Source: Arenicella sp. 4NH20-0111 (GTDB lineage Bacteria; Pseudomonadota; Gammaproteobacteria; Arenicellales; Arenicellaceae). From it: a stretch of 24,000 bases of DNA. Both the position numbers and the translations under genes were made by a program. The DNA is taken from NCBI RefSeq assembly GCF_040366405.1, contig NZ_BAABWF010000001.1, positions 886,563 to 910,562 of the forward strand, given 5' to 3'. The notes under the pieces were generated by a model that saw nothing but the letters and a program-made list of their open reading frames with translations, did no database searches and had not been told where the DNA came from. Of the stretch, positions 1-24,000 are shown in pieces; positions within the stretch are counted from its first letter, which is position 1, and each line of letters starts with the position of its first letter.

Positions 1-388
1 CTCGTTGAAGTAGTTCAATGGATATACCGTCGGGAGACTTAATAAATGCCATATGGCCATCGCGTGGTGGGCGGTTGATTTCGACGCCTTTGCTCTTTAA
101 GTCGTGACAGGTTTGATAGATGTCATCAACTCGAAATGCTAAGTGGCCAAAGTTGCGGCCGCCTGTATAAGACTCGGGATCCCAATTATGAGTTAACTCA
201 ATTAATGGCGCTTGTTGTTCGTTAGCCGACGCTTGGTCATGGGGTGCTGCTAAAAAAATAAGAGTGAAACGCCCGGCTTCATTATCGTATCGACTGGTTT
301 CAACCAAGCCCAACTTGTCGCAGTAAAAGTCCAGAGAAGACTCTAGGTCACTGACTCTGACCATGGTGTGAAGATATTGAAGGCTCAT
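1..388 (-). CDS. gloA: Glyoxalase I / lactoylglutathione lyase (VOC family); C-terminus cut by window edge
   Basis: Not in the ORF track because it runs off the edge. Manual minus-strand translation from ATG at 388 gives [116 protein letters not shown]. The LHTMxRVxDLxxSxDFY, ELTxNW and GHxA motifs match GloA. It starts 23 nt downstream of the hemB stop. Confidence 0.8.
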
Positions 389-411
389 ATTAATAATTCA
401 GTTGTGCGTGT

Positions 412-1464
<1,053 letters not shown>

Positions 1465-1522
1465 TTAATGACGCTCGCTGGCGCTTTAATAAACGGCAGT
1501 CGCTCCGTTGATCTGAGGCTGG

Positions 1523-2248
1523 TCAGTCATCGAGCTCCTGCACCATCCTGCGGCCTCCAACACGAGGCATTTGGTCTTGAATGTACGCTGCTCTTTCAGC
1601 CAGATAAGGCGATGGTTTTGCTGGATTTGAACGCGATGGTGTTGGCAATGCTGCCGCAATTAGGGCTGATTGGTAGGGCGACAACCCACTTGGCTCGATA
1701 CCAAAGTAGTGCTGACTTGCGGCGCCAATACCAAATACCCGTTTGCCAAACTGAGCGTAGTTTACGTAAATCTCGAGTATGCGTCTTTTGGGTACGATGA
1801 GTTCCATCCACCCCGTCAACCAGGCTTCGAGCCCTTTTCTTACAAAGCTTCGACTGGGCCATAAGAATAGGTTTTTTACCGTTTGTTGAGTGATTGTGCT
1901 GGCACCGCGTGAGTATCCTTTGCCTCTTTCTTTGAGCACCAATTTAATTTGTTTGATATCAAAACCGTGATGAGTTGGAAATTGTTGGTCTTCTGAGGCA
2001 ATGACGGCGTTTGGAAAATAAAGCGATATGTTTTCAAAATCTACCCACCTGTGCTTGATATTGGCGTTGTTATTTCGCTTATTCAGTTCAATGTAATTGC
2101 TTGTGGGTGGGTTTTCGTAGCGCAAGTAGATCATGGGAGCGGCCGAGACCACACAGATAAAAAGAAACAGTTTGAGCAACCACCTCAAAAGCCTAAAGCG
2201 TTTGGGCTTGGGTGGTGCAATCGCGTAAGGCCGCATTATGTCTCGCAC
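1523..2248 (-). CDS. mtgA: Monofunctional biosynthetic peptidoglycan transglycosylase (GT51)
   Basis: 241-aa ORF with an N-terminal TM helix, the GT51 motifs ASEDQQFPTHHGFD and GASTITQQ, and a size typical of MtgA. Confidence 0.88.
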   Translation of the reverse strand: MRDIMRPYAIAPPKPKRFRLLRWLLKLFLFICVVSAAPMIYLRYENPPTSNYIELNKRNNNANIKHRWVDFENISLYFPNAVIASEDQQFPTHHGFDIKQIKLVLKERGKGYSRGASTITQQTVKNLFLWPSRSFVRKGLEAWLTGWMELIVPKRRILEIYVNYAQFGKRVFGIGAASQHYFGIEPSGLSPYQSALIAAALPTPSRSNPAKPSPYLAERAAYIQDQMPRVGGRRMVQELDD

Positions 2249-2282
2249 GCTATTTTCCGCATTGCAGTGGTGATTGGTGCCG

Positions 2283-4064
2283 CTATTGACTGAATGGAGT
2301 GACTCGCAGTACTTCAGCCATGGTGGTCAGTCCTGAGGCCACCTTTTTTGCACCACTCATTCTTAACGTTACTAAGCCGTCGTTAATGCTCTGGTCCCTC
2401 AAGCCTTCTAGGTCAGTCTCGTTCTTGACAAAGGGTTTTAGCTCCCTTGTCATTTCCATCATTTCGTATAGGCCGATTCGGCCTAAAAATCCCGTCTGTC
2501 GGCATTCTATGCAGCCAATGGGTTTGTGCGGCGTTCCTTGATTGAGCTCAGCGTTGTTGGTGAATTCAGCCCACACCTCGGCATCAATGGGGGCGGGCTC
2601 CTTACAATGTGGGCACAACGTTCTGACCAAACGCTGGGCCATCACCCCTAACACGGTCGCGCTAATTAGGTAGGCCGGCATGCCTAGTTCCAGCAGTCTT
2701 GTAACGGCGCTTGGTGCGTCGTTAGTGTGTAGTGTTGAGAGTACGAGATGTCCTGTTAGTGAGGCCTGAATGGCCATTTCAGCCGTTTGAAGGTCTCGGA
2801 TTTCACCAATCATGATGATGTCAGGATCCTGACGGAGCAGTGACTTCACACCGGCTGCGAAGCTCAGATCTATGGCATTGTGTACTTGAATTTGATTGAA
2901 ACTCGGTTCAACCATCTCGATCGGGTCCTCAATTGTGCAGACATTGACTTCACTTGTTGCAAGGTTTTTCAATGTTGAGTAAAGCGTCGTGGTTTTTCCA
3001 GAACCGGTTGGGCCTGTGACGAGAATGATGCCATTGGTGTGGGTCGTCATGCGGTTCCAGAGATCCAGTTCTCGGTCGTTTAGCCCTAGTTGACTGAAGC
3101 TACGCTGCAATACCTCGGGATCGAAAATTCGCATCACCATTTTTTCGCCCATCGCCGTCGGAACAGTCGACAATCGCAATTCGATCTCTTTGCCATCGGG
3201 GGTTCGAGTCTTCAGTCGGCCATCCAATGGTCTTCGTTTTTCAGAGATATCCATGCGAGCGAGTGTTTTTAAACGCCCGGTTATAGCCAATAACACATTG
3301 GGTGGAACTTGATAGGCGTAGTGCAGAATACCGTCTATTCGAAAGCGAACCTCACCTTGGTCTTTTCGTGGTTCTAGATGAATATCACTGGCTCTTTGTT
3401 CAAATGCATACTGCAATAACCAATCCACAACCTGAACGATATGATGGTCTTCGGCATCAAGTTGGCCGCTGCGCCCTAGATCAACTAATTGTTCTAGGTT
3501 TTGTTGAATCGAGACGCCTTGGTTCTTATCTGCGATGGATGAACGACTGATTGATTTCGCCAACGTATAGAACTCGCTCACGTAACGATCAATGTCGCTT
3601 GGATTGGCGAAAACGAGCTCAATGTCTTTGCGCAACAAGCCTTCTAAATTTTCTCGCCATGACAGTTCCAGTGGATTTTTAACCGCGAGCGTGACGCTGG
3701 TAGAGGTCGACTTAACCGCCAGTAAGCCATTTTGCTTAGCGTACTGTGGAGCCATGACTTGGGTGACCGATGAAATATCGATGTTCAATGGATCGATGTG
3801 GAAATATTCCATACCCAATACGCCAGCAAACCACTCACATAACTCGTCCATGGCAATTCTATCGCCACTTTTTATGTGCGTTGGTAAGCTACGCGCTATC
3901 GCAATCAGAGGGTGAGAAAACGGTGTGGCACTTTCGTTGATATTTTGATCTATGCGTTTGGCTTCGTTGACCGATATGACTTGGTCCTTGAACATAGCTT
4001 TGAGAATAGACTTATGAGAAAGGCGGTCTATTGTTGGTTTTTCAGTTTTCAAACTAGAGTTCAT
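2283..4064 (-). CDS. GspE/PilB-family secretion/pilus ATPase (T2SS/T4P ATPase superfamily); orphan
   Basis: 593-aa ORF. It has Walker A GPTGSGKTTTLYS, Walker B/Asp box DPDIIMIGEIRD, His box LVLSTLHTNDA, a tetracysteine motif CPHC...CIEC, and an N-terminal T2SSE_N-like region (GMEYFHIDPLNIDIS). No partner GspF/PilC, pilin or secretin gene is in the window. Confidence 0.88.
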   Translation of the reverse strand: MNSSLKTEKPTIDRLSHKSILKAMFKDQVISVNEAKRIDQNINESATPFSHPLIAIARSLPTHIKSGDRIAMDELCEWFAGVLGMEYFHIDPLNIDISSVTQVMAPQYAKQNGLLAVKSTSTSVTLAVKNPLELSWRENLEGLLRKDIELVFANPSDIDRYVSEFYTLAKSISRSSIADKNQGVSIQQNLEQLVDLGRSGQLDAEDHHIVQVVDWLLQYAFEQRASDIHLEPRKDQGEVRFRIDGILHYAYQVPPNVLLAITGRLKTLARMDISEKRRPLDGRLKTRTPDGKEIELRLSTVPTAMGEKMVMRIFDPEVLQRSFSQLGLNDRELDLWNRMTTHTNGIILVTGPTGSGKTTTLYSTLKNLATSEVNVCTIEDPIEMVEPSFNQIQVHNAIDLSFAAGVKSLLRQDPDIIMIGEIRDLQTAEMAIQASLTGHLVLSTLHTNDAPSAVTRLLELGMPAYLISATVLGVMAQRLVRTLCPHCKEPAPIDAEVWAEFTNNAELNQGTPHKPIGCIECRQTGFLGRIGLYEMMEMTRELKPFVKNETDLEGLRDQSINDGLVTLRMSGAKKVASGLTTMAEVLRVTPFSQ

Positions 4065-4181
4065 CGCGTTGGGTTTGGCCGTTGCTCTTAAGAGTATTTT
4101 GACGAGTCTATGACACTCAATGCTATCATGACAACTAACCTATGAATTTGTAATTCGTTTTGCATGGACAGTTGATTAATA

Positions 4182-4664
4182 ATGATTCGTTTGATTATCG
4201 CTCTATTAGGAATAATTATGCTTTGGGTGTGGCTCTTTTCGCCACTAGGTAAGCGCCCAAGAATAGTATTGACTATATTCAGTATGGTGTTGGCTGTTTG
4301 CTTGGCATTGTTTGAGGCGTATTCTCATAAACCTCGAGAAAACTTGATCACCGTCAGCGAGATTCAACAGTGTGGGTTATCAGTCAGTCATCGATATCGA
4401 AGCGATTACCGCGTCAGCCTATGTTTAAAAAATGATTCTGGTAGCGCCAACGTTAAACGAATTGTCTTTAAGGTTATTGCATCCCGATGCACTGGCGCGG
4501 CCTCGTGTGAAGTGGTCGAGGAAGTGTCTAGGGATATCCCCGTTTCGATAGTGCCAAATACCAGCGTAGAGTTGATGGAAACGTTGCGATTCGAACAAGT
4601 GCAACCACAGGAAAAAGAGGTGGTTTGGGCTGCTGAGGTTGTCTCAGTAAAAGCGATACCCTAA
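4182..4664 (+). CDS. Hypothetical small membrane protein (two N-terminal TM helices plus a soluble domain)
   Basis: 160-aa ORF with hydrophobic segments LIIALLGIIMLWVWLF and IVLTIFSMVLAVCLALF. No obvious SD and no recognised family. Confidence 0.5.
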   Translation: MIRLIIALLGIIMLWVWLFSPLGKRPRIVLTIFSMVLAVCLALFEAYSHKPRENLITVSEIQQCGLSVSHRYRSDYRVSLCLKNDSGSANVKRIVFKVIASRCTGAASCEVVEEVSRDIPVSIVPNTSVELMETLRFEQVQPQEKEVVWAAEVVSVKAIP

Positions 4665-4679
4665 TCAGTAAGAATTTCA

Positions 4680-5156
4680 ATGCAACGCCGATCTCTTCAG
4701 TCGCTAATAAAAGCCATGTTCGCTCTTTTGGGGCTTACCTTTTTGTATGTGCTCTTTAGCAGTATTTCTGGTACCAATCAGGTCGGTGATTCTAGTGCGC
4801 TTTTTGATGACGTTGCGATTGGTCAAACTGCGTTAAGACGAAATGGGCAGCGTCGCGTATGGGTGAGTCGATTCAGTGGTCAGCAGCTCACAGAGCTAAC
4901 AACGTTAGAGTCAGTTTTGGTTGACCCTGCCGCTGGATGCGAAATCACGTTGGGTGTGTGCGTTCTTGACGCGAGCGCCAGTCGGTCTGGTATTGACATC
5001 GTATTCAGTGATTCGGTGCCCGCGCAGCTCGCTTCTGGATTGCCTTGGTTTGGTGGCTTTGTGGATCCTACTACAGGAGAGTTGTTTGACCGGCTAGGGC
5101 GAGCGTATTCTTCAACTCATCGGGGGCGATCGGAGCTTGTTCAAGCGGCAGATTAA
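4680..5156 (+). CDS. Membrane-anchored protein with a degenerate Rieske-like domain (Fe-S ligands absent)
   Basis: 158-aa ORF with an N-terminal TM anchor (MFALLGLTFLYVLF). GQRRVWVSRFSGQQL, CEITLGVCV and GGFVDPTTGELFDRLGR resemble PetA/Rieske segments (GKPxFIRRRT, CTHLGC, GGWFCPCHGSxYDxxGR), but the His/Cys ligands are missing. Confidence 0.5.
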   Translation: MQRRSLQSLIKAMFALLGLTFLYVLFSSISGTNQVGDSSALFDDVAIGQTALRRNGQRRVWVSRFSGQQLTELTTLESVLVDPAAGCEITLGVCVLDASASRSGIDIVFSDSVPAQLASGLPWFGGFVDPTTGELFDRLGRAYSSTHRGRSELVQAAD

Positions 5157-5182
5157 TTCCGTTGCGAAAGTTTTCCTGCCGC

Positions 5183-5776
5183 TTATCCGATGTGAAACCC
5201 CAGTTTAGCCGCGACATCAGCTGGGCTGAACACGTGGTGCGCTTGAATGCCGAGCTCGCGAGCCGCCATTACATTGTTAACATTGTCGTCAAAAAAGATT
5301 GTATCTTGAGGACGAAAGCCCAGTTTTTCCAATACGTAGGCAAACGATGCTCTGTTCGGCTTTGCGAGCCCGATTTTGTGGGAAAAATACAAGTGCTCGA
5401 TCAGAGAAGATAAGCCAAAGTCTATGGTTAGACGCTCTTCGTGCAGTTCGTTAGTATTTGATAGTACGGCAACTTGGTAACGGCTCTTTAGTTGATTCAC
5501 CAATTCCGACGCTCCAGGATAGAGTCCTTTTAGCCAGCCTTTAAATGTGTTCTCGAGCAACTCTTCCGTAATGTTTGGGTGTGTTCGACTCGTTAGCTCA
5601 CCCAGAAATGTTGAAGCACTAATTTCACCTCGTTCAAACTTTGTGGCCGTAGCGGAATCAAACCACTCCGTCAGCCCGAATGATTGACGGTCAATAAACC
5701 AGTCGGATGGAAACAACTCGTCACCGAGTTCAACGAGAACTCCCCCTAAATCGAGTAATATCAGTTGCGCGGTCAT
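5183..5776 (-). CDS. HAD-superfamily hydrolase (subfamily IA phosphatase-like)
   Basis: 197-aa ORF with motif I LLDLGGVL, motif II LSNTN and motif IV FFDDNVNNV. Confidence 0.8.
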   Translation of the reverse strand: MTAQLILLDLGGVLVELGDELFPSDWFIDRQSFGLTEWFDSATATKFERGEISASTFLGELTSRTHPNITEELLENTFKGWLKGLYPGASELVNQLKSRYQVAVLSNTNELHEERLTIDFGLSSLIEHLYFSHKIGLAKPNRASFAYVLEKLGFRPQDTIFFDDNVNNVMAARELGIQAHHVFSPADVAAKLGFHIG

Positions 5777-5815
5777 CGTATTTTTACAATCGTCATTATT
5801 GGATGGAATGGACTA

Positions 5816-6895
5816 CTAGCCAAACCAAGATAACGGTTCTTCATGAATCAGCGCGGCTTGTTCCCGCAGACTCAATATATGATCTTCCCAGCATCGCTGT
5901 GTATTAAACCAAGGAAACGCCCGCTTAAAAGCTGGGTCTTCCCAACGTTTTGCCAGCCAACCATAGTAGTGAATGAGCCGCAGGGTACGTAGTGCTTCGA
6001 TGATGTGCAGCTCTCTGGCATCGAAATCGCAAAACTCAGTGTATCCAGAAAGAACGGCGTCAATACCTGCCGTCTGATCTGGGCGGTCTCCAGAGAGAAA
6101 CATCCACAAATCCTGCACAGCAGGCGCGGTTCTTGCATCATCAAAATCAACGATGTGAGGTCCGTGGTCGGTCCACAGAATATTACTCGGATGCCCATCT
6201 CCATGACATGGAATGAGCGCTATGTCTCCAGCTCGCTGATAGCTTTGTTCAGCGCTTATCAGCAGTTGTTCGGTCAAGCTTTGATAAGCCTCGATGAGTT
6301 CTGGCGGAATAAAATTATTAGCCAAGACGTAGTCTCGAGGTTGGTATCCAAACGTTTCAATATTCAGAGTCGGTCGATGAACAAACGGCTTGGCTTTCCC
6401 CGTTTGATGTATTCGCCCCATAAAGCGCCCCATTTGTTCGAGTTGATCAAAATCCTCAAGATCCAGAGCGCGACCGCCTCTGTTTTCGAACAGCGCCAAC
6501 CTAAATTTCTCTGTCACTAACAAGGTTTCCCCTTCGACCGTCATAGGCGCTACCACGGGTATTTCTTGTTCAAACAGCGTTTGGGTAAATTGGTGCTCCT
6601 CTAAGATCGCTTGGTCTGTCCAGCGGTTTGGGCGGTAAAACTTGGCGACTAGGCTTTTTCCGCCTTCGTCTTCAAGCCCTACGCGGTAAACGCGATTTTC
6701 ATAACTATTGAGGGCGAGAAGACGGCCGTCACATTGGAAGCCAAACTCCTCAATACTGTTGAGGACCTCATCCGGCGATAAATTTGCGTAGGCTTGGTCG
6801 GTATTACTATCGTTTGTTGAGCAGTTGTCAAGCACTGGAAGGTTGTCATGGGTTAATGATATGGTGAGGATAGCTGAATTATAGGAGTGACACAT
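5816..6895 (-). CDS. srkA: Stress-response Ser/Thr kinase SrkA (YihE/RdoA family)
   Basis: 359-aa ORF. LNSYENRVYRV, KFYRPNRWT..ILEEHQF, HGDGHPSNILW, VDFDDARTAPAVQDLWM and WEDPAFKRAFPWF align closely with E. coli YihE. The start is uncertain: the ATG at 6895 gives a roughly 25-aa extension, and GTG at 6835 is an alternative. Confidence 0.88.
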   Translation of the reverse strand: MCHSYNSAILTISLTHDNLPVLDNCSTNDSNTDQAYANLSPDEVLNSIEEFGFQCDGRLLALNSYENRVYRVGLEDEGGKSLVAKFYRPNRWTDQAILEEHQFTQTLFEQEIPVVAPMTVEGETLLVTEKFRLALFENRGGRALDLEDFDQLEQMGRFMGRIHQTGKAKPFVHRPTLNIETFGYQPRDYVLANNFIPPELIEAYQSLTEQLLISAEQSYQRAGDIALIPCHGDGHPSNILWTDHGPHIVDFDDARTAPAVQDLWMFLSGDRPDQTAGIDAVLSGYTEFCDFDARELHIIEALRTLRLIHYYGWLAKRWEDPAFKRAFPWFNTQRCWEDHILSLREQAALIHEEPLSWFG

Positions 6896-6900
6896 CTTTC

Positions 6901-7689
6901 ATGACACACGAGGCGAAATCTGACCACATTGAACTGATAGGGCCTTCCCCTATTTTAGTGGCGCACCGGGGTTATTCTGGGCGCTATCCTGAAAATACAT
7001 TGTTGGCTTATCAAGCCGCCTATCAACATGGCGGGCGTCATATGGAATGCGATTTACAGCTGTCGGCCGACGGCGTACCCATTGTTCATCACGACGCCAG
7101 TTTAAAGCGGATGGCCGGTATCGACTTGGATATCCGAGATACGAAAGCCAAAACCATAAAGTCCATGCAAGCGTCTTACGCAGGCCGCTTTGATTCAGAG
7201 TTTTCGGATAACAACTTCACTACCTTTAGAAAGCTATGCAAGTGGATGAAACGCAAAGATGACGTCACCATGTTTGTTGAAATCAAACAGGAGTCGATCG
7301 ACCGATTTGGTATCCCTCTGTTTATGGATCAAGTCTATCGGCGAATACTCAAGTCTGAAATTCAACAGCAATGCGTGATCATTTCATTTAACCCTGACGT
7401 GATTGACTACTGTCGCAAGATCTCTTCAATGCAAACAGGGTGGGTGTTGCCAAGTTGGAATCACACCGTGAGGGAAACCGCGGACGAATTGAAGCCCGAA
7501 TTCCTCTTTAGTGATGTTGAAATTTTCCCAACCGATGATGCAGAGGTGTGGCGAGGGCCATGGCAGTGGGCTTTGTATAATTTGGATGATGTAAACTCGG
7601 CTATTAAAGCCGCTAACCGTGGTGTTCGATATTTAGAAACCAATCAAATAGGCACATTGATGAGCGATGGGAGGTTGTCCGGCCAATGA
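6901..7689 (+). CDS. Glycerophosphodiester phosphodiesterase family protein (GDPD)
   Basis: 262-aa ORF. ILVAHRGYSGRYPENTLLAY...ECDLQLSADGVPIVHHD is the canonical GDPD N-terminal catalytic region. Confidence 0.8.
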   Translation: MTHEAKSDHIELIGPSPILVAHRGYSGRYPENTLLAYQAAYQHGGRHMECDLQLSADGVPIVHHDASLKRMAGIDLDIRDTKAKTIKSMQASYAGRFDSEFSDNNFTTFRKLCKWMKRKDDVTMFVEIKQESIDRFGIPLFMDQVYRRILKSEIQQQCVIISFNPDVIDYCRKISSMQTGWVLPSWNHTVRETADELKPEFLFSDVEIFPTDDAEVWRGPWQWALYNLDDVNSAIKAANRGVRYLETNQIGTLMSDGRLSGQ

Positions 7690-8891
7690 ATAAAGTAAGA
7701 TTAATAAGTGGGCTTTTGAGCGCGATGCTATTGAGTGGGTGCGCTTCTCAAAAGCCGATCTACGCTGAGATAGAACCTGAATTCGTTGGTGTTCAAGCGC
7801 CGGAATTTAGTTACCCGGCCTTTAATGATGGATTGGTCAGCCAGTCGGTTTACATTGAATCGGCTGAAGAAATCACGCGCCTTTCCGATGACGTTAAACG
7901 AGATTTTTATCGTTATTATAATAAAAAGGAACTGGCCAACTATTCAGACGTTCACCGAGTAAGTTCCTATATTGGCCTGCTGATGGATCAATTCACTTAT
8001 TCGCAAAAAACCTATACGGCTCAAGAAACGATAGATAACTTAGGCGGCAATTGCCTGTCATTGACCATTCTGACTACGGCGATTGCAAAACTCGCTGGCG
8101 TTGAGGTGTCGTATGATTTGTTGAACAACAATCCAACCTATGCCCTAGATGAAGACATGTTGGTTACCTCTGACCACATGAGAGCGGTACTCAACAGCGG
8201 TTGGATGGATGCCAACGATACCTTATTTAAAGTCAGAGGGCGCATCACCATCGATTACTTCGACACTGAAGGAATGATGTTTGCGCAGAATATATCGCCC
8301 GTCTACCAATTATCTCTTTATTACAGTAATCGCGCGGTAGAACTGATGTTGAAAAAACGTTATGACGAGGCGTTTAGATTCGCTGAGAAAGCGACGGCTA
8401 TTTATCCAGATAATGATTCCGCGCTGATTTCATTGGCAATTTTACATCGTCGTTTAGGAGACTCAGAGGTGTCTGAATCGATCTACCAATACGGTTTGGC
8501 CAAGGGGCTTAATCAGTCGCCGGTTTTCTATCGCAACTATGCAGGCATGTTAGAAACAGATGGGCGCGTTGATGAGATCGCAAATTTGGAAGAGATGTAT
8601 GCTCAAGTTAAGGAGAACCACCCCTTGGAGTGGATTCGAGCGGGTAAGAGAGCACACCGAGAGGGACAGTATGAGCTTGCAATCAAGCATTTTAATAAAG
8701 CGCTAAAGATAACACCGGAGTTGACTGGTCTTCACTTACTAAGCGCCAGAGCGAACCTAGCTTTAGGAAGGCTTGATGAAACAGACGCCAGACTTTATCA
8801 AGCACTGAGCGACGCTCAAACTCAAGGAGAGTCCGCGGTATATCAGAGAAAATTGGCCAAGTTCAGAAAATTTAAGAAAAAATCCTCTTAG
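7686..8891 (+). CDS. Lipoprotein with a transglutaminase-like cysteine-peptidase core and C-terminal TPR repeats
   Basis: 401-aa ORF with lipobox LLSGC at residues 15-19. GGNCLSLTILTTAIAKLAGVEV, then DHMRAVL, then IDYFD fit a Cys-His-Asp transglutaminase-like core. The C-terminal half has TPR-like repeats (YYSNRAVELMLKKRYDEAFRFAEKATAIYPDN..., YELAIKHFNKALKITPE). The start overlaps the upstream stop (ATGA). Confidence 0.55.
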   Translation: MNKVRLISGLLSAMLLSGCASQKPIYAEIEPEFVGVQAPEFSYPAFNDGLVSQSVYIESAEEITRLSDDVKRDFYRYYNKKELANYSDVHRVSSYIGLLMDQFTYSQKTYTAQETIDNLGGNCLSLTILTTAIAKLAGVEVSYDLLNNNPTYALDEDMLVTSDHMRAVLNSGWMDANDTLFKVRGRITIDYFDTEGMMFAQNISPVYQLSLYYSNRAVELMLKKRYDEAFRFAEKATAIYPDNDSALISLAILHRRLGDSEVSESIYQYGLAKGLNQSPVFYRNYAGMLETDGRVDEIANLEEMYAQVKENHPLEWIRAGKRAHREGQYELAIKHFNKALKITPELTGLHLLSARANLALGRLDETDARLYQALSDAQTQGESAVYQRKLAKFRKFKKKSS

Positions 8892-8919
8892 TCAGAGTAA
8901 ATGTTAAGTAGAAGAGAGC

Positions 8920-8947
8920 AAAAAAAAGCCGCGTAACGCGGCTTTTT
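8920..8947. terminator. Bidirectional rho-independent terminator between convergent genes
   Basis: An A8 run, then stem GCCGCG (8928-8933), loop TAA, stem CGCGGC (8937-8942), then T5. It lies between the lipoprotein gene stop (8891, +) and the mscL stop (8977, -). Confidence 0.8.
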
Positions 8948-8976
8948 CTGTTTAATCGCCGTGTCGCGTTAAGGCG

Positions 8977-9408
8977 TTACTTCTTAGATAGAGAGTCGCG
9001 AATCTCTGTCAATAATTTGACTTCGTCTGAAGGCCCTGCCGGCGCTTCTTCTTCTGCCTCTTCCATAGCCGCTTTGGCTTTGTTCATGCCCTTGATGACT
9101 AAAAACAAGGCGAAAGCCACAATGAGAAAAGTAACTACCGCATTGATAAATAAGCCGTAGTTAATCGTGATTGCGCCCGCTTCTTTAGCTGCATCGAGCG
9201 TTGCGTAGACGGCGCCTTCGGTCGGGTTCTTGATAACGGCAAACATATTACTGAAATCAGTGCCGCCTGTGATGCTGCCCACCAGGGGCATAATGATATC
9301 ATCGACAAACGATTTAACGATGGTGCTAAACGAGGCACCAATTACGATACCAACGGCCATATCAACGAAGTTACCCTTCATTGCAAATTCTTTGAACTCT
9401 TTTAACAT
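8977..9408 (-). CDS. mscL: Large-conductance mechanosensitive channel
   Basis: 143-aa [39 protein letters not shown]-like TM2 and the charged C-terminal helix are classic MscL. Confidence 0.95.
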
Positions 9409-9620
9409 GTGGATCTCCTAGACTCGGTTGAATCAATAGATTTTAGTAGTAAATTGGGTTGTAGAGGCAAAGTTCTTTTACGGTAACCGACGAGCTTCAG
9501 GCGTGTATTCCTTCTCCGCTATGATCTCTACCCCACTGTTTGATCAGCGAGGTCACTATAGTCCTTTTTGTGATTATTTTTCACTAAAACAGCTAAAATA
9601 CTGTTTTTGTTTACATAATT

Positions 9621-10427
9621 TCACTGTTTATAGCTCAACGACACCTCATAAAACGGGTGATCTGACACACCAACTTCCAGTGTTCGACCTTCATGCACGT
9701 TAAAACCTTTAGTCAGAATCCAATCGATTCGATCTGGATCATTGGCGTCTATCCCGGCAACAGAGATGGCGTCGGTGATCTCAATATCTTTTAATGCGCT
9801 AGCCAGCGCTTGTGTTTGGGCTTTGCTGTTAAAATCACCAACCAACACCGCTAGAGGGTATTTCGCAAACTCCCTTAGAACGACGTCTAATTGCTCTTCA
9901 CGTCCATTTTTGGTGTGTAAATGGGTGTTGATAAAATGAAAACTCCTGCCTTGCCATTCTACTTTTGCAACCGTCATGTTACGAAAGCTTTTGCCAGACT
10001 GGTCTGGAAGCATAATGGTGTGCCATTCAACAACATTTATCTTACTAAGCAGGGCATTTCCTCGATGTTCTCGCAGCCATCTCCTTCTTGTTGCGTTGAA
10101 TATCCACGCAAAGCCGCCGTGACTCGAGAGGTGTTCACTCTGCTGACCACCTACACCAAATAGATTAAGTAGACTGGGAGCATAGACCTCTTGAATACCA
10201 GCTAAGTCGACGTCTTTGATTACGTCGGCGGAAGCGTTTATGTTTCGTTTTCCGTCATCACTCTTGCCTGTTTGAATATTGTACGTGGCTACTCGGAGTT
10301 TATCGGGAGAATAATTTTCTGAAAATTTTCCTCTCAACTCCTTACCTGATTTGTTTCCCGCTGGCGTCGCCTTTCGAGCCCACAGCGCAATGGCAAAGAT
10401 GACAATGAGAGCAATTATTTTAATCAT
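9621..10427 (-). CDS. Secreted endonuclease/exonuclease/phosphatase (EEP) family protein
   Basis: 268-aa ORF with an N-terminal signal/TM (IIALIVIFAIALWA). EEP motifs are present in order: ATYNI, IQEV, GNALLS, NTHL, GDFN, DWIL, SDHP. Confidence 0.82.
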   Translation of the reverse strand: MIKIIALIVIFAIALWARKATPAGNKSGKELRGKFSENYSPDKLRVATYNIQTGKSDDGKRNINASADVIKDVDLAGIQEVYAPSLLNLFGVGGQQSEHLSSHGGFAWIFNATRRRWLREHRGNALLSKINVVEWHTIMLPDQSGKSFRNMTVAKVEWQGRSFHFINTHLHTKNGREEQLDVVLREFAKYPLAVLVGDFNSKAQTQALASALKDIEITDAISVAGIDANDPDRIDWILTKGFNVHEGRTLEVGVSDHPFYEVSLSYKQ

Positions 10428-10475
10428 GACGGAGTCTCTTATGCTCGATTAGTTAGATTTGTTGAGTTTTGTTGG

Positions 10476-11282
10476 TTATTTGCAGGCGACTAAGTACGCT
10501 ACATAAGATAAGCATGCTTCGCCCTCTTCGGTTTTTGTGAATATGCCGTCGCCGCTTTCGCCATCCTCGTCAGTGCCTTCCCAATAACAGTCGGCTGAGG
10601 CAAACCCAGCCTCGATTAATATTTCACGTAATTCAGGCAGGCCCCATAGGCGCCAATCGTAGGTAAAAGCATCTTGCATCTCTGTTCCGTCTGGAAACCG
10701 AAAATGAATATGTAAGCGCGCCTCACCAGTGATCGGATTGATTGAATCTTGGTCCCAAACGTAGGTAAAGCTGCCGTCGTCTTGCTCGGTCTCTTCTTCC
10801 ATTTCTTGGATGCTTTCAGGCCCGCCATGGAGATCACAAATAAAAATGCCATCGTCCGCCAAGTCTTCATACACCCGTTTAAAGTAGTCAAGCATTTCTA
10901 CTCGAGTCTTAAAAATCCAATACGAAAAATTTTGCGCGCATCTTACGTCAGGTGATTTCCTGCTCGGGTTACGCGCGTCTTCTTCAAATTGTTGGACTCT
11001 ATCAGCGTCTTTTCCTAACGGCGCAAGGTTGTGCTTTTTTCCCCACCTTAATGGTTCTGGATCAATGTCGTAAGATTCGGTTGTACAGTGTTTGCCCAGT
11101 CGGACCCAATAAGAGGACAGTAGGCAAGTGCCGCAAAAATCTTCTCTGAAGTGTTTGGGTTTTTTTCCGCGCACCTCTTTGTATGTATCAAACAAAAAGT
11201 CTGCATCTTGTTCTGCTGATTGCACAGCGCGTTGATACAAGACGTATTTGTCTGCTGTTTTAGCGGTAAATTTCTTTCCCAT
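10476..11282 (-). CDS. Probable class I SAM-dependent methyltransferase-like protein
   Basis: 268-aa ORF. REDFCGTC (motif I-like, compare DxGCGTG), YDIDPEPL (acidic end of beta-2) and GIFICDLHG suggest a Rossmann methyltransferase fold. The assignment is by motif only. Confidence 0.45.
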   Translation of the reverse strand: MGKKFTAKTADKYVLYQRAVQSAEQDADFLFDTYKEVRGKKPKHFREDFCGTCLLSSYWVRLGKHCTTESYDIDPEPLRWGKKHNLAPLGKDADRVQQFEEDARNPSRKSPDVRCAQNFSYWIFKTRVEMLDYFKRVYEDLADDGIFICDLHGGPESIQEMEEETEQDDGSFTYVWDQDSINPITGEARLHIHFRFPDGTEMQDAFTYDWRLWGLPELREILIEAGFASADCYWEGTDEDGESGDGIFTKTEEGEACLSYVAYLVACK

Positions 11283-11578
11283 ACTGCTGGCTGTTTTGGC
11301 TATGAATTTATGTCAAGAGTTTAGCTGAAAAGAGCCCACGGAAGTAGGCATGAATTAGACGCTTTACTTTACTATTTAGCACTCCTTGCCGATGAGTGGT
11401 TTTTTCTGTTTTCACAAACGACTATGATGTGTGCTTAGCTGTAATTTGGTTGCAAGTTCACGTTGTAATTTGGGGTAGATTAACACTGCACTTTTGAGTG
11501 TCTATTTTAATAACATCACGTAAGTTATTGAATTTTTTGGCAAGTGCTTTTGTCAACATATTTTTCAAAAAATATGAG

Positions 11579-11587
11579 TTATACACA
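11579..11587 (+). promoter_or_regulatory. Perfect DnaA-box consensus TTATACACA
   Basis: Exact match to TTATNCACA, immediately after an AT-only near-palindrome CATATTTTTCAAAAAATATG (11557-11576). Confidence 0.4.
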
Positions 11588-11753
11588 AAATTTGAATTGC
11601 CCTTAAAAATCTTGAGTCTGATCACTGTAATGTCTTTGAAATATTTATTAACACCATAAGCTATTGATATTAAACGATAATTTAAACTGCTTAAAAAATG
11701 AGCAGACTCTGTGAGGCCAATGTTTACGCCGTGTTACAGTGCCGAAACGCATT

Positions 11754-11800
11754 TTACCCACAAAGTTATCCACAGGTTGTGTGAGTAACTTTGTGGGTAA
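11754..11800. promoter_or_regulatory. Palindromic cluster of four DnaA-box-like 9-mers upstream of priA
   Basis: The boxes are TTACCCACA (11754-62), TTATCCACA (11766-74, perfect), TGTGAGTAA (11780-88, reverse) and TGTGGGTAA (11792-800, reverse). Spacers are 3/5/3 nt. The outer 18-bp arms 11751-11768 and 11786-11803 are perfect reverse complements. Confidence 0.5.
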
Positions 11801-11842
11801 AATATCTAAAAAAAACTTGACTCCGCTAAAGCCGCATAAAAC

Positions 11843-14116
11843 ATGAGTTTGCAGGAAAACCGTCCGCATAAAGACCTGATAGTTTCGGTGGCAGTTCCTG
11901 TCCCTCTTAGGCAAACGTTTGACTTTTTGGTGCCTAAAAGTTTGCTCGATCCGCCCATGTCAGACTCGCCTGGGGGGGAGGTGAATGTGGCGGCAAGAAC
12001 GCGCGTTAAGGTGTCGTTTGCAAACCGGACATTGATCGGTGTCATTGTAGAGGTGAAAACCGAGTCTGATTTTCCGTTGAGTAGGCTTAAGCCAATCGTT
12101 GAATTGTTCAGGGACCCACCTCTCTTTGACGATGCTCTCTGGAATAGTTTGCTGTGGCTTTCTCGTTATTACTTGGCGCCGATAGGCGAGGTTTTGGAAT
12201 CGGCCTTGCCGGTTTCTCTTAGAAAAGGCAATGAGTTAACGCCTTCGTCCGAAAGAGTCTGGAGACTTTCAGAGCACGGTCGTAGTTCGGCGGTAGACGA
12301 GTTAAATAGAGCACCCTTGCAGCTAGCAATAGTTCGCCGTTTCATGAAGCAAAGCACACTCAGTTCTAAAGAGTTTAAACAAGAGTCTGGCAATTGGCAT
12401 TCACCAGTTAAGAGTCTTGTTGATAAAGGTTGGTTAGAAGAGTTTACTCAAGAGCCTATTTTATTGGGCTCTGATATTTGTGAGAAAAGTAGCGTTACGT
12501 TAACCAATGAACAGAGTGTCGCGACCGAAGCATTGACAGACTTGATGAACGCCGAAGAGTTTTCTTGTTCACTATTGCACGGTGTGACTGGAAGCGGGAA
12601 AACCGAAGTCTACTTTGACATCATTGGAAAAACGTTGGCAAAGGGTAAAACGGTTTTAGTGCTTGTGCCTGAAATTGGCCTCACACCGCAATTGCTTGAG
12701 CGAATACAGCGACGTTTTGAGCAACCGATGACCGTATTGCATTCAGGCCTTAATGATACTGAACGACACACAGCTTGGTGGCACGCGAGTCAGGGGCATG
12801 CAAAAATTGTGCTTGGAACTCGTTCGGCGGTCTTTACACAGATTCCCAAACTGGGACTCATTGTGGTGGACGAAGAGCACGATGGGTCGTTTAAACAACA
12901 AGACAGCGTTCGTTATCAGGCGCGGGATTTGGCCGTGTACCGGGCAAAGCAAGCAAACGTGCCAATAGTGCTGGGCTCGGCGACTCCGTCAATGGAGACC
13001 TACGCCAATGCAAAGGCAGGAAGGTATTTACACCTACGATTAACAAAACGAGCCAGTGATGTGGCTCTGCCAAAAATTGAACTGTTTGATTTAAACACGC
13101 AGCCGGTTATTGACGGACTTTGCCCTGCCATGACCGAGGCGGTTGAACATACGTTATCAACCGGTAAACAGGTCATGCTGTTCTTAAACCGGCGTGGGTA
13201 TGCTCCCGTTCATTATTGTGGAGAATGCAAACAAGCGGCTAAATGTCATCGTTGTGATAGTAACCTTACTGTGCATCAGCGTGCTAATCGACTTCGTTGC
13301 CACCATTGTGGTTATGAGGGGCGGTTGCTTAATGATTGCCGTAGTTGCCACACCAAAGATTCGATGCTTGAGGTTGGGGATGGCACGCAACGAGTTGAAT
13401 CGGCATTGGCCACGCGTTTTCCTGAGGCAAGAGTTCAACGTATTGATCGTGATAATACCCAACGCAAGGGTGCATTAACGGCCGTGCTAGAGAAAGCCAG
13501 AAACAGCGAAGTCGACATTATCTTAGGTACCCAATTGATTACTAAGGGCCATGACTTCCCTAACGTTGGCATGGTTGGAATATTAGAGTGTGATCACGGT
13601 CTGTACAGCACAGACTATCGAGCTACTGAAACTTTGTTTCAGCAAGTTCTTCAAGTTTCGGGTCGGGCCGGTCGCCGTCAGGACGTCGGGCGAGTGTACA
13701 TTCAATCGAGATTTCCCGAACACCCATTTTTTGACTATATTAAGCAACATGACTTTGATGGGTTTGCGGATAACCTGCTTGCTGAACGCAAATCAGTGGG
13801 CTTTCCACCGTTTGGGTATTTTGCCTTACTTAGGGCCGAATCAACGCATCAAGCGAAAGCCTTACAATTTTTGCGCAGAGCTAAATCTGATTGTGGTCAA
13901 CAAGATGGTGTCATCGTGATGGATGCGGTGCCAGCTCCCATGGAGAGAAAAGCAGGCCGGTTTCGTGCTCAACTATTGTTTATGTCTTCGCAACGCTCTT
14001 CTCTAAACGCCATGTTATCGAATTGGTTACACTACATAGCGACAGACAAAGAGGCTAAAAAAGCAGCCTCATCGGTCCGATGGAATTTGGATATAGACCC
14101 ACTAGATCACTATTAG
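11843..14116 (+). CDS. priA: Primosomal replication restart helicase PriA (protein N')
   Basis: 757-aa ORF. It has the N-terminal VAVPVPLRQTFDFLVP, Walker A GVTGSGKTEVY, DEEH box VVDEEHDGSFKQ, and a Cys-rich zinc region CGECKQAAKCHRCDSNLTVHQRANRLRCHHCGYEGRLLNDCRSC. It is colinear with E. coli PriA. Confidence 0.95.
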   Translation: MSLQENRPHKDLIVSVAVPVPLRQTFDFLVPKSLLDPPMSDSPGGEVNVAARTRVKVSFANRTLIGVIVEVKTESDFPLSRLKPIVELFRDPPLFDDALWNSLLWLSRYYLAPIGEVLESALPVSLRKGNELTPSSERVWRLSEHGRSSAVDELNRAPLQLAIVRRFMKQSTLSSKEFKQESGNWHSPVKSLVDKGWLEEFTQEPILLGSDICEKSSVTLTNEQSVATEALTDLMNAEEFSCSLLHGVTGSGKTEVYFDIIGKTLAKGKTVLVLVPEIGLTPQLLERIQRRFEQPMTVLHSGLNDTERHTAWWHASQGHAKIVLGTRSAVFTQIPKLGLIVVDEEHDGSFKQQDSVRYQARDLAVYRAKQANVPIVLGSATPSMETYANAKAGRYLHLRLTKRASDVALPKIELFDLNTQPVIDGLCPAMTEAVEHTLSTGKQVMLFLNRRGYAPVHYCGECKQAAKCHRCDSNLTVHQRANRLRCHHCGYEGRLLNDCRSCHTKDSMLEVGDGTQRVESALATRFPEARVQRIDRDNTQRKGALTAVLEKARNSEVDIILGTQLITKGHDFPNVGMVGILECDHGLYSTDYRATETLFQQVLQVSGRAGRRQDVGRVYIQSRFPEHPFFDYIKQHDFDGFADNLLAERKSVGFPPFGYFALLRAESTHQAKALQFLRRAKSDCGQQDGVIVMDAVPAPMERKAGRFRAQLLFMSSQRSSLNAMLSNWLHYIATDKEAKKAASSVRWNLDIDPLDHY

Positions 14117-14151
14117 ACGATCGCAGTAATGACCTGATTTCGTTGGTTGGC

Positions 14152-14682
14152 TTACTCTTCAAGCACGGAGACCATCAGGTCATCCGATACGTCCTCTAAT
14201 ATTTCTTCCAAGTTTGATTCACTCATGTCGTCGGGCATGGCCAATGAAAGGTGTGCTTTGAACAGCATGTAGCCGGCCATCGATGCGCTACTGACTTCGG
14301 TGTCTATGTTGTCAACGTTTACGTTATTTTCAGCTAAGGCTTGGGTTATTTCTTGGACAATGCCTGGACGGTCGTTGGCTTCGACCATGATATACAGGGC
14401 ATTCACTTCATCATCGTCGCTCTTGATCCTGGCATCGTGATGTACGGTGATGTTGATGCCTTCCTCGCTTAAGTTTGCAAGCGCGGCGGATAGTGAGTCT
14501 CGTTTATCTTCGGTGACTTCAAAGTGAACGATGCCAGTAAATTGACCGCACAGCCGAGACAGGCTGCTCTCTTGCCAACTCGCGTTGTGCTTAAGTGCTG
14601 TATCTGACAGGCTTCTGACGATTCCAGGGCGATCTTCGGCGAAGACGGTAATAACAACCGTTTTTAAATTTGATGCGTTCAT
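14152..14682 (-). CDS. Tandem ACT-domain protein (GcvR-like, glycine cleavage system regulator family)
   Basis: The track ORF 14152..14778 overlaps selO, so I place the start at internal ATG 14682 (MNASNLKTVVITVFAEDRPGIV...), giving 176 aa. There are two ACT-type repeats, each with DRPGIV, as in GcvR. Confidence 0.68.
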   Translation of the reverse strand: MNASNLKTVVITVFAEDRPGIVRSLSDTALKHNASWQESSLSRLCGQFTGIVHFEVTEDKRDSLSAALANLSEEGINITVHHDARIKSDDDEVNALYIMVEANDRPGIVQEITQALAENNVNVDNIDTEVSSASMAGYMLFKAHLSLAMPDDMSESNLEEILEDVSDDLMVSVLEE

Positions 14683-14710
14683 AAGAATAATTTGTTTATG
14701 TAGTCGTTTA

Positions 14711-16288
14711 TTACGATGAGCAGGATAACATTGAACAGCCAACTTTGGTGCGCGCCCATTCAGGGCGTTTTTGTGCATAGACTTCGAATTCTGGCTGTTC
14801 GTCGTAAGGCTTGCGCAATACGTTCAACAGCTCATTGACCATAGAATGGTCACCGTTCTCCGATTTATCAATGGCTTGTTGTGCTAAATAGTTTCGGAAT
14901 ACGTATTTAGGATTAACGCTATTCATGAGCGCAAACCGAGTTTCGTTTGACGAGGAACAGCCGTCCGTGCGAGTTTGGTAGGTTGTTAGCCAAGCTTCCA
15001 GTTGTGATTTGTATTCCGAACTGTGTTCGGATTGATAGAAAACGCCATGCCGACAGAAGTGATCGTAATCTAAATTTTCGTGGGCCAATGCACGGTAAAA
15101 CCGAGTCATGTCAGTTTCCGTAGCAACAAGCAGACTTTCAAGCTGCTTAAGCAGTTCGGAATCACCGGCCATAACCTCATTCAAACCTAGCTTAGTGGCC
15201 ATCATCCGTTGCCATTGCTCAGAGTAGCTGGATTGAAAATCCGTGAGTATTTGCTCAAGCTGTTCGGTTTCCTCAATAAGAGGATAGAGTGCATTCGCAA
15301 GCTGGTAGCAATTCCACAATGCGATATTCGCTTGATCACCGAAGCGGTAGCGGGCTTGGTTAGCGTCGGTTGTATTCGGAGTCCAGTCTGGGTTGTAGTC
15401 GTCTAACCAGCCGTAAGGGCCGTAATCTATGGTTAAACCGTGGATTGACATATTGTCGGTGTTCATCACGCCGTGCACAAAACCCACTCGCATCCAATCA
15501 ACGATCATGGTGACCGTGAGATCACATACTTTAGAAAAGAATGCGACGATGCAGTCTTTTGTGTACCCTGATTCATCCGCAGGATATTGCTCTAGTAATT
15601 CGGGGTAATAGTGACGAATAGTGTATTGGGTGAGCGCGCGAAGTTCGTCTAATTCGTTGCGCGATGCAAAAATTTGAAAGCTGCCAAAACGGATAAAGCT
15701 CGGTGCCATACGACACACGACGGCACCGGGCTCGTAAGCGGCGTTGCCATCATAGAGCATGTCTCGCATTACCTGTTCACCCGTCGTCATTAGGCTTAAT
15801 GCACGCGTTGTTGGTACGCCTAAGTGGTGCATGGCTTCACTGCAGATGTACTCTCTTACTGAAGAGCGTAAAACCGCTAAGCCATCGGCTGTTCTTGAGT
15901 ACGGGGTAGGCCCAGCGCCTTTAAGCTGTAAAGCCCAGCGTGCGCGGTTCTCATTGACAACTTCGCCGAGGTTGATGGCTCGGCCATCACCGAGTTGGCC
16001 CGCCCAATTGCCAAACTGGTGCCCGCCGTAACACATGGCGTATGGCTTCATTCCGTCGAGTAATTTGTTTCCACTAAAGGCTTCCAAAAACGGCGTGCTT
16101 GCGTGGTCGGCATCAGACAAGCCTATAAGCTGACCAGCCTCTGCCGAAACGCTAACGATCTTTGGGCCGCTTACCGGCGTTGGAGCAACATACGAAAAAC
16201 AGGCGTTGTTAACTTGGCGTCGCTGATTGGTGGTTTGACTGTCGGCTGGCAGCTCTTCAGTGAAACGGTTGTCGAAATTTAGCTTCAT
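14711..16288 (-). CDS. selO: Protein adenylyltransferase SelO (YdiU/UPF0061 pseudokinase-fold AMPylase)
   Basis: 525-aa ORF. GGHQFGNWAGQLGDGRAINLGE, LKGAGPTPYSR, GVMNTDNMSIHGLTIDYGPYGWLD and a C-terminal ...CSS tail all align with E. coli YdiU. Confidence 0.92.
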   Translation of the reverse strand: MKLNFDNRFTEELPADSQTTNQRRQVNNACFSYVAPTPVSGPKIVSVSAEAGQLIGLSDADHASTPFLEAFSGNKLLDGMKPYAMCYGGHQFGNWAGQLGDGRAINLGEVVNENRARWALQLKGAGPTPYSRTADGLAVLRSSVREYICSEAMHHLGVPTTRALSLMTTGEQVMRDMLYDGNAAYEPGAVVCRMAPSFIRFGSFQIFASRNELDELRALTQYTIRHYYPELLEQYPADESGYTKDCIVAFFSKVCDLTVTMIVDWMRVGFVHGVMNTDNMSIHGLTIDYGPYGWLDDYNPDWTPNTTDANQARYRFGDQANIALWNCYQLANALYPLIEETEQLEQILTDFQSSYSEQWQRMMATKLGLNEVMAGDSELLKQLESLLVATETDMTRFYRALAHENLDYDHFCRHGVFYQSEHSSEYKSQLEAWLTTYQTRTDGCSSSNETRFALMNSVNPKYVFRNYLAQQAIDKSENGDHSMVNELLNVLRKPYDEQPEFEVYAQKRPEWARTKVGCSMLSCSS

Positions 16289-16291
16289 ACT

Positions 16292-17866
16292 CTATTTGGA
16301 TTGATTGTCGCTGTATTCTAACTGCCCTTTTAGAAAGTGAATTAGAAAGATAACTGGGATGCCAATGGCACTGGCAAAAAGGAAAAATTGAGTGTAACCA
16401 AAGGTATCCACAAGAGTCCCAGAATAGCCACCGACAATTTTTGGAAACAGTGTCATGATCGAGCTAAAAATGGCGTATTGGGTCGCCGTGAAAGAAATGT
16501 TCGTTAGGCTGGACATCCACGCTATAAATGCCACGGTGGAAAAACCTTGAGCGAGGTTGTCGAAGGTGATGACAACGGCAAGTTCCAGAGGGAAGTTGAC
16601 CGTTCCATAGAACGGCAGAGTTAGATTAATATTGGTGTGATCCTGGCCCACTAAGGTTAGCCAGCAAAACAGTAAGTTGGTAGCAACCACAAACACGGCT
16701 GCGCCTTGCAGCGTTTTCAACACTCCAATTCTAAGCGCTACGATACCGCTTATAAAACTTCCGAAAATAGAGACAACGAGACCAAAGGCTTTTGAAAGCG
16801 CGCCAATCTGAGTTTTGCTGTACCCCATATCTTGATAAAAAACGTTAGCGATCACCCCCAGCACAATATCGGAAATTCGATAAAACAATATCAGCATCAG
16901 CATCCATACCGCGAGCTTACCGTAACGACTAAAGAAGTCCTGCACGGGTTGAATGTAGCTTTCGTCAACCATGCGTTGGTTGATTAGCCCACGTTTCGAA
17001 GATAACAGTGCCATTGCATAGGCGGTGCCAAGCCCCGTAAACAAGATGACGGTATTGTAGATAAATTTAAACAGAGATTGGGTGCCGCCTGAAAAGAGCT
17101 CAGGCGCTTTGGGGCTTAGCCATAAAATCCCCGCAAAGGCCGCAATGGAAACAATAAACGTACCAATAAAGCTAAAGTAATCTCGGTTGGCGTAGTTTTT
17201 TTTCTTGGCTGTAATAGTCGGCTCACGGATGAATAAGGTGGTGAGCACACCAATGAGCATGGTCGCAGCAACAATCAGGTAAGTCTTTTGCCAAGCCAGA
17301 TAGCTGTAGGAATCTGCCGTACTGCCGAACCCTTCTGCCAAGGATAATGCCACCGCGCCAGCCATCATCATGCCTATCCGGTAGCCGGTGATGTACGTGG
17401 TCGCCAACATCGCTTGCAGGCGTGGGGGCGCTGATTCGATTCGATAAGCATCAATAACGATGTCTTGCGTGGCAGAGGCAAAGCCAAGACAGACCGCCGC
17501 TATTGCCATGGCCGTAAGATTGGTCTTAGGGTCGGTGAAGGCCATTAACGTAATGGAACTAATGACGGTCATTTGTGAAAACAGAATCCAACTGCGACGC
17601 CGACCAAGCATTTTGGTTAATACCGGGATGGGTAGTTGGTCTATCAGTGGAGCCCAAATAAATTTAAACGAATACCCCAAAATAGCCCAAGAAAAAAATG
17701 TGGCCGTTGATCGGCTAACACCAGCTTCTCGTAACCACAAAGACAGAGTGCCAAAGATGAGCAGAATGGGTACTCCTGCCGAGAACCCCAAAAATAGCAT
17801 GACCCACACGGGCTTTTCTTGCCACCACTTAACCTCAGCGGTGTTGGCGTCTTCAATGTTGGTCAT
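16292..17866 (-). CDS. ampG: AmpG-family muropeptide/MFS permease
   Basis: 524-aa polytopic ORF. LGFSAGVPILL, FKFIWAPLIDQ, GRRRSWIL, FASATQDIVIDAYRIE and SFTATQYAIFSS match AmpG signature segments. Confidence 0.85.
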   Translation of the reverse strand: MTNIEDANTAEVKWWQEKPVWVMLFLGFSAGVPILLIFGTLSLWLREAGVSRSTATFFSWAILGYSFKFIWAPLIDQLPIPVLTKMLGRRRSWILFSQMTVISSITLMAFTDPKTNLTAMAIAAVCLGFASATQDIVIDAYRIESAPPRLQAMLATTYITGYRIGMMMAGAVALSLAEGFGSTADSYSYLAWQKTYLIVAATMLIGVLTTLFIREPTITAKKKNYANRDYFSFIGTFIVSIAAFAGILWLSPKAPELFSGGTQSLFKFIYNTVILFTGLGTAYAMALLSSKRGLINQRMVDESYIQPVQDFFSRYGKLAVWMLMLILFYRISDIVLGVIANVFYQDMGYSKTQIGALSKAFGLVVSIFGSFISGIVALRIGVLKTLQGAAVFVVATNLLFCWLTLVGQDHTNINLTLPFYGTVNFPLELAVVITFDNLAQGFSTVAFIAWMSSLTNISFTATQYAIFSSIMTLFPKIVGGYSGTLVDTFGYTQFFLFASAIGIPVIFLIHFLKGQLEYSDNQSK

Positions 17867-17994
17867 GGTGCGATTCTATTTTGTATGTTGTTGCTTGGAT
17901 GGCGTGCCCGCAAGAAGTGTGGGCGGAAACTATAGCAAGCTATTTATGACATTGGTCCCGTGTGACAATCTATTAAGCCCGTTTCGGTATTTCT

Positions 17995-18810
17995 CTAAAT
18001 ATCGTATTCAATTACCAGCGGAGCATGGTCAGAGAATCGTTCCTCCTTGTAGATTAGGTCAGACCCAGCAATCACTTTGTCTCTTAAGTTTTCGGTAATT
18101 ACATGATAGTCAATACGCCAGCCCGTGTTGTTTGCCCACGCCTGCCCACGATTAGACCACCACGTGTATTCGTCGTCTTGATCATTGATAATTCGAAACG
18201 CGTCGACTAAACCGGCGTTACCGCCGCGGCCGCCTTCAGTTTCTGGTTCCGCGTCGCCAAACAACCAATCCATCCATTGTCGTTCCTCGGGTAAAAAGCC
18301 AGAATTCTTTTGGTTGCCACGCCAGTTTTTTATGTCGCGTTTCTTGTGGCATATATTCCAGTCTCCGCAAATAATGCCTTGTCGACCAGATTGAGCGAGT
18401 TCGGTCAACGTTTTCTCAAATCGGCCCATCATGTCTATCTTAAACGCTTGGCGTTCTTCTTTGCTGGATCCAGATGGCATATAGAGAGAAGCAACACTTA
18501 GATTGCCAAAATCCACCTGCAAATAACGACCTTCAAAATCAACATCTTCGAAGCCTTCGCCCAACCCTATTTGAACGCGGTCGGGTTTTTGCTTACAGTA
18601 AATGCCAACGCCGCTGTAGCCCTTTTTCTCGGCCGAATGAAAATACGTGTGGTAGCCCTCCGGATGAAATGGTTCACCTTCGATTTGATCCGGCTGTGCT
18701 TTTAACTCCTGCAAGCAGATTACGTCTGCGTCCAATGTCTTGAGCCACTCGAACATCCCTTTACGGGCGGCGGCGCGGATACCATTTACATTAATTGATG
18801 CTACTTTCAT
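17995..18810 (-). CDS. xthA: Exodeoxyribonuclease III (AP endonuclease)
   Basis: 271-aa ORF. MKVASINVNGIRAA..DADVICLQELK, GDWNICH, WWSNRG, RIDY and SDHAP are typical Xth/EEP motifs. Confidence 0.92.
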   Translation of the reverse strand: MKVASINVNGIRAAARKGMFEWLKTLDADVICLQELKAQPDQIEGEPFHPEGYHTYFHSAEKKGYSGVGIYCKQKPDRVQIGLGEGFEDVDFEGRYLQVDFGNLSVASLYMPSGSSKEERQAFKIDMMGRFEKTLTELAQSGRQGIICGDWNICHKKRDIKNWRGNQKNSGFLPEERQWMDWLFGDAEPETEGGRGGNAGLVDAFRIINDQDDEYTWWSNRGQAWANNTGWRIDYHVITENLRDKVIAGSDLIYKEERFSDHAPLVIEYDI

Positions 18811-18906
18811 TGTTTCTTCATGCAGTAAATACGAAGCTTAATCGTATTGGTTATAGTTAGGTGAGCCTACGACAGCGTGCACCTGAGCGTGTAATGCGGG
18901 GCTCAA

Positions 18907-19401
18907 TTAGAAACCTTCATAATGAAAATTGAAAGCGGCTCGTGAGCCCTTGCCAGAAATAGGCACGTTTAGGCTTTCACCCATGCGGCTATGAATTTTA
19001 ACGTAGCCCGAGTGCATTCTCAAAAAGCGTTCTAGTAGAGCGCGGTCTACGGTTTTAAAATAATAACAGCCATCGATTAAGCAATAGCGAGCTTGTAGTG
19101 GTCCAATTAATGAGCTTTCGATATAAAGTTCTGGGTCGATATCCAGTGCCGATCCGAGCGGTAAGATTACGATCATGTCTGTACTTAGAGCATTGCCTTG
19201 TTCGCTAAACACAAAATCCACCTGCATCAGTCTTTCACGGCTGTCTGTCATCATCGCTACTTGAGACATGGTGCAGAGTGCCGAGCTAGGTTCGCACTCG
19301 ACAACCCAGTCGCCAAAACTCTTTGGCTCTGCTGCACTGATGGCCGCGAGCCAGCAAAAAGAGACAGACGCCATTGAAAAGAATCGCTTTGTTAGCCTCA
19401 T
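18907..19401 (-). CDS. Periplasmic protein, possibly invasion-associated locus B (IalB) family
   Basis: 164-aa ORF with a signal peptide (ASVSFCWLAAISAAEP). The pattern FGDWVVEC..C, LPLGSALD, YCLIDGCY and a trailing SGKG..AFNF resembles IalB-family proteins. The assignment is weak. Confidence 0.4.
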   Translation of the reverse strand: MRLTKRFFSMASVSFCWLAAISAAEPKSFGDWVVECEPSSALCTMSQVAMMTDSRERLMQVDFVFSEQGNALSTDMIVILPLGSALDIDPELYIESSLIGPLQARYCLIDGCYYFKTVDRALLERFLRMHSGYVKIHSRMGESLNVPISGKGSRAAFNFHYEGF

Positions 19402-19499
19402 AAACAGGTCATATTATCTATTTCTTGCCTTGTTCATTAGAACATTGTGAGTATCATACGCACAATCAAATACTATAGGTCGCCATCGACGAAAACACT

Positions 19500-20159
19500 A
19501 TGTTGCCTTATCAAGAAAAATTTATCGAATTTGCGTTAGAAACGGGTGTGTTGCGATTTGGTGAGTTCACGCTCAAATCTGGCCGAACTAGCCCCTACTT
19601 TTTTAACACAGGCTTGTTTAACAGCGGCGGCACGATGCTGCAGTTCAGTCGGTTCTTTGCGCAGAGTATCATCAATTCCGACATCGGTTTTGATGTGCTC
19701 TTTGGGCCTGCCTACAAAGGCATAACCTTGGCGTGCGGCGCGGCCATGTCTATCTCTGAAGCCACGGGTGACGACGTTCCTTTTGCTTTCAATCGTAAGG
19801 AAAAGAAGGATCATGGCGAAGGTGGCACTATGGTTGGTGCAGACCTAGTTGGAGACATTGCCATCATCGATGATGTCATCACAGCGGGCACGGCGATACG
19901 AGAATCTTTTGAGATGATAAGCCAGGCCGGAGCAACCCCCAAGGCCGTCTTCTTAGCGCTTGATAGACAAGAGCTTGGCCAGAAGGACGGCGAACCTACC
20001 GAAATGTCAGCAATTCAACAGGTAGAAGAAGAGTTCGGGTTGCCGGTGGTGGCAATCGCCACAATGAATGACTTGATTGACTACCTGAAAAAGCAGGGCG
20101 ACCAAGAAGAGAACCTCGCTAAAATGATGGCATATCGGTCACAGTACGGCATCAAATAG
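19500..20159 (+). CDS. pyrE: Orotate phosphoribosyltransferase
   Basis: 219-aa ORF with QEKFIEFALETGVLRFGEFTLKSGRTSPYFFN, GPAYKGI, and the PRPP-binding motif IIDDVITAGTA. Confidence 0.95.
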   Translation: MLPYQEKFIEFALETGVLRFGEFTLKSGRTSPYFFNTGLFNSGGTMLQFSRFFAQSIINSDIGFDVLFGPAYKGITLACGAAMSISEATGDDVPFAFNRKEKKDHGEGGTMVGADLVGDIAIIDDVITAGTAIRESFEMISQAGATPKAVFLALDRQELGQKDGEPTEMSAIQQVEEEFGLPVVAIATMNDLIDYLKKQGDQEENLAKMMAYRSQYGIK

Positions 20160-20167
20160 GGTGTAGC

Positions 20168-21406
20168 TTGAGTTCGAAAATAAAAACGTATCTTGTTGGC
20201 GGAGCCGTTCGAGACCGATTGCTGGATCTGCCTATTCTAGATCGAGATTGGGTCGTGGTGGGTGCCACACCAGATCACATGGTAAGCCTCGGCTACGAGC
20301 CTGTAGGAAAAGATTTTCCGGTGTTTATCAATAAAAAAACAGGCGAAGAATACGCACTGGCTCGAACCGAACGTAAAACCGCAAAAGGCTACCAAGGGTT
20401 CGCGTTTTCTACTTCTCCGAACATCAGCTTAGAAGATGACCTAGAGCGCCGAGACCTAACGATCAATGCCATTGCAGAAGACGATGATGGCAACTTAATC
20501 GATCCTTTTGGTGGTCAGGCAGACTTAAAAAGCGGCGTACTACGCCATGTTTCGGACGCGTTCATCGAAGACCCTGTTCGGATATTACGCGCAGCCCGTT
20601 TTGCCGCGCGCTTTCATTTTAAAATTGCGCCAGAAACTCAAGATTTAATGAAGTCCATGGTGGCCGCAGGCGAAGTCGATGCGTTGGTGCCAGAACGCGT
20701 ATGGGCTGAAACACTTAAGGCACTTAAGACTGAGTCGCCGCATCTGTTTTTTAAAGTGCTAAGAGACTGTGGTGCTCTTGCAAGAGTAATGCCTGAAGTT
20801 GACGCGCTTTTTGGAGTGCCACAAACGGCAAGCTACCATCCAGAAATAGACACGGGTATTCACACCTTGATGGTGGTTGAACAAGCCGCAAAACTGACTC
20901 AAGATCCTATGGTGCGATTCGCGGCACTGGTGCACGATTTGGGCAAAGGAGTGACGCCTGAGGACATTTTGCCGTCGCACCGAGGGCACGAACAAGCTGG
21001 GTTGCCGCTCATTCGTGAATTCTCCGAACGACTAAGAGTACCTAAAAAGTATCTGTCATTGGCTCTTGCGGTGGGTGAGTATCACCTGCACATGCACAAG
21101 ATGTATGAACTCAAGGCAAGTACTGTTTTAACAATGTTGGAAAAAACCCGTAGCCTCATGGACGATGATCGCACAGAACAAATAGCCACGGCATGCGTAG
21201 CCGATGCACGTGGAAGAACGGGATTTGAAGACCGTGATTACTCGCAAGCCAAAATGTATATCCGTTTTCAGCAAGCGGCCAAAAGCGTTGACGCTGGTGC
21301 GATTGCCAAAAAGTATTCAAGTGGGGATCAAATCCAAGCGGCAATACGGGTAGAAAGACTCAACGCAATTAAGGCCGTTAAAGCTAAATACCCCTCCCCT
21401 TCGTAA
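20168..21406 (+). CDS. cca: Multifunctional CCA-adding enzyme (tRNA nucleotidyltransferase with HD phosphohydrolase domain)
   Basis: 412-aa ORF with YLVGGAVRDRLL...DRDWVV, RRDLTINA, and an HD domain (HDLGK). There is no in-frame ATG near the conserved N-terminus, so the TTG start at 20168 is inferred. Confidence 0.9.
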   Translation: MSSKIKTYLVGGAVRDRLLDLPILDRDWVVVGATPDHMVSLGYEPVGKDFPVFINKKTGEEYALARTERKTAKGYQGFAFSTSPNISLEDDLERRDLTINAIAEDDDGNLIDPFGGQADLKSGVLRHVSDAFIEDPVRILRAARFAARFHFKIAPETQDLMKSMVAAGEVDALVPERVWAETLKALKTESPHLFFKVLRDCGALARVMPEVDALFGVPQTASYHPEIDTGIHTLMVVEQAAKLTQDPMVRFAALVHDLGKGVTPEDILPSHRGHEQAGLPLIREFSERLRVPKKYLSLALAVGEYHLHMHKMYELKASTVLTMLEKTRSLMDDDRTEQIATACVADARGRTGFEDRDYSQAKMYIRFQQAAKSVDAGAIAKKYSSGDQIQAAIRVERLNAIKAVKAKYPSPS

Positions 21407-21650
21407 AGATTTTTGGCTTCAATCGCAACTAGTGTGGCCGTGAATGGAGAGGCAAAATTCGCGAGTCTTTTCTCGCAATTGAAACGTTGATACAGCGCCG
21501 GTTTACCCAGTACTTTCGCAGAATCTGCGGTGGCTAGTTAACTTTGCCGCCTCTATGCGCGCATTTTTGTCCATTCACAAACCGAATAACGCAGTATAAA
21601 CAAGACTTTATAAAAGAAGCTGGGAATGTTAATGTGCGCTGACTCGGACA

Positions 21651-21670
21651 AAAATGAGCATGCTCATTTT
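21651..21670. repeat. Perfect 20-bp palindrome AAAATGAGCATGCTCATTTT
   Basis: Read directly: 21651-21660 is the exact reverse complement of 21661-21670. It lies in the non-coding gap between cca and the first cassette. Function unknown. Confidence 0.9.
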
Positions 21671-21780
21671 CATTCCAAAGTAAAAGGAGATATTTTTGAA
21701 ATACTTTACTAATTCAATGGCTTGCGAATCTTTTTTGAGGCCGCTCTTAGCGCGTAAACGCGCATGCACACTAATACGCT

Positions 21781-21787
21781 GTTAGCT
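21781..21787 (+). other. First GTTRRRY core site (GTTAGCT): left boundary of the cassette array (attI-like or attC remnant)
   Basis: GTTAGCT lies 3 nt before the first cassette ATG and is identical to the R' core of the attC at 22300-22306. No paired R''/L'' arm could be found upstream. Confidence 0.5.
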
Positions 21788-21789
21788 AG

Positions 21790-22239
21790 ATGAATGATGT
21801 CGATTTAATCAAAGCTCATCTTGTCGGTGACTTTGTTACCAGTTTCTCTGTTGGTTCGACTGGGTGGTCAATTCAATTTTCGGAATGTGAATATGTGCTT
21901 TTGGCGCAAAATCTAGCTTCACCAGTTGAAGCTCTACTTAACGAACTCTATCAAAAGAATTTTCCCGTAGTTAGTAAAACTGCTGATAAAGGAGACGTCG
22001 CTAAATCCACGATAATGTCTTGTTGTCTCAGACAAAAGATTCGGGATATAAAATTAGATACAAAGAAAAACCTAGAGATAAATTACGAAAATGATATATC
22101 AATAACATGTCCTACTGATATGGATATGGTTGATTGGCAATGGTCATTTACCCGCGATGGAAAATGCCCATACACTACAAATACACTTTTAATAGGTTGT
22201 CTTTGGCAAGGAGAGATAGAGCGTGGAAAAACTAGCTAA
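21790..22239 (+). CDS. Cassette 1 orphan protein (149 aa, soluble, 6 Cys)
   Basis: The ORF starts 8 nt after the core site. Its TAA stop (22237-22239) lies inside the attC inverse core AGCTAAC. No recognised domain. Confidence 0.7.
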   Translation: MNDVDLIKAHLVGDFVTSFSVGSTGWSIQFSECEYVLLAQNLASPVEALLNELYQKNFPVVSKTADKGDVAKSTIMSCCLRQKIRDIKLDTKKNLEINYENDISITCPTDMDMVDWQWSFTRDGKCPYTTNTLLIGCLWQGEIERGKTS

Positions 22240-22306
22240 CAAGTCTCAAAACAAACGCCTTCGGCTCGGACGCGTTTTCAACGCGCCCGTTTGAGAGGCG
22301 TTAGCT
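22234..22306 (+). repeat. attC site 1 (73 bp)
   Basis: AGCTAACAAGTCTCAAAAC...GGACGCGTTTTCAACGCGCCC...GTTTGAGAGGCGTTAGCT. R''/L'' (TAACAAGTCTCAAAC) pairs with L'/R' (GTTTGAGA-GGC-GTTA), leaving unpaired bases. Confidence 0.85.
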
Positions 22307-22311
22307 TCACG

Positions 22312-22716
22312 ATGGATATCGAGTATCTGAAAAGGAAGCGGCAGAAATCCGTCCAACAACAAAACGCTGTCCTTAAACATAAAATTTCTTGTTGTGCTGA
22401 GAACTGGCTCAACGGTGAAAAATTACCTAAGCCAATAGAGAAATACCTTAATGAAAAAGGCATTAATAGAGACAATGCTCTCCTAATTGAATATCACGGA
22501 GGTCCAGCACAATACCAAATGTCATACTCAGGAATACTAATCACAAATGATGAAGATTTCATAGGATTTGAGTTTGACCTTAATGTTCGTGAAACGAACA
22601 TAGAGTATGTTGAAAACTTTGGTAAAGTATCTATTGAAACATCTTGTCATTTACATGGCGTTGGTAAGTCGTTTGGTTGTCTCAGTAAGGAAGTCCTGCA
22701 TGAAATCAGAAGCTAA
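22312..22716 (+). CDS. Cassette 2 orphan protein (134 aa; basic N-terminal helix)
   Basis: The track ORF starts at TTG 22291, inside attC1 and across the recombination point. ATG 22312, 11 nt into the cassette, is preferred. The TAA stop (22714-16) lies inside AGCTAAC of attC2. Confidence 0.68.
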   Translation: MDIEYLKRKRQKSVQQQNAVLKHKISCCAENWLNGEKLPKPIEKYLNEKGINRDNALLIEYHGGPAQYQMSYSGILITNDEDFIGFEFDLNVRETNIEYVENFGKVSIETSCHLHGVGKSFGCLSKEVLHEIRS

Positions 22717-22785
22717 CAAGAACCAAAACGCTGCCTACGGCAGTTCGGACGCGTTTTCAACGCGCCCGTTTGCTTGGCGTTAAGC
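22711..22785 (+). repeat. attC site 2 (75 bp)
   Basis: AGCTAACAAGAACCAAAAC...GGACGCGTTTTCAACGCGCCC...GTTTGCTTGGCGTTAAGC. It has the same 21-nt core as attC1 and attC3. Confidence 0.85.
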
Positions 22786-22795
22786 GCATAAAGTC

Positions 22796-23206
22796 ATGGG
22801 AGAATCCTTACTAAACCAGTTAGCGGCCTCTAATGTGCCCTTAATCGAAATAGTAGTTCGATTTAAAGAAGGAATAGATTATAAGAATGCAACTGAGCAA
22901 TTTAACTCACTAGGCGAAGACATACACCTCAGTGGGGGAGATTGGTATAACCAACCTAACCTTAGAGTAGGTGATGCATCCGCAGAAGCACTGTTTAGAT
23001 TATTCGGGTGGAAGGTTCACAGAGTACCTTTGATTCTGGAGGGCCATGAGAAAGGGGCGACCACGGAAAGTGAGTACTATTGCTGGGATGAATTGGAGCC
23101 ACAATGTTGTTTGCCTTCAACTATGCAAGACATAATTGGAGGCATATCTTTTAGTCAACCCGGCTCAAATGATGAGGGGCAATGGTATGAACCTAAATTC
23201 GCCTAA
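22796..23206 (+). CDS. Cassette 3 orphan protein (136 aa, acidic, soluble)
   Basis: The ATG is 16 nt after the core site, and the TAA stop (23204-06) lies inside GCCTAAC of attC3. No recognised domain. Confidence 0.7.
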   Translation: MGESLLNQLAASNVPLIEIVVRFKEGIDYKNATEQFNSLGEDIHLSGGDWYNQPNLRVGDASAEALFRLFGWKVHRVPLILEGHEKGATTESEYYCWDELEPQCCLPSTMQDIIGGISFSQPGSNDEGQWYEPKFA

Positions 23207-23281
23207 CAAGCGCTTTAAATATCCCTCCCGCTGGTCGGGCGGGACGCGTTTTCAACGCGCCCCGTTAAGCGGGCGTTAGTG
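23201..23281 (+). repeat. attC site 3 (81 bp)
   Basis: GCCTAACAAGCGCTTTAA...GGACGCGTTTTCAACGCGCCC...CGTTAAGCGGGCGTTAGTG. CGCTTTAA pairs with TTAAGCG with one extra T. Confidence 0.85.
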
Positions 23282-23296
23282 ATACGAGAGTTCTGA

Positions 23297-23692
23297 ATGA
23301 ACAAAGCAATTTATTTTAAGACATCACTTTTTGACCCTTCAAAGGAAGATGAAAATGATATAAACCCTATCTACGGCCAATCATTGCTAATTTGGCTTCG
23401 AGATAAGCTTGGTAGTGAACTAGAGTTCTCTGAAATCGGTACCGAAGATTGGGGCTGGTATTGTTATATCAACTGGAAGGGCAGGCAGTACTTAATTGGA
23501 TCAATAGCTCATTTTGAAGAAGGTGATGATCCCAATATGGATACCGATTGGATATTCCAAGTGGATAAAACCCGTTCGTTTAAAGAAGTAATATTTGGAA
23601 AAGAAAAAATGACAAAGAATGATCCATGCTTTCTCTTCTTCAAAAAGTATTTTGAAGAAGAGCCTCAAATTAAGGACGTAGAAATTGGCTAA
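23297..23692 (+). CDS. Cassette 4 orphan protein (131 aa, acidic, aromatic-rich EDWGWYCYINW segment)
   Basis: The ATG is 21 nt after the core site with a GAGAG SD-like sequence 6 nt upstream. The stop TAA (23690-92) is 2 nt before attC4. Confidence 0.72.
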   Translation: MNKAIYFKTSLFDPSKEDENDINPIYGQSLLIWLRDKLGSELEFSEIGTEDWGWYCYINWKGRQYLIGSIAHFEEGDDPNMDTDWIFQVDKTRSFKEVIFGKEKMTKNDPCFLFFKKYFEEEPQIKDVEIG

Positions 23693-23694
23693 AT

Positions 23695-23785
23695 CACTAA
23701 CAAGTTTCCAAAGTGCACTCCACTCCCTGCGGTCGTTCCGCGGGACACCGCATACGACGCGGTGCCCCTTGGCAAGGCGTTATAT
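23695..23785 (+). repeat. attC site 4 (91 bp; different internal sequence)
   Basis: CACTAACAAGTTTCCAAAG...CCTTGGCAAGGCGTTATAT. The ends follow the same R''/R' pattern, but the centre lacks the shared 21-nt core. Instead it carries two short hairpins (CCCTGCGG/CCGCGGG and CACCGC/GCGGTG). Confidence 0.75.
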
Positions 23786-23800
23786 CGATAGCGGGTTAAT

Positions 23801-24000
23801 ATGAAAGACTTAGGAATATTTTTTATTAAAGTATCTGTTTTTGCCTTTATTGGGGCGGGGGCATCAATAGCATCAATTGGAATTCCTCTTATGGACTATG
23901 GAAAAGAATCTAGAGTTCTAATCTATGAGGTAGAAGAAAAAATTGGTAAACGGCCAAATGAAGAAGTTTGCATTCCAGAGCTTGCGAAAGATTACTTAGG
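23801..24000 (+). CDS. Cassette 5 orphan membrane protein; 3' end beyond the window
   Basis: Not in the track because it is truncated. Manual translation gives MKDLGIFFIKVSVFAFIGAGASIASIGIPLMDYGKESRVLIYEVEEKIGKRPNEEVCIPELAKDYL. It has an N-terminal TM helix, and the ATG is 21 nt after core site GTTATAT. Confidence 0.55.
   Translation, partial: MKDLGIFFIKVSVFAFIGAGASIASIGIPLMDYGKESRVLIYEVEEKIGKRPNEEVCIPELAKDYL

Follow-up and report, generated by a model that had tools for sequence, protein, structure and literature searches.

The core of a DnaA-reactivating sequence (DARS) consists of three DnaA boxes, with box I opposed to boxes II and III, and its spacing is identical in the two E. coli sites, DARS1 and DARS2 (PMC5742627; PMC6868365; PMC11724364). 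A 5-bp gap separates box I from box II, and in DARS1 box II matches the consensus in full (PMC6868365; PMC5742627). DARS1 is about 100 bp long and does not need IHF or Fis (PMC5742627); E. coli DARS2 requires both proteins (PMC4245941). The head-to-head 5-bp arrangement has been assigned to DARS and contrasted with oriC and datA (PMC6868365; PMC11724364; PMC5742627). In oriC, the boxes are arrayed head-to-tail beside a duplex-unwinding element (PMC6868365). At datA, IHF bending has been proposed to join the DnaA molecules bound to boxes 2 and 3 (PMC11724364; PMC5742627), and datA promotes ATP hydrolysis, the opposite outcome to that of DARS (PMC11724364). In the literature covered, the only DARS sites with documented conservation are those linked to uvrB and mutH in close relatives, and supplementary figure S10 of Kasho 2014 is limited to 8 E. 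coli-proximal species.

By promoting the release of ADP from ADP-DnaA, a DARS regenerates ATP-DnaA. In E. coli, these sites have a central part in timing replication initiation, and they have been characterized almost only there. To our knowledge, biochemical and genetic tests of DARS have been confined to E. coli and its close relatives, and the DARS activity proposed for the locus described here is therefore read from its sequence. The original DARS paper, Fujimitsu et al. 2009, reportedly listed DARS candidates in other species. A full-text literature search for DARS together with priA returned no paper connecting the two; the Fujimitsu et al. 2009 candidate lists, which may include priA-linked sites, lay outside this search.

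Genomic Context

The window, by which we mean the whole 24-kb stretch of DNA analyzed, carries priA, the gene of the replication-restart helicase, on its plus strand at 11843-14116 (757 aa; NCBIfam NF004067, primosomal protein N', E = 1e-262). All coordinates given are positions in the window unless another locus is named. A PriA protein identical to this one is encoded on the 72-kb contig JBFPEJ010001819.1 of GCA_041156845.1 (locus L140); this contig ends about 80 nt past the priA stop, whereas the window runs on for another 10 kb and therefore stems from another, or an improved, assembly of one and the same organism. Upstream lies a divergent gene of 268 aa (10476-11282) with no Pfam or NCBIfam match; two 268-aa ORFs are present upstream, and the possibility that they are paralogues was rejected on comparison. 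On the minus strand, an ACT-domain ORF (14152-14778) overlaps a SelO/YdiU ORF (14711-16288) by 68 nt, and the start of the ACT-domain ORF has probably been called too far upstream. The stretch at 21500-23700 has a low GC content (about 0.40 versus 0.46-0.49 elsewhere) and may have been acquired as an island; the four small ORFs that it holds (131-149 aa) are all on the same strand.

The Palindrome Upstream of priA

Direct reading of positions 11751-11803 gives ATTTTACCCACAAAGTTATCCACA-GGTTG-TGTGAGTAACTTTGTGGGTAAAAT, a 53-bp near-palindrome containing four DnaA-box 9-mers. The original prediction, made from the sequence before this analysis, had described such an element with two forward and two reverse boxes about 40 bp before priA. 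The repeat search and the box coordinates agree with that description, and the distance from the palindrome to the ATG is 39 nt. The arms (11751-11774 and 11780-11803) are 24 nt each and 92% complementary, with a 5-nt spacer between them, and the outermost 18 nt (11751-11768 versus 11786-11803) are perfect reverse complements, as had been claimed.

The four boxes form a block at 11754-11800. On the plus strand, TTACCCACA (11754-11762) is followed after a 3-bp gap, in the same direction, by the perfect consensus TTATCCACA (11766-11774), which was recovered by both the box scan and the geometry scan. On the minus strand, TTACTCACA (11780-11788) opposes the perfect box over a 5-bp gap. These three are the equivalents of DARS boxes III, II, and I, respectively. 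The fourth box, again TTACCCACA (11792-11800, minus strand), mirrors box III across box I, with a gap of 3 bp. All three imperfect boxes carry C at position 4, so the box scan confirms the predicted pattern of one perfect box and three with this single change.

The signal is local. Boxes with at most one mismatch number 24 in the whole 24-kb window, against 21.5 expected, and a window-wide enrichment was rejected on these figures. Both perfect boxes of the window, together with 6 of the 24 boxes at this threshold, fall in one 560-bp intergenic region. Four boxes within 47 bp were found in none of 300 Markov-1 simulated windows, where the maximum was three (reached in 4 of the 300). The original description of the element proved right in each point that could be checked. 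The three-box DARS geometry is expected by chance about 7e-7 times per 24 kb and about 1e-4 times per 4-Mb genome. Within the window, the 15-mer TTACCCACAAAGTTA is confined to the two palindrome arms, on which ground a dispersed repeat or mobile element was rejected.

Comparison with the E. coli DARS Cores

Read on the minus strand, the core in the window is TTACTCACA (I)-caacc-TGTGGATAA (II)-ctt-TGTGGGTAA (III). The DARS1 core of E. coli MG1655 is TTATCCACT-attcc-TGTGGATAA-cca-TGTGTATTA, and that of DARS2 is TTATTCACC-N5-TGTGGATAG-N3-TGTGAAGAA. Both E. coli sites have a core geometry identical to that of the window, with box I opposed to boxes II and III across gaps of 5 and 3 bp. The middle box of DARS1 is the perfect TGTGGATAA, as in the window, whereas box II of DARS2 carries one mismatch. 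The mirrored fourth box of this genome has no counterpart in E. coli DARS2.

We searched for this arrangement with a geometry scanner (box I, 5 bp, inverted box II, 3 bp, box III), using the E. coli DARS1 and DARS2 regions as controls. Each control region gave one match, which was DARS1 or DARS2 itself. In the window, the scanner matched at a single place, on both strands owing to the fourth box. The orientation that defines a DARS, box I against boxes II and III, is present in the window core.

Like DARS1, the element stands upstream of a DNA-repair or replication gene (uvrB for DARS1, priA here), although DARS1 is about 380 bp from the uvrB start and the window core is 54 bp from that of priA. 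The neighbor of DARS2 is mutH. DARS1 has no need for IHF or Fis, whereas the window element is accompanied by conserved consensus sites for both.

In the right half of the E. coli DARS2 region, a second core-like arrangement, TTATCCCAG-N5-TGTGGATAA-N3-GGTGTAAGA, lies about 320 bp from the DARS2 core (about 1955-1989 of locus L017). It probably corresponds to the known dispensable DARS2 boxes IV-VI.

Conservation at Orthologous priA Loci

A PriA-homology scan with one genome per species gave 15 loci, from Arenicella or gammaproteobacterial MAGs, with PriA 61-77% identical. Fourteen PriA-retrieved loci include upstream sequence (PriA 61-71% identical), and their retrieval was independent of the box pattern. 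The three-box core is present upstream of priA in all 14 relatives, and the geometry scanner returned exactly one match in each. Gaps of 5 bp (boxes I and II) and 3 bp (boxes II and III) are found in the window, in 14 of 14 relatives, and in both E. coli controls. Box II, the high-affinity consensus box on which a DARS assembly nucleates, is the perfect TTATCCACA at all 15 loci without variation. Box I, found in every one of the 14 relatives, varies only at the degenerate N position (TTACACACA, TTACCCACA). Box III is TTATCAACA, TTACTCACA, or TTATTAACA in the relatives and never has more than one mismatch.

Conversely, the upstream alignment contains no fourth box in any of the 14 relatives, and their symmetry is limited to AAAGTTATCCACA-N5-TGTGAGTAACTTT. 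Both the fourth box and the perfect palindrome, with its full symmetry over 11751-11803, are specific to this genome. About 330 bp before priA align as conserved blocks, which are better conserved than the PriA protein. It is three boxes and about 175 bp of regulatory DNA upstream of them that are conserved as a unit, rather than four boxes. Conservation of the palindrome upstream of priA, which had been suggested as a check, is thus confirmed for the three-box core (14/14) and fails for the fourth box and the long palindrome (0/14).

Candidate Cofactor Sites on the Box III Side

Module positions are counted from box I as position 1, running toward box III and beyond. On this count, the module to which the core belongs extends over about 210 bp. 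A Fis-consensus site, GCTTAAAAAATGAGC (consensus GNNYANNNNNTRNNC; 11689-11703), lies at position 86. An IHF-consensus site on the plus strand, TAAGCTATTGATA (11657-11669), matches the consensus YAANNNNTTGATW perfectly and lies at position 120, so that the IHF site by which DARS2 is recognized is present at the sequence level. A distal perfect DnaA box, TTATACACA (11579-11587, plus strand), follows at position 202. In the PriA-homology set, the Fis-consensus match at 86 occurs at 14 of 15 loci, an IHF-consensus match with at most one mismatch at 120/121 occurs at all 15, and so does the perfect distal box TTATACACA, at 201-204. The Fis-consensus site is on the core side of the IHF site. Its consensus is degenerate and it forms an A/T tract; another protein or intrinsic curvature could be the cause of its conservation.

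Further matches carry less weight. A weak DnaA box, TTATTAACA (11645-11653, plus strand), is not generally conserved. A second Fis-consensus match, GGCCAATGTTTACGC (11715-11729), is of low weight, with a match at that position in 3 loci only. A second IHF-like site with one mismatch, TAAGTTATTGAAT (11521-11533, plus strand), belongs to the Arenicella group only, where a perfect second IHF consensus is found at 254-256 in 11 of the 14 relatives. This part of the sequence (about 11490-11545, module positions of about 245-300) is an extra block beyond the generic module, conserved in the Arenicella group only. It could be the promoter region of the divergent 268-aa gene or an extension of the DnaA-regulatory locus.

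In E. coli DARS2, taken in the same orientation, IBS1-2 occupy 94-122, a perfect match to the Fis consensus lies at 146, and box V, also perfect, is at 212. Both elements therefore carry, on the box III side, a regulatory arm with IHF- and Fis-consensus sites and a perfect box at about 200-212, and both have the same polarity, the core being followed by the cofactor sites and then by the perfect box. The IHF site of the window has the same orientation as IBS2 but lies 10 bp farther out (120-132 versus 110-122). The conserved Fis-like site is core-proximal in the window (86), whereas the essential FBS2-3 of DARS2 lie beyond the IBS (146). The distal DnaA box is inverted relative to that of E. 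coli DARS2. At the level of sequence, the element thus has every feature that defines a DARS core, together with the IHF site of DARS2.

Recurrence in Metagenomes

Metagenome contigs were scanned with the exact pattern TTAYNCACA-N5-TGTGGATAA-N3-TGTNNNTAA, which has about 23 specified bases and for which a rough chance estimate is well under one match. More than 120 stretches matched, and 80 loci were retrieved. Among the matches listed, a Fis-consensus match at 85-88 occurs at 36 of 77 loci, an IHF-consensus match (at most one mismatch, same orientation) at 117-124 occurs at 46 of 77, and a DnaA box (at most one mismatch) at 188-218 occurs at 56 of 77. On the mirror side, used as a control at 74 of the loci listed, the corresponding numbers are 0 for Fis, 0 for IHF, and 2 for the DnaA box. 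The counts at fixed positions indicate a recurrent structured element and not a local accident. None of the 80 metagenomic cores among the matches listed has an equivalent of box 4 with at most one mismatch. The only other core among them that reads on both strands (L073, 3697-3743), and so also forms a symmetrical set of four boxes, has weak outer boxes with 2 mismatches.

The genes beside the module are diverse. Among the matches listed, they include priA, hemW, xseA, clpS/clpA with cobA, ttcA (accompanied by a VOC-family gene), sbcB, and hemE. We also noted a gene beside hemW that is presumably rdgB, by reading the sequence, and a neighbor that we take, likewise from the sequence, to be ProS-like. 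Both flanking genes converge on the module at 21 of the 45 listed loci with both flanks resolved, and at these convergent gene ends the module is therefore not a promoter element. It appears that DARS-type modules stand strikingly often beside DNA-repair or nuclease genes, the examples being priA, xseA, and sbcB in the present set and, in E. coli, uvrB and mutH.

The commonest neighbor is priA, at 10-11 of the 80 loci among the matches listed. In the window, in 14 of 14 relatives, and in all 11 distant loci listed, it lies without exception on the box I side, with transcription leading away from the core. The distance between core and priA is 35-121 bp at 8 of the 10 distant loci listed that have a called priA start, and hemE lies upstream in several of the distant priA-linked loci. 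These loci come from at least seven deeply divergent lineages, with pairwise PriA identity mostly of 32-54% and GC contents of 0.32-0.65; therefore, the linkage with priA is either ancient or repeatedly selected. The sequence upstream of E. coli priA contains no core, only a single box with one mismatch. No MutH match was found beside any of the 80 cores among the matches listed, and with priA as the neighbor in the window, the possibility of a MutH-linked positional orthologue of DARS2 was rejected. The element is not a positional orthologue of DARS1 or DARS2.

Proposed Function

Taken together, the box orientation, the 5- and 3-bp spacing, the perfect middle box, the positionally conserved IHF- and Fis-consensus sites, and the distal box strongly support the earlier suggestion of a datA/DARS-like locus, in its DARS form. 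We estimate at roughly 0.62 the probability that the element acts as a DnaA-reactivating sequence of the DARS2 type. Its membership of the DARS structural class is much more secure than this activity. Such a DARS2-type element may, in addition, affect priA transcription.

We computed the architecture, the conservation, the positional statistics, and the exclusion of oriC, and we infer the protein binding, the nucleotide exchange, and the coupling to priA. By analogy with E. coli, ADP-DnaA would bind the perfect box II (11766-11774). From there, it would recruit two further DnaA molecules, one bound head-to-head on box I (11780-11788), beyond the 5-bp gap, and the other head-to-tail on box III (11754-11762), beyond the 3-bp gap. 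The head-to-head AAA+ contact would expel ADP, and apo-DnaA would then leave and rebind ATP, restoring initiation-competent ATP-DnaA. DNA bending by Fis (11689-11703) and IHF (11657-11669) would, in concert with DnaA bound at the distal box (11579-11587), switch the reaction on or set its timing. In this genome, because the fourth box mirrors box III, the core reads as a DARS core on both strands. The fourth box (11792-11800) may give box I a head-to-tail partner of its own, so that both members of the head-to-head pair would be partnered. The core also stands close to priA, and box 4 overlaps the only -10-like hexamer before the gene; DnaA occupancy therefore probably influences, or is influenced by, priA transcription, and the two processes likely interfere with each other.

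Alternative Explanations

The same ingredients could make a DnaA sink or an inactivator of the datA type, in which the box cluster and IHF titrate DnaA or stimulate DnaA-ATP hydrolysis and thereby lower the initiation potential. E. coli datA, the DDAH locus, and the window element are both non-coding DnaA-box clusters with a functionally placed IHF site. Here, the site lies between the core and the distal box, and bending could bring distal-box DnaA onto core DnaA. The locus also has two perfect and several near-perfect boxes, and the direction of its effect on DnaA is not readable from the letters themselves. However, the hallmark of the element is the head-to-head pair of boxes I and II with its 5-bp gap, completed by box III at 3 bp. 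E. coli datA has no head-to-head 5-bp pair and no such core. We consider a sink or inactivator unlikely.

A function as an operator only, in which DnaA, together with IHF and Fis, would control the priA promoter but take no part in nucleotide exchange, also appears improbable, despite the position of the core. DnaA-box operators are present in promoters such as those of dnaA and nrdAB and uvrB P3. As in the window, their boxes lie near the gene start and may overlap a -10-like hexamer. From the end of the core (box I) to the priA ATG there are 54 nt, and box 4 overlaps the -10-like hexamer TAAAAT (11798-11803, plus strand), a candidate part of the priA promoter for which there is no good -35. 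The metagenomic loci point in the same direction, as priA is the commonest neighbor among the matches listed, always on the box I side and in at least seven deep lineages. In many lineages, the core lies about 35-120 bp from priA, the position expected of a promoter operator.

Against an operator as the sole function, the promoter scan found no canonical sigma-70 promoter between the element and the priA ATG. There is no Shine-Dalgarno sequence there either, and both absences agree with the original prediction. Manual inspection yielded only weak -10-like hexamers and no convincing -35, and most relatives have A/T-rich hexamers at a comparable position. Nothing like the element precedes priA in E. 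coli. DnaA-box promoter operators show neither a fixed three-box geometry nor a conserved Fis/IHF arm, whereas the window module has both, and an operator would need neither the exact DARS spacing nor about 175 bp of fixed upstream sites. The same module, with the same internal spacing, has many unrelated genes as neighbors, and among the matches listed, 21 of the 45 loci with resolved flanks are convergent gene ends with no promoter to control. Because the module is found at such promoter-less loci, an operator cannot be the whole story. Of the two readings first proposed, the DARS-like one is the better supported, and acting as a DnaA operator for priA could be a secondary function.

The 17 nt immediately before the priA ATG (11826-11842) are strongly conserved in the Arenicella group, reading AAAGCCGCATAAAAC in the window and AAACCCGCATAAAC in relatives (L004-L015). 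No Shine-Dalgarno sequence is present in these 17 nt in the Arenicella group; at distant priA-linked loci, for example L027 and L090, an ordinary GGAG-type site takes their place. The conserved 17 nt may represent a translation signal of a non-SD kind, or a site for a protein or an RNA.

It is very improbable that the palindrome serves another palindrome-binding regulator, or that it is a cruciform, terminator, or small RNA that merely resembles DnaA boxes. As single-stranded DNA, it folds into a strong hairpin (-19.8 kcal/mol, z = -7.8), and arms of 24 nt are typical of dimeric regulators. However, relatives do not share the long palindrome: box 4 is missing from them, and what is conserved is an asymmetric unit with box III on a single side; moreover, box I varies at its N position with no compensating change in box II. 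No Rfam family reached the threshold in the window, and a non-coding RNA was rejected accordingly. An intrinsic terminator was also rejected, as none was found at the element and there is no terminator-like T-run on either strand.

A chromosomal or secondary replication origin is scarcely credible: the locus resembles the DnaA-oligomerization region of oriC in that an AT-rich intergenic region (560 bp, GC 0.35) holds IHF and Fis sites as well as several DnaA boxes, but oriC has head-to-tail arrays and an unwinding element, whereas here the plus-strand GC3 skew is +0.110 on the left (12 genes) and +0.119 on the right (12 genes) whatever the gene orientation, the cumulative skew rises across the entire 24-kb window, no dnaA, dnaN, mnmG, mioC, or rpmH lies within 24 kb, the repeat search found no tandem AT-rich 13-mers or unwinding-element repeats, the intergenic region has one GATC (versus 81 in the window) and no GATC cluster, and the module occurs in many different gene contexts. 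As the GC3 skew does not switch at the locus, the leading strand does not switch either, and oriC was rejected for this reason and because both the unwinding element and the origin genes are absent.

Conclusions

A broader proposal can be made tentatively, as we judge it possible but rather less than probable. The element may represent a distinct, apparently ancient DARS architecture (core, Fis-like site at 86, IHF at 120, and a box at about 202) that is widespread in Proteobacteria beyond the enteric/Vibrio group. It would sit preferentially at the priA 5' end, box I being turned toward the gene, and would physically couple DnaA recycling to priA expression; in the present genome, the core would have become a two-fold symmetric "double" one.

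About 90 loci from very different bacteria carry a DARS2-like module that is defined by its sequence and has constant internal spacing; the metagenomic part of these loci comprises the matches listed. The recycling of DnaA by DNA elements may therefore be a general phenomenon, and it is now possible to predict candidates for the module in uncultured lineages. The Fis and IHF sites in their different order, and a four-box symmetric core that occurs naturally, provide ready-made variants for testing the head-to-head DnaA model. The recurrent, polarity-conserved link with priA suggests a testable tie between origin-dependent initiation by DnaA and origin-independent restart by PriA.

Follow-up and report, generated by a model that had tools for sequence, protein, structure and literature searches.

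Clusters of attC sites that lack an integron-integrase outnumber complete integrons in genome surveys, and the usual view of them is as debris or as stores in which cassettes lie passively. To our knowledge, attI is essentially uncharacterised outside the clinical classes. The term CALIN, for a cluster of attC sites lacking integron-integrase, follows Cury et al. 2016 (PMC4889954); about half of CALINs sit in genomes encoding IntI elsewhere, mobilisation of their cassettes in trans is an idea already in the literature, and the detection program IntegronFinder seeks attI only for classes 1-3 (PMC4889954). The ilvD-linked integrons of Xanthomonas form an ancient platform at conserved positions, with frequent integrase loss and with CALINs whose loci are conserved from species to species; those of X. 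citri have fixed cassettes, and its platform has been judged inactive (10.1101/2025.06.18.660453).

We describe a cassette array downstream of the cca gene of the marine bacterium Arenicella sp. 4NH20-0111, studied within a window of 24,000 nucleotides (the whole stretch of DNA analysed). It is of a known kind, the CALIN, in a lineage without prior description; only its attI, which has been retained and is apparently in use, is unusual. As in other CALINs, two or more attC sites with cassettes stand here with no intI near them, and, as with about half of CALINs, the genome encodes IntI elsewhere; the array differs in keeping a recognisable attI and a whole leader, and the strain data suggest cassette gain and loss at that attI. 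With the V. cholerae superintegron it shares a chromosomal location, homogeneous lineage-specific attC sites, small, mostly unannotated cassettes, a LexA box at the integrase promoter and strain-variable content; there, however, a single attI lies by intI, whereas here one intI is accompanied by at least two further attI-headed arrays. The age of the Xanthomonas platform, its conserved positions and its frequent loss of integrase have their counterparts here; unlike in X. citri, first cassettes vary among near-identical strains, and the genome has an intact IntI.

The integron of Vibrio fluvialis and Shewanella, whose IntI is identical to the enzyme of locus L088 (comparison loci carry L numbers), resembles the Arenicella arrays in its attI family (…GCGCATGCGCACTAATAAGCT|GTTA) and in its leader layout with a LexA box. 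Its IntI is 59-60% identical to that of Arenicella. It differs in being complete, with intI adjacent, in coming from another bacterial order and in its larger first cassette (334 aa in L088). Sedentary chromosomal integrons are recognised by more than about 19 attC sites or by presence in all strains, together with homogeneous attC sites; here the array is present in 4/4 sampled backbones of the species, the attC sites of the window are homogeneous among themselves and the window ends in cassette 5.

Layout of the array

The proteins of cassettes 1-4, PyrE, PriA, MscL and an MFS transporter have exact matches in Arenicella sp. 4NH20-0111, all on a 912-kb contig. Next to the array is cca, which starts with TTG and whose product has the Pfam domains PolyA_pol, PolyA_pol_RNAbd and HD (found on the identical gene in L003). 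The boundary gene and the cassettes are as follows:

20168..21406, + strand: cca (CCA-adding tRNA nucleotidyltransferase), left boundary gene, co-oriented with the cassettes, outside the integron
21782..22300, + strand: cassette 1, 519 bp; ORF 21790-22239, 149 aa, NBRC116583_07900; attC 22234-22306, 73 nt
22301..22779, + strand: cassette 2, 479 bp; ORF 22312-22716, 134 aa, NBRC116583_07910; attC 22711-22785, 75 nt
22780..23275, + strand: cassette 3, 496 bp; ORF 22796-23206, 136 aa, NBRC116583_07920; attC 23201-23281, 81 nt
23276..23779, + strand: cassette 4, 504 bp; ORF 23297-23692, 131 aa, NBRC116583_07930; attC 23695-23785, 91 nt
23780..24000, + strand: cassette 5, partial; starts at a GTTATAT core, and the ATG at 23801 opens a frame running to the window edge

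The array has at least five cassettes within the window, with GTT cores starting at 21781, 22300, 22779, 23275 and 23779. The original prediction, made from the sequence alone, had given four complete units of 519, 479, 496 and 504 bp and a fifth cut by the window edge, and these positions were confirmed to the base. Each cassette has one + strand ORF, as predicted, and each complete one has in addition an attC of 73-91 bp; the ORFs start 9-22 nt past the core. The cores had been written as GTTRRRY; the last (GTTATAT) departs from this at one RRR position.

No recombinase was found in the window, that is, in 21.7 kb to the left and 2.2 kb to the right of the junction, either by Pfam on the ORFs or by tblastn with IntI probes (IntI1, VchIntIA and the integrases of the comparison loci), which bears out the predicted absence from the left-hand DNA. 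The stop of cca is at 21406, and the ORF list contains no ORF of at least 50 aa in 21407-21789. A complete integron has intI adjacent to attI and array; here 375 bp separate the end of cca from the crossover, and there is no intI. A CALIN is defined by two or more attC sites that have no integron-integrase gene near them, and the window fits this definition. A substitute recombinase at the position of intI was considered and rejected, as each context has unrelated housekeeping genes there. Rfam families were absent from 21000-24000, and likewise from L022 and L104.

attC sites

An attC site has an inverse core (R'', RYYYAAC) and a core (R', GTTRRRY) on either side of an imperfect palindrome of ~57-141 nt; the window has four sites of 73-91 nt with the form nCTAAC…GTTAnnn. 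They start with nCTAACAAG and end with GGCGTTA plus 3 nt. The predicted palindrome length of 73-91 bp was right; the first letter, expected to be only A or C, is G, G, C and A in the four sites. The motif pair CTAACAAG-N50-76-GGCGTTA was observed four times against 0.00 expected (100 shuffles). A hand-written R''/R' pairing rule was dropped as a detector, having missed most sites.

Covariance model R2 was trained only on attC sites beside intI in L102 and L104, and is independent of the window. Run on the 24 kb, it reported the four attC sites of the window only (43.5-62.2 bits, E 7e-10 to 5e-15), with everything else at E >= 0.7, so the doubt raised with the prediction, that an attC covariance model might give no significant hits, does not apply. 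Under models R1 and R2, respectively, the sites score 75.2 and 62.2 bits (cassette 1), 68.1 and 55.0 (cassette 2), 63.2 and 43.5 (cassette 3) and 57.5 and 49.3 (cassette 4). The predicted R''-L''...L'-R' organisation and the polarity that places attI to the left hold good.

The L box shows compensatory change: 6/7 pairs are altered on both sides, an amount of covariation reached in 0/500 shuffles, for a pairing that was imposed and then counted (RNAalifold on the sequence-only alignment gave one short stem). A set of 15 independent sites taken from complete integrons gives the same result. Pairing at the outer R positions is seen in just 53% of cells, as hybrid sites in an array would lead one to expect. 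The original prediction had further called for bottom strands able to fold with extrahelical bases, and this was found: the bottom strand folds better than the top in 4/4 attC sites of the window (-19.7 to -21.8 against -17.0 to -19.1 kcal/mol), and one-base bulges, counted by arm, favour the R''-L'' arm, with 12 sites there, 2 on the ' arm and 8 ambiguous (3/4 on the '' arm in the window).

For 10/17 internal cassettes scored, R'' agrees with the 5' end of its own cassette over 8-9 nt, against 4-8 nt for the neighbour; the other seven agree over only 4-5 nt. First cassettes follow the same rule in the window, in L003 and in L010. Within the window the agreement is 9 nt in cassettes 1, 2 and 4, compared with 4 nt between cassette 2 and its neighbour. 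The repeats are attC sites of the Arenicella integron family, and each unit is a discrete cassette with recombination at G|TT.

Leader and attI

The 375 bp after cca had been described as having no long ORF. That is correct, but the stretch does have content: some 285 bp are homologous to the region between intI and attI, a conserved attI included. Its features are as follows:

21440..21478, - strand: candidate ghost of the first intI codons (ATT GCG AGA AAA…), ~15 nt beyond the LexA-box remnant
21495..21780, + strand: integron leader, ~285 bp, homologue of the intI-attI intergenic region, with block order as beside bona fide intI
21495..21510, no strand assigned: degenerate LexA box / PintI remnant, GCGCCGGTTTACCCAG, aligning with perfect CTGT-N8-ACAG boxes
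21623..21637, + strand: conserved leader motif GGAATGTTAATGTGC, also in L008, L012 (two copies), L092, L098 and L112
21651..21670, no strand assigned: perfect 20-nt palindrome AAAATGAGCATGCTCATTTT; the same position is palindromic elsewhere
21754..21787, + strand: attI, block GTAAACGCGCATGCACACTAATACGCTGTTAG and core GTTAGCT, with crossover G21781 / T21782

The leader is 75% identical to that of L008, which has a different backbone, the homology beginning at 21495..21510; an 80-bp alignment with the species' own canonical leader, from L112, likewise gives ~75% identity. Perfect CTGT-N8-ACAG boxes adjoin intI in L092, L088, L102, L104 and L112. The palindrome recurs at the same leader position with other sequences (L088 AAAACGCGCATGCGCGTTTT, L092 AAAGCGAGCTGGCTCGCTTT, L102 CAAAGGGAGCCGGCTCCCTTTG); since the palindromes differ in sequence between lineages, their arms change together.

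The candidate ghost occupies the position where intI starts in L092, L088, L102 and L104. From its slight similarity (IARKDS vs MRRKSP), it is possible that at most four of the first codons of a lost intI remain there. In the closest relative, L012, ~13 clear intI codons stand at the same spot, followed by a truncation in place. The decay of the LexA box, and of any intI remnant, implies relaxed constraint on part of the window leader.

The attI site ends …CACTAATACGCTG|TTAG, with the crossover at 21781|21782. Its 32-bp block is invariant in 7/7 aligned contexts, even where leaders are only 75% identical. The same site lies ~300 bp from divergent intI in L088, L092, L102, L104, L110 and L111 (the IntI of L088 and L092 are full-length, scoring 393 and 397 bits with TIGR02249, cutoff 265), and it adjoins intI in A. 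xantha and other Arenicella genomes. Judged by these alignments, the junction site is a homologue of the attI that complete integrons of this lineage have. Species-representative genomes do not contain the attI block as an exact 24-mer. We also considered 21695-21790 as a degenerate attC and rejected it: the fold has z = +0.36 against shuffles, and neither R1 nor R2 scores the attI region. The leader presumably carries the cassette promoter; a simple consensus scan found no + strand promoter in it.

Integrase and related arrays

The array had been called integrase-less, or separated from its integrase, and a search of the genome for intI had been proposed. The isolate has a full-length integron integrase on a different contig: P0157, 333 aa and intact, is encoded on a 359-kb contig. 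Its gene lies at the canonical locus of the lineage, beside an error-prone polymerase and a LysR-type regulator and behind a perfect LexA box. An IntI identical to P0157 and the backbone of the window were found together in one metagenome assembly. The species has one intI and at least two attI-headed integrase-less arrays, at cca and rluB. The canonical intI locus of the species in L112 is cut 159 bp upstream of intI, which puts the canonical attI outside it; we infer that the canonical attI of the isolate would be identical to the attI at cca, and L010 is a candidate for the canonical site.

The backbone of the window is 99.2-99.7% identical to L003, L004 and L005 up to 21785, where homology between the strains stops. 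First cassettes in this group are distinct in 4/4 cases, and in two other integrase-less groups in 3/4 and 8/8. The cassettes downstream of cca are non-syntenic among related strains, and not the strictly invariant series that would have spoken against the original prediction. The strains of the window group differ across the whole visible array, with no cassettes in common and no nested pattern. Nested arrays come from the eight-member group, a lineage other than that of the window, where distal blocks 99-100% identical lie at varying distances from attI and one of the arrays differs by an indel of 1.3 kb in its interior. Four array contexts contain cassette 1: the window itself, L008/L009, L010 and L011. 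An apparent first cassette common to L092 and L091 was rejected, as the two cassettes, 85-97% identical, are paralogues. Bearing on the age of the arrangement, attI is found near cca without intI in at least four other species (L016, L020/L022, L024 and, decayed, L071).

Interpretation

We consider it very probable that the region is the start of a chromosomal integron array, with leader, attI and at least five cassettes but without intI, and that it is a satellite platform, not a fossil, with an attI on which the single IntI of the genome acts in trans. In outline, the SOS response would lead to production of the single IntI, acting in trans; attC x attC recombination between folded bottom strands would let IntI excise cassettes; and the cassette circles would be inserted at any attI of the genome, the orphan one at cca included, where, as the first-cassette polymorphism and the nested arrays suggest indirectly, IntI would bind and recombine the site. 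The cca-linked array would then be a working satellite platform. Transcription of its cassettes probably starts in the leader or reads through from cca, which has the same orientation.

The main competitor is a fossil array, in which intI was deleted from a complete integron by cca and no recombination has followed, the strain differences being homologous exchange of whole arrays or old polymorphism. The loss of intI and the degenerate LexA box agree with this, as do the in-place truncation of intI in L012 and the decayed mini-arrays near cca in L071 and L023. So does the lack of common cassettes in the visible arrays of the window-group strains, whose differences homologous replacement of whole arrays, anchored in the leader, could explain because no nested pattern is seen at this locus. 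Yet the attC sites of the window are intact (57-75 bits), the attI block is unchanged while leaders have diverged to 75% identity, an intact IntI is encoded in the same genome, and four different first cassettes stand on backbones differing by less than 1%. Moreover, within one community three different attI leaders are followed by copies of cassette 1 that are 99.8-100% identical, and nested arrays occur in another integrase-less group. On this balance we regard a fossil as unlikely.

Two other accounts question the junction itself. Insertion by IntI at a secondary, attG-type site downstream of cca, without a true attI, is conceivable in that IntI can insert at genomic sites needing little beyond GTT, which has been proposed as one origin of CALINs; we reject it, giving it very little credence, because a secondary site would bear no such leader, and here the ~285 bp that precede the crossover correspond to the canonical leader in every block, the attI simple site and the LexA-box remnant among them. 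An assembly or scaffolding error over the attC and attI repeats, with the array truly beside intI, would be in keeping with the way such repeats often break or mis-join short-read assemblies, and the contigs of L003 and L112 do end in arrays. Three independent metagenome assemblies, however, have the same junction of cca, leader and attI as the isolate contig, at 99.2-99.7% identity; the leader, with ~75% identity to the canonical one, is its diverged paralogue rather than a copy; and related species also have attI arrays near cca. We give such an error almost no weight at all.

The working satellite platform can be extended to a broader proposal, to which we give even chances: Arenicella would have a multi-platform integron, with one SOS-controlled IntI and at least three attI sites, each with a diverged leader beside a different housekeeping gene, and selection would have kept the integrase-less platforms as extra sites of capture and expression over genus-level divergence. 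If this is true, many CALINs may be functional integrons in all but the location of the integrase. The cca locus provides a cultured, testable integrase-less array that keeps a conserved attI and leader, with an intact integrase elsewhere, and NBRC 116583, with one IntI and at least two orphan attI sites, is a defined system for the question of cassette capture in trans. The attI consensus shared with the Vibrio fluvialis/Shewanella-type integron (L088) could enter detection tools.

Cassette products

The cassette products have no Pfam, NCBIfam or PADLOC match, the genes are unannotated and nothing points to a particular new function. The predicted structure of the cassette 4 product (pLDDT 96.7) has no significant match in the PDB. 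The original prediction made every product an orphan, which is accurate as to annotation and too strong as to homologues: among 5.8 billion proteins the product of cassette 1 has no more than 2 clusters of homologues, and that of cassette 4 belongs to an unannotated family of 251 clusters.

Array structure and attC sites

The original prediction described periodic units with GTT cores, one ORF each and palindromic ends, all of which are present in the sequence:

Cassette array in the window
21781, 22300, 22779, 23275 and 23779: starts of the five GTT cores
519, 479, 496 and 504 bp: cassette units, followed by a fifth that the window edge truncates
+ strand, one per unit: ORFs of 149, 134, 136 and 131 aa, then the partial fifth

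Each ORF starts 9–22 nt past its core. The complete units end in imperfect palindromes (73, 75, 81 and 91 nt) reading nCTAACAAG…GGCGTTAnnn, a motif pair observed four times in the window versus 0.00 expected from shuffles. As predicted, the window's larger ORFs include no recombinase, and tblastn found no integron integrase there.

To keep the attC test non-circular, the covariance model was rebuilt from 15 attCs adjoining genuine intI in Arenicella xantha and in an uncultured Arenicella. The independent model recovered the four window sites (43.5–62.2 bits) and nothing further in the 24 kb. All four fold better as bottom strands (-19.7 to -21.8 versus -17.0 to -19.1 kcal/mol for top strands), with z from -2.6 to -4.7. 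For a pairing test, 22 bottom strands, the window's own and those of related arrays, were aligned with canonical pairing imposed. The TAAC/GTTA core is essentially invariant, compensatory changes occur at six of the seven L box pairs, and no shuffle reached that degree of covariation. Pairing falls to 53% of cells at the three outer R positions, which in arrays are supplied by the neighbouring cassette. One-base bulges fall in the R''-L'' arm in 12 sites versus the opposite arm in 2, the asymmetry that extrahelical bases should give. For most cassettes, R'' shows complementarity of 8–9 nt with the cassette's own 5' end and of only 4–7 nt with the downstream neighbour. Circular intermediates that are cut at G|TT leave this trace. 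The predicted integron cassette array is real and was correctly interpreted; operationally the element is a CALIN, a cluster of attC sites lacking an integron-integrase.

An attI site and leader downstream of cca

The 375 bp after the end of cca (21406) do lack intI, as predicted, but are not empty: they contain a leader and attI. Three metagenome contigs share the pyrE-cca backbone with the window at 99.2–99.7% identity, their homology ending at 21785, within the core. A contig with a different backbone, purB-rluB (L008), matches window 21510–22303, a span made up of cassette 1 and the ~270 bp before the core. The 32-bp block GTAAAyGCGCATGCACACTAATACGCTGTTAG is unchanged in all seven aligned contexts, and a metagenome scan found a degenerate version at 23 loci. 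At two of these a divergent full-length integron integrase (393–397 bits on TIGR02249, cutoff 265) starts ~300 bp from the block site. Arenicella xantha and other Arenicella genomes share this layout of divergent intI beside an attI-type site, canonically:

intI ATG, ~20 nt, perfect LexA box, ~280 bp leader, then …TAATAAGCT|GTTAG

Because the window site is homologous to the intI-linked site in other loci, we regard the array-start junction as a true attI, and 21495–21780 as the homologue of the intI-attI intergenic leader. The window's LexA box is degenerate, a four-codon ghost is at most what remains of intI, and neither attC covariance model matches the attI junction.

A palindrome at window 21651–21670, ~110–130 bp upstream of attI, has counterparts in three other leaders (L088, L092, L102), its symmetry kept between lineages while its sequence changes. 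Its left half and GCATGC centre recur directly beside the attI core; the palindrome may serve as a binding site or form a hairpin. The window-derived attI pattern also retrieved an integron (L088 7411–8700) whose integrase matches one from Vibrio fluvialis at 100% identity and those of Shewanella at 66–87%. Different orders of marine gammaproteobacteria therefore share this attI type, even though identity between the integrases is just ~60%.

The integrase of the isolate

The search for intI elsewhere in the genome was successful. Cassettes 1–4 are exact protein matches to NBRC116583_07900–07930 on a 912-kb contig of Arenicella sp. 4NH20-0111 (NBRC 116583), as are the window's PyrE, PriA, MscL and MFS transporter to proteins of this isolate. 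On a separate 359-kb contig it encodes a full-length, 333-aa integron integrase (P0157), whose gene, like intI of relatives, adjoins an error-prone DNA polymerase and a LysR/CysB-type regulator. An identical IntI occurs in a metagenome assembly that also contains the window backbone; the leader of that intI contains a perfect LexA box and, at ~75% identity, is paralogous to the window leader. Exact matches of the L008 purB and heme-o-synthase to the isolate's 227-kb contig place the L008 backbone in this species. The species therefore has a single intI and, lacking that gene, at least two arrays headed by an attI.

In Arenicella loci intI is followed on the same strand by a DnaE2-type error-prone polymerase gene (1005–1021 aa):

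L112 160–4236
L102 1665–5731
L104 6001–10076
L108 186–4239
L109 246–4299

The gap is 4–74 bp (4–14 bp in four of five), and a perfect LexA box precedes both genes. The arrangement resembles an SOS-controlled intI-dnaE2 operon, of which we know no earlier description.

Cassette turnover and origin of the platforms

Four near-identical pyrE-cca backbones carry four different first cassettes, a pattern for which, at the window locus alone, whole-array exchange by homologous recombination is possible. First cassettes are also distinct in 3/4 and 8/8 members of two further integrase-less leader groups, and in 2/2 of the intI-linked group. Within the eight-member group, distal blocks 99–100% identical between arrays lie at differing offsets from attI, and an indel of 1.3 kb lies inside one array. 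Such a pattern is produced by cassette gain and loss, at attI as well as between attCs, and not by replacement of whole arrays. Cassette 1 itself takes first place after both the cca and the rluB leader, second place after a third leader, and elsewhere follows another attC. Given this turnover and an intact IntI in the same genome, we consider it most likely that IntI made elsewhere in the genome would act in trans on the cca-linked attI. Several further species of the clade have attI without intI near cca; one such attI has decayed, in a MAG with intI at a leuCD locus.

In other contexts unrelated housekeeping genes fill the intI position, so these platforms probably arose through repeated intI loss, or through rearrangement where intI meets the leader. 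Insertion sequences have been proposed as one way in which integrons become split. An IS110-family transposase gene (L110 374–1528) lies just within the array of a complete Arenicella-type integron, ~650 bp from attI and roughly 1 kb from intI.

Earlier publications already discuss mobilisation of CALIN cassettes in trans and the conservation of CALIN positions, whereas attI sites outside classes 1–3 are not searched for; the literature searched contained no description of Arenicella integrons. What deserves follow-up is that a cultured strain carries a conserved orphan attI that seems to be active.

Cassette content

Products of cassettes 1–5 have no match in Pfam, NCBIfam or PADLOC. Cassette 1 has two homologue clusters among 5.8 billion proteins. 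Cassette 4 (ORF 23297–23692) encodes a member of an unannotated family, made up of 251 clusters of proteins roughly 130 aa long, in which E17, W33, EDWGW (50–54) and R93 are conserved. Its product is predicted with very high confidence to be α/β (pLDDT 96.7), with no significant match among solved structures (best E = 0.012, TM 0.3–0.4); the weak best matches include T6SS Eag/SciW chaperones (TM about 0.38).

Two families of ORF-less cassettes, roughly 335–350 bp, turn up repeatedly in arrays of the Arenicella type, often as the cassette next to attI:

L022 16698–18057
L104 about 5350–5700 (first cassette)
L024 9155–9332
L092 10381–10732

Paralogues within one array are 82–97% identical and none matches an Rfam family; they could be promoter or RNA cassettes. 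The rluB-linked array carries a cassette for a 462-aa ApeA-NTD/HEPN protein, likely defensive (L008 12595–13983). At 90% identity this protein clusters with one encoded on a Pseudomonas luteola plasmid, which suggests recent sharing between genera.

Elsewhere in the window, two adjacent ORFs lack a Pfam match and lie 118 bp from a divergent ATPase gene:

4182–4664 and 4680–5156: ORF pair, about 160 aa each
2283–4064: MshE/T2SS-E-type ATPase gene, divergent to the pair
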